IMG/VR virus record: IMGVR_UViG_3300032242_000723
Span: 62,001 to 126,000 of that record
Length of the DNA stretch: 64,000 bases
Reading direction: 5' to 3' (one strand)
The notes under the pieces were generated by a model. The model was not told where the DNA came from and searched no databases. It saw only the letters and a list, made by a program, of their open reading frames with translations. Positions 1 to 64,000 of this stretch are shown one piece after another. A program made the translations under genes and the position numbers. Position 1 is the stretch's first letter; each line of letters opens with the position of its first letter.

Positions 1-303
1 AGTCGTATCATGAATTTCTATGCGAATGCCCAAGGACGTTCTAGGATGATGGGTGAAGCTTACAAGGCAAGGTTCATGCTGTTCACTACTGGCAAAGGGC
101 TGCACTACAAGCTAGAAGCTAATACCTTTGATGAAATTGAGGTCATCAACTTTAGTATGATCGACAAGAAAATTAACGGCAATCCTTTCTTTTGGAATGC
201 GTTCTTTATCAAAATGGGCTTGCCTGCAATTCCTATCGAATTTGTTAAGGACCCAGAATATTTGAGTTTAGAAGCTGAACTTGAATTAACCATTGACAAT
301 TGA
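1..303 (+). CDS. C-terminal fragment of an ORF entering from outside the window, function unknown
   Basis: Frame 1 is open from base 1 to TGA at 301-303; no diagnostic motif in the fragment. Confidence 0.6.
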   Translation, partial: SRIMNFYANAQGRSRMMGEAYKARFMLFTTGKGLHYKLEANTFDEIEVINFSMIDKKINGNPFFWNAFFIKMGLPAIPIEFVKDPEYLSLEAELELTIDN

Positions 304-357
304 TCAGTCTTCGTATATAGTACGAAGATAGTAACATCTTACACACAGAGAAAATTT

Positions 358-1497
358 ATGGATCTGGTAAAAATCAACGAAGTTATTAGCTATGTGAGGA
401 CTGGGTTTAAAGGTAAACGCTTTACTAATAACCCGTCTCCATTCACTCCTGCTCCTCTATCGAAAGAGATTCTAAACAAGATTCCTGACGTGTCGGGAAA
501 AATTGCCGTTTTCTTTACAGTTGAGTTTGCAGTTGAATTGCGGGTACGCGGCGCGGATGATGTGACGATCATTACTGAGCAACATTGCCCTGAAACAAAG
601 ATCATAGCTGACTATCTTGGTTATAAGTACATGTTGCTACAAGATGTAGAGGGAAACGATATGAAATTCGATGTGGTAGTTGGTAATCCGCCTTATCAAG
701 GTACAGCAGAAACACACCAAAAATTCTTCAACATGGCAGTTGAACTGACTAAGGACGGTGGTATAGTATCTTTCATACAACCTGCTACTCCGTACTTTAA
801 TAAAAAAGAAAAGGTCGGCAATCACACTACGGAAATGATCTCAAACATCAAAAAATATCGGTGTGAGGTAAAAATTGTTAGCGGATCAGTATTTGCGGCG
901 GCAAACATCAATACAGCCTTGGCTATTACGTTATTGACTAAGCTACCAAACACTGCAGGAAATTTAGTAAAATATGAGAGTGAATTGGGCAGGCAATATC
1001 AAAATATCAGTATTGACGCCATTAACATGTTAGATATGGATCCGATATTATACCAATCATTGGTAAATAAGGTATTTAACGTTGTTAATAAAAACGGTTC
1101 AATACAAGAGTTAATTACTACCGATCTATGCGAAAAAAAATTAGACATGAAGCAAATACGGGGAAATGCAGGGCGGCAAGATTTCTATACGTTGATTTCT
1201 CGTGATGCTACAAATTGGAAGGTAGATACTAAGTTTGAATACGGATTATCAGTCAGCGGAATAGCTGACGTTTCCTTTCTAACTAATTATCTAACTTCCT
1301 ACATCGCTAGGTTTTGTTTGTCTATATATAAATTTAATGCAAACAACCATCGAGGAGAACTGCGTAGTGTTCCTCAAGTCCCGTTTAATGTAGACTGGGA
1401 TGACAAAAAGCTTTGCACTTATTTTGGTATCACTGATATTGAGTATGCAGAGATCATTAGGTGTATTCCAGACTATCACGGAAAAAATGTGTCGTAA
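358..1497 (+). CDS. N6-adenine DNA methyltransferase-like protein (Eco57I/TaqI-type catalytic motif IV plus probable target-recognition region), SAM-binding motif I degenerate
   Basis: FDVVVGNPPY motif IV followed by FF..A..L.KDGG.VSFIQP; no DPxCGxG upstream. Confidence 0.75.
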   Translation: MDLVKINEVISYVRTGFKGKRFTNNPSPFTPAPLSKEILNKIPDVSGKIAVFFTVEFAVELRVRGADDVTIITEQHCPETKIIADYLGYKYMLLQDVEGNDMKFDVVVGNPPYQGTAETHQKFFNMAVELTKDGGIVSFIQPATPYFNKKEKVGNHTTEMISNIKKYRCEVKIVSGSVFAAANINTALAITLLTKLPNTAGNLVKYESELGRQYQNISIDAINMLDMDPILYQSLVNKVFNVVNKNGSIQELITTDLCEKKLDMKQIRGNAGRQDFYTLISRDATNWKVDTKFEYGLSVSGIADVSFLTNYLTSYIARFCLSIYKFNANNHRGELRSVPQVPFNVDWDDKKLCTYFGITDIEYAEIIRCIPDYHGKNVS

Positions 1498-1500
1498 ACT

Positions 1501-1947
1501 ATGCAAGTATCTAAGATAGTCGATCACATCCGCAACCGCTCGTACATGAGCGGAGTTGAACGAAGCAACCTAAGAGTGAAGGCTACCGGTGAAGTCTTCA
1601 CTCCAACTCCACTTGTTCAAGAGATACTAGATAAGTTGGATCCTATTCTGTTCACGGATCCAACTAAGACCTTTATCGACCCTAGTTGTGGCGATGGGCA
1701 ATTCTTAGGTGAAGTTCTTATCCGCAAGATAGAGAACGGTAGCACGTTTGAACAGGCATTAGGTACTATATATGGTGTCGATCTGATGCAAGACAACGTT
1801 GATCTATGTCGTGATAGATTACTATGCGGAAGAGAAGACCTCAGACACATTGTCGAAAAGAACATTGTGTGCCATGATGGACTTACGTATGACTATTCGT
1901 TCGGCGAGACCGTAGCGTTTGGCAATGGTTTCTTTAGCTTCACATAA
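1501..1947 (+). CDS. N6-adenine methyltransferase SAM-binding module (motifs X, I-III) without NPPY
   Basis: TGEVFTP motif X, FIDPSCGDGQFL motif I, IYGVDL, NIVCHDGL; protein ends before any NPPY. Confidence 0.8.
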   Translation: MQVSKIVDHIRNRSYMSGVERSNLRVKATGEVFTPTPLVQEILDKLDPILFTDPTKTFIDPSCGDGQFLGEVLIRKIENGSTFEQALGTIYGVDLMQDNVDLCRDRLLCGREDLRHIVEKNIVCHDGLTYDYSFGETVAFGNGFFSFT

Positions 1948-1997
1948 GGCTTGACATCTATCCATTAAGTGCGTATATTAAATGATCGAACGTTAAC

Positions 1998-2426
1998 ATG
2001 AAAGATTATTCAATGTCACTTTTCCGCCCCAAATGTGTCGTAGACGGCTGTAACAAATCAGGTCAACACACAGGTCAATATAGAGTAGATGGTACTGTTG
2101 TTTACCGAAAAAAGTGCGGTACACACCATTCAATGGCATATAAAATGGGAGATTGGGTGTACAAAATAAATCGCAAAGATTATTGTGAAAACATCGATGG
2201 TCGTTTGGGATTTGTATGCACTAGTACCATTATTGATATTGCTTGGCAACTGGATGTTGATCACATTGACGGAGACCCATCAAACAACGACCCTAGCAAT
2301 CATCAAACATTATGTAAGTGCTGTCACCCAATCAAGACTCGCAATGAGCGTGATTACATGACGCCAGGACGTAAAACATTGAAAGAGGCAACTACTTTCG
2401 GTAGCGGACTTTTCTGTGACGCTTAA
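1998..2426 (+). CDS. HNH endonuclease with Cys-rich N-terminus
   Basis: LDVDHIDGDPSNNDPSNHQTLCKCCH. Confidence 0.8.
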   Translation: MKDYSMSLFRPKCVVDGCNKSGQHTGQYRVDGTVVYRKKCGTHHSMAYKMGDWVYKINRKDYCENIDGRLGFVCTSTIIDIAWQLDVDHIDGDPSNNDPSNHQTLCKCCHPIKTRNERDYMTPGRKTLKEATTFGSGLFCDA

Positions 2427-2484
2427 GGCTTGACATCCAGCGCTATCCTTGCTATAATATGCGTATAAATAGAGAAAGCCTCAC

Positions 2485-3492
2485 ATGAAATATGCACTGA
2501 TCGACACTGCTAATACCTTCTTCCGAGCACGTCACGTTGCGTCTCGCAATACCGATACTTGGGAAAAGATCGGCATGGCAATGCATCTTACACTGTCGTC
2601 TGTCAATCAGATGGTTCGTAAGTTTGGCGTTGATCATGTTGTCTTCTGTCTTGAGGGTCGTTCATGGCGTAAGGATTTCTACAAGCCATACAAGGCCAAT
2701 CGTGTTAAGTCTGATGCGACTGAAGCAGAGATTGAAGAAAACAAGATGTTCTGGGAAACGTATGAAGCGTTTACTACGTTCATTAGCACTAAGACTAATG
2801 CGTCGGTGTTGCGTCATCCTAATGCAGAAGCAGATGACCTCATTGCTCGTTTCATCGCGTTGCATCCTGATGATGAACATTTCATTATCTCCAATGACAC
2901 TGACTTTGTGCAACTGATTGCAGCCAACGTCAAGCAATATAACGGCGTTGCTGGTCAACTGATCACGCTCGAAGGTTACTTTGATGATCGCGGTAAGCCT
3001 GTCAAGGACAAGAAGACTAAGGAACCTAAGTTGCTTGAGGATCCTGAATATCTACTGTTCAAGAAGATCATTCGTGGTGACGCTACTGACAATGTGTTTA
3101 GTGCATATCCAGGTGTCCGCGAGAAGGGCACTAAGAATAAGGTTGGCATTGTTGAAGCATATGCTGATCGTAACAAGCAGGGGTTCTCGTGGAATAACCT
3201 AATGTTACAAAGCTGGACTGATCACGATGATGTACAGCACAAGGTTATTGATGACTATCGTCGCAATCGCACACTGATTGACTTGACCGCACAGCCTGAC
3301 GAGATCAAGCAAGGTGTTGACCAAGTTATTCGTGAGGGTGTTCGCACTGAACCTGTGTCGCAGGTTGGCATTCACTTTATCAGGTTTTGTGGAAAATATG
3401 AGCTTACTAAGATTTCTGAACAGGCTGAGACTTATGCTAAGTGGCTAAACAACACATACAAAGGAGCGTTGTTAGATGCTGTCGTTGCGTGA
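2485..3492 (+). CDS. rnh: T4-type RNase H / 5'-3' flap exonuclease
   Basis: ALIDTAN, EGRSWRKDFYKPYKANR, EADDLIA, SNDTDFVQL, GDATDNV. Confidence 0.9.
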   Translation: MKYALIDTANTFFRARHVASRNTDTWEKIGMAMHLTLSSVNQMVRKFGVDHVVFCLEGRSWRKDFYKPYKANRVKSDATEAEIEENKMFWETYEAFTTFISTKTNASVLRHPNAEADDLIARFIALHPDDEHFIISNDTDFVQLIAANVKQYNGVAGQLITLEGYFDDRGKPVKDKKTKEPKLLEDPEYLLFKKIIRGDATDNVFSAYPGVREKGTKNKVGIVEAYADRNKQGFSWNNLMLQSWTDHDDVQHKVIDDYRRNRTLIDLTAQPDEIKQGVDQVIREGVRTEPVSQVGIHFIRFCGKYELTKISEQAETYAKWLNNTYKGALLDAVVA

Positions 3493-3805
3493 ACTTCAAA
3501 AAGTGTTTGCACCTACTAGGACATATGTTGGCCAAACAGTAAATCCAGGCTTTCGATTTGGAGAACTAAACATCACCTCATTCGGCCGCATGAACAGTAA
3601 CTATTGGTTTCAGATTAAAGGTATTTGGTATCATAAATCTGTTATTAGCGTCGCCTTGAGATGGTCGGCTGATATTGTAATCACAAAGGACGAGCACGGT
3701 GCGTTCAAATATATAAAATATCGTGGGCACGGTGATCTGCGACCACTGAATGAAGCAGAACTAAAAGAAATGGCTTGGATTATTCTTAGTGCGGAGAAAG
3801 CATAA
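3476..3805 (+). CDS. hypothetical protein
   Basis: 109-aa ORF overlapping neighbours in a co-directional run. Confidence 0.55.
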   Translation: MLSLRELQKVFAPTRTYVGQTVNPGFRFGELNITSFGRMNSNYWFQIKGIWYHKSVISVALRWSADIVITKDEHGAFKYIKYRGHGDLRPLNEAELKEMAWIILSAEKA

Positions 3806-4104
3806 TGGATGAGACTGAATATCTATGTAAAGATTGTAAGCACTGTGTCATGGACAAGTACGGGTTGATTACGTCCTTCGGAGGTCTGTTGGGCGTACAA
3901 GATTGGATGTTCAAATGCAGCAAGATCGTTTATCCTGCTAGGGTAATTGTTAATCCAGTATTCGGTAACGAGAAAATCAAAGAGAAACTTACATATTGCA
4001 GTATTGCCCGTAATAGCGAAAATTGTGGGCCAAATGCAAAATACTGGACACCAAAGCATAAGAAAGACCTGTTTAAGGCACTAACAAAGGAACGCAATGT
4101 CTGA
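3805..4104 (+). CDS. hypothetical Cys-rich protein
   Basis: CKDCKHC plus further Cys; TAATG coupling to upstream ORF. Confidence 0.65.
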   Translation: MDETEYLCKDCKHCVMDKYGLITSFGGLLGVQDWMFKCSKIVYPARVIVNPVFGNEKIKEKLTYCSIARNSENCGPNAKYWTPKHKKDLFKALTKERNV

Positions 4105-4552
4105 TTTAATCGCAAAGCCAATCGTTAAGAACCAGTTTTGGATCGTCACTGATGGTACCAAGAAGGTCGGCAATATTGAAGCCAACAACGCTGGATATGG
4201 TGTTCAAATCAATGGGCACACACTTCAGTTTGACAATACGACTGACCTAAAGAAGAAGACGCAGATCAGGTTTGAACCAATCAAGTCTAACAAGACTAAG
4301 GCTGCACTTCCTTATCCACAGTATCCCACACCCGCAAAGGTATACAACTCTGTGTTTGATGTAAAGCGTGGTTTGCATCTGTTCACTACTACATTAAAGA
4401 GTAAGTGTCAACACGCTGCTGGATGGTTCGTCATTGATCAAAACGGTGTGCAGACAACATCATTCTGTCCTAAGTATATCTTCATCCAGCGTTACCCTTA
4501 TGAAGGTCCCTTTAAAACGGAAAATGAAGCGAAATCTAAGATAAATATCTAG
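4097..4552 (+). CDS. hypothetical phage protein
   Basis: 151-aa ORF with AAGGA RBS, coupled to neighbours. Confidence 0.7.
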   Translation: MSDLIAKPIVKNQFWIVTDGTKKVGNIEANNAGYGVQINGHTLQFDNTTDLKKKTQIRFEPIKSNKTKAALPYPQYPTPAKVYNSVFDVKRGLHLFTTTLKSKCQHAAGWFVIDQNGVQTTSFCPKYIFIQRYPYEGPFKTENEAKSKINI

Positions 4553-4768
4553 ATGATGCTACATATAAAACGATTCATGGATAAGGTAGCAATGGTAGAA
4601 ACTAAAACGTCTAAAGATGTTGTTTTGCCTATTGCCGATGCTCGTGGATTACGCGATGAAGTAGCCAAGTTGTTAGCTGACCTATATGAGTTAAGTTCAA
4701 CACAACAAGCTACATCTAAGCAGGACGAAGTTATACAAGTTGAGATTCGAGGAGGAACATTCAAATGA
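4553..4768 (+). CDS. hypothetical protein
   Basis: 71-aa ORF, GATAAATA motif just upstream, ATGA overlap with next ORF. Confidence 0.65.
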   Translation: MMLHIKRFMDKVAMVETKTSKDVVLPIADARGLRDEVAKLLADLYELSSTQQATSKQDEVIQVEIRGGTFK

Positions 4769-5064
4769 GTAGAAATCAACCCAAGGTGCTACTAGAGTAC
4801 GTTGATAAGAAAACTTATAAGTGTGACCAAATCGTAGAAGCATCAGGTATCTGGGCAGTGTTTCTTGACGATCAACCAATCAATTTAAAATCCTCTCACT
4901 ATCTCAACAACGACTCCGCTCCTAAGTACAAGAAGACCAGCTTTTCTAATCCTGGCCATGCTAGGAACCTATGTCGCAAGTTGAACGCACAGTTTAAGTC
5001 AGATAAATTCACTGTAGTCTTTATGAACTCAGGAACCACTGTCTACCCAGATGATCTATCGTAA
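4765..5064 (+). CDS. hypothetical phage protein
   Basis: GAGGAGG RBS; 99-aa ORF. Confidence 0.7.
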   Translation: MSRNQPKVLLEYVDKKTYKCDQIVEASGIWAVFLDDQPINLKSSHYLNNDSAPKYKKTSFSNPGHARNLCRKLNAQFKSDKFTVVFMNSGTTVYPDDLS

Positions 5065-5440
5065 GAACAAATTTGAGATCGCGGCAACCGTCCTTGCTCA
5101 AATCGGGGACGATCCTGATAATCCTTGGAAAGACATATCAATAGATAAACTCGTATTTGCTTGGTGGGTTACCGGTAGAGCAGGCGATGGATTAAGATTG
5201 ACGGTCGAGGGGTCTAAAGCGTTCGAATATGCAAAGATAGCACACTATAATTTCCCGTTTGATAAAAGTGATCGTGTATGGACGGCTACTGGATGGGAAA
5301 GGTATGCTGTTGTTGTCAACAGAAAACTACAATGTCCTCATTTCATTTCGCATAACGTAGTACGAGTCTATGATCACAAAATCGCTATGCTATTAGGATT
5401 GTTTGGCTCGCTTACTGAATATATCGAAGTTCCTAAATAA
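5051..5440 (+). CDS. hypothetical protein
   Basis: 129-aa ORF in operon. Confidence 0.6.
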   Translation: MIYRKNKFEIAATVLAQIGDDPDNPWKDISIDKLVFAWWVTGRAGDGLRLTVEGSKAFEYAKIAHYNFPFDKSDRVWTATGWERYAVVVNRKLQCPHFISHNVVRVYDHKIAMLLGLFGSLTEYIEVPK

Positions 5441-5529
5441 AATACCCAAAACGTTTTACTAATGATAAATAATATCGTACACTGACAATGTAGTCAATGC
5501 TACACAACACACACAGAAAAGGAAATAAA

Positions 5530-5634
5530 ATGACTAATAAAAATATAACCCGATTTGCCAGCCGTGCTGGTAACACTGTACTCGGTGCAACTTGTTTGTT
5601 CCTCGTACTCGCTGTCGCTTCATTAGCATTATAA
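5530..5634 (+). CDS. 34-aa peptide with hydrophobic C-terminus (not in ORF track)
   Basis: AAGGA RBS, MTNKNITRFASRAGNTVLGATCLFLVLAVASLAL. Confidence 0.5.
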   Translation: MTNKNITRFASRAGNTVLGATCLFLVLAVASLAL

Positions 5635-5646
5635 GGAGCACACATT

Positions 5647-5904
5647 ATGGAAATGCCAAAACTCCCAGAAGTTAAGTTTACCAAGAACGGTTATGAGATC
5701 AGAGCCGATGTCCTAGAAATGGCTAGAAATCTTGTCACTGAAGAATATCGTGCCAAGTATATGGGATGGGAAGTATCTCAGGAACGTGATTCAAAGACTG
5801 GTCAGATTATAACTAGTGTCGCTATGCCAGAGTTTCCTGGACTTGAAAAGGTTCTTGAGACTGCACAGAAGATGTATGATTTCGTAAATCAATCTCGTAA
5901 GTAA
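5647..5904 (+). CDS. hypothetical phage protein
   Basis: AAGGAG RBS; 85-aa ORF. Confidence 0.7.
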   Translation: MEMPKLPEVKFTKNGYEIRADVLEMARNLVTEEYRAKYMGWEVSQERDSKTGQIITSVAMPEFPGLEKVLETAQKMYDFVNQSRK

Positions 5905-5925
5905 TCTCACTAAACCGGAGACAGT

Positions 5926-6249
5926 GTGATGCCATATACTCTAACTGATGCAATCAAAGATGAGATTAAAACTCTCGAGGATATGTCAGCATGGGAAAGC
6001 GATTTCGGCGGTGGTAAGCTTTGGCCGATGATATTTACATCTTTGGCCGAAAGTTTAGACCGTATCTCTCAACGCATGGAGGGAAAGGACTGGCGCGTTA
6101 CGGCGGATCCTAAAGAGCCCAGTAAGTATTATCTGAAGGGAATCAAGACTAATCGCAAGACCCTTGAAGAAGAATATCCTGCTCTTCGTACAGCCGCTGA
6201 ACGATATGATCTTATTAAAACTCTAGTGGATTCTACTACAGACGAGTAA
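5926..6249 (+). CDS. hypothetical protein
   Basis: GGAG RBS; 107-aa ORF. Confidence 0.6.
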   Translation: MMPYTLTDAIKDEIKTLEDMSAWESDFGGGKLWPMIFTSLAESLDRISQRMEGKDWRVTADPKEPSKYYLKGIKTNRKTLEEEYPALRTAAERYDLIKTLVDSTTDE

Positions 6250-6253
6250 ATGA

Positions 6254-6820
6254 CTACTTACGACTAAACTTGCCCCAGGCATGACCTATTAGGCAGTATC
6301 GGGTTCCGGATATGACTTCAGTAACTTTATGTAATACATAAGGTGGAAAGAATATCCCGGACCCGATATTCCTAATTGCACAGTAATCTTTAATATATAA
6401 ATCTCCACCTTCATAACTATCAGATTCACTTAGTTGAATAGTAAGATTTAACTTACGTTGCTGGGTCATATTAGCTGAACCGTGGGTATCAATATGCTCT
6501 CCAAAGCTGTCACCTGTTTGGTATTCTTTAATCTCGTAGTATTCAATAAATGAAATGTCGTATCCATTTGCATCAGCGTGAGATTTCCAGATTGGATCTA
6601 GTATCTCATAAATAGGATGGGTAAGATCGAATATTAGGCAAGTAGTAAACGATGCTGTTACGTTAGAACTCTTGCTACCTCTACGGTGAAAGCCGTCATT
6701 GTTTATTGCAAGTTGTATAAGGCTTTCGGCCATTTCAGAAGTTATTAGGTTATCATACTCAATGATATGTCCGTCAAGCGACATATCTATATCAGGCTTC
6801 ATTCTAATTCGATAATGCAT
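6254..6820 (-). CDS. 2OG-Fe(II) oxygenase (prolyl-4-hydroxylase/PKHD type)
   Basis: HID (HxD), RKLNLTIQLS..DSYEGGDL, FFPPYVLHKVTEVISGTRY. Confidence 0.85.
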   Translation of the reverse strand: MHYRIRMKPDIDMSLDGHIIEYDNLITSEMAESLIQLAINNDGFHRRGSKSSNVTASFTTCLIFDLTHPIYEILDPIWKSHADANGYDISFIEYYEIKEYQTGDSFGEHIDTHGSANMTQQRKLNLTIQLSESDSYEGGDLYIKDYCAIRNIGSGIFFPPYVLHKVTEVISGTRYCLIGHAWGKFSRK

Positions 6821-6860
6821 ATTCTATTTATTAGGCTTAGCTAATCTTAATAAATACATC

Positions 6861-7844
6861 ATGACAATACAAACCTGGTTTACTGGATATAATAACTTCC
6901 AAAAACTTACCCTATTATCAGGTCAAGGGGAAAATCAGTTTATTACGGAAATGGTTGATGTAGAGACACAGCCTTTTCAGACTATACAAGAAACGTTTGC
7001 TGCTCATCTTACTGGTGCTACTCATCCAGTAGAAGTATTATACAGCGGTGGTATGGACAGTGAATTCGTACTTAAAGTATGCCTGCAAAACAAAACACCT
7101 GTCACTGCAATTACAATGAGATTGATGTTTCGGGGAAGCCCTATTAACGTTCAGGATCTGTATTATGCTGAAAAGTTTTGCAGAGAAAATAGTGTTTCTC
7201 ATAAGATAGTAGATTTAGATTATGAACCATTCTTTAAGAACGGTGACTATGCTAAATATTTGGATCCTTATCTATTAACATTCTATTCAACTGCTACTCA
7301 ATTATGGTTATTAACACAATGCGATCATTTTCCTATAATAGGCGGAGGGTATACGTGGCCTCAAATTAACATCGGTAAAAAGATATTCAGTCCAATTCGC
7401 AACGAAGCTGCATTCTTTGATGTGTTTATGCGAGATAATGGCATTACAGGCATAGGTAACATGCTTGGACATAGTTTAGAATCAAATATTATGCTAGCAA
7501 AAGAACATGTAAAGGTGTATCTTAATGACCCTGAAAATGTACTAGGAGACGAGTTGAAGATAAGAGTTTTGAAACAACGAATGTGGGAGAATTTAGGAAT
7601 AGGGAATCTTGAGTTTAGACATAGATTTAATGGCTGGGAGATGTACCCGCGACTTAATGACTGGTACAACATAATGGATCCAGTTGAAGCATCGTTAAAG
7701 CGAAACAACTTAACTATCAGTACCATTAAATGGGGCCAAAAATTAGCAGATGCAATAGGGGGTGATTCTGGTGAAAACTCAGATTTTGGCGCAGGTGATG
7801 CAGAGCTATTAGCAAAGGTCAGGCAGATAATTAATTCCCAATAA
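6861..7844 (+). CDS. PP-loop (adenine nucleotide alpha-hydrolase-like) protein
   Basis: VLYSGGMDSE near N-terminus; TAAATA motif upstream. Confidence 0.6.
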   Translation: MTIQTWFTGYNNFQKLTLLSGQGENQFITEMVDVETQPFQTIQETFAAHLTGATHPVEVLYSGGMDSEFVLKVCLQNKTPVTAITMRLMFRGSPINVQDLYYAEKFCRENSVSHKIVDLDYEPFFKNGDYAKYLDPYLLTFYSTATQLWLLTQCDHFPIIGGGYTWPQINIGKKIFSPIRNEAAFFDVFMRDNGITGIGNMLGHSLESNIMLAKEHVKVYLNDPENVLGDELKIRVLKQRMWENLGIGNLEFRHRFNGWEMYPRLNDWYNIMDPVEASLKRNNLTISTIKWGQKLADAIGGDSGENSDFGAGDAELLAKVRQIINSQ

Positions 7845-7857
7845 GGCACGATTTTGG

Positions 7858-7886
7858 TTGACTTCATTTACCCGATTTGTTATATT
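7858..7886 (+). promoter_or_regulatory. early sigma70-type promoter
   Basis: TTGACT-17-TATATT; 46-bp block nearly identical to 8144-8189. Confidence 0.8.
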
Positions 7887-7924
7887 CAATCATAGACAGC
7901 AACACACAGACGGAGACACAAAAG

Positions 7925-8134
7925 ATGCAATTCCAAAAGATTTTCAAACTCCGCGTTATATACAAGAGCGGATATGCCATTGATTTTGAAGTGACTGAAT
8001 ATGAAATCAATGCTTCACGGATGTCATGGGTCTCTGCTGATGTTAACACACGGCCCCTTCATCTGAACTATGATGAAGTCTCTGCGGTATGGAAGGTCGG
8101 AGAGCGCAGCCGCCTCAAATTTTTCGGGAAATAG
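7925..8134 (+). CDS. hypothetical early protein
   Basis: GGAG RBS after promoter cassette; ATG 7925 preferred over track start. Confidence 0.6.
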   Translation: MQFQKIFKLRVIYKSGYAIDFEVTEYEINASRMSWVSADVNTRPLHLNYDEVSAVWKVGERSRLKFFGK

Positions 8135-8145
8135 AAAAATATCGG

Positions 8146-8174
8146 TTGACTTCATTTACCCGATTTGTTATATT
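8146..8174 (+). promoter_or_regulatory. early sigma70-type promoter
   Basis: TTGACT-17-TATATT. Confidence 0.8.
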
Positions 8175-8202
8175 CAATTATAGACAGCAACGGAGACGAG
8201 AC

Positions 8203-8487
8203 ATGTACGAACTCAATCAATATATCGCTACTGCTAATCGTGCCGAGAAGCAACTTGGTCAGACCGAGTACGACCTCAACATCTTCTGGCACCGTGTTGC
8301 CCTTTCACGCAAGATTCTGCAAGACCTTGAGCCCGAGAACCTGTCATGTGACGGTGAGTTTGCACCAGGTGGCTGGCGTGCTCGTCAACGCGAAATGTTC
8401 CTGACTCGTGCCCTTGAACAACTTGATAATGTAGAAGAGCATCTCAGCATGGGCGCGGCAGCACCGATTGGATACTACAATGGGTAG
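8203..8487 (+). CDS. hypothetical early protein
   Basis: GGAG RBS, ATG at 8203. Confidence 0.6.
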   Translation: MYELNQYIATANRAEKQLGQTEYDLNIFWHRVALSRKILQDLEPENLSCDGEFAPGGWRARQREMFLTRALEQLDNVEEHLSMGAAAPIGYYNG

Positions 8488-8692
8488 GCCAATGGGCAAG
8501 GTCGGTGATGGCGATATTCCTAATCCTGAAAAGACCACTGAAAGTAAGTACCCTACTGCATTGTTCTGGAATCGTTGCGGTTTGGCTGTGATCATTCTAT
8601 TCACATTAGTCGGTATCGGAACCTGTCGTGCCCTCGTCGGTGTGCCTGTTGTTGAATACGACTCCCCTGCCGTTATCGGCGACAAAACATAA
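8480..8692 (+). CDS. small membrane protein
   Basis: One hydrophobic stretch GLAVIILFTLVGIG. Confidence 0.5.
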   Translation: MGRPMGKVGDGDIPNPEKTTESKYPTALFWNRCGLAVIILFTLVGIGTCRALVGVPVVEYDSPAVIGDKT

Positions 8693-8707
8693 TATAGGAA
8701 AATAGCA

Positions 8708-8920
8708 ATGCCTTCTGAAACACCACGTATGCCATACGAAACACACGAACGCCTTCTCAGTCAAGGTGGTAACGGACATCTTCCCTTGCTATCAGGTGAA
8801 GTTGCTTGGATGCACCGAAGCAAGATGGCTCGTACTCGCGATGCCCGCATCTTCCTGTCCGGTACCATTGTTGGTGTTGTCGCACTGGTCGCTAGCCTAG
8901 CGTTTATGATGAACCAATGA
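8708..8920 (+). CDS. small protein with C-terminal transmembrane helix
   Basis: IFLSGTIVGVVALVASLAFMM; AGGA RBS. Confidence 0.55.
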   Translation: MPSETPRMPYETHERLLSQGGNGHLPLLSGEVAWMHRSKMARTRDARIFLSGTIVGVVALVASLAFMMNQ

Positions 8921-9411
8921 GTGATAACCTAGGTCCCTTAACCGTTGCCAACAGTCGGGCAGAACATGCTGAAATGAGGCTTGCTGGGGCGGCTAAAGCC
9001 TACAGTGATTTAGCTGACCAATTAGCCGCCGAACAGAAAAAGTCTGACCTCGCGATTGGTACGGTAGAAGGTCTAAAAGCTGATCTGTATGATGCGGTGC
9101 AGACTGCATACCATCGTGGTGCTGTTGATTGGGTTAAGTGGAACTATCCAAGGTACTATGATCAACTCAAGCACACTTCTCCCGTGTATGCTGATAGCCC
9201 AGCAAGTTCCAACGTTACCCTTGATGTCGCACTTAGCCTGTTACGAGAAGGTTCACAGACTGAAAAGGTCCAGGCATTTCTCGCAAGCGTAGAGCCTTCT
9301 GCTATAGCAAAGATCATTGAAGCTGAGAAGAACGGTGAATGGTCAGATCCGGTATCAGGTGAGAAGATGATAGAGACAATTAAATCCTGGGTTGACGAAA
9401 ATAATGGTTGA
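8917..9411 (+). CDS. hypothetical protein with N-terminal coiled-coil character
   Basis: ATGA overlap; 164-aa ORF. Confidence 0.6.
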   Translation: MSDNLGPLTVANSRAEHAEMRLAGAAKAYSDLADQLAAEQKKSDLAIGTVEGLKADLYDAVQTAYHRGAVDWVKWNYPRYYDQLKHTSPVYADSPASSNVTLDVALSLLREGSQTEKVQAFLASVEPSAIAKIIEAEKNGEWSDPVSGEKMIETIKSWVDENNG

Positions 9412-9436
9412 CATCAGATATCCGTTTTGCTATATT
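9408..9436 (+). promoter_or_regulatory. early sigma70-type promoter
   Basis: TTGACA-17-TATATT. Confidence 0.8.
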
Positions 9437-9467
9437 AAGTCATAGAGTGAAACACAGGAACTGAGCC

Positions 9468-10136
9468 ATGAAGAAGAAGTCGCTTTCATACCCTACTGAA
9501 AAAGTTTTCGCTGCTGCATGTGCGGCTCTTCGCATCAATGAAGGTGAGTATCTCAAGGAAGATGTTCTGTCATATGATAACGAGGATGTCATCACTGTCA
9601 AAAAGATGGCTAACAAGAACCTCGTCCGTCAGTTGCTGAAGGGCAACATCATTTTCGGTACGATCACTGAAGCCGATCATGAGCAGGGTGTTATGGTCCG
9701 TCGTTACTATCAGGGTTTTTCTTTCAAGATCCTGGCAGGCAAGCGTTTGAGTGACTTTGATCATGGTGCAATGACTGCTGCTACCTCAGAGATGGTTACG
9801 AATTTCCTAGAAGTTGGCATCATCGCTTATCTCCCAGTTGGCTATAATCGTTATAAGGATCGTGTAAGCGTAGAGCAACGGTTGGCTACTGCCCAGGGAT
9901 ATATCGCAAAGATCGGTGATAAGGTTAAGAGTGAGATTGAAGTCGTGAAGTCTTACTACAATCGTGATTGGAATACTAGTTACATCACTGGCCTGACTGA
10001 TGAAAACAAGGCTGTGTTTTTTAGCTATCGTGAAGATATTGAAATTGGTGTACGCATTACTGTTTCAGGTCGGGTTAAAGATACTCGTAATGACAAGTAC
10101 GAAGTCACCCAGCTAACACGAGTTAGGGTTCTCTGA
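9468..10136 (+). CDS. hypothetical protein with probable C-terminal OB-like beta domain
   Basis: C-terminal pattern IGDKV..EIEVVKS...ITVSGRVK...QLTRVRV. Confidence 0.6.
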   Translation: MKKKSLSYPTEKVFAAACAALRINEGEYLKEDVLSYDNEDVITVKKMANKNLVRQLLKGNIIFGTITEADHEQGVMVRRYYQGFSFKILAGKRLSDFDHGAMTAATSEMVTNFLEVGIIAYLPVGYNRYKDRVSVEQRLATAQGYIAKIGDKVKSEIEVVKSYYNRDWNTSYITGLTDENKAVFFSYREDIEIGVRITVSGRVKDTRNDKYEVTQLTRVRVL

Positions 10137-10259
10137 ACCTTAAGTATGGGTGTTCATCTAAGCCCGAATGGCATTTCGTAAATTGGGTCTCCCTTAAATG
10201 GGTTGTAAATTCCCTAAGTGTGCTGCTTGATGAACACCCAAGATATTCAGGATTTGAGT

Positions 10260-10478
10260 ATGAGTTATGTAGTTGATGTAACCCATCAACCGAAATGGTA
10301 CGTGAATGCGTGGATGGATGCCTTTTACATGTCGGGGGCGAGGCTGACTGGCGACAATAGTTGGAATCTTTTTTATCCTGACTATGTTTTTAATTGGGGC
10401 GCGGGCCCTTATGGCCCGAACACTGTTACTTTTCCAGATGAACAATCGTATATTATGTTTTTATTGAGGTGGTCATGA
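10260..10478 (+). CDS. LRWS-array small protein 1
   Basis: Ends NTVTFPDEQSYIMFLLRWS; start 10260 is a guess (10218/10230 possible). Confidence 0.7.
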   Translation: MSYVVDVTHQPKWYVNAWMDAFYMSGARLTGDNSWNLFYPDYVFNWGAGPYGPNTVTFPDEQSYIMFLLRWS

Positions 10479-10735
10479 AAAAGAAAAAGATCACGCTTGA
10501 CACTGAGACACTAGACCGTGTTTGGAGTAACTGGCTTGTTGATAATAATACAACGTCCGTTAATGCTACTCGGCAAACACGATATCGTTATTATACAGGC
10601 TATAATGATTTACAAACAAAGTTTAAACTGTGGTTGCAAGATCACGGTGCCGCCGTTCGTAAAGATCATCGTGTTCACATCCTTGAGTTCCAAAATCCTG
10701 AACATGCAACCTTTTTTATATTGAAGTACACATGA
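10475..10735 (+). CDS. LRWS-array small protein 2
   Basis: ATGA overlap; ends HILEFQNPEHATFFILKYT. Confidence 0.75.
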   Translation: MKKKKITLDTETLDRVWSNWLVDNNTTSVNATRQTRYRYYTGYNDLQTKFKLWLQDHGAAVRKDHRVHILEFQNPEHATFFILKYT

Positions 10736-10941
10736 GCAGCAAGTTTACAGCGTATGATCTTGACTATGGTATGTCCCATGAATATACCTTAGTCTGTAAT
10801 AACTTGCCATATTTGCTTGACAATGAAAACGAAATCAGAGAGTGGCTGAAATCCTATACCAAAACAGGAAGGATTGAAGGAATCGTTGTTGTCTTTGATA
10901 TTCCGGAAGAGCGGCCCTGGTTTATATTGAGGTGGTCATGA
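10732..10941 (+). CDS. LRWS-array small protein 3
   Basis: ATGA overlap; ends IVVVFDIPEERPWFILRWS. Confidence 0.75.
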   Translation: MSSKFTAYDLDYGMSHEYTLVCNNLPYLLDNENEIREWLKSYTKTGRIEGIVVVFDIPEERPWFILRWS

Positions 10942-11147
10942 GTTACGAGGTTACGGCTGACGAAGAGGTTACAGTTTGGTTTGCGAATGCATGGGAGAAC
11001 GTGTGTGACCCTGTTAACGGGGCCATACGCGACAACATGTGGCACGAAACCTATAATAGTATTCTTGAGTACGACGGTGACGGTAAGTGGAAAATCACTT
11101 TTCCATCTGAGCAAGATTATATTTGGTTTGTGTTGAAATGGTCATGA
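10938..11147 (+). CDS. LRWS-array small protein 4
   Basis: ATGA overlap; ends WKITFPSEQDYIWFVLKWS. Confidence 0.75.
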   Translation: MSYEVTADEEVTVWFANAWENVCDPVNGAIRDNMWHETYNSILEYDGDGKWKITFPSEQDYIWFVLKWS

Positions 11148-11347
11148 AGGAATACGAGATTGCGATTAGGCCTGAACTGATTATTCATGAAAACGGCGGC
11201 TTTGCTTTTATTGATGAGGTTAGTGTTTGGTTGAAAGAAAATAAAGTGTTCGGTTGGTATGCAGTTAAAGTTCCATTAGAACGGGAATATTATATCTGGT
11301 TCACTAACACAACCGATGCTATGTTATTCATGTTGAGATGGTCATGA
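11144..11347 (+). CDS. LRWS-array small protein 5
   Basis: ATGA overlap; ends YYIWFTNTTDAMLFMLRWS. Confidence 0.75.
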   Translation: MKEYEIAIRPELIIHENGGFAFIDEVSVWLKENKVFGWYAVKVPLEREYYIWFTNTTDAMLFMLRWS

Positions 11348-11586
11348 GTGAACCTGTTGACATGATGAGTGCTCGGTATCTTTCTATCATAGATGAAGCT
11401 CGGTCGGCATCTCCAAGATTGCAGGCTGTTACTCGGCCATGGATTAACTATCTCAGAGAATATGGTGAGGATTCTGAACTGGCAATGAAACGACTGTCAG
11501 AGGAATATCATGGCACTTATGTTAGTAGCGGCATCGTTTTTAGAACCGAAGAAGATAAAGTCTGGTTTCTGTTGAGGTGGTCATGA
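11344..11586 (+). CDS. LRWS-array small protein 6
   Basis: ATGA overlap; ends SGIVFRTEEDKVWFLLRWS. Confidence 0.75.
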   Translation: MSEPVDMMSARYLSIIDEARSASPRLQAVTRPWINYLREYGEDSELAMKRLSEEYHGTYVSSGIVFRTEEDKVWFLLRWS

Positions 11587-11804
11587 GTACCGTTCTGTTT
11601 TATGTTCCTATCATGAATATCGATGATGCATTTTGTAGGTCGGCAAATCCGGTTTGGACTAACTTTCACCGAGCAAGTGGTTGGGGAACGGATGCCGCGG
11701 TAAATACTTGGTTAGCAAATGAATATAATGCTACACTTGTAAATGATATGATCGTTTTTAACAACGAGAAAGATAAGATCATGTGGATATTGAGGTGGTC
11801 ATGA
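11583..11804 (+). CDS. LRWS-array small protein 7
   Basis: ATGA overlap; ends DMIVFNNEKDKIMWILRWS. Confidence 0.75.
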   Translation: MSTVLFYVPIMNIDDAFCRSANPVWTNFHRASGWGTDAAVNTWLANEYNATLVNDMIVFNNEKDKIMWILRWS

Positions 11805-12127
11805 CAGGACCTTTGAAAATAGTTAAAGTAGAAGTGAATACACGTACTAGGAAACTTGTTGAAAACTGGACTTGTAAGATATTACCAGAAGTAGAGTCAT
11901 ACATAGAACCATTATTAGGCGAGTGGACTCGCGACGGTATTGTTGTATATTGGGCTAAATTCAAGAGTCCTATTAAGCGGGCTACTATCAAAGAATGGTG
12001 CACAAGCATATACGGGCCAGAACTGTCAACTAGAAACGAAATTGAATGGAGATGGTTTTGTAAGTATGATAAGGTCGTCTTTAGGCTTGAAGCAGATCGG
12101 TTGATATTTGTATTGAGGTGGTCATGA
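11801..12127 (+). CDS. LRWS-array small protein 8
   Basis: ATGA overlap; ends DKVVFRLEADRLIFVLRWS. Confidence 0.75.
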   Translation: MTGPLKIVKVEVNTRTRKLVENWTCKILPEVESYIEPLLGEWTRDGIVVYWAKFKSPIKRATIKEWCTSIYGPELSTRNEIEWRWFCKYDKVVFRLEADRLIFVLRWS

Positions 12128-12145
12128 GTACTATATCGTTTGATG

Positions 12146-12706
12146 TTATCTTGACTTACAAGAATCAAAATGATATCGTTTCATATTTGAGGTTCCTCCG
12201 GACTTTTTACAATGTGGACAGGTTATTTGCTGCTGCGGACCCTTCAGAACTCCTGTTTGTTTGAGTGATCGTTTTAACTTTTGTTCTTCACTCATCGGGC
12301 CTTTAGTAACACCTTTTAATCGTTTGCTCATCTGGTCAATGAATGATTGAGTTTTAGGACGCTTTAAGTGCGGGAAGGAACGACCTTTCAACGCCTTTGA
12401 GCGTTTCATTCTGGTTTCTTCGGTACCTGCTCCTCCCGGACCTCCTCCGGTTTCTGGTATCTTATTAGCCCACTCAGTGCTTTCTACGATATTCCATAAA
12501 CTGCTGAAATACCTTCCCCAATGAGAAAGTTCCTCATTTGTTTGACACTCTTTGATAACTTCTGTTTTAACATCCGGACCGTGCTCACGTATGTGTTTGA
12601 CCCAATCTTTTCCAGAACCTTTATAGATGAACGGGTTCTGAACTGTTTTGCCAAGATATTGTAGACCGGTTTTGTTGTGGGTCTTCTTATACAAATAAAT
12701 AGTCAT
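12146..12706 (-). CDS. GIY-YIG-type (Seg-like) endonuclease with basic NUMOD3-like linker and C-terminal Zn finger
   Basis: IYLY-x-YLGKT, YKGSG, WAN..PETG; CPHCKKSGGTSNMKRYHFDSCK. Confidence 0.8.
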   Translation of the reverse strand: MTIYLYKKTHNKTGLQYLGKTVQNPFIYKGSGKDWVKHIREHGPDVKTEVIKECQTNEELSHWGRYFSSLWNIVESTEWANKIPETGGGPGGAGTEETRMKRSKALKGRSFPHLKRPKTQSFIDQMSKRLKGVTKGPMSEEQKLKRSLKQTGVLKGPQQQITCPHCKKSGGTSNMKRYHFDSCKSR

Positions 12707-12774
12707 TGCTGATGCTCTCCAAAGCGTTAGAGTAGTTGGAGATTCCCGTCTCGCGAACTACATCTTTATTTATC
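12707..12774 (-). promoter_or_regulatory. conserved endonuclease leader copy 1 (TAAATA motif + hairpin + RBS)
   Basis: GATAAATAAAGATGTAGTTCGCGAGACGGGAATCTCCAACTACTCTAACGCTTTGGAGAGCATCAGCAATG on minus strand. Confidence 0.8.
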
Positions 12775-12837
12775 TTTTTGCTTGACTTGCGCTGATAACC
12801 TTGTTATATTGTCATTATAAACTTTAAAGGAATAGCA

Positions 12838-14178
12838 ATGTCATCGTCGTGGATCAAACAACTCAACGAAAGCGACTCTCGCTTACATAAAGAAAACATT
12901 ATCGGACAGGCGCTTACTGCTGCGTTGTTAGGCAATGAGAATGCTAACTTCTGTCTTGAAATGCTACAACTCTGTTACGACACATATATTACATTTGGTG
13001 TGAGGCAGATTCCAGAAACGGTTGGTATCGTTGATGCGGAAAATCCCTGGTCAGAGTTCATTGATCTTACTGTAAGTCTCGGCACTCGTGAACTTACCGG
13101 ACATGATGCTCGTGATGCTATTCAATCATTATCTGAACGATTTGACAGTGATGAGTGGAACATCTTCCTTGCTCCTATCTTGCGTCGGGACATGCGTTGC
13201 GGCATCTCTTCAACTACGATCAACAAGGTCTGCAAGAATACGAAGTATGCTATCGCAGTGTTCGGTTGCCAGCTTGCGACCAACAGTGAGGGTCGCCCGG
13301 AGATGAAGGGCGTTAAGCGTCTTGAACCTAAGTTGGATGGTGTCCGTGTTCTAATGGCTGTTCAAATGACTCAGTTCGGTCCAAAAATCGTGACCAGCTA
13401 TAGTCGTAACGGTAAACAGTTTGAGAACTTCAAGCACATTGAAAAGCAAATTAGTGATAACTTTACCCGATTGATCGGTGCGATGGGAAGCAGTGAATAC
13501 TTTGGGTCAGGCATAGTGTTCGATGGTGAGATCGTAGGCAACAGTTTTCAAGAACTGATGCGGCAGGCTCGGCGCAAGAATGATGTTCAAAATGATGACA
13601 GTGTTTATCATATCTTTGACATGATTCCTATGGATGACTTTAAGCGTGGTCACTGGAATGCACAGTTGTCTAAGCGTCTTTTGCTACTACGCCGCATGAA
13701 TACTGTCATTGACGCGATGCCTAATGTGGAACTTCTTCCTCACCTTGAAGTCAACCTTAACTCACCACATGGCGTCACTCATCTTGAAACTTACGCTAAT
13801 GAGATGGTCGCAGCAGGGTTTGAAGGCATTATGATCAAGGACCTTGACGCTCCATATGAATGCAAGCGTAATACATCCTGGATGAAGTATAAACCCGTAC
13901 ATGACTATGATCTCACTGTAATCGGAGTTGAACCTGGTACTGGAAAGAACAAGGGAAGAATGGGAGCATTAGTCTGCGAAGGTGTTGATGATGGAAAACA
14001 CATCGTGGTTAATGTGGGCAGCGGATTTACGGATGTTGAGCGACAAGAATATTGGGATAACCGAGATGATGTGGTCGGTCGTTCGGCCGTAGTTATGGCA
14101 GATGCGATAACACTTAATCAAAGCGGAACCTATAGTTTGCGGTTTCCCAGGTTTAAATCATTTAGGTACGATAAGTGA
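12838..14178 (+). CDS. lig: ATP-dependent DNA ligase
   Basis: EPKLDGVR (motif I), FDGEI, HIFDM, EGIMIK, WMKYKP, SLRFPRF. Confidence 0.95.
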   Translation: MSSSWIKQLNESDSRLHKENIIGQALTAALLGNENANFCLEMLQLCYDTYITFGVRQIPETVGIVDAENPWSEFIDLTVSLGTRELTGHDARDAIQSLSERFDSDEWNIFLAPILRRDMRCGISSTTINKVCKNTKYAIAVFGCQLATNSEGRPEMKGVKRLEPKLDGVRVLMAVQMTQFGPKIVTSYSRNGKQFENFKHIEKQISDNFTRLIGAMGSSEYFGSGIVFDGEIVGNSFQELMRQARRKNDVQNDDSVYHIFDMIPMDDFKRGHWNAQLSKRLLLLRRMNTVIDAMPNVELLPHLEVNLNSPHGVTHLETYANEMVAAGFEGIMIKDLDAPYECKRNTSWMKYKPVHDYDLTVIGVEPGTGKNKGRMGALVCEGVDDGKHIVVNVGSGFTDVERQEYWDNRDDVVGRSAVVMADAITLNQSGTYSLRFPRFKSFRYDK

Positions 14179-14858
14179 CCTTCATAAACAACCTGTAATA
14201 CTTCATCGGAAAGTTGGTACCAGCCAGACTTTATATTAGTTTGCTTATCTAACTCTTGTCGTATTTTTCTTGGTATAGTTTTTCTTAACTGATTGAGTGT
14301 TTTAACAATGTCTCTGTTGCCTTTTGCGATGTTTTTACTTTTTATCTTGTCTAGTGTTTCTTTCTTTATTTCAACTCCGCAGTTATCAAAGTGATGACGG
14401 TGCATAACAGAAACGCCACCGCGTTTGCCGCAATGCGGGCACTCAACTATTGGTTTTGGTTTACGTTTTTTGGCTTTGATGTATTCGGGTTGTGGTTTAT
14501 CTTTATTACCCGGAGAGACGCCGGTTCTTGCTTTAGATGACGCTAAGGGACAAATAGAACGACCATCACTTTCGTTCAAATAATCCTTTCGGCTAATAAC
14601 CTTCATCTTCCGAAGGATGCGGTGCTCCCAGATTCTGGCTTTATTTACCGCATTATTGCCTGAAAAGATTTTTCTTATTTGTATTATATCGGGGTTGCCA
14701 TGTTCTTTGACATATTCTGCTACATTTACGCTTGAAGTAAAGTATGTTTTCCAAAGATCATTTGGGTGGCAGTCTTTTGCATACCTAACCCCGTAGTATT
14801 TCATTCCTGTAGTAGACCAGGTAATATAATAGGTATAAGGAATATTATAAATAGTCAT
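14130..14858 (-). CDS. GIY-YIG-type endonuclease with Zn finger
   Basis: YTYYI-x-YYGVR, YFTSS, WEHRIL, YLNES; CPHCGKRGGVSVMHRHHFDNC; ATG 14858 follows the conserved leader. Confidence 0.75.
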   Translation of the reverse strand: MTIYNIPYTYYITWSTTGMKYYGVRYAKDCHPNDLWKTYFTSSVNVAEYVKEHGNPDIIQIRKIFSGNNAVNKARIWEHRILRKMKVISRKDYLNESDGRSICPLASSKARTGVSPGNKDKPQPEYIKAKKRKPKPIVECPHCGKRGGVSVMHRHHFDNCGVEIKKETLDKIKSKNIAKGNRDIVKTLNQLRKTIPRKIRQELDKQTNIKSGWYQLSDEVLQVVYEGHLSYLNDLNLGNRKL

Positions 14859-14925
14859 GCTGATGCTCCTGTAAGCGTTAGAGTAGTTGGGAATCCCCAT
14901 TCCGTGAACTACATCTTTATTTATC
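14859..14925 (-). promoter_or_regulatory. conserved endonuclease leader copy 2
   Basis: GATAAATAAAGATGTAGTTCACGGAATGGGGATTCCCAACTACTCTAACGCTTACAGGAGCATCAGCATG. Confidence 0.8.
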
Positions 14926-14988
14926 TTTTTGATTGACATATCTGTTTAAACCTGTTATAAAGAAGAAACATGGGAGACATTAAAAATA

Positions 14989-15279
14989 ATGAACATTAAA
15001 CTTAAAGCAGCATTATACACACTTATACCTACTGTTATCTTGGCAACATGGTTGTTTTCATTGGCAACTTGGTATGTACAAACAGTGTTATTCACTATAG
15101 TTTTTCTTTGGTTGGTAGCACTGCCATTCTGTATTTACAATCTCATACTCATTAATCTAAAGAGTAAGCAGGATAGTGCAGATTTTCAACAAACTTTTAA
15201 AGCAGCAATGGATGCAAATAAGAGAGCAAGTGACAAGGTAAAAGAGATTCTTGAGTCAAGTAAAGAGAGAAAAAGATGA
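14989..15279 (+). CDS. membrane protein (two hydrophobic segments)
   Basis: Hydrophobic N-terminal half; TTGACA promoter and GGGAG RBS upstream. Confidence 0.6.
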   Translation: MNIKLKAALYTLIPTVILATWLFSLATWYVQTVLFTIVFLWLVALPFCIYNLILINLKSKQDSADFQQTFKAAMDANKRASDKVKEILESSKERKR

Positions 15280-15452
15280 ATAACTTAGATACATTTGAAG
15301 AAAATCCACAGCGTTGCGAAGGATGCGGGTTCATTACTGAAACTCGTCCATATGGTCTTCATCACGAAGAAATCTGTGTTGATTGTGCTATGAAAGACAT
15401 GCCAGTAAGTTTGATCCGCATGAAGGAGCATATGCTAGGCTATGACGAATGA
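15276..15452 (+). CDS. 58-aa CxxC...CxxC zinc-finger protein (not in ORF track)
   Basis: RCEGCG...ICVDCA; ATGA overlaps on both ends. Confidence 0.6.
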   Translation: MNNLDTFEENPQRCEGCGFITETRPYGLHHEEICVDCAMKDMPVSLIRMKEHMLGYDE

Positions 15453-15688
15453 ACGACGATGAAGTAGAGTTTGATGACTACCATACCCCTACCTTAGAAG
15501 AGGTAAATCGGTATCTGGGAAAGTCTCATACATTTGAAGATAATGACAAGATTGAAGTCACACAGATTAGGCGCAGAGATAGTGGTTGGTGGGTAACATA
15601 TAACATCTATCAGGGTCCAGGTATTCCTCGTAGACTATTAATGGTATACGAAGAGTTTGTAAGAGAGTTCGGCCATCTATTTGATTAA
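15449..15688 (+). CDS. hypothetical protein
   Basis: 79-aa ORF, ATGA coupled. Confidence 0.6.
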   Translation: MNDDEVEFDDYHTPTLEEVNRYLGKSHTFEDNDKIEVTQIRRRDSGWWVTYNIYQGPGIPRRLLMVYEEFVREFGHLFD

Positions 15689-15714
15689 CAACACAGGAAA
15701 GACTAAATAAATAC

Positions 15715-17154
15715 ATGACTTTACTTAGGAAAATATTTAGTTTTGCAACATTGACACTGCTGGTAGCGATCATGCTTAGCAGTGTTGCTGCATGGTATTC
15801 TATCCAGGGCTTAATGGCGATCTTTGCGGCAGCAGTGTTCCCTATCATTGTCATGGGTGGGTCACTTGAGTTCGCTAAGGTCGTGACTACGGTATGGTTG
15901 CATAAGTACTGGAATCGTGCTGACTGGGTGATGAAGGCATATCTTGTGCCTGCTGTTGTTGCACTTGCACTATTAACAAGTATGGGGATTTTCGGTTTCC
16001 TCAGCAAGGCGCACAGTGATCAATCGTTGATCAGTGGTGATGTTGGTGCCAAGATCGCAGTTTATGATCAAAAGATTGAGACTGCTAACGCTAACATCGT
16101 CGCCAATCGCAAAGCATTAGAGCAAATGGATGCTCAAGTTGATCAGTTGCTTGGTCGTACTGCTGATGACAAGGGTGCAAATCGTGCTGTCCAGGTTCGT
16201 AAGCAACAAAAATCTGAACGGGCAAGGCTAAATCAAGAGATACAAGATGACCAGGCATTGATAGCCAAGACTAACGAAGAAGCGGCTCCTGTTCGTGCTG
16301 AAGTGCGTAAGGTCGAGGCTGAAGTTGGACCAATCAAGTATATCGCTGCGTTGATCTACGGTGATAATCCTAATGGTGATCTATTAGAACGTGCTGTACG
16401 CTGGGTGATCATTCTTATCGTTCTGGTATTTGACCCACTTGCACTAACGCTCATGCTCGCTGCACAAAGCAGTTACAAGTGGCTTGAGGAAGATGAAGAA
16501 GCCGAAAAGTTAGATGGTTTCAAAGAGGCATTGGCTGAGGCCTTTGCACCAACAGAGGAGGTAGCAGATGATGGACCTATACAAGAAGATGATGCTCAAC
16601 TGGATGACGGAGTGGGAGAACCACTACAAGAAGACGATCTTCCCGGCCCAGTTGAAGATGCTATTGAAGTGGAACAGGTTGAAGACGAATCTAGGTGCGA
16701 AGCCGAAGTATCCGGACCCGAGACCACCGAAAGACCAGTAGTTGACATCCGCACTGAAGGCGTAACATTAGAAGAAACTGAAGATGGTGCATATGTACAG
16801 TTTGAAGGTAAATCTACGAGTAAAGTAGCACTGTTAGGCATGCATCCTGAACTGTTTAGGGCAACAGTTGACGGTGGAAAGCAAGCAAACACTAACTTCG
16901 GTACAGTTTTCCCTACGTTTGCTCAAAAGGGCGATGTCTTCGTAAGAGTTGATATGTTACCAAATCGTGTTTATAAGTTTGATTCAACTAAATGGATTGA
17001 AGTTAACAAGAACACTACGGATTCTTACTTATATGACGATGAATATATTGGTTATCTAGTAAGCAAGATTGATAGCGGTGAATATGATGTTGACTTACTA
17101 TCCGAAAACGAAAGAGTGCAAATAGAGAACTACCTACAGACACAACCCAAGTAA
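15715..17154 (+). CDS. multi-pass membrane protein with coiled coil and acidic cytoplasmic region
   Basis: Three N-terminal TM segments, long helical region, fourth TM WVIILIVLVFDPLAL, D/E-rich tract. Confidence 0.75.
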   Translation: MTLLRKIFSFATLTLLVAIMLSSVAAWYSIQGLMAIFAAAVFPIIVMGGSLEFAKVVTTVWLHKYWNRADWVMKAYLVPAVVALALLTSMGIFGFLSKAHSDQSLISGDVGAKIAVYDQKIETANANIVANRKALEQMDAQVDQLLGRTADDKGANRAVQVRKQQKSERARLNQEIQDDQALIAKTNEEAAPVRAEVRKVEAEVGPIKYIAALIYGDNPNGDLLERAVRWVIILIVLVFDPLALTLMLAAQSSYKWLEEDEEAEKLDGFKEALAEAFAPTEEVADDGPIQEDDAQLDDGVGEPLQEDDLPGPVEDAIEVEQVEDESRCEAEVSGPETTERPVVDIRTEGVTLEETEDGAYVQFEGKSTSKVALLGMHPELFRATVDGGKQANTNFGTVFPTFAQKGDVFVRVDMLPNRVYKFDSTKWIEVNKNTTDSYLYDDEYIGYLVSKIDSGEYDVDLLSENERVQIENYLQTQPK

Positions 17155-17180
17155 TCATAGTAAAAGAGTGAAGCGTAAAA

Positions 17181-18350
17181 ATGAACTACTGTTCCTTCTG
17201 CGGAAGCCATAAAGATAAAGTCCGCAAGTTGATTGTGGGTGATGATACTGCGATTTGTAGTGATTGCATTACCTTATGCAACCAACTGATAGAAGAGCGA
17301 GTTCAACAAAGTGTACAAGGTGAGTTTGACGCATATAGTATCAAAGCACATTTGGATGAGCATGTGATTGGTCAAGATTCTGCTAAAGAGGTGATCAGTG
17401 TTGCGATATCAAATCACTATAAACGAATCAACTATCCACCCAAGCATATTGAGATCCAAAAGGGCAATGTGTTATTGATTGGGCCAACTGGTTCTGGTAA
17501 GACATTGCTTGCTCGTGCTGTAGCGAAATATCTAAACGTTCCCTTTGTAGTGGCAGATGCTACTAGCCTGACTGAATCAGGATATGTAGGTGAGGATGTT
17601 GAATCAATGATCTCTACCTTACTATCACTTGCTGACAACGATGTTAGCTTGGCCGAGCGTGGTATCGTGTTCATTGACGAGATTGACAAGATTGCTCGTA
17701 AGAGTGAGAGTGCAAGTCTAACTCGTGATGTAAGCGGCGAAGGTGTGCAACAAGCATTATTGAAACTGGTAGAAGGTACCACTTGCCGCGTAAGTCCTGC
17801 TGGAGTTCGCAAAGGCCCAAACAGTGAGACCGTTGAAGTTAGCACCAAGAACATACTCTTCATAGCAGGTGGAGCCTTTGTTGGCCTTGAAAATATCATA
17901 AAGAGTAGAGTAGGCGGAGCGTCTATAGGATTCAATGCACCGTTGAAGTCTAAGACAAAAACTATTGACTATTCTAATATCGCACCCGGTGATCTTACTA
18001 AGTTTGGAATGATTCCTGAACTGGTTGGTAGATTTACTACGACTATCACATTAGAAGAACTGTCATTAGATCAGTTAGTCTTGGTATTGACTACTGTAAA
18101 AAACAGTTTCATTGAACAATACAAGTACATGTTTGAGATTGATGGTATTCGATTGGTATTTACCGATGAGGCCATTGTAAGAATCGCGCAGAAATGTCTT
18201 GATCTAAAAACAGGTGCTCGTGGATTACATACCGAGATAGAGAAGGTATTAATGCCTCACATGTTCCACATTCACAAGTACTCAAAGAACAAGATAGGCA
18301 AGATCACTATCACTCTTGATCTAGTTGATAATCCAAAATCTTTAGTATAA
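17181..18350 (+). CDS. clpX: ClpX AAA+ unfoldase
   Basis: C4 zinc finger CSFC..ICSDC, Walker A GPTGSGKT, GYVGED pore loop, FIDEIDK, RDVSGEGVQQALLK, IGF loop, TGARGL. Confidence 0.95.
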   Translation: MNYCSFCGSHKDKVRKLIVGDDTAICSDCITLCNQLIEERVQQSVQGEFDAYSIKAHLDEHVIGQDSAKEVISVAISNHYKRINYPPKHIEIQKGNVLLIGPTGSGKTLLARAVAKYLNVPFVVADATSLTESGYVGEDVESMISTLLSLADNDVSLAERGIVFIDEIDKIARKSESASLTRDVSGEGVQQALLKLVEGTTCRVSPAGVRKGPNSETVEVSTKNILFIAGGAFVGLENIIKSRVGGASIGFNAPLKSKTKTIDYSNIAPGDLTKFGMIPELVGRFTTTITLEELSLDQLVLVLTTVKNSFIEQYKYMFEIDGIRLVFTDEAIVRIAQKCLDLKTGARGLHTEIEKVLMPHMFHIHKYSKNKIGKITITLDLVDNPKSLV

Positions 18351-18399
18351 CACCCAAAATACTTTAGTTTTTTACGCAATAGTGTATACTAAATAATGT

Positions 18400-18447
18400 T
18401 GTAGATGCTTAACGGGTCTACAGTAAAAAGTCTTGCTTAAAAGGAGA
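18400..18447 (+). promoter_or_regulatory. Hsp20 5' leader with ROSE-like RNA thermometer
   Basis: TGTAGA/TCTACA hairpin then TCTT(G)CT-TAAA-AGGAGA pairing the SD with a bulged G in UUGCU. Confidence 0.55.
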
Positions 18448-18454
18448 TAAAAAC

Positions 18455-18913
18455 ATGACTAATACACAACTACACCTTCGTGCCCTTGACATTCCGTCAA
18501 TCCATAGATTTGCAGTAGGATTCGATTCAATGATCGATGAACTTATGCGAACTAATGCAGAACAACCAAACACTAACTATCCCCCATATAACGTAATCAA
18601 GCACACAGACGACATGTTCACGATTGAACTGGCTGTGGCTGGCTTTGATGAACAAGACATCAAGATCACCGTTGATAAGAATGTTCTCTTAATCAAAGGT
18701 GAACAGCGTCAGGATGTTGGTGAACTGGATCAAGAAGTTGAATACCTACATCGCGGGATTTCAGCACGAAACTTCACACGTTCGTTTAAACTAGCGGACT
18801 ATGTGGAAGTAGTAAACGCTACTGCTAGTAACGGTATCCTCAAGGTCGAACTTGAGAGACAAGTTCCTGAAGCGGCTAAGCCAAAAACTATTCGCATATC
18901 AAGTAATAAGTGA
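18455..18913 (+). CDS. ibpA: small heat shock protein Hsp20 (IbpA-like)
   Basis: [39 protein letters not shown]...NGILKVEL. Confidence 0.95.
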
Positions 18914-19501
18914 TTTACACTTACTAAAGTGAAAGCGTATCATTCCGGGTTTTCCACCTGATTTGAGGCAGTGAGGGCATGTTATTATAATCTTACTAGG
19001 ATTAATCTGTGATTGGAAATTATGAGTACCATTCGCAAATTGTGCCTTTGCTGCCTCTGATTGCGTCATCGGCGGTTTTCGGTCAGTAATCTTTGTGATC
19101 TTCTTCCGAAACTCTGGTGATTGATTTTTTCTGCGATTTGCCTCTGCTATCTTGGTAGAATCTCGTTTAGGTTTACGCATTTTAGCCTTGTGTTCTTCGC
19201 TCAAAGGTCCATATTTAGGATTCTTTTTGGTATGTTTTGAGGCACCATCTCCGCCGTCTGTTTTGTTGATTAGGATTCCTGTACCAAGGTCTTTTCTTCC
19301 GTACCAACGAATCATTCTACGTTCAATCGCAAGGGCACCGGTATTAGTTAGATTACATTCTAAGAATACGATTTTGGATCTATCTTTAGGAACAGAAACG
19401 CCAGGATGCCTAGCATATGCTCTGTTGTCTTTGCCTTTTCCGATATAATAGGGAGTGTTGTCACTTTTGCGTAGGTACGCATATACGTAATAAATAGTCA
19501 T
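18899..19501 (-). CDS. GIY-YIG-type endonuclease with NUMOD3-like linker and Zn finger
   Basis: YYVY-x-[20 protein letters not shown]; [22 protein letters not shown]. Confidence 0.8.
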
Positions 19502-19569
19502 TGCTGATGCTCCTTCAAAGCGTTAGAGTAGTTGGGTGTTAGCGCACCGTGAACTACATCTTTATTTAG
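19502..19569 (-). promoter_or_regulatory. conserved endonuclease leader copy 3
   Basis: CTAAATAAAGATGTAGTTCACGGTGCGCTAACACCCAACTACTCTAACGCTTTGAAGGAGCATCAGCAATG. Confidence 0.8.
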
Positions 19570-19670
19570 TCCAAAACACTTGCTATTCATAACAATAAAT
19601 AGTATAGTAAATCAATAACCCGTGCTTGCAGTCAATAATGGCTGCAATCACACTAACAAGGATCAATAAC

Positions 19671-19979
19671 ATGGCAAACGCCGAAACAAAAAGCAAGATC
19701 AAGCCTAACCTCGCACTTCGCGAACCTCCTCTTTGGAAGATCATCTATTTCAATGATGAGAAGACCACGATGGAATTCGTTGTTGAATCTTTGGTTGAGT
19801 TCTTTAACTACAACGTGGATACTGCATCAGCCATTACAGTTGATATCCATGAAAACGGCAGTGCGGTAGTCGCAGTATTACCGCATGAGATTGCAGAACA
19901 AAAAGGCGTTGAAGTCACGCTGGATGCACGATCAAAGGGTTATCCCTTGAAGGTCATGGTCGAAGCGGAATCAAACTGA
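19671..19979 (+). CDS. clpS: ClpS N-end-rule adaptor
   Basis: EPPLWKIIYFNDEKTTMEFVV, IHENGSAVV, E.K..EV...AR..GYPL. Confidence 0.9.
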   Translation: MANAETKSKIKPNLALREPPLWKIIYFNDEKTTMEFVVESLVEFFNYNVDTASAITVDIHENGSAVVAVLPHEIAEQKGVEVTLDARSKGYPLKVMVEAESN

Positions 19980-20669
19980 TAAAGTGATACGCTTAGCGTA
20001 GTATGGATTCTTTTTCAAATATGGATTATTGACATAGTTGGTGTTGTTAATCACAACATCAGCACTCTTGTCGTAGGTACCAAATACCCAATGCGTTACT
20101 TTATGTTCGGTATCACTTGACAGTGTATCGCGTAGAGGTATTTGGTCTTCTACGATATCAGGCTTTTCCCCAAAGTATAAATCAGGATGAGGAACTGCAC
20201 CTGTAACAACGATCATCTTCTTGATGTCTAGGTGCTTTTGTAGTTTCCCAATCGCGTTATATAGATAGGCTACATCCTCGTGCCTTGCGGATGCAGGAAG
20301 AAGATTGTCTAATGTGAGAGAATCTCCTACGTTACTCCAACCATTGATACCTACAACAGCGATGCCGTCAATAATGACTACATGTTGATGTAGCATACAT
20401 ACGTTCGGGATAGCCTTAGTAATGGCTATTAACTCTGTTGTACGCTTGCTAATACTTTCTGCTGTTTCATATTCTAAGACACCAGGTACATAGAATACAC
20501 CTTGGTAAAATCTACCTAAGTGTGAAAGTGTTTGCACCACTGTTCGCAAACTTGAACTGATATTGCCTGCTACCAAACAATATAAACTCGTTGCTTTTCC
20601 TTCCCAGTTGAAACTATCATCGGGAGCGAGGTGCAAATCACTTATCAGGTCAAAACCGATATCTTGCAT
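19971..20669 (-). CDS. metallophosphoesterase-fold protein with degenerate metal ligands
   Basis: ISDLHL retained, but AGN for GD and PGVLE for GNHE. Confidence 0.65.
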   Translation of the reverse strand: MQDIGFDLISDLHLAPDDSFNWEGKATSLYCLVAGNISSSLRTVVQTLSHLGRFYQGVFYVPGVLEYETAESISKRTTELIAITKAIPNVCMLHQHVVIIDGIAVVGINGWSNVGDSLTLDNLLPASARHEDVAYLYNAIGKLQKHLDIKKMIVVTGAVPHPDLYFGEKPDIVEDQIPLRDTLSSDTEHKVTHWVFGTYDKSADVVINNTNYVNNPYLKKNPYYAKRITLSV

Positions 20670-20679
20670 GATATAGGTT

Positions 20680-20877
20680 TTACTTTGCTACGTTTAACTT
20701 AGGCTTGCGAGGGGCACGTGGCTTCTTGATTGCTGCTTCTACGACATCTTCAACAGGAGCCTCAACTGGTGCTACCTTTGCAACTGCTTCTACCTTAGGA
20801 GCCTCAGCAACTGTAGTTACTACAGTAGTAGGCGTAGATGGGAAGATAGCACTTAATAACTTCTTTAGAAATGACAT
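20680..20877 (-). CDS. small Ala/Pro/Lys-rich protein
   Basis: 65-aa ORF with AGGAG RBS and TAAATA motif upstream on minus strand. Confidence 0.55.
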   Translation of the reverse strand: MSFLKKLLSAIFPSTPTTVVTTVAEAPKVEAVAKVAPVEAPVEDVVEAAIKKPRAPRKPKLNVAK

Positions 20878-20951
20878 ATAATATTTCTCCTAATAGTCTG
20901 GTTTCTAATAGTATTTATGATAGTATCCGTTTAGATTATAATAAATACATC

Positions 20952-22493
20952 ATGCGTGACATACTTGAAAAACTTGAGACTTTATCCGAAAGCACTGGCC
21001 TAGCTAATCGTAAAGCAGGTGACGTGTTTCGCAATACTGACGGCGATGAGATCACGTTTGATGGTATTGATTTCTACCCTAAAGAAGCAGGTAGATATGA
21101 CAATGAACAGCTAGATCATGCAGTACTTGATATAGGATCAGAAACCGATCATAATCTTAAATGGTTAAACAATCGCACAGGTCGCACTGGCGGATTTGCT
21201 ATTGCAAAGTTTACAGGGAAAGAAGGACCTCTATATTTCGGGCGTTATCTTGAACAGATTAAAGCAGACCCTGTTGATAACTATATTCCTAATCAAATCG
21301 GTGATTATAAACTTGCCAGCAAGGCAGCAGCAAAAGCTCAGTCTGGATTGACCCCACAAGACCTGCTCGTTAATAAGATTGATCTAACAGCGGATGATAT
21401 TCTTGGTCAGCTAGCTGAAACGTTAGGTACCGATAACACTCTTTATGATGTCGCCGCTAAACTAGCTGCAGGTGAGCCGCTTCCCATGACGTTTGATGCA
21501 CCTCCTAACATAAGTTTCTCTGCGTTCCGTGACTACTTTTGCGAGATTCTACAACCAATCGCATTACAAATGGGGCAGTACACGGGCAATGCGGGCGAGG
21601 CTGCTGAAGTCTTCTTAGGTGGAAGTTTTCAAAACACTCTTATCTCGTTTGATGACACGAAGACAGCTGGTCTCAGTGACAGCATTATGACTAACGAAGA
21701 AGGCAAATACATCAAGGTTAGTACTAAGGGCGGTCTCGGCGCGATGGCAAGTACGGCTAATCTAGTCAAGAGTGCTGACGAGCTATCACAAACCGAAAAC
21801 GGTAGAAAGTTAATGGAGAAGTACTCCGAAACTATTGAAATACTACGTGAGATCAAGGACCGAGGGCAGGCACTTGCACCTATATACTTAGGTTTAAAGT
21901 ATGATATTATCGACAGAGAAGATGCTAAGAAAATCATATCGTTAAAGAACGTTAATCCTCAGCCAATGAGTGAGTTAGATAACTTAGGGTTATCAGACAA
22001 TCTGTTAAAGTTAGCCAAAATCAGAAAAACATCTAATCAAGATAGTGTTAACTTCTATTACCTATTACTTGCTGGATTGGCTCAGGAAGCTGCGGACCAA
22101 GTTAATGAACACACTGACTTTAGCAGTACGGCTGCTGACATCTTGAACAACGGGGCACTCATTCAAGTCTATACTAAAGCCAGCGAGAACAAAGGACAAT
22201 GGACTCTAAAAGAGTTTGAAACTGTATACCCAGGTGAAAGCATTAAGGGTGTTTATCTGTCGGCAGCGAAAACGTATTATAGTACTGGTATTAAGGGTAA
22301 CTTCACATTCAAGATCGACAAGGGCAAGGGTCTACCTGAAGATAAACCTGAGTCTAGTATTGGTAGAGAGAAACGAACAGACACCGCTCCCGAGTTTGCT
22401 AAAAAGGCTGGCGACATTGCATTAGGTAGAGATAAACCAAAAAGCAAGGAACCATCTTCAATGGGTAATGTAGGTAGAGAAAAACGCAAATAG
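20952..22493 (+). CDS. large late protein, possible PD-(D/E)xK-like domain
   Basis: ATAAATA directly upstream of ATG 20952; LSDSIM...IKVSTKGG. Confidence 0.65.
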   Translation: MRDILEKLETLSESTGLANRKAGDVFRNTDGDEITFDGIDFYPKEAGRYDNEQLDHAVLDIGSETDHNLKWLNNRTGRTGGFAIAKFTGKEGPLYFGRYLEQIKADPVDNYIPNQIGDYKLASKAAAKAQSGLTPQDLLVNKIDLTADDILGQLAETLGTDNTLYDVAAKLAAGEPLPMTFDAPPNISFSAFRDYFCEILQPIALQMGQYTGNAGEAAEVFLGGSFQNTLISFDDTKTAGLSDSIMTNEEGKYIKVSTKGGLGAMASTANLVKSADELSQTENGRKLMEKYSETIEILREIKDRGQALAPIYLGLKYDIIDREDAKKIISLKNVNPQPMSELDNLGLSDNLLKLAKIRKTSNQDSVNFYYLLLAGLAQEAADQVNEHTDFSSTAADILNNGALIQVYTKASENKGQWTLKEFETVYPGESIKGVYLSAAKTYYSTGIKGNFTFKIDKGKGLPEDKPESSIGREKRTDTAPEFAKKAGDIALGRDKPKSKEPSSMGNVGREKRK

Positions 22494-22573
22494 TGTTTTG
22501 GTAACCAAAACACTTGTAATCCTTAATGAGATATCGTAAGATATAAATCTCAGTAACATAAAAGGATTATTAT

Positions 22574-23164
22574 ATGAGTTTGGTTCCAATCGTACTTGAA
22601 CAAACGGCTCGCGGTGAGCGTTCATACGACATCTATTCCCGTTTGCTACGAGATCGTGTTATTTTGCTTGAGGGCGAAGTGCATGATCAAATGGCAAATC
22701 TTATCGTCGCACAGTTGCTCTATCTTGAGTCAGAAGACTCAGCCACTGACATCTCACTTTACATCAATAGTCCAGGTGGCTCTGTAACTGCTGGCTTAGC
22801 GATTTACGATGCTATGCAGTTCATCAAGCCCGATATCTCAACTATCGTTATGGGACAAGCATGTTCAATGGGGTCGTTTCTTGCTCAAGCAGGTTCTCCA
22901 GGTAAGCGTCTTATGCTTCCATATGCACGTCACATGATTCACCAACCATCTGGTGGTGCTCGTGGTATGCAAAGTGATATTGCAATTCAATACAAAGAAA
23001 TCACACAGATCAAGACGACTCTTACTGAACTTTATGTCCAACATAACTCTAAGGGCAAGACCTACGAAGAGTTTGAGAAGGACATGGATCGCGATACGTT
23101 TATGAGTGCTCAAGAAGCCCTTGATTATGGATTGATTGATCGTATTGTTACTAAGCGTGACTAA
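22574..23164 (+). CDS. clpP: ClpP protease subunit
   Basis: [28 protein letters not shown] (Ser), MIHQP (His), DRDTFMSA (Asp). Confidence 0.97.
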
Positions 23165-23252
23165 AAAGTATATGCAGAAATTGTAGCTTGGGTCTGCACC
23201 TTTATAAGTAATCTTTGCTTATAATAAAAAGCTACACACAAACGGAGATAAA

Positions 23253-25628
23253 ATGAAGTTAAAATATTTACTCGCAGCTACTACTGCTGCACTGTGTCTG
23301 TCTTTCGGGACTGCACATGCAGTTGAGGTTGCTGATGATCCATCAGTGATCGTTATTACCGCAACCAAGCGAGAAACTAATCTAAAGGATACCCCAATCT
23401 CAGTCGTTGTTCAAAACGCACAGAGCCTTCAGGATCGTCACGTTCAAAGTCTAGTTGACTTTGCTGATGGTGCGGTCCCATCGCTTCGCGTTGCAACTTT
23501 TGAGTCACGTCAATCAGCATTGACTATCGGCATTCGTGGTATTGTTCCTTTTGATGCAAATCAAACGGCACGAGATCAGGGCGTTGGTGTTTATCTTGAT
23601 GGCGTCTATCTTGGTCGTCAACAAGGTCTGAATGCAGCATTGTTTGATGTTGATCGTATTGAAGTCCTTCGTGGTCCTCAGGGAACACTCTTCGGTCGTA
23701 ATACTGAAGGTGGTGCATTGTCAATCATCACTAAGCAACCAACTGGTGAGTTCGGTGGCAGTTTGACAGGTGGCATTGGCAACTACGGTAGCTATACTAC
23801 ACAGGCTCACATTGATCTTCCTTCAGTTGCAAACATCGCAGTTAAGGTTGATGGTGTTGTTCAACATCAAGATGCTACGGTGAAGAATATTCTTGCTGGT
23901 CAAACTGGCTGGAACTATCGTCACAATGTCGGTGGAAAGATCACTGCAAAGTGGGAACCTACTGACAACTTCTCGGCTACGGTATCATACGATAACGTAC
24001 ACGACAAGAACACGCCAAACTATAGCCAACTGATCAACTACAACCCAACGAATAAGACTGTTGGTAAGTATGATACAGTGACTAACAAGCTGGTTGCACC
24101 TACTGCACCTACTGGCACTTCAACTGTTTGTGCGACTTGTATTGCCCCTCTCTCACGCCTCGTGTATGTGAGTGGTACTGATCGTCAATCAGTTGCTGAA
24201 ATCGGCGTTCCACAACAGCCTAGCATTGGTGACTCAAATGGTTACTCTGCTAATCTGAAGTACACGGTTTCACCAACACTGGAACTTCGCTCTATCACTG
24301 CAAAGCGTAGGGTAACTACTGAACAGTGGGACAACTCGGGCGGCGCACATAGAACGATCTTTGCTCCTAATGCAAACTTCAGCCGGTACAGTCTGTCGCA
24401 TTTGTATCAAGATCAAGTCAGCCAAGAATTCCAAGCAGTAGGCGAATTGCCTAAGTTGGATTATGTTGTTGGTCTGTACTACTTCAAGGAACATGTTCAA
24501 GAATATGCGGCAACTGCATCCACTAATAAGTGGAACGCAACTGGTACTGCATATACGATCAACAGCCCATCGGTAGCAGGAGCAATCACTTCTTCTAACA
24601 ATGGTTGGAATCCTTACTCTTGGTTCTTTGCGCGAAACAGCCGAGCAACTTCTGAAAGCAAAGCCGCTTTCGCTCAAGCAACTTGGACACCAGTTGAAAA
24701 GGTTCACTTGACTGTTGGTGGTCGTTATACAGAAGACAAGCGTAATGGTGCGTTGACTGTTGTATCTGGTGTTGCTACTCCTTGGAAGTTGAAGTTTGAT
24801 AAGTCACGCTTTGATCCAATGGTAACGGTTGCGGTTGATGCTACTGATCATATCAATGCATATGCTAAGTATTCAACTGGCTATCGTGCTGGTGGTGCAA
24901 ATGATCGTTCTTCACGATTTAGTGCATTCGGTCCAGAATCTGTTACAGCGTATGAAATCGGTACTAAGGCAAATATGTTCGACAACACTGTCAATCTAAA
25001 TGTCGCAGGTTATATGATGGATCGCACTGGAACTCAGATTGACTTTGACCACGTTGATACTTCACCCTATCTTGCTGATGGCGTGACTAAGAACCCAACT
25101 TTCAATCTTCACACCGAAGATACTGCGAATGCTCCTGGCACTTCAAAGATTCGTGGTGCTGAAGTTGAATTGACTGTTCGTCCAACTAACCGACTATCGT
25201 TTGGTACGTCTTATGCGTATACATATACTAACATCCCTGCTACTCTGAACCCACAAACTGGTGCATTGACTAAGGTGTTCGTTGTGTACACTCCTAAGAA
25301 TGCGGCAGCAGCTTATGTTGACTATCGTATCCCACTCAAGAACGATGCTCGTGTAGAACTACACGCCGATGCTAACTACTCTGATGCAGTTTACAGTTTC
25401 CAGAATGAAAATGTACTGACACAGCCTAGCTTCATCGTCAACGGTCGGGTTGCTCTTGCTAACCTCTCTGTTGCTAATCAGAAGACTTCTGTCTCACTTT
25501 GGGGCAGAAATATTCTAGACGAGACGCATGTTTATCGTAGGTCTGATGCTAATATCACGACTCTCGGTTCTTATGCAAACTTCAATCCACCTCGCACTTT
25601 CGGTGTAGAAGTGAATACGAAGTTCTAA
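23253..25628 (+). CDS. TonB-dependent outer-membrane receptor
   Basis: Signal peptide, IVITATKRE TonB-box region, IRG, VYLDGV, IEVLRGPQGTLFGRN..GGA plug motifs, C-terminal PRTFGVEVNTKF. Confidence 0.93.
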   Translation: MKLKYLLAATTAALCLSFGTAHAVEVADDPSVIVITATKRETNLKDTPISVVVQNAQSLQDRHVQSLVDFADGAVPSLRVATFESRQSALTIGIRGIVPFDANQTARDQGVGVYLDGVYLGRQQGLNAALFDVDRIEVLRGPQGTLFGRNTEGGALSIITKQPTGEFGGSLTGGIGNYGSYTTQAHIDLPSVANIAVKVDGVVQHQDATVKNILAGQTGWNYRHNVGGKITAKWEPTDNFSATVSYDNVHDKNTPNYSQLINYNPTNKTVGKYDTVTNKLVAPTAPTGTSTVCATCIAPLSRLVYVSGTDRQSVAEIGVPQQPSIGDSNGYSANLKYTVSPTLELRSITAKRRVTTEQWDNSGGAHRTIFAPNANFSRYSLSHLYQDQVSQEFQAVGELPKLDYVVGLYYFKEHVQEYAATASTNKWNATGTAYTINSPSVAGAITSSNNGWNPYSWFFARNSRATSESKAAFAQATWTPVEKVHLTVGGRYTEDKRNGALTVVSGVATPWKLKFDKSRFDPMVTVAVDATDHINAYAKYSTGYRAGGANDRSSRFSAFGPESVTAYEIGTKANMFDNTVNLNVAGYMMDRTGTQIDFDHVDTSPYLADGVTKNPTFNLHTEDTANAPGTSKIRGAEVELTVRPTNRLSFGTSYAYTYTNIPATLNPQTGALTKVFVVYTPKNAAAAYVDYRIPLKNDARVELHADANYSDAVYSFQNENVLTQPSFIVNGRVALANLSVANQKTSVSLWGRNILDETHVYRRSDANITTLGSYANFNPPRTFGVEVNTKF

Positions 25629-25724
25629 AAATACTTTGATCAGGCTAGACCACAGCTTTTGCTGAGTCTGGTCAAAGTCTCAGGCTTCGGCTTGAGTGGC
25701 GAGGGTGATAACACACTCCAGAGA

Positions 25725-25753
25725 ATACCCTCGATAGAAATATCGGGGGTATT
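25725..25753 (+). terminator. intrinsic terminator-like hairpin, copy 1 of a 29-bp direct repeat
   Basis: ATACCCTCGAT-AGAA-ATATCGGGGGTATT, identical to 26901-26929. Confidence 0.7.
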
Positions 25754-25813
25754 CTTGTATTACACTACAAGTGTACTAAATAAGTTTACACACAGAGAGA
25801 GAAAAGGTGGTGC

Positions 25814-26875
25814 ATGTCAAAAATTCTATTCATTCTAAAACGCCGTGAAGATTACAGTGCAATACTGCACGATCAAGTTGGCCTGAGCACAGGTCTTTTT
25901 AATAGTGCTACTTTTGTTAATGATATGCTAATAAATGCTGGCATTGAAAGCATTCTTGAAGTCGCAATTGATAATAATTGCATTGATGGATTAGTGAACA
26001 AACATAAACCTACTCATGTTATAATTGAAGCACTGTGGGTGGTTCCATCTAAATTTGAAGTATTATGCAAACTACATCCTGATGTAACATGGATCATTCG
26101 CTTACATAGCGAAATGCCGTTCATGGCTGGCGAAGGCATCGCGATGGAGTGGATTGGTGAATATAGTAAGTTTAAGAATATTGTTATCGGGGTAAATGCG
26201 CCTCGTATGATGCGTGAAGTGCAAATGTATTTACGTCATTTGAACGGTTGGTCAAAGAAAGAAACAGCCAATCGTGTTATCTATATGCCAAACTATTATC
26301 CACAAAAATATAAATCAGTACGAAAAATTAATAAGAAAAAGAATACAATTGATATTGCGTGTTTTGGTGCTATTCGTCCTCTTAAAAATCATCTAACCCA
26401 GGCATTTGCTGCTATTGAATTTGCAGAAAGTATAGATAAAAAGTTACGTTTCCATATTAATGCAGGGCGTATTGAAATGAATGGTAGTCCTGTACTCAAT
26501 AATCTCAAAGGCCTGTTTGATCAAATATGTGCTCGTGGTCATATCCTAGTTGATCATCAATGGTCACTGCATGAAGAATTCTTAGAACTATGTGGCAAGA
26601 TGGATATTGGATTGCAATCTAGTTTCAGCGAGACGTTTAACATTGTTGGTGCAGACTTGATCAGTCAAGGTGTTCCATTAGTAAGTAGCCCTGAAATACC
26701 ATGGGCCGTTCCTTTGTTTGAAGCAGATCCAACCGAAACCAAACATATAGTAAAAAAACTAAAATTAGCATATAACTTTAACTGGTTAAATGTGAAATTA
26801 CATCAATGTGAATTAACAAAATACACTAACAAAACAAAAAAGATTTGGATCAAGCACTTTAAACGAAAGAAATAA
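25814..26875 (+). CDS. GT-B glycosyltransferase (GT4-like)
   Basis: IACFGAIRPLKN, DIGLQSSFSETFNIVGAD..SQGVPLVSS. Confidence 0.8.
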   Translation: MSKILFILKRREDYSAILHDQVGLSTGLFNSATFVNDMLINAGIESILEVAIDNNCIDGLVNKHKPTHVIIEALWVVPSKFEVLCKLHPDVTWIIRLHSEMPFMAGEGIAMEWIGEYSKFKNIVIGVNAPRMMREVQMYLRHLNGWSKKETANRVIYMPNYYPQKYKSVRKINKKKNTIDIACFGAIRPLKNHLTQAFAAIEFAESIDKKLRFHINAGRIEMNGSPVLNNLKGLFDQICARGHILVDHQWSLHEEFLELCGKMDIGLQSSFSETFNIVGADLISQGVPLVSSPEIPWAVPLFEADPTETKHIVKKLKLAYNFNWLNVKLHQCELTKYTNKTKKIWIKHFKRKK

Positions 26876-26900
26876 ACAAATATAATTTCAACCTATAACG

Positions 26901-26934
26901 ATACCCTCGATAGAAATATCGGGGGTATTTTTTT
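26901..26934 (+). terminator. intrinsic terminator, copy 2 of the 29-bp direct repeat
   Basis: Same hairpin followed by a T-run. Confidence 0.8.
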
Positions 26935-26956
26935 GATTAGACCGGCAAGAAAAAGG

Positions 26957-26985
26957 TTGACATCATTTACCCGTTTTGCTATATT
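26957..26985 (+). promoter_or_regulatory. early sigma70-type promoter
   Basis: TTGACA-17-TATATT. Confidence 0.8.
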
Positions 26986-27015
26986 GAGTCATAGATTGAA
27001 ACAAGGAAAAAAGAA

Positions 27016-27159
27016 ATGACTGTGCAAGAGTTGATGGAAGTTTTGAAGAACTTGGATCCGAACAAAGAGGTATGGATTCATAACGGAGAGTGGGATTCAT
27101 ATGATCGTCTGAACTGCGCGGAAATGGATGAAGATGGTGATTTGGTGTTGTATCCGTAA
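27016..27159 (+). CDS. 47-aa MTVxEL-type small protein (not in ORF track)
   Basis: MTVQELMEVLKNLDPNKEV; paralogous to 28712-28864. Confidence 0.6.
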   Translation: MTVQELMEVLKNLDPNKEVWIHNGEWDSYDRLNCAEMDEDGDLVLYP

Positions 27160-27179
27160 TTTTATTGGAAAGGAGAAGA

Positions 27180-27473
27180 ATGATGTGGCAGTTTGAGTTT
27201 GAGGCTCCTGTAAAGACACGGATCCTGCGTAATCATTTCTTTGGCATTCAGCATTACAGTGCGGTTGATAAATGGTTTTCACCAGGGCAAAAGAAGTGGT
27301 TGCCTGTTGATGATATTGAACGCACCCAAGGATTCAGTAACACCGCTACTTGCTCTTCGTTCAAAGCATTCAAGCGTCATCTGCGTAAGAATCCTGAACT
27401 ACAAGAGTGCGGTGAAGTGGTTTTGCAAAGTCGGTTTATGGGTCATAATATTATTGCAAAATGGATTGTGTAA
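27180..27473 (+). CDS. hypothetical protein
   Basis: AAGGAG RBS; 97-aa ORF. Confidence 0.6.
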   Translation: MMWQFEFEAPVKTRILRNHFFGIQHYSAVDKWFSPGQKKWLPVDDIERTQGFSNTATCSSFKAFKRHLRKNPELQECGEVVLQSRFMGHNIIAKWIV

Positions 27474-27619
27474 TGCCAAACGGTTATGTTATTGTTCATT
27501 ACAAAGATGATGGTTGCCATAACTGCGAAGATGATTTGAAGTTTTTAGACTCAGATAATATTTGTATAACTTGTGGCACTGAGTGGGAGCCAGATGAAAG
27601 TTATGAGGAGTGGACTTAA
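27473..27619 (+). CDS. 48-aa zinc-ribbon protein (not in ORF track)
   Basis: CHNC...CITC; TAATG overlap. Confidence 0.5.
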   Translation: MPNGYVIVHYKDDGCHNCEDDLKFLDSDNICITCGTEWEPDESYEEWT

Positions 27620-27640
27620 TGGCATTGAGGATTAAGGAAA

Positions 27641-28168
27641 ATGGAAAAAGTGTTACAACATCTACGCGAACGGCATCTTGATGTGGATCTTCACCGACCA
27701 GTCATTGATGAAGTTGAAGGTGTTGCAACACTTTTCCTATGGAATCTGTCAGGCGCACTTGTCGGCTATCAACAGTATCGTCCACACGCAAGTAAGGCTG
27801 TTAACAACGATGTTCGTTTGGGCCGTTACTTTACTCGTGTAAAGCAGCCCACAATCGCTGTGTGGGGCGTTGAGAGCTTGGACCTGACACCACATGTAGT
27901 ATTTGTCACAGAAGGCGTGTTTGACGCTGCACGACTAACATCGCGTGGCTACAGTGCTATCGCGGTGTTGTCAAATGATCCCAAGCGTGAACTGCGTAAC
28001 TGGTTGAAGTCATTGGCTCGCAAGGTTGTTGTCGTATGTGATAACGATAGTGCAGGTCGGCGTTTGGCTAAGTTTGGTGATGTTGTCGCATTCACTGAAG
28101 AAAAAGATTTAGGTGACAGTTCCGACGAGTTTGTGACTACCCTATTGGAAAAGTACGGAAGCGTTTAA
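27641..28168 (+). CDS. Toprim-domain (primase-like) protein
   Basis: VFVTEGVFDA, VVCDNDSAG, KDLGD. Confidence 0.85.
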   Translation: MEKVLQHLRERHLDVDLHRPVIDEVEGVATLFLWNLSGALVGYQQYRPHASKAVNNDVRLGRYFTRVKQPTIAVWGVESLDLTPHVVFVTEGVFDAARLTSRGYSAIAVLSNDPKRELRNWLKSLARKVVVVCDNDSAGRRLAKFGDVVAFTEEKDLGDSSDEFVTTLLEKYGSV

Positions 28169-28387
28169 ATGGCTATGCGAGTTAAGTTTAACAGAGAGCC
28201 AGGTGATGACGATCTGGCGTGGTTTTCAAAACATATCGGGCCGCGGACACACTGGCTGATGACAAAGCGTGGTGGAGTAGGTTGGGAATTTCAGTGGGAT
28301 AACGATGGTGCAGGGCGGCGGCAATGGTTCCTCACTGTTGATGACGAATACGGGAAGATATTGACATACTATTTGTTGATGCGATAA
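28169..28387 (+). CDS. small protein, paralog of 32271-32492, distantly LRWS-like C-terminus
   Basis: WF..HIGP...GGVGWEF...WFLTVDD...LTYYLL. Confidence 0.65.
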   Translation: MAMRVKFNREPGDDDLAWFSKHIGPRTHWLMTKRGGVGWEFQWDNDGAGRRQWFLTVDDEYGKILTYYLLMR

Positions 28388-28412
28388 AAACATCCTTGAT
28401 CTACCTTTTCGG

Positions 28413-28441
28413 TTGACATCAGTTACCCGTTTCGCTATATT
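28413..28441 (+). promoter_or_regulatory. early promoter cassette
   Basis: TTGACA-17-TATATT followed by GAATCATAGACA..CACAC..AACGGA RBS leader. Confidence 0.85.
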
Positions 28442-28478
28442 GAATCATAGACAAACACACAGAAACGGAACTACTCAA

Positions 28479-28700
28479 ATGGTTTATCAAGTCGCACAAA
28501 AGTCTAAAGTTGACGATATCTCGTTTCTCGCTGAACGCATCATCAATGGTCTTGATCCTGCTAAGAACTATGTTGTTCAAGGTGAGTTTGAAACTTACGC
28601 TCAGGCACAAGAGTTTCTAGCATATCTGGATGGTATCGCAGATATGATCATTGATAAGTTGGGTTCGGTTTCTTTCTATAACTTCATCGTTCGGGCTTAG
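28479..28700 (+). CDS. hypothetical early protein
   Basis: ATG 28479 after cassette leader. Confidence 0.6.
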   Translation: MVYQVAQKSKVDDISFLAERIINGLDPAKNYVVQGEFETYAQAQEFLAYLDGIADMIIDKLGSVSFYNFIVRA

Positions 28701-28711
28701 GAGTAAAGATA

Positions 28712-28864
28712 ATGACTGTCGCAGAACTTATTGAACAACTTCAAAAGATGCCTCAGAATGCGTGGGTCCAGGTTCTTGCAAACGGATATGATGGGTCATT
28801 ATGTAGGAGCGCCGATAGTGTGTCTATTAATGAAGTAGAACTCGTGGTTTATATCGAGGGATAA
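28712..28864 (+). CDS. 50-aa MTVxEL-type small protein (not in ORF track)
   Basis: AGGAG RBS; MTVAELIEQLQKMPQNA. Confidence 0.6.
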   Translation: MTVAELIEQLQKMPQNAWVQVLANGYDGSLCRSADSVSINEVELVVYIEG

Positions 28865-28872
28865 AATAACGG

Positions 28873-28901
28873 TTGACATCAGTTACCCGTTTTGCTATAT
28901 T
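28873..28901 (+). promoter_or_regulatory. early promoter cassette
   Basis: TTGACA-17-TATATT, nearly identical to 28413-28441. Confidence 0.85.
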
Positions 28902-28938
28902 GAATCATAGACAGACACACATAAACGGAGTTATTCAC

Positions 28939-29148
28939 ATGACTACATCTTGCACACACTTTGTTGGATTCAAGGACGATGCCTTTAACCGTGCTATTCA
29001 AGTGTTCGGTCTTCCTGACTTCATTCACCGTCAATGGGACGGTCGTGCTAAGAGCATGATCGCCGAATGTGACCGTGTTGTATTCGCTAAGGGCACTGAA
29101 CAAGATGTGCCTTATATGTATTCGTTTGACGACTCGGGAGTATTCTAA
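28939..29148 (+). CDS. hypothetical early protein
   Basis: GGAG RBS; HFVGFK.D....A..VFG.PDFIH..WD.RA. Confidence 0.65.
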   Translation: MTTSCTHFVGFKDDAFNRAIQVFGLPDFIHRQWDGRAKSMIAECDRVVFAKGTEQDVPYMYSFDDSGVF

Positions 29149-29345
29149 TGGCCAAGATTGATAGCGAAAAGCGTAAGTGGTCAACTGACGGTCAGTTCAA
29201 TCTGACTCGTCTGGTTATCTATGACCATTCAAGCAAGGAAATGCCTGAGTCTTTCAGCGTTCGGTTCAACCGTGATGTTATTTACACGGGTTATGACTAC
29301 AGTGAGGCTCTGCAAACTTTCATGATGTATGAGGATATGTTCTGA
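29148..29345 (+). CDS. hypothetical protein
   Basis: TAATG coupling; GGGAG RBS. Confidence 0.55.
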   Translation: MAKIDSEKRKWSTDGQFNLTRLVIYDHSSKEMPESFSVRFNRDVIYTGYDYSEALQTFMMYEDMF

Positions 29346-29505
29346 TGATTAAGTGGTTTCGTAGACGATATTATTACATTCGTGTGCAAACCATATTGTT
29401 CGGGTGGCGATGGATTTTAGGTGATCGGAGTCAAGAATTCGATATGGTGAAATATCGTGCATTCAATAAGCAGTATATAAAGAAGATTTACTAGGAGATG
29501 GTCTG

Positions 29506-29796
29506 ATGATGTACGCAGTTTATAGACATTACGGAAATGAAGTTTTTAGCGGTGAAAATCTTCTGTTTGTCACTGCTAGCAAGCGAGTTGCAGAAGATGC
29601 AGTTGCTCTTGCTCAATTGGAACAAGAAGAAGCCCGCTCAATCCAGCGTCCACAATGGGAAGATATTGAACTATACGTTGTTCATATCAACAAAATTACT
29701 GAATATGAGGCTAAAGTGAAAGCAATCCTAACGGTTGATCCAGAAGGCATTGATGACGATTTTAGTTATTATTATGAAGAAGTAGAAGTACGATGA
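29506..29796 (+). CDS. hypothetical protein
   Basis: AGGAG RBS; 96-aa ORF. Confidence 0.6.
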   Translation: MMYAVYRHYGNEVFSGENLLFVTASKRVAEDAVALAQLEQEEARSIQRPQWEDIELYVVHINKITEYEAKVKAILTVDPEGIDDDFSYYYEEVEVR

Positions 29797-30149
29797 GTTA
29801 TGTTGATATTGACACTATGGTAGGAAAGACCTTCACCAAAGTTTGGGAGAATGGCGATGCAATGGTTTTTGAGAATGATGTAGAGCGTTATACGTTCTAT
29901 CATGATCAAGACTGTTGCGAAACTGTTCAAATTGAAGACATCAACGGTGACTTGGAAGACCTTGAAAACTTGCCACTACTAATAGCGAGGGAGGCTTCAG
30001 GTGAAACTGAAGATGAGTGTAGTGAGGAATCATACACCTGGACGTTCTACAAGTTTGCGACCTTTAAGGGTTATGTTGACGTTCGCTGGTTAGGAACTTC
30101 AAACGGATATTATTCCGAAAAAGTTGATTTGAAATATGAAAGGATATAA
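29793..30149 (+). CDS. conserved-looking phage hypothetical protein
   Basis: HDQDCCE.V.IEDI.GDL...SYTWTFYK.AT.KGYVDVRWLG.SNGYYSE. Confidence 0.7.
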   Translation: MSYVDIDTMVGKTFTKVWENGDAMVFENDVERYTFYHDQDCCETVQIEDINGDLEDLENLPLLIAREASGETEDECSEESYTWTFYKFATFKGYVDVRWLGTSNGYYSEKVDLKYERI

Positions 30150-30150
30150 G

Positions 30151-30666
30151 ATGACAATGCTAAACAAACTTAAGGCCGATCAACTAACGGCTCGCAAGAC
30201 GAATGACAAGATTGCAGCATCTTTGCTGACCACATTACTTGGTGAGGCTACTAAGGTCTCTGATGAAGATTTCAAGAAAGGTGCCACTGAGATTACCGAC
30301 GAAAAGGTGATCGTGACCATCAAGAAGTTCTTGAAGAACACGGAAGAAACCAAGCGTATCCTAGACGCTGAGTTTGAACAGGTCATGGGTCATTCTCCTG
30401 ACAGCATGAAGACATATCCACTGACTGATGAAGGTCGGGTGTTCATGGAAAGTAGAACTTCTAAGTGGCAGGCTGTTAAGCGTGAGATCATGATTTTGAA
30501 TGAGTATCTTCCACAACAAATGGATGAGTCTCAACTACGTATTGCTATTGAAACGTTCAAGGCTGAAAACCCTGACGCGAATATGGGTGGCATCATGGCA
30601 CACTTGAAGGCTAACTTTGCTGGTCTCTATGACGGCAACATGGCAAGTCAGTTGGCTAAGGGTTAG
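30151..30666 (+). CDS. GatB/YqeY-domain protein
   Basis: LKADQLTARK, E..IL..YLPQQMDESQL, MGGIMAHLKANFAG..DG. Confidence 0.8.
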   Translation: MTMLNKLKADQLTARKTNDKIAASLLTTLLGEATKVSDEDFKKGATEITDEKVIVTIKKFLKNTEETKRILDAEFEQVMGHSPDSMKTYPLTDEGRVFMESRTSKWQAVKREIMILNEYLPQQMDESQLRIAIETFKAENPDANMGGIMAHLKANFAGLYDGNMASQLAKG

Positions 30667-30800
30667 TCATATGATGCGTATCGTTAGGATCGCACTATGG
30701 ACTATCGTTTGGATACTATATGGAATCCTAATGTGGTGTGTGATACAGATAGCAAGTCTGTTCGCCATGTTAGGGTTCTTCTAAAAAAGTACGATTCCGG

Positions 30801-30829
30801 TTGACATCGGTTTTCATGTTTGCTATATT
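30801..30829 (+). promoter_or_regulatory. early promoter cassette
   Basis: TTGACA-17-TATATT plus GAATCATAGACAGAAACACACAAACGGAGTTACTCAAATG leader. Confidence 0.85.
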
Positions 30830-30866
30830 GAATCATAGACAGAAACACACAAACGGAGTTACTCAA

Positions 30867-31127
30867 ATGGCTTATATCGTTTACAACATCGAAACGACTC
30901 GCATTGAAGACACCTACATGAGCGAAACTGTTGCAAAGCGTCAACGCACTCGTTTGAATAATCAGGCAGGCTTTGAGAAGTTTGCTTATCAGGACGATAC
31001 TGTGTATCGCATCGCTATTGAAAAGATGGTCGAGCGTACTAACATGATGACTGGTGAGAAGTATATGGAGAGCGTGAACACTCCTCTTTGTTGCTCGCCA
31101 TCATCCGATTCCTATTGGTCTGCATAA
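30867..31127 (+). CDS. hypothetical early protein
   Basis: C-terminal RTNMMTGEKYMESVNTPLCCSPSSDSYWS. Confidence 0.65.
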   Translation: MAYIVYNIETTRIEDTYMSETVAKRQRTRLNNQAGFEKFAYQDDTVYRIAIEKMVERTNMMTGEKYMESVNTPLCCSPSSDSYWSA

Positions 31128-31182
31128 GATGCAACACTTCATTGTCCCAAATCAAAATCTCAACACAACGGAAGAAAATAAA

Positions 31183-31401
31183 ATGGGAAATATTGCTAAA
31201 GTAATCGGTGTTGCTATGATCGGAGTAGTTATTATCATTGCTAGTGGATTGCTGTTCAGCCTTCCGGTAATGTGGCTCTGGAACGGCTGCTTGATCGCTG
31301 CTATTCCTGGCATCAAATCTATCGGCTGGCTCCAGGCTTGGGGTATTCTCATTCTCTGCGGACTGTTGTTCAAGTCTTCGGTCACTACTAAGAACCAATA
31401 A
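31183..31401 (+). CDS. small two-TM membrane protein
   Basis: LPVMWLWN...IGWLQAWGILIL. Confidence 0.65.
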   Translation: MGNIAKVIGVAMIGVVIIIASGLLFSLPVMWLWNGCLIAAIPGIKSIGWLQAWGILILCGLLFKSSVTTKNQ

Positions 31402-31417
31402 CTTAAAAGGAAAACAA

Positions 31418-31756
31418 ATGATTAAAACACTCTTCGGAAGTGTCGGTGCAGCACTTGCTACTATTGCACTTCTATTCGGACTATCATATCTCTCGTATCT
31501 GGGATATGCATACTTTGCTCCAAAGTATCGTGCTGTTGACAGCAAGGTGTTTCACGAGTCAGAGCAATATAATGAAGGTATGGTTCGTGATCTAAGCGAA
31601 CTACAACGGCAGTATGTTACTGCAAGTGCTGAAGATAAGGCTGCATTGCGTCCTATCATTCTGCATCGCTTCTCAGTCTATCCTACTGAAAAGATGCCCA
31701 CTGAACTGCGTAGTTTCTACGAGTCAATCCAAAACCCATCAATCGTATCTAAGTAA
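31418..31756 (+). CDS. membrane-anchored hypothetical protein
   Basis: N-terminal TM; AAGGA RBS. Confidence 0.65.
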   Translation: MIKTLFGSVGAALATIALLFGLSYLSYLGYAYFAPKYRAVDSKVFHESEQYNEGMVRDLSELQRQYVTASAEDKAALRPIILHRFSVYPTEKMPTELRSFYESIQNPSIVSK

Positions 31757-31765
31757 GGAAATCAA

Positions 31766-32269
31766 ATGAACAAGTTTATGACTATTACTGCCATCTCTGC
31801 CGCTGCTGTTGCCCTCGCATCTTGCGGTAAATATGAGCCAAGTTCCGACGCTATTCAGAATGCCAAGCAAGAAGAACTATCTAAGCGAGGCGTTCAGTCG
31901 GTTGGTCTCCCTGCAATCAAGAACTTTCAAGAAAAGCGAATCCTTAAGGACATTCTTGAACTTCGCGACAATCCAAAGTTCAATACATATACCTACACCG
32001 AAGACATGAACGGTCGTTTGCATCTTCGTTGTCATTCGATCGGCTATGGTATTCCTTATGCTACGCAGTATACTAATCCGCAGCAGATTGAAAACTACGG
32101 AAGCTACGGTCAAGTAGCGATCCCACAAGCCGATCCTAATGGTTTGTTCAGTCCTGCTAGTGCTGATGGTACTTGGGTTCTCTGTAAGGTACCTGGCAAG
32201 GACGATGTTCAACCAGTCTACATGGAACCTCGCATCACTGTTAGTCCATTCCCCCTAGAGAATAACTAA
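31766..32269 (+). CDS. predicted lipoprotein
   Basis: Signal peptide ending ALASC; GYGIPYATQYTNP, QADPNGLFSP. Confidence 0.7.
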   Translation: MNKFMTITAISAAAVALASCGKYEPSSDAIQNAKQEELSKRGVQSVGLPAIKNFQEKRILKDILELRDNPKFNTYTYTEDMNGRLHLRCHSIGYGIPYATQYTNPQQIENYGSYGQVAIPQADPNGLFSPASADGTWVLCKVPGKDDVQPVYMEPRITVSPFPLENN

Positions 32270-32270
32270 C

Positions 32271-32492
32271 ATGAGTGCGACGGTCAAGATCAAGGGTCCT
32301 CCTCAATCAAAAGAGGTTGATTGGTTTGTGACTAATGTTGGTCCATTCCAAGCTCGTCCTGACGCGAGATCAGTTGTGGGGAAAGGGTGGCGTTTTGATC
32401 GTCTTGATTTCACTAAGCCCTATCCTCACAAGGAATGGACGCTTACTGTTGATGACGACAAGGTTCTAACTCATTACTTTTTGACAAAGTAG
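32271..32492 (+). CDS. small protein, paralog of 28169-28387
   Basis: WF..NVGP...VVGKGWRF...WTLTVDDDKVLTHYFL. Confidence 0.65.
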   Translation: MSATVKIKGPPQSKEVDWFVTNVGPFQARPDARSVVGKGWRFDRLDFTKPYPHKEWTLTVDDDKVLTHYFLTK

Positions 32493-32501
32493 GAATAGAC
32501 T

Positions 32502-32783
32502 ATGAAGTACGAATATATTTGTTGGTGCAAGGAAGATAAGCACGATAAAGTTTGGGGACTTGTTGAACTTGCTCCCAACAAATATATGACCTTTTGGGGT
32601 CGTCGTGGTGCTAAGTTACAAACTAAAATCTCTGAAATGAGTGACTATAAGGCAACCGACGCTCTTCAGTCAAAACTTCGTAAGGGATATATTCGAGTTC
32701 ATAAATCTGATCTTGATACCATCTACCCTGAGTTTCAAGAAGAACTAGAAAAAGCCGCGTTTTGGAATAGATTTAAGGTCTAA
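32502..32783 (+). CDS. WGR-domain-like protein
   Basis: HDKVW...TFWGRRG..LQ...KLRKGY. Confidence 0.65.
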   Translation: MKYEYICWCKEDKHDKVWGLVELAPNKYMTFWGRRGAKLQTKISEMSDYKATDALQSKLRKGYIRVHKSDLDTIYPEFQEELEKAAFWNRFKV

Positions 32784-32839
32784 AAAACGATATTTGCTCT
32801 AAATATGTTCATACCCGAATAATAAAAAGGATAAACGGT

Positions 32840-33073
32840 ATGGACATTTTAGCACAAATCAAAAGCATGTTAGCCGACTCACATGATCCTAATGTAGTCT
32901 CAAGCAAAAGAGTTATCACAGTCATTTGCGTTCTATTGATGGTCGTGGGCTTTATAGGCAATATGTTCTTCAAGTACGCAGTTGATCAGCACATTTTTGA
33001 TTCTATCATGTATGTGGTAATCGCTACAACAGGTGCAACTGGATTAGAAAAGTTTGCTCCCCCTAAGAAATAA
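32840..33073 (+). CDS. two-TM small membrane protein (holin-like topology)
   Basis: SSKR followed by two hydrophobic helices; CTAAATA upstream. Confidence 0.6.
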   Translation: MDILAQIKSMLADSHDPNVVSSKRVITVICVLLMVVGFIGNMFFKYAVDQHIFDSIMYVVIATTGATGLEKFAPPKK

Positions 33074-33136
33074 TAGTTGACATCACCCTCGCTTCTGTGC
33101 TATATTAAGTTATAGTTTGAAACGAGGGTTTTTGTT

Positions 33137-33523
33137 ATGCTCACTGAAGGTACAGTTGTCACTCTTAAAGTTCGCAACCCTAACTGGGAGGCCCGTGATC
33201 GTTATGCATCAGGTGTCATTCGCGAGTTTAGCATGTACACTGGTACTGTTATGCGTCAAAAGTGGTTTGGTGCCAACGAGATTGGTCTGACGACTACCGA
33301 AAAGCACAATCCGTTTCGCGTGATTCGTATGGAAAATATCGCTGAGATTGACGGTACTGTTTCTACATATGTTGCCCCAGTTAAGACGGAACCTAAGACT
33401 GTGATCGTTCACGGTTCTAAGGGTGACTCGTATACTGTCACTAAAGATGGTCTCAAGTCTACTTGCACTTGCAAGGGCTTTTCGTTTCGTAAAACTTGTA
33501 AACACATTGAAGGAGTAATCTAA
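33137..33523 (+). CDS. SWIM zinc-finger protein
   Basis: GSKGDSYTV...CTCKGFSFRKTCKHI. Confidence 0.75.
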   Translation: MLTEGTVVTLKVRNPNWEARDRYASGVIREFSMYTGTVMRQKWFGANEIGLTTTEKHNPFRVIRMENIAEIDGTVSTYVAPVKTEPKTVIVHGSKGDSYTVTKDGLKSTCTCKGFSFRKTCKHIEGVI

Positions 33524-33632
33524 TGGAAGTTTTGACTTTTATCTTTCAAGATTTTTTGCACTTTGTCGGTGTCTGGATCTTGCTATCTATCGTTATGGAG
33601 CCTTTTTGCTATCTGTTCGGGAAGCGTGATTA

Positions 33633-34091
33633 ATGCCTAAGTTGTATGTCCTTGTCGGTGTGCCTGGTGCTGGTAAGAGCACTTGGGTATCGAGCCAAGA
33701 ATGGACGAACACCGTGTTCATCTCTACTGACAAGTTTGTAGATGAATATGCAGAGTCGGTCGGTAAGACCTATTCGGAAGTGTTTGAAAGTTACATGCCA
33801 ACTGCCGTCAAGCGTATGACTAACGAGGTTATCGAGGCTCGCAGTGCGGGTAAGGACATTGTGTGGGATCAGACCTCAACTTCTCGCGGTGCTCGTGCTC
33901 GCAAACTAAATATGCTCAAAGAGTATGAGGCTATCGCAGTTGTGTTTAAGACGCCAGATCAGGAAGAACTTGCTAAGAGGCTTGCGAGCCGTACTGGTAA
34001 GAACATTCCTGATCATGTCATGAAACAAATGATCAATAACTTCTCTATGCCTTCTAAAGATGAAGGCTTCAACAAAATAATGGTGATATAA
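33633..34091 (+). CDS. P-loop kinase (AAA_33 / polynucleotide kinase-like)
   Basis: LVGVPGAGKST, ISTD, WDQT, RLASR...IP. Confidence 0.85.
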   Translation: MPKLYVLVGVPGAGKSTWVSSQEWTNTVFISTDKFVDEYAESVGKTYSEVFESYMPTAVKRMTNEVIEARSAGKDIVWDQTSTSRGARARKLNMLKEYEAIAVVFKTPDQEELAKRLASRTGKNIPDHVMKQMINNFSMPSKDEGFNKIMVI

Positions 34092-34092
34092 A

Positions 34093-34431
34093 ATGCAGTT
34101 TGCAATATGTGACGAACGCGGAAAGGCATCTCTTTGGTGCGAACAACTCAGTGTGCTGTTAGATGGACGAATCACTTTTAGAGTGCTCAATGGATTCTGG
34201 ACTGGAATCTATGATCCTCAAAAGCATGAAATATTTGTAGATGCGACAGGGACAACTCGTTACGGCAAGTTGATCTGGCAAGGTCGGGCTCCATTCAACC
34301 CATACCATTGCGAGCAAATCCTAGCTTGGATTGACGAGCAAGTCATGTTAACTGGTGGTAGGATTCGCGATTGGATCTTTGTTGATGACGGTAAAGCAGA
34401 TTACACCGAAGATGATGAAGTTCCGTTTTAA
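34093..34431 (+). CDS. hypothetical protein
   Basis: 112-aa ORF ending acidic EDDEVPF. Confidence 0.55.
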   Translation: MQFAICDERGKASLWCEQLSVLLDGRITFRVLNGFWTGIYDPQKHEIFVDATGTTRYGKLIWQGRAPFNPYHCEQILAWIDEQVMLTGGRIRDWIFVDDGKADYTEDDEVPF

Positions 34432-34442
34432 GGATCAATGAG

Positions 34443-34868
34443 ATGAAGATCGGAGTAACCGGTACCCGTTCAGGAATGAATGAACATCAGCATAAAGAGT
34501 TGGTACACTTTATGAAGCTGGCTGTTGCAGCCTATGCTCTTGACAATGAATCTGTGGAAGTTCATCATGGAGATTGTGTGGGTGTAGATGTTGAGGTTGC
34601 TGAACTGGCGAAAAAGTCAGGTTTCAAGACCATCTGTCATCCTCCAGAAAAAGATGAACTCCGTGCATTTCACAAGTCGGATGAGATTCGCCAACCTAAA
34701 TCATACTTTGCTCGCAATCGTAATATCGTAGACGAATGTGATCTATTGATCGTGATTCCATATCAAGACAGTCATCAAAAGTCAGGCGGCACCTGGTACA
34801 CATATGACTATGCTGTAAAAAAGCAAAAGCCTACACATATTATCTTTCCAATGAACGAGTCACAATGA
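34443..34868 (+). CDS. SLOG-superfamily (YspA/DprA-like) nucleotide-binding protein
   Basis: IGVTGTR, HHGDCVGVD, ARNRNIVDECD.LI, GGTWYT. Confidence 0.7.
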   Translation: MKIGVTGTRSGMNEHQHKELVHFMKLAVAAYALDNESVEVHHGDCVGVDVEVAELAKKSGFKTICHPPEKDELRAFHKSDEIRQPKSYFARNRNIVDECDLLIVIPYQDSHQKSGGTWYTYDYAVKKQKPTHIIFPMNESQ

Positions 34869-35059
34869 CTGAGCGAGAAGCATCAAGAAAATGGTGCCCT
34901 AACCGAGAACTTAGAAACAACGCTAATGCCTGTTGTATTGGATCAGAATGTATGGCATGGCGTTGGATCCAGGATGAGTTGGTAGCCTTCGCCGCTGGTA
35001 CAAAAACGGTGGTGTCCGAGGGTAAACATGGGTATTGTGGTCTGGCTGGAAAGTTATAA
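34865..35059 (+). CDS. small Cys-rich protein
   Basis: KWCP...CIGSECMAWRW...GYCGLAG. Confidence 0.6.
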   Translation: MTEREASRKWCPNRELRNNANACCIGSECMAWRWIQDELVAFAAGTKTVVSEGKHGYCGLAGKL

Positions 35060-35117
35060 TAGGCTTGACATCGGTATATAATCTTGCTATATTAAAGATT
35101 ACAAAGGAGATGTATCA

Positions 35118-35480
35118 ATGACTATGCATATGGCCCCGATCTTTGTTAGCACTGTTAACAACGGAAAGATCAAGAAGAAACTCACTGCTCCCCAGCTTAG
35201 AGCGAAGGCAGAGCATGAGGCATGGTTGACTAAGCGTGGTCTTCATCCTGATCAACTCAAGGCTAAGAAGTCTAAGAAGCGTGATAAGGAAGAAAGCACT
35301 TTCACATATGAGTCTCGCCGCACTGTTCCCACTTCCAACACTGTTGGTAACGGGTTCAAGAAGCAAGAACAAGTCTATACGGGCGACAATCTTTTGGGAA
35401 TTGCCGTAATGCATAAAAGTTGTTTGGTGCCTGTGTTCAACAAAGAAAACGCAGAAGAAATCGCTAGGATGAGGCGATGA
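35118..35480 (+). CDS. basic hypothetical phage protein
   Basis: AAGGAG RBS, TTGACA-17-TATATT promoter at 35065-35093; YTG..LLGIAVMHKS.LVPVF. Confidence 0.7.
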   Translation: MTMHMAPIFVSTVNNGKIKKKLTAPQLRAKAEHEAWLTKRGLHPDQLKAKKSKKRDKEESTFTYESRRTVPTSNTVGNGFKKQEQVYTGDNLLGIAVMHKSCLVPVFNKENAEEIARMRR

Positions 35481-35776
35481 TCTACTATTCACTTCGCGTA
35501 AAGAGCAACGGTAAGTATCTCAAAGGTACGCCCGGCTATGCTGATTACGCCACATCTGCCTCAGCCCGTGTATTCACTACCGTTGGTGATCTCAAAAAGT
35601 TTGTTAATGCGTTTGTAAAGATTAAAATAAATGAGAAGCGTCAGGGCTGGTTTTCTCGTCCCAATATCGCAATGAGTGATTTGGAAGTAGTTGAATATGA
35701 AGTCGCTGAAACAGAGACAAAAGGTGTTCATGAGTTCGTGAAACCTGAACTGATTATACAAATATTAGGAAGTTAA
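35477..35776 (+). CDS. hypothetical protein
   Basis: ATGA overlap; 99 aa. Confidence 0.55.
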   Translation: MIYYSLRVKSNGKYLKGTPGYADYATSASARVFTTVGDLKKFVNAFVKIKINEKRQGWFSRPNIAMSDLEVVEYEVAETETKGVHEFVKPELIIQILGS

Positions 35777-35778
35777 AC

Positions 35779-36663
35779 ATGAAAATCGCATTAGCCAGTG
35801 ACCTCCATACCGAGTTCTCACCCATTACATTGCCCAACACTGAAGGGGCAAAGGTTCTCATATTGTCTGGTGATATCTTAGTCGCACACGCACTACACGA
35901 TCATCCTATTGACAAGCCTGTTCCTACTAATGCAATGCAGCCAGGTCGGAACCAAGGTGCTGCTGTAAGATTCCGTGAGTTTCTAACTCATGTGAGCCAA
36001 GAGTATGAGCATGTGGTATATGTGGGAGGTAACCATGAGGCTTATCATGGTCGTTTCCCTGACTATATTCAATGGTTGAGAGACGAGTGTAAGAACTATC
36101 CTAACATTCACTTCCTTGAAATGGATAGTGTTGTCATTGATGATATCACTTTTGTCGGTGGTACATTGTGGACGGACATGAACAAGCGTGATCCAAACAC
36201 GATGTATATGATTACTAACATGATGAATGACTTCCGTCTCATTAGACATAGCCATCATAACTATCGCAAGTTCATGCCGCAAGACGCTGTACAGCGTCAT
36301 ACTGAGACATTACAATATATCAAAGATACTGTAGACGCCAGTCCTGAGCGTTCCTATGTCGTTGTAGGGCACATGGGACCGAGTCAGCGTAGCATTCATG
36401 CTCGGTATAAGAACGATCAGTATATGAACGGTGGGTATGTGAGTGATCTTGATGATTTCATTCATAACCGCCCTCAAATCAAGTTATGGACAATGGGACA
36501 TACCCATGACCCTCATAGTTATTATATCAACAACACCTTTGTTGCGTGTAATCCTAGAGGATATAAAGGTCATGATCCAGAAGAGGCTAACTTTAAACTG
36601 AGATACATTGATCTAGATAATATGCCTGAAAAGTTTGAAGGCGTGAAGTGGTCTAGAGATTAA
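35779..36663 (+). CDS. calcineurin-like metallophosphoesterase
   Basis: SDLH, LSGDI, GGNHE, GHTH, CNPRGY. Confidence 0.9.
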   Translation: MKIALASDLHTEFSPITLPNTEGAKVLILSGDILVAHALHDHPIDKPVPTNAMQPGRNQGAAVRFREFLTHVSQEYEHVVYVGGNHEAYHGRFPDYIQWLRDECKNYPNIHFLEMDSVVIDDITFVGGTLWTDMNKRDPNTMYMITNMMNDFRLIRHSHHNYRKFMPQDAVQRHTETLQYIKDTVDASPERSYVVVGHMGPSQRSIHARYKNDQYMNGGYVSDLDDFIHNRPQIKLWTMGHTHDPHSYYINNTFVACNPRGYKGHDPEEANFKLRYIDLDNMPEKFEGVKWSRD

Positions 36664-36707
36664 ACTCTACCAACATAATCTCTACTATATAGTATGAAGG
36701 ACATGAT

Positions 36708-37241
36708 ATGAAGGTTAATCTCGGCAAGTTTAGAGACAATGACGCTAACAGAACGGTTAAGGTCGTAATAAACGATTATGATACTTGGTCGCTTGATTAT
36801 ACTCTTGCATTGATCATACTGCCTGCGTTGCTACAACTTAGACAAGCTAAAAGTGGTACTCCAGGTGAGTTCATACTTGATATCAGTGGCGATCCTAATG
36901 CTGTTCAAAGAAGTTTTGATTTCCATACTGAAACCTACAATGAAACAGTTGATAAAGCCCATGAAAAGTGGGAAAATATTCTTGACAAGATGATCTGGTC
37001 TTTCTATCAACTTGTTAGAGATGACTATGCAAAACAATATCATCATGGTAAGATGGACCTATCGTTTGAACCCATAGAGATGACTAATCCAGTTACTGGT
37101 AAAACTGAGACTATGCAACAGATGATAGACAAGAATCCTGATGAGCATTGGTATGATCATGTAGGACACGATTTGCATGTTGAACGAGTACAAGAAGGTC
37201 TTGAACTGTTCGGCCGTTATTTCCGAAGTTTGTGGGATTAG
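36708..37241 (+). CDS. hypothetical phage protein
   Basis: YDTWSLD.TLA.IILP.L..L, W..ILDKMIWSF, QEGLELFGRY...LWD. Confidence 0.7.
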   Translation: MKVNLGKFRDNDANRTVKVVINDYDTWSLDYTLALIILPALLQLRQAKSGTPGEFILDISGDPNAVQRSFDFHTETYNETVDKAHEKWENILDKMIWSFYQLVRDDYAKQYHHGKMDLSFEPIEMTNPVTGKTETMQQMIDKNPDEHWYDHVGHDLHVERVQEGLELFGRYFRSLWD

Positions 37242-37250
37242 GAAAATAAA

Positions 37251-37562
37251 ATGGAAATGACTACATTTAGTATGGATGTCTCTGAACTAGCCGCGAGGTT
37301 AACATGTCAGGTACATGGCACTTTAGACTATCTATATAACGATGGATATTTGACAGCAGAACAACATGATGACCTGTCTGCTAGACTTATAGTATGTCCA
37401 GTTAGAAACAAGCCTAAGTGGTTTGGTGAAAGGCTATTGAATAGGTTTTGGGGTAAACAAGAAGATAATGAACATCTTTATATTTTCCCGATCACCACAA
37501 TGCAGAAACCATATAGACCTGACGAGATCATAGAAGAAGGAACCTCAAATGAAAGTGATTAA
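37251..37562 (+). CDS. hypothetical protein
   Basis: AGGA RBS; 103 aa. Confidence 0.55.
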   Translation: MEMTTFSMDVSELAARLTCQVHGTLDYLYNDGYLTAEQHDDLSARLIVCPVRNKPKWFGERLLNRFWGKQEDNEHLYIFPITTMQKPYRPDEIIEEGTSNESD

Positions 37563-37711
37563 AGAAGCGATTAAGTCAATAGACGGTAGGATAGAATGGT
37601 GTTGGGCCTCAACTCGCATGTTTCTTGAGAATAAAGACGCACATGGAGTTATGGATATGGGTGCAGAACTTCAGTCTTTGCAACGGGCTAAGGCTGAGTT
37701 GGAAAAGTTAT

Positions 37712-38182
37712 ATGAAGCCTAAGTTCATTGAATACTACATGAAGTTTGCAGAGTTGACCAGTACACTGAGTCATGCAAAACGATTGCAGGTTGGTGCCGT
37801 TATTGTCAAGGGTGATAGTCAAATCATCGCTACAGGCTATAACGGTATGCCAACTGGATGGGATAACACCTGCGAAGAAGAGCATGTAGAGTATGTAAGT
37901 TCTGGTTACGGTATGCCCATGAGGGAAGAAACATATCTAAAAACTCGTCCAGAAGTCCTCCACGCGGAGAGCAACGCCATTGCTAAAGTAGCACGATCTA
38001 CTGAATCAAGTGAAGGTGCCACATTGTTCTGTACTCACGCTCCTTGTATGGATTGTGCTAAGTTGATCTATCAGGCTGGTATCTCTACTGTGTACTACAA
38101 GGAAAAGTATCGCGACGAAGGTGGAGTGAAGTTTTTGTGTGAAGGTGGTGTAAGTGTCCATCAGCATCCCGACAGCGTTTAA
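37712..38182 (+). CDS. dCMP deaminase
   Basis: QVGAVIVK, TGYNG.P.G, VLHAESNAI, THAPCMDCAK; start 37712 preferred. Confidence 0.92.
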   Translation: MKPKFIEYYMKFAELTSTLSHAKRLQVGAVIVKGDSQIIATGYNGMPTGWDNTCEEEHVEYVSSGYGMPMREETYLKTRPEVLHAESNAIAKVARSTESSEGATLFCTHAPCMDCAKLIYQAGISTVYYKEKYRDEGGVKFLCEGGVSVHQHPDSV

Positions 38183-38354
38183 GGCTAACATAGATGTTCC
38201 TTACGGAGAACTACAGCCAATAGTTGATTGGTGTGAGCGTAACTGCTCCTCAGAATGGTTCTTCATGGAAGATGCGAACAATCAATGGGGTGGATATGAG
38301 TTTGTATTTGAGTCCGATCGGGACTTCGTAGCGTTTTTATTATGGAACAAGTGA
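38154..38354 (+). CDS. small protein of the LRWS-array family
   Basis: IVDWCERN...GGYEFVFESDRDFVAFLLW. Confidence 0.65.
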   Translation: MSISIPTAFKANIDVPYGELQPIVDWCERNCSSEWFFMEDANNQWGGYEFVFESDRDFVAFLLWNK

Positions 38355-38632
38355 TGAAAGAGTTTCTAATCGTTAGGGCGTCAAACAACTTTGATGATAT
38401 CCTTAAGGATCCTAATCTAAAGAAAAAGTTTAGCGCCATTATGCAGTACAACAACAGTCTCCTCGTGCAGATGGATGAGGATGATAGCATTATATCCTAT
38501 GTGCTGCTAAAGTACGGCGAGGACATTGTTGATTTGAACAGTGCTATCCCTGATAGAACTCCCGTTGCAGGTAAAGATTATGCTATTCAACGGAGAGATG
38601 TCAAGGTACGATTTAGTGCTCGGATAAACTGA
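38354..38632 (+). CDS. hypothetical protein
   Basis: TGATG coupling. Confidence 0.55.
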   Translation: MKEFLIVRASNNFDDILKDPNLKKKFSAIMQYNNSLLVQMDEDDSIISYVLLKYGEDIVDLNSAIPDRTPVAGKDYAIQRRDVKVRFSARIN

Positions 38633-38676
38633 TTTTGGGTATTGACATCATTTGATCTGCATGTTATATATGTAGT

Positions 38677-39210
38677 ATGAAGATTACAGAACTCGCAAAA
38701 AGTAAACCCATCGTTTATGTTGACATGGATGGCGTACTTGCCGACTTGTATGGCTACGCTGCTACCCTGCATGATGTAGCACACTACAACGATATGACTC
38801 CTGATCAATGGGAGAAGTTCTTCAAAGAATCAAATGCATATCATCTGTTCCGCGATATTAGTCCATTTCCCAATGCTAATCAGTTACTACAATCAGTTAA
38901 AGATCAATCTGGTGGATATACCATTCTAAGTAGCCCATTGAACTTTGACCGTGAAGGTAGTATCAAGGGAAAATGTGAGTGGCTCAAGAAGTATATCACT
39001 GTTCCTGCTGATAAACATATCTTTGACCATGAAAAGTACAACTACGCTGTTCAACCTAATGGTACACCTAATATCTTGATTGATGATTACGGTCCAAACA
39101 TTGATGCTTGGAATAAAGCCGGTGGTATTGCTTTGAAGTTCCAAAACGATGAAGATAGTTTAGACACATTGCTCAATAGGTTACAAAAGGCTCTAAAGCA
39201 AGATAAATAA
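38677..39210 (+). CDS. HAD-family 5'(3')-deoxyribonucleotidase-like protein
   Basis: YVDMDGVLAD, ILSSP, GKCEWL, ILIDDY..NI..W..AGG. Confidence 0.85.
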   Translation: MKITELAKSKPIVYVDMDGVLADLYGYAATLHDVAHYNDMTPDQWEKFFKESNAYHLFRDISPFPNANQLLQSVKDQSGGYTILSSPLNFDREGSIKGKCEWLKKYITVPADKHIFDHEKYNYAVQPNGTPNILIDDYGPNIDAWNKAGGIALKFQNDEDSLDTLLNRLQKALKQDK

Positions 39211-39232
39211 AGTTATACTTTAGGGATATAAG

Positions 39233-39676
39233 ATGAATACCAGAGACCTTTACCAACGCATTCTTGAGTTGTCACAAGACGACGAGAATACCATTGACCT
39301 ATATGATTCCATTGATTTAGAACTACACGAGAACTTTGTCATTGAGACAGGTGTAGTTGGCTTTATGGAAGATGGCATTATCATTCACCTTGACGAAGAT
39401 GCTATGGAGTTTTTAGACTTCAATGGTGTTTTGTTGGAAGCTGAGTACCAAGGTCATAAGGTCACTTTAGGTAAGCCTATGCAAGGTGATGTAGCCAAAA
39501 GTAAAGTTTATGTCCGAAAGCCAAATGGCAAGGTTGTTAAAGTGAACTTTGGTGACAAGAATATGCGTATTCACAAAAGCAATCCTGCAAGACGCAAGTC
39601 ATTTAGAGCAAGACATCATTGCGAGAATCCTGGACCCCGCTGGAAAGCAAGATACTGGTCTTGCAAAAAGTGGTAA
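39233..39676 (+). CDS. late protein with basic C-terminal domain
   Basis: GATAAATA upstream; KVYVRKPNGKVVKVNFGD...RRKSFRARHHC...ARYWSCKKW. Confidence 0.7.
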   Translation: MNTRDLYQRILELSQDDENTIDLYDSIDLELHENFVIETGVVGFMEDGIIIHLDEDAMEFLDFNGVLLEAEYQGHKVTLGKPMQGDVAKSKVYVRKPNGKVVKVNFGDKNMRIHKSNPARRKSFRARHHCENPGPRWKARYWSCKKW

Positions 39677-39684
39677 GCATATAA

Positions 39685-40320
39685 ATGGCACTCGTATACA
39701 AAATAACCAACTTAGAAAACAAAAAGGTTTACATCGGGTGGACCTCCAAAACGCTTGATCAGCGTTGGAATGCACATGTTCACTGTGCATTGAAAAACCA
39801 AGATAACCGAAAGTTTTATAATGCTATTCGTAAATATAAATTAGAAAGTTGGAAAACAGAAATAATTTGTGAGGTAGAGACAAATGATATCGCCAAGCAA
39901 AAAGAAATAGAATACATTGCCATCTTTGATTCGTATAACAAAGGATACAATGCTACTAAGGGAGGAGATGGTAATAACGGTATAATAATGTCAGCAGAAT
40001 CTAATCTCCGTAGAAGCAAAGCCCTCAAGGGGATTCCTAAATCCGAAGATACTGTACAAAAATTCAAGAACAGAAAATCTACACCTGAAGAAAACCTAAG
40101 GCGGAGTCAATCACATCTTGGTACAAAAAAACCTTGGGTTAAATGGAACAAGGAACAAGTAGCAAAAAGAGCGATGACCAGAAGAAGCCTTACTAAAGAA
40201 CAATTTGATCACATACATCTACTAAGAGACGAAGGATTGTTAATAAGAGAGATTGCTGAAAAGACTAATCTAACTAACGATTTAGTGAAAAAATGGTTGA
40301 AGAGGGTTTGGGATTTATAA
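39685..40320 (+). CDS. GIY-YIG homing endonuclease with NUMOD3-like and HTH-like C-terminus
   Basis: LVYKITN...VYIGWT, RW..H, KEIEYI, GYN.TKGGDG; lacks the 70-nt leader of the other four. Confidence 0.85.
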   Translation: MALVYKITNLENKKVYIGWTSKTLDQRWNAHVHCALKNQDNRKFYNAIRKYKLESWKTEIICEVETNDIAKQKEIEYIAIFDSYNKGYNATKGGDGNNGIIMSAESNLRRSKALKGIPKSEDTVQKFKNRKSTPEENLRRSQSHLGTKKPWVKWNKEQVAKRAMTRRSLTKEQFDHIHLLRDEGLLIREIAEKTNLTNDLVKKWLKRVWDL

Positions 40321-40389
40321 AATGTTTTTAATGCTCAAGGCCACATAAATAATAGTATGACACATTCTATCACGATAGCCTCAGTTTAG

Positions 40390-40578
40390 ATGGCTATGCA
40401 ACCCTCTCAAAATAACATCCGCTACGAAGTCATCACACAATCAGATTCTGAGACTGGTGATGTGATCATTCCTGTTCCTATGGCACTATTGCAAAAGTTA
40501 GGCTGGAAAGAAGGCGACAATGTTGAGATTGATGTAGATGAGAATGGTCAACTATTCTTAAAGAAAGCCGACAAATGA
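40390..40578 (+). CDS. AbrB/MazE-like DNA-binding protein
   Basis: GDVIIPVP..LLQKLGWKEGDNVEI. Confidence 0.75.
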   Translation: MAMQPSQNNIRYEVITQSDSETGDVIIPVPMALLQKLGWKEGDNVEIDVDENGQLFLKKADK

Positions 40579-41030
40579 GCGTTAACAACTTACAACATCC
40601 TACTACTATCACTTTGCCACCTGTCTCCCCTGCCGGAGCAACATATTCAATAAGTGCGGCAGGACCACTAACAACTACATTAGGCACCACAACAGGTACT
40701 AGTGGGATGGTCTTAACCAGCACCGGTGGCAGCATAAACTATACAAACACAATGGTCGGATCCAGTGTTTGGTCGAATCCAAGCTGGACTACTCCTGCTC
40801 CTTCAAACTTACAGGTCGGAGGTGATGCTGATATTAAGGGTAAACTTGTTGTAGGCGGTAAAGATATTGGAGAACTGATTGACAAGATTGAACAACGGTT
40901 AGCCATTCTTCATGTTAATGTAGAGTTAGAAGACAAGTGGAAAGACTTAAAGTCACTCGGTGATCAATATCGGGAACTTGAGAAAGAAATCATTGAAAAA
41001 GAGAAGATGTGGGAAATATTAAACAGATAA
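40575..41030 (+). CDS. hypothetical protein (Thr/Ser/Gly-rich N-terminus, helical C-terminus)
   Basis: ATGA overlap; 151 aa. Confidence 0.65.
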   Translation: MSVNNLQHPTTITLPPVSPAGATYSISAAGPLTTTLGTTTGTSGMVLTSTGGSINYTNTMVGSSVWSNPSWTTPAPSNLQVGGDADIKGKLVVGGKDIGELIDKIEQRLAILHVNVELEDKWKDLKSLGDQYRELEKEIIEKEKMWEILNR

Positions 41031-41036
41031 CTAGTT

Positions 41037-41255
41037 ATGAGTAAGGAAAGTGCATTCAAGATGGAGGGTGAGATTATTGATGTTTTGCCCAACGCTACAT
41101 TTAAAGTCAAGTTGATTGAAAGTGATTTGGTTGTGCTTACCTATGTTTCTGGTAAGATGCGTCAGCATGAGATTCGTATTCTCATGGGGGACAAAGTTTC
41201 GGTGGAAATGAGTCCATATGACCTCTCTAGAGGCCGCATCGTTCGCCGCATGTAA
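41037..41255 (+). CDS. infA: translation initiation factor IF-1
   Basis: [21 protein letters not shown]...[23 protein letters not shown]. Confidence 0.95.
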
Positions 41256-41269
41256 CGATAAATACTCTT

Positions 41270-41824
41270 ATGTTAGAGTTTATCAAGGTACTTGAAGGTA
41301 AAAGCAAATCTACTGATTTGGAAATAATCCCACTGAACTTCACCAAGCGTGATGTCTCATCCGTTATGAGCGGAGCAACTCTTGACCTGCATTATGATAA
41401 GTTGGCTAAGGGTTATGCTAAGCGTTATAATGAAAAAGAAGGTGATCCGGACTTCAACTATGCGGGTGCGTTCTTACATAATCTTTGGTTCCCACAGTTT
41501 AGAAAAGTCGCATTAAACAATACACCAAACGGTCCTATGAAGGGCTTCATAGATAAGCACTATGGTTCTTTTGACAGTTTCAAGGACAAGTTTGAAGAGA
41601 TAGCGATGAAGATACAAGGCTCAGGTTGGGTCTATCTTGCTTACGATGGTAACATCAAAACAATCAAGAATCATGAAGTCAAGAGTGACATTCTACTGTT
41701 AGTGGACTGGTGGGAGCACTCGTTTGTGCTGGATTATGGCTCAGACAAAAAGGCCTACTTGCGTAACCTTTGGAAGATCATTAACTGGAATGTGATTTCT
41801 ACCAGGTGGGGCAAGTCACTATGA
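41270..41824 (+). CDS. sod: Fe/Mn superoxide dismutase
   Basis: LHY (His ligand 1), FLHN (His 2), QGSGW, DWWEH (Asp/His ligands). Confidence 0.85.
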   Translation: MLEFIKVLEGKSKSTDLEIIPLNFTKRDVSSVMSGATLDLHYDKLAKGYAKRYNEKEGDPDFNYAGAFLHNLWFPQFRKVALNNTPNGPMKGFIDKHYGSFDSFKDKFEEIAMKIQGSGWVYLAYDGNIKTIKNHEVKSDILLLVDWWEHSFVLDYGSDKKAYLRNLWKIINWNVISTRWGKSL

Positions 41825-43773
41825 GAGCAAAAGAGTTTTTACCAGAAGGTGGTTGGGCAAATCCAGTCACACAAAACACTACGATAACTCCTGCACTTGT
41901 AAAGAATGTGTATGAGAAAGTATTGCCTGTATTCATAAAGAAACTCAATGAGCATCTTAAGTCACAAGATTTGCCTGCCGTTGAACTCGGTAGACCATGT
42001 GGTAGCACGACATACTATGAACGAGACTTATTGAGAGATCCTGAACGCGAATACGGCGACATTGATGTCAACATGTTTATCCCTCGCATCGAAGGTATGA
42101 CCAACAATGCTAATGCTGAGATCATCAAGACACAGATTCGTGACTTCTGTGAGAGTAGCCCAGACTTTCAGACCAGCAATGGTACCAATGTTATCTTCCA
42201 AATAGGGAAAGATTATGTTCAAGTTGACTTGATTACCTCTTATCATCATAATAAAGAGTGGGCTAAAGCATTAGCACCTGAATATCAAGTCAAAGGTGTG
42301 TTATGTAACTCACTATATTCCAGCTTAGGTGAAGCACTACAACTCAGCATTGGTAGTGGACATGGTGTTCAGGCTAAGTTACAAAAAGATAAACTTGTAC
42401 CGTTCAAGACAAGCAAAGATGTTGTATTAAAGACTATCACGAACAATCCAAAAACCTGGGCGATTGATATTGCTAAGTTCTTGGGAGCAAAGAAGATGTC
42501 ACCAACATTAAAGAAGTATCCTGGTATGCTTGATGAGATTCGCGTTGCTGATATTGTCAACTCTATCAAAGGCATTGCCGAATCAATAGACGATAATGAA
42601 CTTGTTGATAAGGTTAAGGACATCTACTTGAAGAAGATTCAAGCGGCAATCAACTCATCAAAGTTTGACAAGGCTGCGAGTGCTGGTGCTATTGAAAAAG
42701 CAAACAAGACTAAAGAAGCATTGGCATCTAAATCGGCACAGATTGCTTCATTGTTTGATAGTACACCGTTGTCCGAAGATATTAAATCATCAGGTATAGG
42801 TGCTAAGATTCAATCTCAGTTAGGATTGAAAGCCTTTTATGTGTATGAGAATGGAGACGATATCGTATTAGATTCGTTGATTGTTGGTAAAGATAAGCAA
42901 GGGCAGGGTTTAGGTAGTCAGGCTATGAAGATGCTGACTGACTATGCTGACCAACATGGTAAACGAATCGTGTTGACTCCTGGTTCAAAAGACAAAATAC
43001 ACGGTACCACTTCTCGCAACAGACTTGTTCGCTTCTATAAACAGTTTGGCTTCAAAGAAAACAAAGGCAGAACCATTGATTACGGAATCGGTGCTGGCAA
43101 GATGTTCCGCGAACCTAAACTAAATGAGATGCCACTACCCGTTGATTGGGATCCCGCTGCATTGGGTGCAGGCAAGACCTTCAAGGATCGCCTACAGTAC
43201 GCCCTAGAGCGTGCTAAGAAGATCGGCACTGGGTCAGCAAGAGTCGCGTTCACGATAGACTTCGAGGGGCGTCCTACAGTCTTGAAGGTGGCAAAAAACA
43301 ATAAGGGTCTGGCACAAAATAATGCTGAACTTGGTATACTAGACGATGGATATACAGGTCAACTGGATATCGTTATCCCACTCATTGACTATGACAAAAA
43401 GAACCCATCACCGATTTGGATTCAAACAGAACTTGCTAAGAAGGTAAATGCTAAACGATTAGCACAACTGTTACATTGCACTGATGTCTATGAGTTTTTT
43501 GATTGTGTTTATGATATCATTACCCCAAGAGCAAAACCAACAGTTCCAAGTCGCCTCGAGCAAACAAAACAACGATTGATCGCTAATGGTAAATCTGAGC
43601 AAGATGCAGAACTATTTGGTGAATATGTAGATGATGTTGTTAGACTATTACACGACTCTACCTTAGAGTTTGGAGACTTGCGTCAAATAGCTAACTGGGG
43701 CGAATATCAGGGTAGACCAGTTATCATTGATCTTGGCTTTACTGAAGAAACAAAACATCTTTACGGGCACTAG
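41821..43773 (+). CDS. three-module protein: Pol-beta-type nucleotidyltransferase + GNAT acetyltransferase + kinase-like domain
   Basis: GS...GDIDV...VDL; QGQGLGS..M...RLVRFY..FGF; IGTGSARV, VLKVAK, DL...NWG, IIDLGF. Confidence 0.75.
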   Translation: MRAKEFLPEGGWANPVTQNTTITPALVKNVYEKVLPVFIKKLNEHLKSQDLPAVELGRPCGSTTYYERDLLRDPEREYGDIDVNMFIPRIEGMTNNANAEIIKTQIRDFCESSPDFQTSNGTNVIFQIGKDYVQVDLITSYHHNKEWAKALAPEYQVKGVLCNSLYSSLGEALQLSIGSGHGVQAKLQKDKLVPFKTSKDVVLKTITNNPKTWAIDIAKFLGAKKMSPTLKKYPGMLDEIRVADIVNSIKGIAESIDDNELVDKVKDIYLKKIQAAINSSKFDKAASAGAIEKANKTKEALASKSAQIASLFDSTPLSEDIKSSGIGAKIQSQLGLKAFYVYENGDDIVLDSLIVGKDKQGQGLGSQAMKMLTDYADQHGKRIVLTPGSKDKIHGTTSRNRLVRFYKQFGFKENKGRTIDYGIGAGKMFREPKLNEMPLPVDWDPAALGAGKTFKDRLQYALERAKKIGTGSARVAFTIDFEGRPTVLKVAKNNKGLAQNNAELGILDDGYTGQLDIVIPLIDYDKKNPSPIWIQTELAKKVNAKRLAQLLHCTDVYEFFDCVYDIITPRAKPTVPSRLEQTKQRLIANGKSEQDAELFGEYVDDVVRLLHDSTLEFGDLRQIANWGEYQGRPVIIDLGFTEETKHLYGH

Positions 43774-44112
43774 ATGATAAATACTGATATGATCACATTA
43801 ACAGTATCAGCACAAAATAAAGTCGCTAAGGTGCTAGCAGAAGAAATACCAAATGCAAGACTTAGACTATATGTCTCTGGCAAAGGTTGTGCTGGGATGA
43901 CATATGGCTTTGCTATAGCAGAAGAACTTGAAGAAGGTGATACTGAGATTCAATCAGGTCCAGTTGTCGTAGTGATTGATCCAGAATCAATGCCCTATTT
44001 AAAAGGTGCAATCGTTGATTTTAAAGAGGATTTAACTGGTTCTCGCTTTGCTATAATCAACCCTAATGCCAAGTCCAGTTGTGGTTGCGGAGATAGTTTC
44101 CAGCCTTATTGA
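43774..44112 (+). CDS. iscA: A-type Fe-S carrier (IscA/ErpA, HesB family)
   Basis: GKGCAGMTY, VDF, NPNAKSSCGCGDSF. Confidence 0.9.
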   Translation: MINTDMITLTVSAQNKVAKVLAEEIPNARLRLYVSGKGCAGMTYGFAIAEELEEGDTEIQSGPVVVVIDPESMPYLKGAIVDFKEDLTGSRFAIINPNAKSSCGCGDSFQPY

Positions 44113-44135
44113 TAAATACATCATAAGGACTGAAA

Positions 44136-45254
44136 ATGAGTATATCTGGCAAACAAACAATCAACATTGGCTTACCTAACGAGTCAGTAGGTAGCGATTC
44201 ATTATACACGGCTTTCACAAAGTCACAAACCAACTTTGACACACTTTTTGCATGTGCAAGTCCATATAGTACATTCACTGCTGGTAATGGTATAAATGTC
44301 AACGCTAACTCATCAACTGGCATCGTATCAATAACTAACTCTGGTGTGACAAACATCATTGCTGGTACAAACATCGTTGTCAGCAATGCGAACGGTAATG
44401 TGACTATCTCGTCAACAGGCGGTGGCGGTAGCGGTGGCGGCGGGACAGTCACAAGCGTCGGTGTAACACCAGTGTCAACTGATCGTCTAACCACTACAGG
44501 CTCCCCTGTCATATCATCTGGCAATATTAATATCGATCTTGCTGTAATCGCAAACATCACTCCTGCAACCTATACTAATCCAAATGTAACGATAGATGCA
44601 TATGGTAGAGTAACTGCGGTAAGCAATGGTTCAAGTGCCGGCTCTGTTACAAGTGTAGGATTGACTCCAGGTACTGGTATTCAAATCAACGGTGGACCAA
44701 TCACATCTAACGGAAACATCACTGTAACGAACATCGGTGTGACTCGCGTAACTGCTGGTACTGGTATCTTGGTGTCAGGTAGTAATGGAAATGTTACGAT
44801 CTCTTCAACTTCGTCAGGTGGTACGGTTACTGCGGTTGGAGTATCAAGTGGCTCACTCGTAGTCAGCGGAAGTCCAGTTGTAAACTCTGGTACAATCGTA
44901 GTTGACTTGCCTACATCTGCAACTTTCACCGGATCACTCACTGCGAACACAATGTTCTTACCAGGTAGTCAAGATTTGGCAACAGGTACCGCTGCTAATC
45001 TCGCAGTTACAGCAAGTTACTTTACGACTACGGGTGCAAGCACTGCTACTCTTGCTGCCGGTACTGCTGGCTTGATCAAGACATTCATGATGGTAGCTGA
45101 CGGTGGTGACATGGTTATTACTGTAACTAACGCAGGCTGGAAGACATCTGGTACTGGCACGATCACATTTAACGATATAGGTGATGGCTGCACATTACAA
45201 TACATTAATAGTAAGTGGTATGCAATTGGCATCAACGGCGTAGTCTTCGCATAA
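44136..45254 (+). CDS. baseplate/tail-fibre-like structural protein with Gly/Thr/Val repeats
   Basis: N-terminus KQTINIG.PN...SD.L..AF.K...NF..L resembles T4 gp9/gp10-type starts; three VT[SA]VG repeats; TTGATAAATA upstream. Confidence 0.65.
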   Translation: MSISGKQTINIGLPNESVGSDSLYTAFTKSQTNFDTLFACASPYSTFTAGNGINVNANSSTGIVSITNSGVTNIIAGTNIVVSNANGNVTISSTGGGGSGGGGTVTSVGVTPVSTDRLTTTGSPVISSGNINIDLAVIANITPATYTNPNVTIDAYGRVTAVSNGSSAGSVTSVGLTPGTGIQINGGPITSNGNITVTNIGVTRVTAGTGILVSGSNGNVTISSTSSGGTVTAVGVSSGSLVVSGSPVVNSGTIVVDLPTSATFTGSLTANTMFLPGSQDLATGTAANLAVTASYFTTTGASTATLAAGTAGLIKTFMMVADGGDMVITVTNAGWKTSGTGTITFNDIGDGCTLQYINSKWYAIGINGVVFA

Positions 45255-45273
45255 GAATAATAGGAACACGAGT

Positions 45274-46662
45274 ATGATTGACAGCATTAAAATCACGAGC
45301 CTGACTAATATCGGGCCAAACATCGCGTATAATACGGTTTTTCCGCTAGTCAATACTGCTGGTACACCTGTCACTCAAAAAGGCAATCTTCAGATAATCG
45401 GTAATGTGATTCTCAATGGTGCCGGTGGTGCATATTTTCCACCAGCGGCACAAGCTGTTCTTGCTCAATCAGTAACCAATGCTGCACAACCTAACATCAC
45501 CAGCGTAGGTACTCTTACGAGTCTTAACATAAGCGGAAGAGCCAATTTAGGTAGTGTCGCTAACGTTGCTATCTTAGGTGGAGTTAACGGTCAATATATA
45601 CAAACTGATGGTACTGGCAATCTTGCGTGGGTATCAGGTGGCGGTTCTGGTAACGGCGTTGTTGGTGGTGCAAACACTCAGATTCAGTTTAACAACAGTG
45701 GATCATTTGGCGGTACTACTGGATTAGTTTGGTCAGCTAGTAACACAACGCTTGTCACAACAAACATTGCTGCTGGTACTGTTAAGACAGACAACTATAA
45801 ATACGCAAACGGTGCGACATTCAATGGTACATATAGCAACGCCAATGTAACTGCTTACTTGCCTACATATCTCGGTAATGTTGGTGCAAATACTATCATT
45901 GGTGCAGGCAATCTCAAACTTCAACCAAATGTAGCGAACAGTGATGCATATTTAGACATTTATTTGACTACAGGGCCAGATATTCACATTGCAAGCAACA
46001 GCGAGAATCTAATTTTGGGTCGTGATGGTACTGCTAATGTGACAATTGGTGTCAACGGTACTGTTTCTATTCAAGCAACTACAGGTACTTCGCATGTTTG
46101 GACATTCGGAGCTGATGGTACATTAAACTTACCAGAATCATCAAGTGTAGGTAATTCAATAATACAAACAACTAGTAATATTCAGTTAAATTCTAACAGT
46201 AATACATGGACATTCGGATCTGATGGTAACTTGACACTGCCTGGTGATCTTAAGTCAATACACATGACATCATTGGGTGCTAATGGTCCTGAGATTCAAG
46301 GCGATACCGGTGCTAGTGGGGCAGTGTATGTTCGTGCTAACGCAACAAATGATATGACTGGTCTTCATTTGGACAACGATACAGATGCAATATTATATGG
46401 TAATAGTAATGTAGTTCTTCGTGCTGGTGGACCGGGTGGGCAGGAATTTATATTTAATGAAGCTGGACTCGCATCGGCGATTGCCTTCAAATCATCACCG
46501 AGTCCCTTAGCTGACCTTCAGTTTCCGGGACAGCCCGGCTTACGAGCATTCATCAATGACGCTAACTTAGTAGCAGCAGGAAACTTCGGTGAAATCGTTG
46601 GTGATGGTGGATCAAATGTTGTTCCTATCTTCTATGACGGTACAAACTGGCGGATCGGATAA
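45274..46662 (+). CDS. tail-fibre-like structural protein
   Basis: AQPNITSVGTL, GGANTQIQFNNSG.FGG, WTFG.DG.L.LP repeats. Confidence 0.65.
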   Translation: MIDSIKITSLTNIGPNIAYNTVFPLVNTAGTPVTQKGNLQIIGNVILNGAGGAYFPPAAQAVLAQSVTNAAQPNITSVGTLTSLNISGRANLGSVANVAILGGVNGQYIQTDGTGNLAWVSGGGSGNGVVGGANTQIQFNNSGSFGGTTGLVWSASNTTLVTTNIAAGTVKTDNYKYANGATFNGTYSNANVTAYLPTYLGNVGANTIIGAGNLKLQPNVANSDAYLDIYLTTGPDIHIASNSENLILGRDGTANVTIGVNGTVSIQATTGTSHVWTFGADGTLNLPESSSVGNSIIQTTSNIQLNSNSNTWTFGSDGNLTLPGDLKSIHMTSLGANGPEIQGDTGASGAVYVRANATNDMTGLHLDNDTDAILYGNSNVVLRAGGPGGQEFIFNEAGLASAIAFKSSPSPLADLQFPGQPGLRAFINDANLVAAGNFGEIVGDGGSNVVPIFYDGTNWRIG

Positions 46663-46695
46663 CATTAACCATTAACAAAAATAAGGAAAAACATA

Positions 46696-48600
46696 ATGGC
46701 GATAAGTAACAAACCACAACAAGTAGGACTATCAGACCCTCACTTAGTTAGACAAGAGAATAATAAACTTGCACAAGATGCACTTATCGCTAAGGGCAAG
46801 CCAACCATAATTGGTGAAACGGCTGTTCTTCCTAGCACAACTGTATCAGCGACTCCGACCTCAGTTACTGCTACAACAAGTGCTAATAATCAAGTAGCAG
46901 ATACTACGACCGTATATCAAACGAATGGTGCCGTGTATGTCAGCACGATCAATGAGACCATACAACAAGTTACTAATAAGAACATCGTAAATCAGATTGG
47001 CGTAACCAATATCGTTGCAGGTACTAACGTTACTATCACTTCAACTGATGGTAATGGTGCTGGAACTGTTACTATCAATGCAACTGCCCCAACTCTTGGC
47101 AACATCTCAGTCATCAACTTAGACGGTAATGGTTCTAATGTTCTACATGGTAACGGGTATTGGAGTCCAGACCTAACTACATATAGCAACAGCAATGTAG
47201 TCTCATTGATGGCAGCGTTCGGTTCAAACACAATCGTTACTACTGGTAATGCAAATGTTGGCAATCTCATATCAACTGGTGTAGTAAAAGTATCAGGTGC
47301 ATCGGCTTATTTTGACGCAGGTGTTGGTTATATTCAAAACGGTGGCATGGGAGAATTTCAACTTAGTACTGCTGGTGCGACTCAACCACTTCAAATCAGC
47401 ACTAATAGTGCAAGCAAGAACTGGTTCTTCTATGCTAATGGTAAAATGACTGCACCAGGCAACATCGCTGCTAGTTATTTTATCGGCAACGGTAGTCAAC
47501 TAACTAGTTTACCGGCTCCAACGGTGGCACAAGATATTACCACTACTGGTGATATGAGTATAATGACCTATGATGGTAATCTAAAATATGTATCCTATGC
47601 TACAGTTGAACCCTCTTCAGGTAATCTAAAAGCCGGAAACATCAGTACCAATGGCAATATCACCGGTGGTAACTTGATGGGTCCTCTTGCAAATGGCAAC
47701 TCAAATGTTCGCATTGCTACAGCAAATGGAAATGTAACAATAACCGCAGTTGGTAATACGACTATGACTATTTCTGGTACTGGGGCGAACATCACTGGTA
47801 CAGCGAATGTCACAGGTAATGCGAATGTCGGTAACTTGGGTACTGCAACAGCGATCATCACAACTGGTAACATCACTACCATCAACAGCGGATTGCTACA
47901 AAACGGTACATCAAATGTAACGATCACGTCGGGTGCTAACATCTCTACCTTTATCGGTGGTAACGCGACTGCACAATTTATCGTAACAGCAACTGGTGCA
48001 AATATCGCAGGCTATGCTAACATAGTTGGTAACGTCACTGTTAGTAACTTAATAGGTCCTCATGCAAATGGTAACTCAAACGTTAATATTCCCGCTGCAA
48101 ACGGCAACGTTAATATTTCTGCTGTAGGTAATGCGAACATACTGGTCGTCACTGGAACTGGCGCCAACATCACTGGTACCGCAAACGTTTCTGGCAATGC
48201 TAACGTGGGTAACATCGGTGCTTTTAACGGTGTGTTCAGTAACAACATTTCAGGTAATACGAACGGATTTGCTATCGGTTACTTGAACATCCCACAAGTT
48301 GCTGCAAGTAATACTACAATCGCATTGACTGATGCTGGTAAACATTACTATTCTACTACCGCAGGTAACTTTACATTGACTATTCCGGCTAATGCAACTA
48401 CATCATTCGCTACTGGTACAGCAATCAGTATCGTTGTTCAAGCGGCGGGCAATATTCTCGTCAATGCAGCAGTTGGGGTAACATTATATATGGCAGGTAA
48501 CAGTACAGCAGCAAATAGAGCAGTTGGTACTTATGGCATGGCAACGGTGATGAAGGTTGCGACTGATACTTGGTTCATCAACGGTACGGGAGTCTCTTAA
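46696..48600 (+). CDS. tail-fibre-like structural protein with GNANVGN repeats
   Basis: Duplicated GP.ANGNSNV.I..ANGNV.I.AVGN...GTGANITGTANV.GNANVGN blocks. Confidence 0.65.
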   Translation: MAISNKPQQVGLSDPHLVRQENNKLAQDALIAKGKPTIIGETAVLPSTTVSATPTSVTATTSANNQVADTTTVYQTNGAVYVSTINETIQQVTNKNIVNQIGVTNIVAGTNVTITSTDGNGAGTVTINATAPTLGNISVINLDGNGSNVLHGNGYWSPDLTTYSNSNVVSLMAAFGSNTIVTTGNANVGNLISTGVVKVSGASAYFDAGVGYIQNGGMGEFQLSTAGATQPLQISTNSASKNWFFYANGKMTAPGNIAASYFIGNGSQLTSLPAPTVAQDITTTGDMSIMTYDGNLKYVSYATVEPSSGNLKAGNISTNGNITGGNLMGPLANGNSNVRIATANGNVTITAVGNTTMTISGTGANITGTANVTGNANVGNLGTATAIITTGNITTINSGLLQNGTSNVTITSGANISTFIGGNATAQFIVTATGANIAGYANIVGNVTVSNLIGPHANGNSNVNIPAANGNVNISAVGNANILVVTGTGANITGTANVSGNANVGNIGAFNGVFSNNISGNTNGFAIGYLNIPQVAASNTTIALTDAGKHYYSTTAGNFTLTIPANATTSFATGTAISIVVQAAGNILVNAAVGVTLYMAGNSTAANRAVGTYGMATVMKVATDTWFINGTGVS

Positions 48601-48601
48601 T

Positions 48602-49303
48602 ATGGCTGGAATAATGCAGGCAAATATCGGCAGTTGGAAAACTGCCGTTGCATCTGGTCCGACATTGGTATACGATTTAGATGCGGCTAACTATTCAGCA
48701 GTGCCTACTAACGCATCAATAGTGGCTGGCACAGGGGCATATCCTATAACTGTAGCGAATGCTGGTAGCAGTGTTGGTTGGTCAGCAACAAATGGTGGAA
48801 TCTTTACCAAATCCAATGCAACTGGCACGGACACTATGTACGGTGGACCCAACTATGTCACTGGACAAAGTTACTCAGTCTTTATGGCATATCAGTTGAC
48901 AGCAACATCAGCAGGCAGATTGTTAAACACGCAAAGTGAAGCTAGCAAAGACTGGTTAATGGGTGCTTATAATGGTTTTGTAAACACATTCTACCCAAAC
49001 GTTGCAGTTAACTTACCTTCATCAGGTGCTGATACGGTATGGCATTTTAACTGGGCAACATGGAATACTTCTACTAGCACCGGACAACTGTGGGGAGCAA
49101 CTAATACACAACCAACTAACTATCTGTTCACTGCAACGAACGGCGGTGGCGGTGGTTTCAATCAGTTGAGAATGTGGAGTCGTGCAGCAGCAACTGAAGT
49201 TCAAACTGCCAACATAGGATTCATTAAGGTCTATAACGGTGTACTAGGCTTGAGCGATATACAATCACAATACGCAGCATACAAAACAAGATTTGGATAC
49301 TAA
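48602..49303 (+). CDS. LamG/concanavalin-like beta-sandwich tail-associated protein
   Basis: LVYDLDAANY, WHF..ATW, IGFIKVYN.VL...DIQSQY. Confidence 0.65.
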   Translation: MAGIMQANIGSWKTAVASGPTLVYDLDAANYSAVPTNASIVAGTGAYPITVANAGSSVGWSATNGGIFTKSNATGTDTMYGGPNYVTGQSYSVFMAYQLTATSAGRLLNTQSEASKDWLMGAYNGFVNTFYPNVAVNLPSSGADTVWHFNWATWNTSTSTGQLWGATNTQPTNYLFTATNGGGGGFNQLRMWSRAAATEVQTANIGFIKVYNGVLGLSDIQSQYAAYKTRFGY

Positions 49304-49304
49304 T

Positions 49305-50135
49305 ATGGTCAAGAATGTTATTGACGAATCACAAGATCCGGGTGTCAGTAGAATCCCAGTTGTTCAAAAGGTAACCCCTGTTAATTCCAGAACACCGTTA
49401 TTCAACTGGTTACCTGATAAGATTGACAAGAGAGATTACATATATCAGCCAAATCAGGTTAGACTTCCAAGCGTAGTTGATCTTAGATCATATTGCACAC
49501 CTATTGAAGATCAAGGTGCTTTAGGTAGTTGTACTGGCCAAGCGATTGCTGGTGCTATTGAGATGCTAAACAAGCGTAACAATAAGCCTACGGATGTTAG
49601 CCGATTGTTCATCTACTATTATGAAAGATTGATTGAAGGCACAGTAAACTACGATAGCGGTGCATATATCCGTGACGGCATCAAAGCGTGTTACACATAT
49701 GGTGCACCACTTGAAACACTATGGCCACACGACATAGGGAAGTTCAGGACGAGACCTTCGGAATCTGCTAACATAGATGCAGCCCAACGCAAAGTAACGC
49801 TGTACGAACGTGCTACAGACTTTGACGCATGTATCAATGCACTATCAAACGGTTATTCGGTTGTAGTTGGATTTACCGTATACAGTAGCTTTATGACACC
49901 TATCCTATATAAATCTGGTATCATGCCGTATCCTAATACCAGAAAAGAGAAGATATTAGGGGGTCACGCTGTTTTACTAGTAGGATATGATAGTTTGGCA
50001 CAAAGATTTATTGCACGAAATAGTTGGGGCACTAGCTGGGGTGCGAACGGATATTTCTATATGCCATATGATGTCATTAAAAATACCAACATGAGTGCAG
50101 ATTTTTGGGTTATCAAATCGGTAAACAATCCATAA
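49305..50135 (+). CDS. papain-family (C1) cysteine peptidase
   Basis: DQGALGSCTG (Gln/Cys), GGHAVLLVGY (His), RNSWG..WG (Asn). Confidence 0.9.
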   Translation: MVKNVIDESQDPGVSRIPVVQKVTPVNSRTPLFNWLPDKIDKRDYIYQPNQVRLPSVVDLRSYCTPIEDQGALGSCTGQAIAGAIEMLNKRNNKPTDVSRLFIYYYERLIEGTVNYDSGAYIRDGIKACYTYGAPLETLWPHDIGKFRTRPSESANIDAAQRKVTLYERATDFDACINALSNGYSVVVGFTVYSSFMTPILYKSGIMPYPNTRKEKILGGHAVLLVGYDSLAQRFIARNSWGTSWGANGYFYMPYDVIKNTNMSADFWVIKSVNNP

Positions 50136-50138
50136 AGG

Positions 50139-50160
50139 AATAGCCCCTTTCGGGGCTATT
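50139..50160. terminator. terminator hairpin between convergent genes
   Basis: AATAGCCCC-TTTC-GGGGCTATT. Confidence 0.75.
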
Positions 50161-50166
50161 ACCCTA

Positions 50167-50535
50167 CTAGGAGTTGATCGTATCTAGAATGTCTTCAACC
50201 GTAACGTTTTTGCGAGGACGTGACGCGATATCAGTTAGTGATGGGGTATTCTTGACCTTCACAGTGTCTTTACCCTTACCGAACTCAATGATCTTGTCTT
50301 CAAGAGTGTCAGTGATCGTTGCTTGATCGTTGGCTGACTTAAACTCATTTAATGTGAGCATATACTTGAGTGCTTCAATCTTATCCATCTCGTGAGGAAG
50401 TTCTACGAAATCGATACGAGAAGCTCCGCCCTTAGCAAACTGCTTTACTCTACGACACATATCGTCAGTAAAGCGAATCTTATCATTACCGTTATGTGTC
50501 GTAATACCAACGACCTTAAAAGTCTGAGTAGTCAT
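50167..50535 (-). CDS. hypothetical phage protein
   Basis: FKVVGIT...KIRF..D; start 50535 preferred. Confidence 0.65.
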   Translation of the reverse strand: MTTQTFKVVGITTHNGNDKIRFTDDMCRRVKQFAKGGASRIDFVELPHEMDKIEALKYMLTLNEFKSANDQATITDTLEDKIIEFGKGKDTVKVKNTPSLTDIASRPRKNVTVEDILDTINS

Positions 50536-50636
50536 TATATAATTATATCCTAATATATTGAAGATTGTGCGACATTGCACTTTACTAATATAGAGCAAAG
50601 GGTATATAAGTCAAATGCTTATATACCCAAAATGTT

Positions 50637-50804
50637 TTAGGGAATCCAGCCTGCGTTTTCAGAAATCAAACCAGAACCGTCTGAATTTTGAAAACCATAT
50701 TGTGCTCGTGCAATCTGATTAGCTGAATAAGCATCAGGTGCCTGAACAGTAACTCGGATAACGCCGCCCGAAGAAGTACGATACATAAACCACCAACTAC
50801 GCAT
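50637..50804 (-). CDS. 55-aa hypothetical protein (not in ORF track)
   Basis: AAGGAG RBS; MRSWWFMYRTSSGGVIRVTVQAPDAYSA. Confidence 0.55.
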   Translation of the reverse strand: MRSWWFMYRTSSGGVIRVTVQAPDAYSANQIARAQYGFQNSDGSGLISENAGWIP

Positions 50805-50928
50805 TTCTTTTTCTCCTTAAAATGCAAAGACTAGAACGGTGAGTAGGATTACCCAACCGATTAAATTACCCGTAAGCCAAAAGCCTACATTCTTACTATA
50901 AGCCCAATTCTTGATCTTGTCAAGCATA

Positions 50929-51279
50929 TTATGCCTCCAATGCATACGGGTTGTTCCACTTACCGATGTTGACATCAACATAGTAAGCAATGTCAAAATA
51001 ATCAATCTCGGAGCGAGTGTTGTTGTACCAGCCTGCACTCTTAAGAGCAGCAAATGCCTCAGTCAAAAACTCCTTCGCAACGCCTTCGTAGTGTTCATGA
51101 AACCAGTAGGGGTTCACTTGATCACGAGCAGTACCGAAATCGATCTTGCCGGACTTGAGGGTCAACACGATGCTTGAGTGATGACTGACTGACAGGGTTC
51201 CCTTAACACCGAACTTCTTGAGGACAGGCTTCAAGTTAGAAGCGATGATTGCCTTACGCTCTTGATTCATATAAGCCAT
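50929..51279 (-). CDS. hypothetical early protein
   Basis: Follows promoter cassette; MAYMNQERK..I...LK...KKFGVKGTLSV. Confidence 0.7.
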   Translation of the reverse strand: MAYMNQERKAIIASNLKPVLKKFGVKGTLSVSHHSSIVLTLKSGKIDFGTARDQVNPYWFHEHYEGVAKEFLTEAFAALKSAGWYNNTRSEIDYFDIAYYVDVNIGKWNNPYALEA

Positions 51280-51316
51280 CTGAGTAACTCCGTTTGTGTG
51301 TGTCTGTCTATGATTC

Positions 51317-51345
51317 AATATAGCGAAACGGGCAAACGAAGTCAA
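51317..51345 (-). promoter_or_regulatory. early promoter cassette
   Basis: TTGACT-17-TATATT then GAATCATAGACAGACACACACAAACGGAGTTACTCAGATG. Confidence 0.85.
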
Positions 51346-51607
51346 CCGAAATCGTGCCTATTTGTCATTTTTATTTGTGGCGATAAGGTACCATACGAAT
51401 CCAAGTACAGTAAGTGCTAAGATCGTAAATATGAAATCAATCGTCATTTAATAAGTCCTATCTCTCTATATCGGTTTTCTTCTTCAAGATCGTGATTAAT
51501 GTAGTTCATCTTCCAATCATATTGTTCTTGGGTGATTTCACCTGATACTAACTTAGCATCATAATCGTCCTTGATTTGAGTGTACCAAACTGGAAGTTGT
51601 TCCTCGT

Positions 51608-51865
51608 TCATAGTCCAACTCCAAAATGTTCTTTGATCAGGTCGCGGTCAAGCTTGGCCTGCATTTTTCTATCATCGTTCCAAGAACTCTTATACTGCTG
51701 TTGACAGATGTCTACACAGTCCTGGACGAGCAATCGTGCGAACTTTTCATAGTCAAACTCGTATGAGTCTGCGTAACTTAGCCTGCTATCTTTTGGCAGA
51801 GGTAAAAACCCCTTACCTGTTTGTTGCCAGCATCTATCAGCAAGTTCTTCAATACGCTTGTTCAT
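51608..51865 (-). CDS. HFGV-array small protein 3
   Basis: MNKRIEELA...EKFARLLVQDC...IKEHFGVGL. Confidence 0.7.
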   Translation of the reverse strand: MNKRIEELADRCWQQTGKGFLPLPKDSRLSYADSYEFDYEKFARLLVQDCVDICQQQYKSSWNDDRKMQAKLDRDLIKEHFGVGL

Positions 51866-52122
51866 AGTTTTACTCCGAAATGTTTTTGGATCGCCCAAGC
51901 TCTATTTTCACAGGCTTGATCCCAGTAACTACTATCCCAATGTTCAGCATTATTGATGCCAGCCTTGACAATATCAATACATTCCTTCGCGATCAACTCT
52001 GCGAACTTTTCGACATCTAACTTTTCATCAGCAACAAACAACTTGTTGGATTTACAGTAGTCGTCTGCTTGATCAGCAGGAACAATACATTTCCAGATCA
52101 GTTCTACCATACGCTCGTTCAT
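51862..52122 (-). CDS. HFGV-array small protein 2
   Basis: MNERMVEL...EKFAELIAKEC...IQKHFGVKL. Confidence 0.7.
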   Translation of the reverse strand: MNERMVELIWKCIVPADQADDYCKSNKLFVADEKLDVEKFAELIAKECIDIVKAGINNAEHWDSSYWDQACENRAWAIQKHFGVKL

Positions 52123-52355
52123 TATTCAACTCCGAAATGGCGTGTCATTCGTTCAGCGCACAACTCTGCTTGATTAGAAGACGAAAAGATATTTGTATTT
52201 TTGACATACTTGGCGCATTCTTTCACAATCAACTCTGCGAACAGTTCCAAATCCTTTTGCCCGACTACCATGGCATGTGGATCCTCTTCAGGACCATAGT
52301 CATATAAACACATCAAGCCAGCTTGTTCGGCAAGTTCTTTGATTTTGTCGTTCAT
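52122..52355 (-). CDS. HFGV-array small protein 1
   Basis: MNDKIKELA...ELFAELIVKEC...MTRHFGVE. Confidence 0.7.
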   Translation of the reverse strand: MNDKIKELAEQAGLMCLYDYGPEEDPHAMVVGQKDLELFAELIVKECAKYVKNTNIFSSSNQAELCAERMTRHFGVE

Positions 52356-52356
52356 A

Positions 52357-52853
52357 GGAAAAACCTCGTTTCAGAAACTATAACTTATGATGCCAATCGC
52401 ATAGTATGTAGAGCGGGCCTATTTTCGCGTACAAACTCACCGTTCTTATACCATACCAGACGACCATGAGCATAAACCAGAGCAGGACCGTCCTCACGGT
52501 GAAGCTTGCCGTTTACGAACCATCGCTGAGTTCCGTCTGCTAACTCAACTGCAGGGCCATCCTCGCGATGTTCTACGCCGTGATTGAACCACATTTTACC
52601 AACATTCTCTATCTCAACGGCGGGGCCATCTTCGCGATGGTACTGGTTATTGTCATCCCAATATTGATGTGTAATATTGCCCTTATACCCGATAGATCGA
52701 ATATATTTCGCGTTCGGATCAGGTGAACTGTCTGCGTAGTTATCAGTAACGATGGTCATCTTGATTTTCCATTTCACATAATGATTGTTTCAGAAAGTTC
52801 TTAAACCGTTGTTTGTTCACATGGAAAAACCTCGTTTCAGAAACTATAACTTA
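52357..52853. repeat. 31-bp direct repeat at 52357-52387 and 52823-52853
   Basis: GGAAAAACCTCGTTTCAGAAACTATAACTTA in both places. Confidence 0.85.
52385..52777 (-). CDS. protein with three HREDGPA repeats
   Basis: YHREDGPAVE, EHREDGPAVE, LHREDGPALV. Confidence 0.75.
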   Translation of the reverse strand: MKWKIKMTIVTDNYADSSPDPNAKYIRSIGYKGNITHQYWDDNNQYHREDGPAVEIENVGKMWFNHGVEHREDGPAVELADGTQRWFVNGKLHREDGPALVYAHGRLVWYKNGEFVRENRPALHTMRLAS

Positions 52854-52881
52854 ATATAGAACCGAAACGAGGCAAAGTCAA
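52853..52881 (-). promoter_or_regulatory. early sigma70-type promoter
   Basis: TTGACT-17-TATATT. Confidence 0.75.
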
Positions 52882-52894
52882 CCATTATTTTTTG

Positions 52895-53524
52895 TTATCT
52901 GTAGAAAATGTGGTCACCAATCTTAGCGAGCCGTGCTCTATTTTTCCACTTTGGACGTATTTGATATTCATGGAAATACAAAGCGTGTTCCATACCCTTT
53001 ACCCGTTTACCTTCTAGGACTTCACGAGCAATGTTCATACTTTCATCCCATTGTGAGTTGTTTGGATGTGACCAACGCTTGTTACGATCATTGGCCCACG
53101 AAAACTGATTGCGAGCAAAAACGACCGAACAAATGTCACCTGCAAACTTGGGACTTGTTGTACGATTAAGGGTAACTTGAGCAACTGCGATCTTACCAAC
53201 GCTGGACTGATTTGCCGCTTCATGGTAGATGTTCTTTGCTAAACAGAAAAGTTCTAGGTTAGTATGTGATATCTTTTCTGTAGTATTGACAACGGTTAGG
53301 AACCTTGCGTTATCATATGTGGTCTTAAGACTTTGTTGTAGTATTTGCTCAGGAGAGATTGTACGGACTTTTGGAAGAGGTACACTAAACTGAGCAACTG
53401 TAGTAATCTCTTCAGCACGGGACTGTGATGGAGAGTATTGCCAGAAGAGAAACACAAAGAGTACGGCAAATAACACTCTATATGGGTTGATTAGCGAACT
53501 AACCGAGTTCTGAGAAATATACAT
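52895..53524 (-). CDS. SleB-like cell wall hydrolase (Hydrolase_2)
   Basis: CLAKNIYHEA, AVAQVTLNR, ICSVV...QFSW, ALYFH, IGDHIFY; N-terminal TM. Confidence 0.88.
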   Translation of the reverse strand: MYISQNSVSSLINPYRVLFAVLFVFLFWQYSPSQSRAEEITTVAQFSVPLPKVRTISPEQILQQSLKTTYDNARFLTVVNTTEKISHTNLELFCLAKNIYHEAANQSSVGKIAVAQVTLNRTTSPKFAGDICSVVFARNQFSWANDRNKRWSHPNNSQWDESMNIAREVLEGKRVKGMEHALYFHEYQIRPKWKNRARLAKIGDHIFYR

Positions 53525-53794
53525 TTTATTTCCTTAATTGGGCCGCTGATCAATAGCATAAGGCGTAGTTATATGCATTTAGCAGTAGCACTTCCACTGA
53601 TATTCAATGAATGGGAAAACCGTATCTAGGATACGGTTCTTTGTGTCCCTCATATAGTATCATAGGCAAACAATCAACTGAAATATCAGTTAATCAAGCT
53701 ATTCATCAATTGAATTGACGTTTAGCCTTTTATGTCGGCTTTCTCACGACCGACACAATAGAGTATTTAGCAGTAGTTAGCCGCTAAAGAATAC

Positions 53795-54070
53795 TTAGTT
53801 TTCCCAGTCGGCAACTTCCAAATCAATGGAGCTAACTGAATCATATGAGATACTACGCCATGCCCTGATCTCAAGATCAAAGACGGCAATAGAAGTTTCA
53901 GACTTCTTCTTAGCAGGCTTATCTTCGTTCACTACCTGAGCAGGAAGCAAGTCTGGCTTAAGCGTACACTTCATCACTCGTTGAGTACCGTCCTTCTTTG
54001 TAAAGGTTACAGTTGCAACATTATTTTTAAGCAGTTCAGGAAGTAATGCTTGTGTCGTGAGTTCATCCAT
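53795..54070 (-). CDS. WYL-like / DUF2693-type small protein
   Basis: VTFTKKDGTQRVMKCTL...VFDLE..AWRS. Confidence 0.7.
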   Translation of the reverse strand: MDELTTQALLPELLKNNVATVTFTKKDGTQRVMKCTLKPDLLPAQVVNEDKPAKKKSETSIAVFDLEIRAWRSISYDSVSSIDLEVADWEN

Positions 54071-54608
54071 GATCAACGGCCTTTGCTAACTCAATCTCTT
54101 CAGCCAACTTAGGTAGTTCACGCTCTAATAGCTGACTGATGTATTGGTTAAACGTGATATCAAGTGCATGTGATTGCTTAGCGATGAACAGGATAAGATC
54201 ATCTGGAAGATCAATCTCTACCTGCACCCGCTTGTCAAAGTCAAACTTTCCGTCAAACATATTTCGTGCCTTAGACAAGAAATCATCTTCAACTTCAAGG
54301 TCAATCCATTCAATATCGTCAAACGCAGTCTTAGGATTGAAGCCACGCTTAACTGATTCTGCATCGTGTGCTTCTTTCCACTCAGGATTCATCCAGCGAT
54401 AAACCAATGCCGGGTCCGTTTCAGCACCAGGTGCAACATCAACCTTGACTTCATAAATAGTTTGATCAATATATGAATAAACGGCCGAAATCTCGGCATA
54501 TTCGCTTGAAAGCGTCATGCACCTAGCATCGGGATAACACTTCCACAAAAACTCGCAACCATCAGTGATACGATAATCAAAAGTCTTTAACAGTGTTTCT
54601 AACTTCAT
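54063..54608 (-). CDS. hypothetical phage protein
   Basis: AAGGAG RBS before ATG 54608; YRITDG.EF.W.CY. Confidence 0.65.
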   Translation of the reverse strand: MKLETLLKTFDYRITDGCEFLWKCYPDARCMTLSSEYAEISAVYSYIDQTIYEVKVDVAPGAETDPALVYRWMNPEWKEAHDAESVKRGFNPKTAFDDIEWIDLEVEDDFLSKARNMFDGKFDFDKRVQVEIDLPDDLILFIAKQSHALDITFNQYISQLLERELPKLAEEIELAKAVDHG

Positions 54609-54665
54609 CTTATTCTCCTTAGTGTTCATTGTATGTCATATCAGTGTGAATGTCAACTGAAAAGG

Positions 54666-54893
54666 TTACTTCTTCAATAGATACATTGTTACCTTTGGTC
54701 CGTCAACCTTGACAACATTCTTTGAGTAGTAGTTATTGTGGTAAGCCTTGCCTAAAGGGGTGACACCAATCAGTTTGTTGTGCATTCTTGTCACCGTACC
54801 TACATGCATATCTCTTCCAACAGAGAAGGCAACATAATCACCCATTTTAATCTGTGTACCAAGCAAATCGTGATGAACGGGTTCAGGCTTCAT
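54666..54893 (-). CDS. small SH3/KOW-like hypothetical protein
   Basis: AAGGAG RBS; DLLG..I..GDYVAF...GTV. Confidence 0.55.
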   Translation of the reverse strand: MKPEPVHHDLLGTQIKMGDYVAFSVGRDMHVGTVTRMHNKLIGVTPLGKAYHNNYYSKNVVKVDGPKVTMYLLKK

Positions 54894-54956
54894 GTTATTC
54901 TCCTTGTGATCATTAGACTCATCCTACACTAGTTAGGTGAAGATGTCAAACAAAAA

Positions 54957-55027
54957 GATAAATAAAAGTGTAGTTCGCGGAGGTGAGATTCCCAACTACT
55001 CTAACGCTTATAAGGAGCAATCAGCAA
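54957..55027 (+). promoter_or_regulatory. conserved endonuclease leader copy 4
   Basis: GATAAATAAAAGTGTAGTTCGCGGAGGTGAGATTCCCAACTACTCTAACGCTTATAAGGAGCAATCAGCAAATG. Confidence 0.8.
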
Positions 55028-55622
55028 ATGTATTTAATCTACAAAATCCAACACCGTAACGGAAATTACTACATTGGTAGACATAAAACCGATAATCCTA
55101 ACGACAACTACATTGGTAGCGGAACTTGGTCGAACAGTATTAAAAATCGCGGCAATGTAAGTAAAACTATCATTGAAGTCTGTGAAAGCGAAGATCAATA
55201 CATAGCCCGATAACAATATTACATTGATCAACACTACGGTAAACCTGGCTGCATGAACGAGTAACAAATCAACCGGATTTCCGTGCGGTAGTGCTCACCA
55301 TATGAACAAGCCATCTAATCGTCGTAAACATTCTTTGCTACAAAAAGCCAGAACGGATCATCCATTCCTTACTCCAGAAAACCGTAAGCGTATGAAGACA
55401 AACAATCCAGGCTCATTTCCAGAAAATGCAGCTAATGCTTCTAAACGATTATTAGCAAATAATCCAATGTATGATCCTGTAGCGTTGGCAAAGATAACTG
55501 GAGACAATCACTGGACCAAAGACAAGGTTCACTTGAAAACTTGTGAGCATTGTGGTATTGCTAATATTTCTAAATCAAACTACACCCGCTGGCACGGTCC
55601 TAAATGCAAAGCACTTACATAG
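55028..55622 (+). pseudogene. disrupted GIY-YIG/Zn-finger endonuclease
   Basis: YLIY...YYIG..YIGSG start; in-frame TAA at 55211-55213 where REQYYI is expected; frameshift near 55259 joins ORF 55302-55622 ending CEHC...WHGPKCK. Confidence 0.75.
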
Positions 55623-56214
55623 TAGGACCATTTCCAGATTTAAATCCAACTTCTCCGCCCTCTTCCTTGATGCGTTTCAGCACTTCTTCAAACAGAATAG
55701 GACGGAAGTCTGTTTGCTCTACACAAACACAGTGATATCTTGGATCAATTTGATCGCTGTACAATACTTGATTAGTCTTCTTGTCAAATCCATTAGCCTT
55801 CATCACCCGGTTAGAGTGAAGATGGCCGTGTATATTACAACCGAACCTTCCAAGACTTGCTTCATGAATGGGGATATGACTTAGAATAAGTCCATTCATC
55901 ACATGATAGCCGCGAATGTCCCGGAAGTACGGGGTGAACTCAGACAGGTCAAAGATATCGTGGTTACCCTTGATCAACACCTTGTCACCGTTCAAACGAG
56001 ACATAGTGATCAGTGCCCTACGATTGATAACGACATCACCCAAATGATAGACCTTATCGTTTGGCTTAACGGTTTCATTCCACCGCTTTACCATTTCTTC
56101 GTCCATTTCAGCAGGATCAGTCCATGGCCGCAACTTTTCACCAGTTGCAGTGGTAAAACGACAAACGCCAGCGTGACCGAAGTGAGTGTCCGAGGTTAAA
56201 AATACAGATGGCAT
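55615..56214 (-). CDS. calcineurin-like metallophosphoesterase
   Basis: SDTHFGH, HLGD, KGNHD, SHIP, HGHLH; promoter at 56248-56275. Confidence 0.9.
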   Translation of the reverse strand: MPSVFLTSDTHFGHAGVCRFTTATGEKLRPWTDPAEMDEEMVKRWNETVKPNDKVYHLGDVVINRRALITMSRLNGDKVLIKGNHDIFDLSEFTPYFRDIRGYHVMNGLILSHIPIHEASLGRFGCNIHGHLHSNRVMKANGFDKKTNQVLYSDQIDPRYHCVCVEQTDFRPILFEEVLKRIKEEGGEVGFKSGNGPTM

Positions 56215-56279
56215 TAGCGTTCTCCTTTGCTGTTTAATCTATATGTGAATATAGCAACATCAAGGATAATGTCAACCGT

Positions 56280-56921
56280 TTATTCGACGGCTAACTCATT
56301 TAATATTGCTAGTAGTATTGGTTCGTATAGGGGATCGATACAATGATAATGTAACCATTGTTTAGTGTGATTGATGATCAACGGAAGGTCATACATCGTG
56401 ACAGGGATGATTCGTCTACCTTCTTTGCCTGTGTAGTGATTCTCACCATCAAAGTAGTAGTTAGGAAAGTTAGCAGGGTTATTAGTCTCGTAAGCCCCAC
56501 GCAAAATCCTGCGATTGTAGTGGTCAGTTGATGCAAAGCATGCCTTATATCCTAACTCTTTGATCAAGTCATACAACGGAAACTGAACATGAATGAATCT
56601 GGCCTCTGGTGCACCTCGATGATTTAGATTAGTATACAATCTAAAGGGATAGATGCAAGTGTTGGCATCATCTGACCAACGACAAATACCGGCACCCGTA
56701 AAGTAATCGGTACCGTTAGTTGATACTGCATATCCACCACCGTTCTCTCTATCAAACACTTTTTCTGTAAACATCTTATACATTAATGTTTCAGGTCTAT
56801 GTTGCCAATCAATTGAGGTGTAGTTCACTGCTGCTGGGCTAGGATCAGTTTGGGCCGCTTCGCAGAACTTGCTGACCTTTTCTACGGGTGTACTGCTGTC
56901 AAACCATTCAATCATTTGCAA
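56280..56921 (-). CDS. hypothetical protein, possible GNAT-like fold
   Basis: GAGI..W...RLYT...HRG pattern; weak. Confidence 0.5.
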   Translation of the reverse strand: MQMIEWFDSSTPVEKVSKFCEAAQTDPSPAAVNYTSIDWQHRPETLMYKMFTEKVFDRENGGGYAVSTNGTDYFTGAGICRWSDDANTCIYPFRLYTNLNHRGAPEARFIHVQFPLYDLIKELGYKACFASTDHYNRRILRGAYETNNPANFPNYYFDGENHYTGKEGRRIIPVTMYDLPLIINHTKQWLHYHCIDPLYEPILLAILNELAVE

Positions 56922-57610
56922 TCATCAAACACAATATGCAAGTGCGTGTTAGTAGTGAAGGGATGAACTGCATGTAGGTAGTTATAACTATTAAAGTCTA
57001 GGACTAAGATTTCATTTTGGGGAGGAAGCTCAATCCTATTGACAGGATACTTCTTTGCTGCTCGCATACCTCTGATGAACGCTTTAGTGTATTCACGTCT
57101 GATCTGTTTATCACCGACCTTTTCCCATGCGATTCCCTCTAGTACAGGCATAGGTTCATCAGTCCATTGAAATACAAAGGCCTCAGTAATTGGTTCGCGT
57201 ATGTCTAAGGGAATGACTGCGGTAACAGTCCTGCATAGGCTGCTCTCAGGCCGTCTAAAGTGCATGTGAGTAGCGACTCCGTCGCGTTCATCGGTTAGTG
57301 GATGATTTCCACCAAATACTGAATACATCTTTACGACAGAATCAAATCTGCCGCGTACTGCTTCGATGCCGTATTTAAGATATTCTGAGAATGGATTTAA
57401 GGGATCAATGTTGGCTACGTGATCGTCAAGTGATACATAATCGTCAAAAAAACTTTCGGTTAATACTCGTGTTCGCAATCTAACAGGGACATCCATATTG
57501 ACAAATTCATCAACAACCAAATTGTTTCCTATCAATGGTAATTTATTATAATCAAAATTGACTTCATAATCTTTAGGAAGTCTATCGTATTTTACTTCAT
57601 CCATTTTCAT
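56912..57610 (-). CDS. possible cupin / 2OG-Fe(II) oxygenase-like protein
   Basis: THMH...VTAVIPL and LDFNSY.YLHAV. Confidence 0.5.
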   Translation of the reverse strand: MKMDEVKYDRLPKDYEVNFDYNKLPLIGNNLVVDEFVNMDVPVRLRTRVLTESFFDDYVSLDDHVANIDPLNPFSEYLKYGIEAVRGRFDSVVKMYSVFGGNHPLTDERDGVATHMHFRRPESSLCRTVTAVIPLDIREPITEAFVFQWTDEPMPVLEGIAWEKVGDKQIRREYTKAFIRGMRAAKKYPVNRIELPPQNEILVLDFNSYNYLHAVHPFTTNTHLHIVFDDCK

Positions 57611-58400
57611 CTCTCACCGTAGGTATCTCACCCGTAAAGTCCATTCCCTCTAGTTCACCCCAAAAGATTTCAATACTCTGTTTAGGATCGCTACGAAGGA
57701 AATGAGCGAAACAGCCAAAATCATTTCCGTCATATGTATAAACTTTATCTGAGTCTAATAGTATATATCTAAGTAATTGCTGTTTTGTGTAATGTTTAAG
57801 CTTTAAGCTTAGATGTATGTCACTTATGCGTATATTCTCGCTAAACCGAAAGAAACGCAAACACCGCTTGGAAATGACTACGAACCTATTGAATTTAATA
57901 TGCTTTTTGGCCCGCTCGAACAGAAAAAGCAGTTTTTTCGCATTTAACATCGTAATGTCTTTTTTACACTTTGCTCGCCAATCATCGCTTGCTTCCCACT
58001 CATCAAGCGGGATGCGTTTGTCATCATATACTACGCTGCTTCCGATCAAGCCAACCACATCAGGGTCATATTTCTCAATCGTTCTTTGCAGGATGCCAAG
58101 AGATTCAGGTTCATAATAGTCGTCCCCGTCAATCAAAGTGAGATAATCATATTCGGTTGTAGCAAAGTGATCTAATGCAGTATTCTTACCCTTTGATGCA
58201 GTTCCGTTTGATTCAGTTACGATGAAGTTCCAGCCATGCTTTATTGCAATAGCTTCGGCGGCGGGAACGTAGTCGGGGTTTAGTGTATTGCACACTACGA
58301 TTCTACCTACATCTGTCTTTTGATTGTCGATTGAAACCATACAGCGTTCTAACTTTTCAGGGTAACGATCTGTTAGAACACAAACTAATAAGTTTTTCAT
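57597..58400 (-). CDS. GT-A glycosyltransferase (GT2-like)
   Basis: L.RCM.SI, SNGTASKGKN, LTLIDGDDYY. Confidence 0.75.
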   Translation of the reverse strand: MKNLLVCVLTDRYPEKLERCMVSIDNQKTDVGRIVVCNTLNPDYVPAAEAIAIKHGWNFIVTESNGTASKGKNTALDHFATTEYDYLTLIDGDDYYEPESLGILQRTIEKYDPDVVGLIGSSVVYDDKRIPLDEWEASDDWRAKCKKDITMLNAKKLLFLFERAKKHIKFNRFVVISKRCLRFFRFSENIRISDIHLSLKLKHYTKQQLLRYILLDSDKVYTYDGNDFGCFAHFLRSDPKQSIEIFWGELEGMDFTGEIPTVRDENG

Positions 58401-58990
58401 ATCTTAGATATCCTATCACATAATGTTTCAAACACGATTCGATTACCTGCTTCGTTAAAATGATTCATTGTCCCGCGATTCAATCGCATCAACTCTACAA
58501 AGCTTACCATGTCGTCAAACTGATATAGCCTATCCCAATCAAAACCAGTCATGTTGATAACCTTGTGTCTTACATTGCGTAATACTACTTCTTCGATCTC
58601 TTTGCAAATCAGATTGTGAGTAAACTCAGCATGATCTAAGTCAAAGTACCTTTCAAAGTAGTCAACAACAGGTTTCAGTTTAGCATTTCCATCACGGTTT
58701 ATGATGTCTGCATAGATCAAGTCGCTGTTGCAATGAAGGATGTCAGAATGATGGATTGGATGTTCTGTTACGTACAATCTGTTTGGACTAGTGTGCGATA
58801 TAATGATCACATCATACTCTTCCAAGTTAACAGACTTGAGTTGAAGATAAATCTTGTATTGACTGCAACCGGCTTGAGATATGTTTGTAGTGTCGAACTG
58901 TTTGGCGATCATGTTGGGCCAGCCCTGTCCTGGGTATTTCACTGTCCAGTCTGCTGCGAAACTATCTCCGCATATCAGTATCTTTGTCAT
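58397..58990 (-). CDS. SGNH/GDSL-like protein
   Basis: ICGDSF, WP...A, N.SQAGCSQ, NHFNEAGN; start 58990. Confidence 0.65.
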   Translation of the reverse strand: MTKILICGDSFAADWTVKYPGQGWPNMIAKQFDTTNISQAGCSQYKIYLQLKSVNLEEYDVIIISHTSPNRLYVTEHPIHHSDILHCNSDLIYADIINRDGNAKLKPVVDYFERYFDLDHAEFTHNLICKEIEEVVLRNVRHKVINMTGFDWDRLYQFDDMVSFVELMRLNRGTMNHFNEAGNRIVFETLCDRISKI

Positions 58991-59026
58991 ACAAATATTT
59001 ATCGGATATAGGAATGTCAAAAAAGT

Positions 59027-59518
59027 TTAGTACCACATGCCTTCGTTACGCATACGCTTGATGAACGATAGATAGGTTCCGCATATACCATAGCACTGTA
59101 GCTTGACTGTGCTCAACATGCCTCTATCAGTGATCTCAGGTAAAAAGATAATGCTTGAGTTGTTGATGGGCACAGTACCCGGTGTGATGATCTGTCCACC
59201 TGATGTCGTGGTGGGTGTGCTTTCAGTGTCGTTAGCAAACCAGAAGTAGTTAGGGTAAAGTTTGATTGGTTGTGTTACGATCCACTCTTGCATCTCAACA
59301 TTTCTAATATTCAGCCAAAAACGATTGCCACGCAGGTATTCAGGTGTCACTTCTGTCAACGGTTGTTGTGATCCTAAGTAGAGCTTACCGTCTACTCGCC
59401 AAACATCTACCATTACCGAGTACCCATGGTTAAACGCCTGACCGATTTGATCAGGCGTGTTGGCTTTCTCGTAGTTTTGACCGTCCCAGATGCCTTGATA
59501 TGATATAAGTAACATCAA
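59027..59518 (-). CDS. glycerophosphodiester phosphodiesterase-like fold, degenerate
   Basis: ISYQG..G...E.ANT...I..A...GY.V.VDVW..DGKLYLG; His of HRG replaced. Confidence 0.6.
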   Translation of the reverse strand: MMLLISYQGIWDGQNYEKANTPDQIGQAFNHGYSVMVDVWRVDGKLYLGSQQPLTEVTPEYLRGNRFWLNIRNVEMQEWIVTQPIKLYPNYFWFANDTESTPTTTSGGQIITPGTVPINNSSIIFLPEITDRGMLSTVKLQCYGICGTYLSFIKRMRNEGMWY

Positions 59519-59538
59519 GTATTTATGACAGATCGCAA

Positions 59539-59691
59539 CTAACTCAGGTACTTAACGAGAACACCGAGAGTCATAAAGCCGAGTGCAAAAGCGTTCAAAC
59601 AAGCCATCTTATATTGATATGTTTTAAAGCTGTCAACCATTGACCAAGCGTTCCAAGAGAACAGTGCGATCCAGATAAGTGCAGTAAACAT
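59539..59691 (-). CDS. 50-aa membrane peptide, paralog of 59701-59865 (not in ORF track)
   Basis: W.MVDS...MAC.NAF.LG..TL shared with neighbour. Confidence 0.6.
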   Translation of the reverse strand: MFTALIWIALFSWNAWSMVDSFKTYQYKMACLNAFALGFMTLGVLVKYLS

Positions 59692-59700
59692 GTGATGTTC

Positions 59701-59865
59701 CTATTTAACGGTTATAAACAAAATTCTTGATAACAATACTCTTAAAGTCAGCAAGCCAAGAACAAAAGCATTCACGCAAGCCATAATGTTTTGGCCTCTG
59801 CTAAGGCTGTCAACCATAGCCCAACCATTGGCTGCAATTAGTAAGATATATACAAAGTTGTTCAT
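59701..59865 (-). CDS. 54-aa membrane peptide (not in ORF track)
   Basis: AAGGA RBS; promoter TTGACA-17-TAAGTT at 59897-59925. Confidence 0.6.
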   Translation of the reverse strand: MNNFVYILLIAANGWAMVDSLSRGQNIMACVNAFVLGLLTLRVLLSRILFITVK

Positions 59866-60038
59866 GTGATATTTCCTTGTTCACAATTGATATCTTAACT
59901 TAGCAAACGGTTGAGCAAATGTCAACCTTTATTTAGGCACATTCCACTTCCTGTCCGCAGCTTTCGCTAATCCATGGGCGGAATACTTAGTGCTTTGCCC
60001 ATGGTCAATGTAACGGCAGGTCTCTACTAACCTAAAGT

Positions 60039-60113
60039 TGGAGCGGGCAGAGGGATTCGAACCCTCGACATTTACCTTGGCAAGGTAACGCTCTACCACT
60101 GAGCTATGCCCGC
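60039..60113 (-). tRNA. trnG-GCC: tRNA-Gly(GCC)
   Basis: GCGGGCA/TGCCCGC acceptor, TTACC-TTGCCAA-GGTAA anticodon arm, GGTTCGAATCC, encoded CCA. Confidence 0.95.
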
Positions 60114-60121
60114 ATTATTCT

Positions 60122-60196
60122 TGGAGCGGATGACAGGGGTCGAACCTGCGACGAACAGCTTGGAAGGCTGACACTCTACCACTGAGTTACATCCGC
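60122..60196 (-). tRNA. trnG-TCC: tRNA-Gly(TCC)
   Basis: GCGGATG/CATCCGC acceptor, CAGC-CTTCCAA-GCTG, GGTTCGACC, encoded CCA. Confidence 0.95.
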
Positions 60197-60203
60197 GTTA
60201 TAT

Positions 60204-60280
60204 TGGATGCGGGAGAGGGATTTGAACCCCCGATCTTTTGGTTATGAGCCAAACGAGCCACCGGACTGCTCCACCCCGCG
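60204..60280 (-). tRNA. trnM-CAT: tRNA-Met(CAT), initiator-like
   Basis: CGCGGGGTGGAGCAG start with C1:A72 mismatch, TTTGG-CTCATAA-CCAAA, GGTTCAAATCC, encoded CCA. Confidence 0.9.
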
Positions 60281-60285
60281 TTAAA

Positions 60286-60401
60286 CTATTTTGAAGAACA
60301 CACAAGATACTGAATAATGTTGACGCATTATTTTTCGCTACTCGTCAAAGTAACCGAGATCCGCGATTAGCAGAAATCGTCAGGTGTATTCATCAAAATA
60401 G
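60286..60401 (-). ncRNA. stem-closed ncRNA cassette A
   Basis: Ends CTATTTTGA-T-GAATACAC / GTGTGTTC-T-TCAAAATAG pair with one T.T mismatch. Confidence 0.6.
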
Positions 60402-60402
60402 T

Positions 60403-60473
60403 CTATTTAGAAGAACGTACCCCATGCGTACCTTTCGGTCGTTAGACTTATACGGATACATTCGTCAAAATAG
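60403..60473 (-). ncRNA. stem-closed ncRNA cassette B
   Basis: CTATTTTGA-C-GAATGTA / TACGTTC-T-TCTAAATAG; internal ACC-GAAA-GGT hairpin. Confidence 0.55.
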
Positions 60474-60494
60474 TCTACTATTATTTATACTTTT

Positions 60495-60623
60495 TAAACA
60501 GTTTAGAAGAATGCAGTGAAAGCGTCCTTTCGTGATACGACTGGATTCAAACCAGTATCTCGACCGTCGCCAGCCAGGGCGTTATCAGCCGCCACCATAT
60601 CCTGCATTCATCTAAACTGTTTA
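60495..60623 (-). ncRNA. stem-closed cassette C containing a degenerate tRNA-like core (60532-60602)
   Basis: AAACAGTTTAGA-T-GAATGCAG / CTGCATTC-T-TCTAAACTGTTT; D stem GGCG/CGCC and T arm ACTGG-TTTGAAT-CCAGT. Confidence 0.65.
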
Positions 60624-60626
60624 GGA

Positions 60627-60777
60627 TAACTTATTAGAAGAGTGCTGCCGAGGTATTGCGTTTCCCCTATTGCTCATCTGGCGCCAGATGGGAGAATTTC
60701 GGTTTATGATTGCCAACTACGACATACTTTCCCTACACCCAATTTTACGCTGACGACAGCACTCGTCTAATAAGTTA
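60627..60777 (-). ncRNA. stem-closed ncRNA cassette D
   Basis: TAACTTATTAGA-C-GAGTGCTG / CAGCACTC-T-TCTAATAAGTTA; internal palindrome CATCTGGCGCCAGATG. Confidence 0.6.
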
Positions 60778-60791
60778 AGTTTTATTCACGT

Positions 60792-60968
60792 TTAACTTAT
60801 TACGCTAACACTACAACATAGAGTTGGGACTTAAACCCAAACTTCCCACTATCGTCGCTGCACGTGACTACGAAAGACCAGCCTCGCTATTGTTGTTCGT
60901 TGTGCTACTTACACCACATCTACTTTATCGTTTCGAACCGATGTCGCAGTGTTAGCGAAATAAGTTAA
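60792..60968 (-). ncRNA. stem-closed cassette E with tRNA-like D and T arms around a long insert
   Basis: TTAACTTATT-T-CGCTAACACT / AGTGTTAGCG-T-AATAAGTTAA; GTGT-AAGTA-GCAC and TTGGG-TTTAAGT-CCCAA. Confidence 0.6.
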
Positions 60969-61009
60969 GTTTTCAAAGATCAAGGTGATTTCTCATCTCT
61001 TATTTTCTT

Positions 61010-61038
61010 AGTATATATAGTCCTTATACCAATGTCAA
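61010..61038 (-). promoter_or_regulatory. strong sigma70-type promoter for ncRNA/tRNA operon
   Basis: TTGACA-17-TATACT on minus strand, no ORF before cassette E. Confidence 0.8.
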
Positions 61039-61063
61039 GAACTAGTTTCAGTTTTTGTAACTT

Positions 61064-61342
61064 TTATTTACAGTTAGCCTTGTACCAATCATACAAAGCA
61101 CCGAATGACTCAATGCAACCTTCTGCCTTGAAGGGACCATTGAACCTAGAGCCATTAGGTGCAACCAAACAATATTGCTCCATATCAGGTTCATATCCGT
61201 TGAAGAACTGATGTACCGCACTCAAGCGATAGTTTTTCTTGTCTTCAGGGATACTAAACGCTGCTACGATATTACCAGACAGATCAGTCATCTCAATAAC
61301 GATATCGTTGGTAATAGTCATTTCACTGAACGCAGTAGACAT
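61064..61342 (-). CDS. hypothetical early protein
   Basis: Promoter TTGACA-17-TATAGT at 61374-61402 and GGAG RBS. Confidence 0.6.
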   Translation of the reverse strand: MSTAFSEMTITNDIVIEMTDLSGNIVAAFSIPEDKKNYRLSAVHQFFNGYEPDMEQYCLVAPNGSRFNGPFKAEGCIESFGALYDWYKANCK

Positions 61343-61414
61343 TTGATAACTCCGTGTGTTTCTCTATGATCTAACTATAGCAAACCGTGTTGTAAATGTC
61401 AACACCTTTTTGAC

Positions 61415-62551
61415 TTAGGTGTAGATTATTTTAGCGACAAGTTCAGGATCAAGCGACCCTATGTTTTTTCTAAAGTTTACCCAAATATCCTTCTCGTTCT
61501 TGTAGTCGGATAATAACGGTAATAGTTCAGGACAAAAACATTGTATAATACTGAGTTGTATAATACCATTTAAACAGTTAGCAGTCAAATCCTCAATCGA
61601 TAACCTACTCGTTACTTTAGGGATACGAATGTCAAAGAATGGGCTGAATACGATGTTATTATCTAAATGCCACATTTGATGATCATAGAAGATCGTATTG
61701 AATAGATATTGCTTTAACTCAATGTCATTCTCAAACTTGAGCATGGATTGCTTGTATCGTTCAAGTGACGGTCGCTTGAGGAACCAATACAAATAGTCGT
61801 TTTCAGATGCGAGTTCATCAATGAGTTTACCTTGATAGTTAGCTAATGCGTTGATCGCTTCGCCGTCTCGATATTGAAACGTTTCGGCATAGTAGCCGCT
61901 GATATACCAACTAGTGTCTCTGTTCCAACTTGAATGCGTATAGCCCCAGTAGTCTTTATCAGTTTGGTTGATCAGATCAGATTCATATTCTCGTCTTGTC
62001 CCCATTACTTTTTGAAAAGTATCATCTGAAGGATCAAAAAGATGAACAAAGGTCTTATAGTCTTGATTACGACTATATTCTAAAATAGCCCAACATGTCA
62101 ACGTGTCTAGTCCTGCCGAAAAGGGGAAGGTTAGATTTGCTACATCATTATAGCGATAAAAGTTTGTAGTGTTTTCTACCAAAATATCACCGATCATAAT
62201 CGATGCTTCTTCTAATGTTATTTGACTACCAATAACTAATGTTTGCCCGTGTTCATACATACACGGCTCAAATCCATTTAACTTTATGTTAGTGAAGTCG
62301 GTTCCGTTACTATTGATCGGAAAGCCTCGTAGTGTAGGATGAAAGATTTGTCCTTTATAGATAGCACACCACTTACCGTTTGGTTTATAGCCGTCTACTA
62401 TACCAAGCAGTGATTCTTCTAATCTGCAATCAGTGCTGTAGCCTTTGTACCAGATGCCATGCTTTTCTTTCCAGCCTTTGTCTAAAAAAAGGTTAGGTTG
62501 CACTTCATTGAGTGCTTGAATAGGACAGTTGGTACCGATATAGAAGAACAT
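61415..62551 (-). CDS. asparagine-synthetase-like / PP-loop protein
   Basis: FPFSAGLDTL PP-loop-like motif, SPFFD.R; CATAAATA upstream. Confidence 0.6.
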   Translation of the reverse strand: MFFYIGTNCPIQALNEVQPNLFLDKGWKEKHGIWYKGYSTDCRLEESLLGIVDGYKPNGKWCAIYKGQIFHPTLRGFPINSNGTDFTNIKLNGFEPCMYEHGQTLVIGSQITLEEASIMIGDILVENTTNFYRYNDVANLTFPFSAGLDTLTCWAILEYSRNQDYKTFVHLFDPSDDTFQKVMGTRREYESDLINQTDKDYWGYTHSSWNRDTSWYISGYYAETFQYRDGEAINALANYQGKLIDELASENDYLYWFLKRPSLERYKQSMLKFENDIELKQYLFNTIFYDHQMWHLDNNIVFSPFFDIRIPKVTSRLSIEDLTANCLNGIIQLSIIQCFCPELLPLLSDYKNEKDIWVNFRKNIGSLDPELVAKIIYT

Positions 62552-62858
62552 GAAAATATTTATGTGCTATGTTAGGGGTGGAAAGAAAAGAGCAAGTGAT
62601 AAACGGTGCAATATGCAGCGATACCTCTCAAAGAGTAGCGTATCAGTTATGCAAAAAACAATCAACAACCTGCAAGAACTGCGTATTTCCGGACATCAAA
62701 GTGCATATATTCTATATTAGTCCGGTTCACGCAATTTTATTTGAGCGCCCGAAGGCCTCAAATGATCATATGTGATATTTATCCTAATCTCTCTTTTCTT
62801 TCCAAGTAGTTTACCTTCTAGAAGATTGACGATCCCCCAAAAGGCCTAACTACCAAAC

Positions 62859-63086
62859 TTATTCAGCGTGGGCCGTCGCCTCTTTAGAAATATGAAGGTT
62901 CCCGAGAAGATTAATAGCCCTTCGTAGCTCCTTGATTTCCTCAATAGCCGCGATATACAATGCTCTATATGGGTCGCCGTAGTTGATAGCGTTTTCTAAC
63001 ACAGGAATGATATCACCTGTACCAGTTGGACCACCATTGCGGATAGTTGCTACTTTTTCTTTTAGTTGTTCATCTGTTAGTTTCAT
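62859..63086 (-). CDS. hypothetical protein
   Basis: AAGGA RBS before ATG 63086. Confidence 0.5.
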   Translation of the reverse strand: MKLTDEQLKEKVATIRNGGPTGTGDIIPVLENAINYGDPYRALYIAAIEEIKELRRAINLLGNLHISKEATAHAE

Positions 63087-63108
63087 AGTTTTTTCCTTTT
63101 TGGTTGAC

Positions 63109-63678
63109 TTAGAGGATGCTTTCATCCGTTAGTACCTTGATATCTTCATCAGTCAAGGTAATCTTGGTACTGATGTTAAGCTCAAGCAACTCGTCTTGGA
63201 GTTGTTGCTTTTGCTTCTTTGCATAGATGACTACCTTGCGGAATGCTTCAATGTTCTCTTCAGTGAAGACCGAAGACATTACATCCTTATCACTGTAGTA
63301 TGCACGATCAGCAGGTTGATTTTTGATCTTGTCTAGCTTACCAGACATTTCTGAAGGAGCGATTCTAGTCGAAGCCTTAGCATGTGACGCATAGAAGGTA
63401 AGGTCCTTCTCATACCGAGCAACATCCGCAAGACGGTCGTTGATGCCTAATGAGTTATTCGCAGCAGACACTGCCTTGCGAATGCTATAGAGCACATCAA
63501 TCAACTTCTCACGACGAAGGATGTTTGATGTGAAGCGTTCTGATACGGTAGTGATCATTGATTCGGGATTTTGAAACTCGTTGACCGAAACAGTGCTCTC
63601 AAAACTCAGCCCCTTAAGAGCTTCGTTGATTGCGAGTTGGATTGCGTTTGCCTTGCGTAGATTGATTTTCATTTTCAT
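63109..63678 (-). CDS. helical hypothetical phage protein
   Basis: MKINLRKANAIQ.AI...Q.LQDELLELN; AGGA RBS. Confidence 0.7.
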   Translation of the reverse strand: MKMKINLRKANAIQLAINEALKGLSFESTVSVNEFQNPESMITTVSERFTSNILRREKLIDVLYSIRKAVSAANNSLGINDRLADVARYEKDLTFYASHAKASTRIAPSEMSGKLDKIKNQPADRAYYSDKDVMSSVFTEENIEAFRKVVIYAKKQKQQLQDELLELNISTKITLTDEDIKVLTDESIL

Positions 63679-64000
63679 TTCCTGTGTGTTGTTAAGTTTC
63701 AGTGTAGCACTCTGCTACATTATTTTCAAGTATTTTGGTAATTAAGTATCAAGTATAAGACAGATATATTCGTTACTAGAACCTTGTTCGTTCTCTATCC
63801 AATGCAGATTATGCGATGAATCAAAGTCAAGTACTAAGTATTGCCCGGAATCTGGCAACTTGATTTTTTGTGTTTTACTCTCATCTATTTTAAGATTATC
63901 AGCGATCCACTGAGACTGCCCAAAAAAGTTATGCAGTGGTTGCCAAAAAGATAAGAAATCAAATTCAAATTCGGTCCAGCAGAAATTTTCAGTTACTGGA

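What the first reader, a model, noticed from the sequence alone, without database searches (positions are those of the whole stretch)
41821..43773. Nucleotidyltransferase-GNAT-kinase fusion that looks like a virion polyprotein
Seen: three modifying-enzyme modules in one ORF (about 41821-42777, 42778-43128, 43129-43773); the N-terminus MRAKEFLPE and the linkers PLSE-D and KLNE-M each place an L-x-E at a module start. Other late ORFs begin similarly (MLEFIKVLE, MRDILEKLETLSE). Established: T4 internal proteins use the targeting peptide MKTYQEFIAE and are cut by the prohead protease after [LI]-x-E; T4 injects the modifying enzyme Alt. Inference: a packaged precursor processed into three injected enzymes that nucleotidylate, acetylate and phosphorylate host targets at the start of infection.
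Basis: partly seen in the sequence, partly recalled or inferred. Interest (0 to 1): 0.7.

Follow-up and report, generated by a model that had tools for sequence, protein, structure and literature searches.

The report
Capsid-targeted three-enzyme phage polyprotein
A freshwater jumbo phage with T4-type head genes encodes one 650-residue protein made of three enzymes (a nucleotidyltransferase, an acetyltransferase and a mini-kinase); it carries a T4-like capsid-targeting leader and a conserved protease-type cut site before each enzyme, so it is most likely packed into the phage head, cut into three and injected, though nobody has shown this directly for this phage.

Summary
The ORF (41821-43773, 650 aa) is real and has three independent modules. 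They are a Pol-beta-fold nucleotidyltransferase (aa 10-313), a small GNAT (aa 320-433) and a minimal protein-kinase-like domain (aa 437-650). The total number of [LI]xE motifs is not above chance. Their positions are: across about 80 N-module and 110 kinase-module homologues, the residues just before the module are [LIV]-x-E in about 95-99% of sequences, in stretches the models leave unstructured. Nearly all homologues, whatever domain comes first, begin with M-[RK]-x-x-[ED]-[FI]-[IL]-x-E. This resembles the T4 capsid-targeting sequence and the T4 gp24 propeptide. The genome (333 kb, uncultivated) has T4-type portal, gp21 protease, scaffold and gp23 genes, and 11 ORFs carry the leader (0.16 expected). 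The same GNAT inside giant proteins of four small phages without this protease lacks the motif. In Agrobacterium phage Atu_ph07, a leader-GNAT-X homologue (gp63, 41.4 kDa) is a virion protein that peaks in the 26-31 kDa gel band, as expected after cleavage. Packaging and processing are therefore well supported by comparison but not shown for this phage. The substrates are unknown. This is a new variant of two known themes, T4 internal proteins and polyvalent proteins.

The parts
41821..43773 (+). Whole ORF, 650 aa, 72.3 kDa precursor
   Evidence: Independent gene calls on relatives start at the same Met (P0001, P0002).
41821..41847 (+). N-terminal leader MRAKEFLPE (aa 1-9). It is a putative capsid-targeting propeptide, with a predicted cut after E9.
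   Evidence: The same M[RK]xx[ED][FI][IL]xE leader is on 142 of 258 homologues and 11 ORFs of the genome, against 0.16 expected. It is unstructured in the model (residues 1-11 have pLDDT below 50). It resembles the T4 CTS MKTYQEFIAE (PMC8442874) and the T4 gp24 start MAKINELLRE.
41848..42759 (+). N module (aa 10-313): a Pol-beta-fold nucleotidyltransferase that starts with invariant GGW
   Evidence: G10, G11, G61, S62, D80, D82 and D136 are invariant in 82 sequences. The AF2 model has pLDDT 92.5. Structure matches are PolX/Pol beta/mu/lambda at Z 9-9.7 and one AFDB family cluster at TM 0.78. There is no Pfam hit.
42760..42777 (+). Junction 1 (aa 314-319, ending L-S-E), with a predicted cut after E319
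   Evidence: [LI]xE precedes 15 of 16 copies of this GNAT in relatives. It aligns with the N-terminal leader LLE of Atu_ph07 gp63. It is the cassette-swap breakpoint in P0002.
42778..43119 (+). GNAT acetyltransferase module (aa 320-433), a short form with a QGQGLG acetyl-CoA motif
   Evidence: Pfam PF00583 and PF13508 are above their cut-offs. It matches phrog_10691 at positions 2655-2800 of a 3925-position profile. It is homologous to GNATs inside DarB-like/PLxRFG giant proteins.
43120..43128 (+). Junction 2 (aa 434-436, L-N-E), with a predicted cut after E436
   Evidence: P3 is L/I/V in 109 of 110 sequences and P1 is E in 109 of 110. PKLNE has pLDDT below 50. The motif is absent after the homologous GNAT in four phages that lack the S77 protease.
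43129..43770 (+). C module (aa 437-650): a minimal protein-kinase-like domain that starts with MPLPxDWD
   Evidence: G469, G471, K489, E503, D619, N625 and D637 are invariant. The AF2 model has pLDDT 91.4. Foldseek matches APH(4), APH(2''), Rio2 and eukaryotic-type kinases. It matches phrog_4301. It is a stand-alone gene in XacN1, Xoo-sp13 and Alishewanella phages.
41257..41264 (+). GATAAATA, a T4-late-promoter-like motif 5 nt upstream of the SOD-like ORF that heads the operon (tentative)
   Evidence: 54 of 120 genomic NATAAATA copies lie within 40 nt upstream of an ORF start. The sequence was read. Timing of expression was not tested.

Best explanation
The gene encodes a head-internal (ejection) polyprotein of a T4-core jumbo phage.

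Inferred mechanism, step by step:
- The 9-residue leader targets the precursor to the scaffolding core of the prohead, as the T4 capsid-targeting sequence does.
- The phage's gp21-type prohead protease then cuts after Glu in [LIV]-x-E at aa 9, 319 and 436.
- This removes the leader and releases three enzymes of about 34, 13 and 24 kDa: a Pol-beta-fold nucleotidyltransferase, a GNAT acetyltransferase and a mini-kinase.
- The enzymes stay in the DNA-filled head and enter the host with the DNA, where they act before any phage gene is expressed.

Fusing several cargo domains behind one leader lets them all be packaged. The leader and the junction motifs form a grammar that allows cassettes to be exchanged by recombination.

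Shown here: the module identities, the conserved leader and junction motifs, the T4-type head and protease genes, and the link between motif and protease across genomes.

Inferred: targeting, cleavage, injection and the substrates.
For: 1. Junction conservation. Before GGW, P3 is L/I/V in 74 of 78 sequences and P1 is E in 77 of 78. Before MPLPxDWD, the figures are 109 of 110 and 109 of 110 (raw views). 15 of 16 GNAT copies have [LI]xE just upstream. The background frequency is 1.5% per position.
2. The motif residues lie in low-confidence, unstructured stretches of otherwise very confident models.
3. The leader does not depend on the first domain. 142 of 258 homologues carry it. 11 ORFs in this genome carry it, against 0.16 +/- 0.42 in shuffles. 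Codons vary synonymously, so selection acts on the peptide.
4. T4 likeness. The EF[IL]xE core and its spacing match the T4 CTS (PMC8442874). The leaders MKINELLNE and MRINELLNE resemble the T4 gp24 propeptide MAKINELLRE. T4 gp21 cuts after L/I-x-E, and the 10-19-residue CTS propeptides target cargo to the core (PMC9026906; PMC5694885).
5. The genome has T4-type Portal_T4 (6e-103), S77 protease (1.4e-26; 34% identical to gp21, with the HP and GVSSRG motifs kept), a scaffold rich in LxE, and Gp23 (1.4e-97) with LAE just before the mature-like N-terminus.
6. Motif and protease occur together. 5 of 5 related 259-372-kb phage genomes have the protease, and 4 of 5 have 2-6 exact leaders, against 0 in the control. 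The homologous GNAT in four small phages without the protease has no [LI]xE at either end.
7. A natural leaderless N-module gene starts exactly at the predicted cut (M-GGW, with an in-frame stop 5 codons upstream and no other start codon).
8. Cassette swap. P0002 is 98% identical in the N module and 93% identical in the kinase module, but has an unrelated middle domain inserted exactly between the two junction Glu residues.
9. Experiment in a relative. Atu_ph07 gp63 consists of the leader MRLFQLLE, a GNAT 44% identical to the query's (E 8e-19) and a further domain after ITE. It is in the virion proteome (13 peptides, 39% coverage). It peaks in gel band 8 with the 26-31 kDa proteins, not in band 5 with the 40-41 kDa proteins. 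The predicted C-terminal fragment is 28.0 kDa.
Against: - There are no proteomic or expression data for this uncultivated phage.
- The gene lies about 70 kb from the head module, next to IF-1-, SOD- and IscA-like genes.
- The total [LI]xE count is at chance level.
- The motifs directly abut invariant module-start motifs (GGW; PLPxDWD), so part of their conservation could be structural.
- P2 is Pro in this protein's leader (FLPE), and one homologue (P0009) has N instead of E at P1.
- T4 internal proteins are cut only once (PMC8442874). Internal cutting between folded enzyme domains is an extrapolation.
- The Atu_ph07 evidence is a gel-band position and not a mapped cleavage. Only the GNAT is significantly homologous; the NTase-like gp65 match is not significant (E 0.11 and 0.046).
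- A protease-peptide co-fold gave no answer.
Confidence: 0.65

Rival explanations
1. The protein is packaged through the leader but stays one polyvalent protein. Only the N-terminal leader, or nothing, is removed, and the three domains are injected as a single tri-functional polypeptide, like P1 DarB or the N4 virion RNA polymerase. The junction motifs would then be linker or module-start features kept by cassette recombination.
For: Polyvalent proteins that combine GNAT, kinase, Pol-beta NTase and ART domains are described as injected multi-domain proteins (PMC5512222). T4 internal proteins are cut once. The same GNAT works inside uncleaved-looking giant proteins.
Against: This reading does not explain why P3-hydrophobic and P1-Glu are nearly invariant in unstructured linkers only in phages that have the S77 protease. 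Atu_ph07 gp63 runs at the size of its C-terminal fragment.
Confidence: 0.15
2. The protein is not a virion protein. It is a cytoplasmic multi-enzyme, an auxiliary or anti-defence factor. The conserved N-terminus would be a translation-initiation or recombination signature shared by a paralogous gene set.
For: The neighbouring genes are metabolic-looking (IF-1-, SOD- and IscA-like). Several leader genes are translationally coupled, with ATGA overlaps. There are no direct virion data.
Against: Synonymous codon variation in the leaders argues for selection on the peptide. The same [LIV]xE grammar recurs internally, where translation initiation is irrelevant. The leader closely resembles the propeptides of T4 gp24 and the internal proteins. 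The homologues gp61-65 of Atu_ph07 are in virions.
Confidence: 0.08
3. This rival concerns function and is compatible with packaging. The trio would act on a small molecule rather than on host proteins, as an ANT/AAC/APH-like set that inactivates an aminoglycoside-type compound. Aminoglycoside-modifying enzymes belong to the same three fold classes, and bifunctional AAC-APH and ANT-AAC fusions exist in bacteria (own knowledge).
For: The best Foldseek hits of the C module are APH(4)-Ia, APH(2'')-IVa and APH(3')-IIIa. The N module has a Pol-beta fold, as ANT enzymes do.
Against: TM-scores are low (0.3-0.4), and Rio2 and eukaryotic-type kinases score equally well. The C module lacks the large substrate-binding lobe. 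NCBIfam, which holds the resistance-enzyme models, gives no hit (best E 0.025, to RimI). The N module aligns best to PolX palm plus thumb. The modules shuffle independently with unrelated partners.
Confidence: 0.05

Closest known systems
T4 internal proteins IPI/IPII/IPIII, Alt and gp24: head proteins with a capsid-targeting propeptide removed by the gp21 prohead protease
   Same: Both have a short N-terminal leader with an EF[IL]xE core that ends in [LI]-x-Glu. The genome has gp21-type protease, gp20, gp22-like and gp23 genes in T4 order. The cargo varies widely behind a constant leader. Alt is an injected modifying enzyme.
   Different: The cargo here is a chain of three enzymes separated by internal cut-site motifs. 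T4 cargo is a single small basic protein cut once. The leader is 9 residues rather than 10, and Val is tolerated at P3. There are about 11 leader proteins per genome. Nothing has been shown experimentally for this phage.
Polyvalent proteins of phages and conjugative elements (Iyer, Burroughs, Anand, de Souza, Aravind 2017; PMC5512222)
   Same: Several conflict-type enzyme domains sit in one polypeptide, from exactly the listed classes (GNAT, truncated kinase, Pol-beta NTase). The protein is phage-encoded and predicted to be injected. The GNAT is homologous to GNATs inside DarB-like and PLxRFG giant proteins.
   Different: Described polyvalent proteins are processed, if at all, by their own metallopeptidase domains. 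Here there is no peptidase domain. Release is predicted to depend on the head-maturation protease acting on conserved inter-domain [LIV]xE sites, which the small-phage polyvalent proteins lack. The NTase and kinase families also differ from those described: the paper's are a firmicute minimal NTase and a Verrucomicrobia/Bacteroidetes kinase.
Ejection and inner-body proteins of phiKZ, 201phi2-1 and SPN3US, processed by gp175/gp245 (diverged gp21 homologues)
   Same: These are giant phages with many head-internal paralogues that are cut after Glu at a 3-residue motif, sometimes at several sites per protein (PMC9026906; PMC5694885).
   Different: Their motif is S/A/G-x-E and their propeptides are over 100 residues long. 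Those proteins are mostly of unknown function and are not chains of recognisable enzymes. The present phage has a canonical T4-type head module.
Agrobacterium phage Atu_ph07 gp63 (AUZ94875) and its neighbours gp55-65
   Same: gp63 combines the leader MRLFQLLE, a homologous GNAT (44% identity) and a second domain after I-T-E. It has been detected in virions. The phage has a gp21 homologue.
   Different: gp63 has two modules rather than three, and its second module is a different, unnamed family. The authors did not analyse processing; cleavage is my reading of their gel-band table.

Membership tests
T4-type capsid-targeted, gp21-processed head-internal proteins | Short N-terminal propeptide (about 10-20 aa) that ends in [LI]-x-Glu | tested here: met
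   MRAKEFLPE has L7-x-E9. The same leader is found on 142 of 258 homologues and on 11 ORFs of the genome.
T4-type capsid-targeted, gp21-processed head-internal proteins | The genome encodes a gp21 (Peptidase_S77) prohead protease together with a T4-type portal, scaffold and gp23 | tested here: met
   PF03420 at 1.4e-26, 34% identical to T4 gp21. PF07230 at 6e-103. PF07068 at 1.4e-97.
T4-type capsid-targeted, gp21-processed head-internal proteins | The protein is present in purified virions | not testable with these tools
   The phage is an uncultivated freshwater phage. The only evidence is the homologue Atu_ph07 gp63, which is in a virion proteome.
T4-type capsid-targeted, gp21-processed head-internal proteins | Cleavage after the motif Glu is demonstrated | not testable with these tools
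   Indirect evidence only: conservation, a leaderless natural variant that starts at the predicted cut, and the gel position of gp63. The co-fold with the protease gave no answer.
T4-type capsid-targeted, gp21-processed head-internal proteins | Late expression together with the head genes | tested here: inconclusive
   A GATAAATA motif heads the operon and shows a strong positional bias genome-wide. Its temporal class is unknown. The exact TATAAATA is not enriched in the window.
Polyvalent proteins (Iyer et al. 2017) | Two or more conflict-type effector domains in one polypeptide of a phage or conjugative element, with variable architectures | tested here: met
   There are three enzyme domains. 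Relatives show 21 architectures.
Polyvalent proteins (Iyer et al. 2017) | Genomic linkage to virion, packaging or transfer genes | tested here: inconclusive
   Tail-fibre-like repeat ORFs lie downstream (44136-48600) but have no family hit. The upstream genes are IF-1- and SOD-like.
Pol-beta superfamily nucleotidyltransferases | G[SG] ... DxD ... D catalytic motif on the Pol-beta palm fold | tested here: met
   G61, S62, D80, D82 and D136 are invariant. The fold matches PolX/Pol beta at Z 9-9.7 over about 170 residues. There is no Pfam model hit, so this is a family of its own within the superfamily (AFDB cluster at TM 0.78).
GNAT acetyltransferases | Pfam GNAT models above their gathering scores, plus the Q/RxxGxG/A acetyl-CoA motif | tested here: met
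   PF00583 scores 29.5 against 20.7, and PF13508 scores 27.8 against 27. QGQGLG is read directly in the sequence.
Protein-kinase-like superfamily | Gly-rich loop, VAIK-type Lys, Glu of helix C, catalytic D..N, DFG-type Asp, and a bilobal fold | tested here: met
   All these residues are invariant in 111 sequences. The fold matches APH, Rio2 and eukaryotic-type kinases with probability 1.0 but TM of only 0.3-0.44. No Pfam kinase model hits, so membership holds at superfamily level only.
Aminoglycoside-modifying enzymes (ANT/AAC/APH) | A match to curated resistance-enzyme models | tested here: not met
   NCBIfam gives no such hit. The best hits are RimI and ArsN at E of 0.025 or worse, far below their cut-offs.

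The most novel reading that the evidence does not exclude
The leader and the [LIV]-x-E junctions form a general plug-and-play grammar in T4-core jumbo phages. Any domain placed behind a junction is carried into the head by the single N-terminal leader and is freed by the maturation protease. Cleavage would also act as zymogen activation: the enzymes would need the free N-termini it creates (Gly-Gly-Trp...; Met-Pro-Leu-Pro...). They would therefore be inert in the producing cell and armed only inside the capsid. If so, the injected effector repertoire of uncultivated jumbo phages could be read directly from sequence.
Probability: 0.2. Interest if true: 0.85.

Novelty: new variant of a known kind. 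Interest (0 to 1): 0.68.

Why it matters
Which phage proteins travel with the DNA into the cell is hard to learn without virion proteomics, and for uncultivated giant phages it is unknown. If the 9-residue leader and the inter-domain [LIV]-x-E sites mean what they mean in T4, they give a sequence-only rule for listing the injected enzymes of a large group of freshwater jumbo phages. In this genome there would be about 11: four kinases, nucleotidyltransferase-like proteins, an acetyltransferase, a GH19 wall hydrolase and two domains of unknown function. The rule would also explain why these enzymes are so often fused and so freely shuffled. It would join two separately described ideas, T4 capsid-targeting sequences and polyvalent proteins, through one mechanism. 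It would also offer a natural multi-cargo version of the T4 packaging tag used in phage engineering.

Tried and rejected
- A megablast of the region against 50,697 phage records found nothing.
- PDB sequence-profile searches for the N and C modules found nothing usable.
- A co-fold of the phage protease with the 26-residue junction-2 peptide gave no answer and is not used as evidence either way.
- A read-laying joint at 42780->43126, exactly the GNAT borders, looked like a natural GNAT-less variant in run X2. I rejected it because its side is only 26 letters and the same 401-nt contig also lays end to end at 94% identity.
- P0232 first looked like a leaderless kinase module that starts at the cut site. 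Its upstream frame is open for 33 codons, ends in P-L-F-E and has no start codon, so it may be a broken fusion. I dropped it. The leaderless N-module gene P0138 did hold up.
- Homology of the N module to the Atu_ph07 virion protein gp65 rests on shared motifs only (GG.A..TQ, GS, GDIDVNM, VQ.DL). It is not significant (E 0.11 by BLASTP, 0.046 by hhalign), so it is not counted.
- The exact T4 late promoter TATAAATA is not enriched in the window (4 found against 4.4 expected). Only the looser NATAAATA shows a positional bias.
- tblastn of the leader-bearing GH19 protein gave only generic endolysin hits and no link to the virion chitinase of XacN1. The XacN1 paper text does not list ORF170.
- The scan of bacterial genomes found the kinase module on only three MAG contigs. 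Two carry the leader and one distant copy does not.
Full report
**What is there.**

The window is bases 62001-126000 of a single 333,115-bp virus record. CheckV puts it at 92% complete. Freshwater and aquatic metagenomes hold it.

The ORF runs from ATG 41821 to the stop at 43771-43773 and encodes 650 aa. Its ATG overlaps the stop codon of the upstream SOD-like ORF. A GATAAATA motif lies 5 nt before that ORF.

Of the three parts, Pfam sees only a GNAT, at aa 335-428. PHROGs places the GNAT at positions 2655-2800 of a 3925-position profile of giant phage proteins. It places aa 432-645 in a family of unknown function.

**Three modules, freely shuffled.**

Two protein searches (117 and over 3,400 hits) and a local BLAST map show three units that occur independently. 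These are N (q1-313), G (q317-432) and C (q431-648).

Among 257 relatives the main architectures are x-C (97), x-N (51), C alone (40) and N alone (31). G-C, C-G, C-C, G-N and N-C also occur. N-G-C is found only in a 94%-identical relative.

P0002 is 98% identical in the N module and 93% identical in the C module. Its middle domain is unrelated by BLAST and is inserted exactly between the two junction Glu residues.

**Module identities.**

The N-module alignment (82 sequences) has invariant G61-S62, D80, D82 and D136, the Pol-beta nucleotidyltransferase signature. Its AF2 model (pLDDT 92.5) matches family-X polymerases over palm and thumb at Z 9-9.7. In AFDB it has a single own-family cluster (TM 0.78). 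ESM Atlas neighbours are all viral and include DUF6267 proteins.

The C-module alignment (111 sequences) keeps the Gly-loop, K489, E503, D619, N625 and D637. Its model (pLDDT 91.4) matches aminoglycoside phosphotransferases, Rio2 and eukaryotic-type kinases with high probability but low TM. It is therefore a minimal kinase-like domain.

There are no PDB relatives by sequence. No curated NCBIfam family matches, including the resistance-enzyme models.

**The L-x-E observation.**

The protein has seven [LI]xE motifs, against 6.1 +/- 2.2 in shuffles, so the number itself means nothing. The positions do.

- In every N-module copy the residues before the invariant GGW are [LIV]-x-E (P3 L/I/V in 74 of 78, P1 Glu in 77 of 78).
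- In every C-module copy the residues before [MAV]PLPxDWD are [LIV]-x-E (109 of 110 for each position).
- 15 of 16 GNAT copies have [LI]xE a few residues upstream.
- The background frequency is 1.5% per position.
- In the models these residues are the only low-confidence stretches: aa 1-11, and PKLNE at aa 432-436.

**A shared leader.**

Whatever domain comes first, most relatives start with M-[RK]-x-x-[ED]-[FI]-[IL]-x-E. This holds for 142 of the 254 proteins that begin with Met.

This genome has 11 such ORFs, against 0.16 +/- 0.42 in shuffles, with a maximum of 2. Besides the query they are:
- three tandem mini-kinases of the T7 gp0.7-like PHROG
- a DUF6267 protein
- a DUF6934 protein
- a GH19 wall hydrolase
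- four proteins without a family

Their codons differ synonymously, so the conservation is in the peptide.

**Likeness to T4.**

The published T4 capsid-targeting sequence is MKTYQEFIAE (PMC8442874). T4 gp24 in the T4 record starts MAKINELLRE, and gp23 has ...FLTE before its mature end. Leaders here read MRAKEFLPE, MRANEFITE, MKINELLNE and MRINELLNE.

T4 gp21 cuts after L/I-x-E, and propeptides of 10-19 residues target cargo to the scaffolding core (PMC9026906; PMC5694885).

The present genome carries, in T4 order:
- a T4-type portal
- an acidic gp67/68-like protein
- a 212-aa S77 protease, 34% identical to gp21
- a scaffold full of LxE
- a Gp23-family capsid protein with L-A-E before its mature-like N-terminus
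- a homing endonuclease
- the three leader-bearing kinases

**Controls that separate a cut site from a part of the fold.**

1. The same GNAT (32-55% identical) sits inside giant DarB-like, PLxRFG or methylase-annotated proteins of four 53-63-kb phages. None has [LI]xE at either border, and none of those genomes has the S77 protease. Atu_ph07 has it.
2. Five of five related 259-372-kb phage genomes have the protease. Four of them have 2-6 exact MRAxEF[IL]xE starts, against none for the reversed pattern.
3. Five stand-alone N-module proteins start M-GGW. For the one I checked, an in-frame stop lies five codons upstream and there is no alternative start. The module therefore does not need the three residues.
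4. The query's internal L-S-E aligns with the N-terminal leader L-L-E of Atu_ph07 gp63.

**Experimental link.**

Atu_ph07 is a cultured T4-core jumbo phage whose gp204 is a gp21 homologue (Table S3). Its gp63 (AUZ94875, 362 aa, 41.40 kDa) has three parts: the leader MRLFQLLE, a GNAT 44% identical to the query's (E 8e-19), and a domain of the gp61/62 family that follows I-T-E.

In the published virion proteome gp63 has 13 unique peptides and 39% coverage. It is most abundant in gel band 8. The 26-31-kDa proteins peak there, whereas proteins of 40-41 kDa peak in band 5. The predicted C-terminal fragment is 28.0 kDa and the GNAT fragment 12.4 kDa. gp63 was also seen in the smallest bands.

This reading is mine, not the authors'. 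gp61, 62, 64 and 65 are virion proteins too.

**Interpretation.**

The best explanation is a capsid-targeted polyprotein that the prohead protease cuts at aa 9, 319 and 436 into enzymes of 34.2, 13.0 and 24.1 kDa. These would then be ejected with the DNA.

Against this:
- There are no direct data for this phage.
- The gene neighbourhood looks metabolic.
- The leader has Pro at P2.
- One homologue lacks the Glu.
- T4 internal proteins are cut only once.
- The motifs abut invariant module starts.

Rivals are uncut packaging as a classical polyvalent protein (PMC5512222), a cytoplasmic enzyme, and a small-molecule-modifying trio. The last is compatible with packaging but unsupported by family models. 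The substrates are unknown. The PolX-like shape of the N module hints at nucleic-acid ends rather than proteins, but Z values of 9-10 are only modestly above noise.

**Novelty.**

I found no paper describing this leader, or protease-site-delimited enzyme cassettes, in T4-core jumbo phages. The searches were made, and the jumbo-phage survey PMC7824862. The library is incomplete, so this is absence of evidence only. I rate the finding a new variant of known kinds (T4 CTS cargo and polyvalent proteins).

Noticed in passing
window 41037-41255, 41270-41824, 43774-44112: The polyprotein is flanked by a phage IF-1 homologue (PF01176, 1.2e-21), an Fe/Mn-superoxide-dismutase-like protein with a good C-terminal but weak N-terminal domain, and an IscA-type Fe-S assembly protein. 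Relatives also keep an eIF-1a/IF-1 gene nearby (L100).
   Followed up: partly
genome G000:C1:174187-175903 (minus strand; L004:4187-5903), outside the window: There are three tandem 187-192-aa mini-kinases (phrog_15752, T7 gp0.7-like, 2.8e-14), each with the leader MRI[NT]E[LI][IL]xE and a second V-L-D-E site. They lie directly after the capsid gene and an HNH/NUMOD3 homing endonuclease, which is where T4 has segD and gp24.
   Followed up: partly
whole genome; e.g. window 41257-41264 and upstream of window 44136: The NATAAATA motif (mostly GATAAATA) is a promoter-like motif. 54 of 120 copies lie within 40 nt upstream of an ORF start, often only 4-5 nt from the ATG, which would give nearly leaderless mRNAs. 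Most leader-bearing genes either carry the motif directly (genome 44547, 175328) or lie downstream of a gene that does (28780, 36861/38126, the query at 103821, 275136/275552). For 43142 the nearest motif-bearing start is 39902, and the link was not checked.
   Followed up: partly
window 44136-48600: Three large ORFs (372, 462 and 634 aa) are rich in Gly/Asn/Thr/Ser repeats such as GNGNVTISS. They look like tail fibres but hit no Pfam or PHROG family. A similar 468-aa ORF lies next to the head module (L004:1789-3195).
   Followed up: no
genome G000:C1:28780-29898, 38126-38968, 43142-44440 (L007): Other leader-bearing ORFs carry DUF6267 (structurally close to the N module), DUF6934 (a frequent N-terminal partner of the kinase module in relatives) and a GH19 chitinase/lysozyme domain. 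XacN1 is reported to pack a chitinase in its virions.
   Followed up: partly
The ORF also has an upstream ATG at 20871.
   Followed up: partly
window 43522-43567 and 43764-43789 (contig of run X4): A relative about 94% identical keeps all three modules. It replaces 44 letters with 83 inside the variable insert of the kinase, and has 495 extra letters between the end of the polyprotein and the IscA-like gene. This could be a fourth module or an extra small gene.
   Followed up: no
L100:1402-1500 (upstream of P0232): A kinase-module gene called from Met-Pro-Leu-Pro has 33 open in-frame codons upstream that end in P-L-F-E and contain no start codon. This suggests a frameshifted or broken x-kinase fusion.
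   Followed up: partly
window 39685-40320 and 37625-38182: By eye, one ORF looks like a GIY-YIG-type homing endonuclease and the other like a dCMP deaminase (translations). Neither was tested against family models.
   Followed up: no

What the first reader, a model, noticed from the sequence alone, without database searches (positions are those of the whole stretch)
60286..60968. Five tandem non-coding cassettes each clamped by a ~20-bp stem with a central pyrimidine mismatch
Seen: between a near-consensus promoter (61010-61038) and three tRNAs lie five units (177, 151, 129, 71, 116 nt) whose ends pair over 17-21 bp with one Y.Y mismatch, in four of them within the same context GA-Y-GA[AG]/[CT]TC-T-TC. 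Interiors are mutually unrelated and ORF-free; a TATAAATA motif (about 60481-60489) lies between C and B; flanks are duplicated pairwise (TCAAAATAGTCTA for A/B, AAAACTTAACTTATT for D/E). Established: RNase III cuts roughly two-turn helices and releases rRNAs and T7 mRNAs from such stems. Inference: a polycistronic small-RNA factory in which a standard processing stem releases different cargo RNAs (tRNA mimics, sRNAs), expressed both early and late.
Basis: partly seen in the sequence, partly recalled or inferred. Interest (0 to 1): 0.8.

Follow-up and report, generated by a model that had tools for sequence, protein, structure and literature searches.

The report
Stem-clamped RNA cassettes in phage tRNA operon
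A giant phage places five small non-coding RNAs, each closed by the same kind of 22-28 bp helix with one conserved U.U-type pair, in front of three tRNA genes; the same helices recur throughout the tRNA gene clusters of related phages, most likely as cutting and protection signals for co-transcribed RNAs.

Summary
On the minus strand, a near-consensus promoter (61038-61010) is followed by five end-paired units (E, D, C, B, A; 60968-60282) and three tRNAs. A helix scan of all 64 kb finds long-range stems of this quality only here. The window comes from a 333-kb uncultured jumbo phage. Related IMG/VR phages carry the same clamps inside tRNA islands: 98 of 105 distinct clamps lie in islands, and their ends usually coincide with tRNA ends. 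In the window's subclade the stem sequence is nearly invariant. The central pair is U.U or C.U in 37 of 38 distinct arm pairs and never Watson-Crick. The cargo ranges from 17 to 118 nt and includes tRNA-like RNAs and, in some phages, real tRNAs. G.U and U.U excess on the tRNA strand points to selection on the RNA. My best reading is standardised processing and "punctuation" helices, probably cut by RNase III near the U.U pair; cleavage is untested. A Y-RNA/Ro60 reading is a real rival: relatives encode a Ro60-like protein beside their tRNA islands, and unit B carries GACGAAUG. But no Ro60 gene was found here, and this clamp type does not track Ro60 loci. The "late promoter" idea is unsupported. 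I rate this a new variant of known kinds, of moderate to high interest.

The parts
61010..61038 (-). Sigma-70-type promoter TTGACA-17-TATACT that drives the cassette/tRNA operon
   Evidence: 11 of 12 matches. It is homologous to the promoter upstream of the clamp cassette plus GOLLD RNA in relative L002 1939-1968.
60969..61009 (-). Transcript leader containing CUUUGAAA, which is conserved in relatives' leaders
   Evidence: compare the upstream sequences of the C/D-type cassettes in L002, L018, L041, L046, L071.
60792..60968 (-). Unit E, 177 nt: a 28-nt-arm clamp with a U.U pair. Its cargo belongs to a conserved structured RNA family with T-loop-like hairpins.
   Evidence: Orthologues are L022 8970-9136, L041 3360-3527 and L097 6323-6489, at 79% mean column identity, with compensatory changes in the clamp and in the T-like hairpin.
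60627..60777 (-). Unit D, 151 nt: a 24-nt-arm clamp with GA-C-GAG / CUC-U-UC (C.U pair). Cargo is unassigned.
   Evidence: (z = -4.9).
60495..60623 (-). Unit C, 129 nt: a 22-bp clamp with GA-U-GAA / UUC-U-UC (U.U pair). The cargo folds as a cloverleaf-like tRNA mimic with the T-arm hairpin CUGGUUUGAAUCCAG.
   Evidence: (z = -6.9).
60482..60489 (-). TATAAATA between units C and B. There is no evidence that it is a promoter.
   Evidence: 4 found, 4.4 expected. In relatives, one search shows a similar sequence as the flank between GOLLD and the A-type cassette.
60399..60477 (-). Unit B, about 79 nt: the weakest clamp (C.U plus A.A and U.U). Its 5' arm GACGAAUG matches the Y-RNA motif GNCGAAN0-1G. 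Its last 7 nt are shared with unit A.
   Evidence: (z = -1.1). The motif comes from PMC4201824.
60282..60405 (-). Unit A, 124 nt: clamp UAGACUAUUUUGA-U-GAAUACAC / GUGUGUUC-U-UCAAAAUAGUUUA, ending 1 nt before tRNA-Met. The cargo is not conserved.
   Evidence: z = -5.9. Orthologous clamps stand upstream of the tRNA-Met/Gly/Gly trio in more than 15 phage loci, with cargos of 17-118 nt.
60039..60280 (-). tRNA-Met(cat) 60280-60204, tRNA-Gly(tcc) 60196-60122 and tRNA-Gly(gcc) 60113-60039
59930..60036 (-). A sixth end-paired non-coding element 3' of the tRNAs, lying outside the finding's coordinates
   Evidence: It is conserved in L002 776-905 and L014 2751-2890.

Best explanation
The five units are passenger RNAs of a polycistronic non-coding RNA/tRNA operon of a jumbo phage. 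Each is bracketed by a standardised leader/trailer helix. I propose that this helix is a processing and protection module. First, a double-strand-specific endonuclease, most likely the host's RNase III, cuts the 22-28 bp helix near the conserved U.U (or C.U) pair. Second, the AU-rich basal half (10-23% GC) then falls apart, exposing the 3' end of the upstream RNA or tRNA and the 5' leader of the downstream tRNA to the ordinary trimming enzymes (3' exonucleases and RNase P). Third, the GC-richer apical half (44-61% GC) stays as a short terminal clamp that protects the released cargo RNA. What is shown: the anatomy, the conservation, selection at the RNA level, and the coincidence of clamp ends with tRNA ends. 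What is inferred: the nuclease, the position of the cut, and the stability of the products. The cargos differ in kind. E is a conserved structured RNA, C is a tRNA mimic, and the A and B cargos are evolutionarily disposable. For some cassettes, therefore, the helix itself is the functional part.
For: The clamps are the only helices of this quality in 64 kb. They lie in one promoter-to-tRNA unit. In related phages, 98 of 105 distinct clamps lie inside tRNA islands. In 56 of those 98, the 3' arm ends within 12 nt of the next tRNA's 5' end (mode +1). In 41, the 5' arm starts at -5 to +10 of the preceding tRNA's 3' end, often including its ACCA. With strand-symmetric detection, G.U outnumbers A.C 223 to 92 and U.U outnumbers A.A 45 to 3 on the tRNA-sense strand, so the helix is selected in the RNA. 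Base pairs covary at many stem positions; cognate arms pair better than non-cognate ones (6.4 versus 4.4 of 7 inner positions), and E-type clamps show compensatory changes. Helix length of 22-29 bp equals the roughly two turns that RNase III needs (established knowledge; PMC6212723). The non-canonical pair sits at a sharp boundary in composition and stability. In relatives, one clamp hairpin precedes and another follows GOLLD RNA, like punctuation marks. Where the clamp begins inside the upstream tRNA's CCA, only a cut within double-stranded RNA could free that 3' end (inference). A-type cargos shrink to 17-19 nt loops in L077, L085 and L039 while the stem stays unchanged.
Against: There are no cleavage data of any kind; the phage is known only from a metagenome, and its host and RNase III status are unknown. 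The stem is conserved in sequence, not only in pairing: flanking G-C and A-U pairs are invariant, the central pair is U.U in 34, C.U in 3, U.G in 1 and Watson-Crick in 0 of 38 arm pairs, and there is a G.U at bp 3. Generic RNase III recognition does not require this, which suggests a specific reader. I did not score the stems against the published E. coli RNase III base-pair preferences, which I could not read from the text. No RNase III gene was found in the window. Clamps around real tRNAs (L097, L113, L140) would leave acceptor-stem extensions whose removal this model does not explain.
Confidence: 0.45

Rival explanations
1. The clamps are Y-RNA-like ligands. The helix with its unpaired-like pyrimidine followed by GAA is the binding site of a Ro60/Rsr-type protein, encoded by the phage or the host. 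The five units would then be a family of Y RNAs with different effector loops, some of them tRNA-like, that gate or tether Ro60 and exonucleases such as PNPase during infection.
For: Bacterial Y RNAs share a 5'-proximal GNCGAAN0-1G motif in the stem formed by the RNA ends, come as several paralogues, mimic tRNA and are encoded beside Ro60, including in phages (PMC4201824). Thermus phage phiLo Ro60 binds two phage Y-like RNAs that were identified by a 5'-3' stem plus a CGAA motif (PMC12135203). Unit B reads GACGAAUG (an exact match), D reads GACGAGUG, and C reads GAUGAAUG. The pyrimidine is non-Watson-Crick, like the bulged C of animal Y RNAs. Related phages encode a DUF2828+DUF7788 protein directly downstream of tRNA islands that contain clamps; its AlphaFold model's top PDB matches are Ro60/TROVE structures (9kop, 9l5y_A, 2nvo; E 5e-8 to 2e-6). 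At least 568 IMG/VR contigs carry this gene. In L100, two GAUGA clamps lie about 3 kb upstream of the gene on the same strand. RtcB is present in relative L018.
Against: No TROVE or DUF2828 protein was found in the 64-kb window or in the 4.5 kb beyond it, and the window's contig never appeared among the Ro60-like hits. GAYGA-type clamps are absent from 189 Ro60-like loci (about 1.7 Mb) except one lineage. In relatives the motif is UGAA, not CGAA, in 34 of 38 cases. It lies in a continuous 22-bp helix, whereas the Rfam YrlA consensus places GCGAAUG at a 6-bp helix/internal-loop junction. The Rfam Y_RNA and YrlA models do not match any unit. These phages have separate and better YrlA-like candidates: permuted tRNA-like elements with a different 5' motif.
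Confidence: 0.2
2. There is no cut inside the helix. The cassettes are excised solely by the tRNA-processing machinery, with RNase P making their 3' ends and tRNA 3'-end processing making their 5' ends. The intact long helix would be a blunt, exonuclease-proof terminal clamp that makes the cargos long-lived stable RNAs, comparable to T4 rnaC and rnaD.
For: Clamp ends coincide with tRNA ends. T4 encodes two stable non-tRNA RNAs in its tRNA cluster, one of them tRNA-like. End-pairing is common in stable bacterial RNAs (established knowledge).
Against: In most proteobacterial hosts, 22-29 bp of near-perfect dsRNA would be an RNase III substrate (established knowledge). Many clamps begin inside the upstream tRNA's ACCA, so that tRNA could not mature without a cut in the duplex. 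Cargos as short as 17-19 nt are unlikely to be the point of a stability device. T4 rnaC and rnaD lack such clamps.
Confidence: 0.2
3. The inverted repeats act in DNA. They could be ends of small mobile or recombining cassettes (MITE- or attC-like), or homing or recombination sites that shuffle cargos between phages, with no role for the RNA helix.
For: Stems are shared pairwise between neighbouring cassettes (A/B, D/E, C/D core). Cargos turn over completely between phages, and tandem overlapping duplications occur (window B/A, L046, L077). HNH and GIY-YIG endonuclease genes lie in these islands.
Against: The strand asymmetry of tolerated non-canonical pairs is strong (G.U 223 versus A.C 92; U.U 45 versus A.A 3), which DNA palindromes would not show. 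There are no target-site duplications and no related interiors. The clamps are positioned precisely against tRNA ends and always lie on the tRNA strand.
Confidence: 0.07

Closest known systems
RNase III processing helices of bacterial rRNA operons (16S and 23S leader/trailer stems)
   Same: A long helix formed by sequences flanking an RNA in a polycistronic precursor. The helix is about two turns long or more. tRNAs are released from the same precursor.
   Different: The cargo is only 17-130 nt. The helices stand in tandem and abut tRNA ends. The stem sequence and a U.U pair are conserved. Cleavage is untested here.
RNase III sites of the phage T7 early transcript (R0.3-R1.3 type hairpins)
   Same: Hairpins used as punctuation between units of a phage polycistronic RNA.
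   Different: T7 sites are shorter helices split by an internal loop. They separate mRNAs and carry no cargo in the loop.
Phage T4 stable RNAs rnaC and rnaD (species 1 and 2) in the tRNA cluster
   Same: Non-tRNA RNAs of unknown function co-transcribed with phage tRNAs. rnaC has a T-arm and paired ends.
   Different: They have no 22-28 bp clamp, no U.U motif and no sequence similarity.
Y RNAs / YrlA with Ro60 (Rsr), including Thermus phage phiLo Yrl1 and Yrl2
   Same: An end-to-end stem with a non-Watson-Crick pyrimidine next to (C/U)GAA. Several paralogues with different loops. tRNA mimicry. A Ro60-like gene beside tRNA islands in related phages.
   Different: The helix here is continuous rather than stem-bulge-stem. 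The covariance models do not match. No Ro60 gene was found with these units. This clamp type does not co-occur with Ro60-like loci.
GOLLD RNA
   Same: It occupies the same slot (promoter, clamp cassette, GOLLD, A-type cassette, tRNA-Met/Gly/Gly) in relatives L002, L041, L049 and L039.
   Different: The window has no GOLLD match. Units E, D and C stand in its place.

Membership tests
RNase III double-strand processing helix | About 20 bp or more of nearly uninterrupted double-stranded RNA | tested here: met
   The helices are 22-28 bp with one to three non-canonical pairs.
RNase III double-strand processing helix | Lies within a multi-unit precursor and brackets or separates RNAs that must be released | tested here: met
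   There is a promoter upstream and tRNAs downstream, and clamp ends coincide with tRNA ends in relatives.
RNase III double-strand processing helix | Staggered cleavage of both strands leaving 2-nt 3' overhangs, dependent on RNase III | not testable with these tools
   Needs end mapping or an enzyme assay.
RNase III double-strand processing helix | Fit to the in vivo base-pair preferences around E. coli cleavage sites | not tested
   The preference table is in a figure and supplement of PMC6212723 that I could not read.
Y RNA / YrlA | A stem formed by the RNA ends that carries the Ro60 motif (GNCGAAN0-1G or CGAA, bulged or at a loop) | tested here: inconclusive
   Unit B matches exactly. D, C and A, and 34 of 38 related clamps, deviate (UGAA). 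The motif sits in a continuous helix.
Y RNA / YrlA | Encoded next to a Ro60/TROVE gene | tested here: not met
   None was found in the window or in the L001 flank. The rest of the 333-kb genome was not seen.
Y RNA / YrlA | Match to the Rfam Y_RNA or YrlA covariance models | tested here: not met
   There was no hit on any unit even at E <= 10.
Y RNA / YrlA | Binds Ro60 | not testable with these tools
   This is a biochemical property.
tRNA | A cloverleaf with an anticodon loop recognised by ARAGORN or Rfam RF00005 | tested here: not met
   Only the three downstream tRNAs are found. Unit C has a T-arm-like hairpin only.
GOLLD RNA | Match to Rfam RF02032 | tested here: not met
   There is no hit in the window, whereas relatives score 189-205 bits.
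T4-type stable RNAs of tRNA clusters | A non-tRNA RNA co-transcribed with phage tRNAs | tested here: met
   Met by position and strand. Accumulation as a stable RNA cannot be tested here.
DNA inverted-repeat elements (MITE, attC) | Repeat-bounded copies with related interiors or DNA-level symmetry | tested here: not met
   The interiors are unrelated, and non-canonical pairs are strand-asymmetric.

The most novel reading that the evidence does not exclude
The clamp would be the address label of a previously unrecognised, sequence-specific RNA-handling system of jumbo phages. A dedicated protein, possibly the Ro60-like protein or an unidentified nuclease, would read the invariant GA-U-GA / UC-U-UC helix with its U.U pair, together with the G.U pair one helical turn away. 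It would then excise, protect or assemble whatever RNA is inserted in the loop. tRNA islands would thereby become modular expression platforms for interchangeable non-coding RNA cargos, including tRNA mimics and caged tRNAs.
Probability: 0.2. Interest if true: 0.8.

Novelty: new variant of a known kind. Interest (0 to 1): 0.6.

Why it matters
Phage tRNA islands are usually read as lists of tRNA genes. Here, a conserved helix module recurs between the tRNAs in many uncultured large phages. It brackets tRNA mimics, a conserved structured RNA, GOLLD RNA and even real tRNAs. If the helices are processing signals, they explain how long mixed RNA operons are dissected. They would also give defined ends for a set of unknown phage RNAs that could then be studied. 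If they bind a specific protein, they define a new phage ribonucleoprotein. Either way the module could serve as a natural scaffold for releasing small RNAs from one transcript in bacteria.

Tried and rejected
- **Rfam, window:** a gathering-threshold scan of the whole window and a permissive scan (E <= 10) of 59900-61100 found only the three tRNAs.
- **ARAGORN:** it finds no tRNA in any cargo.
- **Cultured phages:** DNA similarity searches found no relatives beyond the tRNA genes, and the neighbouring 378-aa protein has no match there.
- **Pfam and PHROGs:** scans of all 104 ORFs of the window found no TROVE, DUF2828, RNase III or dsRNA-binding domain.
- **Ro60-like gene in this phage:** three IMG/VR scans with Ro60-like queries and a local tblastn/HMM search of the fetched loci did not recover the window's contig. 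Two scans find only close relatives and one shows the best 80 of at least 568, so the gene's absence from the unseen 270 kb is not shown.
- **GAYGA clamps at Ro60-like loci:** none were found in 189 loci apart from one lineage.
- **T4-type late promoter:** rejected, because TATAAATA is not enriched.
- **Box C/D and K-turn reading of UGAUGA:** rejected, because no CUGA partner or bulge is present (read from the sequence).
- **Peptide coding:** rejected, because the only ORFs are 31-43 aa, not conserved, and have start codons inside stems.
- **Reference bacterial genomes:** one scan found only a 1.2-kb mis-binned phage fragment and one chance hit in a coding region, so it gave no clue to the host.
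- **T4 rnaC and rnaD:** folded for comparison; they have no long clamp.

Full report
**1. What is in the sequence**

The tRNAs lie on the minus strand: Met 60280-60204, Gly 60196-60122 and Gly 60113-60039. I therefore read the region on that strand.

A promoter, TTGACA-17-TATACT, sits at 61038-61010 and matches 11 of 12 consensus positions. A 41-nt leader and five end-paired units follow:
- E: 60968-60792
- D: 60777-60627
- C: 60623-60495
- B: about 60477-60399
- A: 60405-60282

The arms are 28, 24, 22 and 22 nt for E, D, C and A. B is weaker and shares its last 7 nt with A. A ends 1 nt before tRNA-Met.

In A-D the non-canonical pair lies in GA-Y-GA(A/G) / (C/U)UC-U-UC. It is U.U in A and C, and C.U in B and D. 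E has a U.U pair in a different context.

My helix scorer finds only E, D, C and A in the entire 64 kb, and the four longest inverted repeats in the window are these. The region folds far better than shuffles do, with z = -7.4; units A, C and D give z = -5.9, -6.9 and -4.9.
- the stems are longer than stated;
- unit A is 124 nt;
- B and A overlap.

**2. Where the window comes from**

The window is bases 62001-126000 of IMGVR_UViG_3300032242_000723, a 333-kb uncultured jumbo-phage contig. Its genes include ClpP, ClpX, ClpS, IF-1, a TonB-dependent receptor, a DNA ligase and a superoxide dismutase. No cultured phage is close to it.

**3. The clamps are a family feature of phage tRNA islands**

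Loci fetched through neighbouring proteins and through stem patterns show large tRNA islands of up to about 30 tRNAs that carry the same helices.

Across all fetched island loci I counted 105 distinct clamps, of which 98 lie inside islands. In 56 of the 98, the 3' arm ends within 12 nt of the next tRNA's 5' end, most often 1 nt away. In 41, the 5' arm starts between -5 and +10 of the preceding tRNA's 3' end, often including its ACCA.

An orthologue of unit A stands in front of the same tRNA-Met/Gly/Gly trio in more than 15 loci. Its stem is almost invariant, while the cargo ranges from 17 to 118 nt and cannot be aligned.

Unit E belongs to a conserved structured family, with 79% column identity and compensatory changes in the clamp and in a T-loop-like hairpin.

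C/D-type cassettes in relatives often carry a T-arm directly before the 3' arm, and ARAGORN scores two of them as an 83-nt tRNA. Unit C folds as a cloverleaf-like mimic. Overall, 10 of 91 cargos have a T-arm-like hairpin, against about 2 expected. In L097, L113 and L140 the clamp is a 14-15 bp extension of the acceptor stem of a real tRNA-Gln or tRNA-His.

**4. The helix is selected in RNA, and its sequence is conserved**

With strand-symmetric detection, and counting on the tRNA-sense strand:
- G.U occurs 223 times and A.C 92 times;
- U.U occurs 45 times and A.A 3 times.

A DNA palindrome would show no such asymmetry.

In 35 distinct GAYGA-type arm pairs, many positions covary, and cognate arms pair better than non-cognate ones. 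The pairs flanking the centre are invariant. In a separate count that left the central pair unconstrained, 38 distinct arm pairs gave U.U 34, C.U 3, U.G 1 and Watson-Crick 0 at the centre. A G.U at bp 3 lies 11 bp, one helical turn, from the central pair.

The central pair marks a boundary in composition. The basal halves are 10-23% GC and the apical halves 44-61% GC.

**5. Context in relatives**

The homologous promoter in L002, L018, L041, L046, L049 and L071 drives this order of elements: a C/D-type clamp cassette, then GOLLD RNA (Rfam RF02032, 189-205 bits, with an embedded tRNA), then the A-type cassette, then the tRNAs. The window has no GOLLD match; units E, D and C occupy that slot. 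Clamp hairpins therefore flank GOLLD on both sides, like punctuation marks.

**6. The Y-RNA lead**

Three published points raise this lead:
- Bacterial Y RNAs carry GNCGAAN0-1G in the stem formed by their ends.
- They mimic tRNA and are encoded beside Ro60 (PMC4201824).
- A Thermus phage Ro60 binds two phage Y-like RNAs that were picked out by a stem plus CGAA (PMC12135203).

Unit B reads GACGAAUG.

A DUF2828+DUF7788 protein (phrog_850) lies just downstream of tRNA islands in 57 loci. At least 568 IMG/VR contigs carry it. Its AlphaFold model (pLDDT 71.8) has Ro60/TROVE structures as its top three PDB matches. L018 encodes RtcB.

Several findings count against the link for these particular clamps:
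- No such gene is in the window or in the 4.5 kb beyond it.
- The window's contig never appeared among the Ro60-like hits.
- GAYGA clamps are absent from 189 Ro60-like loci, apart from the L100 lineage.
- The motif is UGAA in most relatives.
- It sits in a continuous helix, unlike the YrlA consensus.
- Separate YrlA-like permuted tRNA mimics exist in these islands.

**7. Explanation**

I favour standardised processing and protection helices (0.45). In this model:
- RNase III, or a similar double-strand nuclease, cuts near the U.U pair.
- The weak basal half melts and frees the neighbouring tRNA ends for RNase P and exonucleases.
- The apical half remains as a clamp on the cargo.

The anatomy and the comparative data are shown. 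The cut itself is inferred. The rivals are a Ro60/Y-RNA-type protein-binding stem (0.2), uncut exonuclease-proof clamps on RNAs released by tRNA processing (0.2), and a role in DNA (0.07). The sequence-level invariance of the stem remains unexplained and keeps a specific, unidentified reader in play.

**8.

TATAAATA occurs at chance frequency, 4 times against 4.4 expected, so expression "both early and late" has no support. The cargos have no credible ORFs.

**9. Novelty**

I found no description of these clamps in the searched literature. They combine known ideas: rRNA-type processing stems, T7-type punctuation, T4 stable RNAs and Y-RNA-like stems. The result is a conserved modular element of jumbo-phage tRNA islands, which I rate as a new variant of a known kind.

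Noticed in passing
window 59930-60036 (minus strand): A sixth end-paired non-coding element lies directly 3' of tRNA-Gly(gcc). Its ends pair as UUUAGGU...GCCUAAA, and it has an internal 8-bp hairpin with a 17-nt loop. It is conserved in L002 776-905 and L014 2751-2890.
   Followed up: partly
L002 2516-2979; L008 3774-4237; L039 7545-8034; L041 9376-9838; L049 4512-4975: GOLLD RNA (Rfam RF02032, 189-205 bits), with an embedded tRNA, sits between a clamp cassette and the A-type cassette in relatives. The window lacks it at the homologous place.
   Followed up: partly
L008 7747-9165; L100 6050-7450 (minus); loci L101-L291: A DUF2828+DUF7788 protein (phrog_850 'RNA-binding protein') lies next to large tRNA islands and is present in at least 568 IMG/VR contigs. 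Its predicted structure matches Ro60/TROVE plus vWA structures best (9kop, 9l5y_A, 2nvo).
   Followed up: yes
L039 4717-4789 and 10450-10523; L100 about 8640-8850 and 7480-7610 (minus): These are permuted tRNA-like elements (T-arm, closed acceptor stem, D-arm) that score 37-44 bits against Rfam YrlA, below threshold. They share a 5' motif, YUWCAGCAWWA, and one small element lies directly upstream of the Ro60-like gene.
   Followed up: partly
L018 9492-10706 (minus): An RtcB RNA ligase gene (Pfam E = 1.9e-131) lies inside the tRNA island of a relative.
   Followed up: no
L097 226-328; L113 1419-1518; L140 3439-3537: Real tRNAs (Gln, His, His) are enclosed in clamps that extend the acceptor stem by 14-15 bp. 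How such tRNAs mature is unclear.
   Followed up: partly
window 60768-60778 / 60792-60802 and 60282-60298 / 60461-60477: Because neighbouring cassettes share stem sequences, alternative pairings are possible: E 3' arm with D 5' arm, and B 5' arm with A 3' arm, the latter giving a 196-nt super-clamp.
   Followed up: no
window 17181-20669, 23253-25628 and elsewhere: The phage encodes ClpX, ClpP and ClpS homologues, a TonB-dependent receptor with a plug domain, IF-1, Fe/Mn superoxide dismutase, Hsp20 and dCMP deaminase. This is an unusually cell-like gene set.
   Followed up: no
window 27641-27663 / 27718-27740: This is the only other sizeable inverted repeat in the window (23-nt arms, 83% complementary). 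It overlaps the start of the ORF at 27641-28168.
   Followed up: no
L292 (JALQUO010000005.1, 1195 nt): A contig binned as a Rickettsiales MAG carries the A-type clamp and the tRNA-Met/Gly/Gly trio. It is probably a mis-binned phage fragment.
   Followed up: partly
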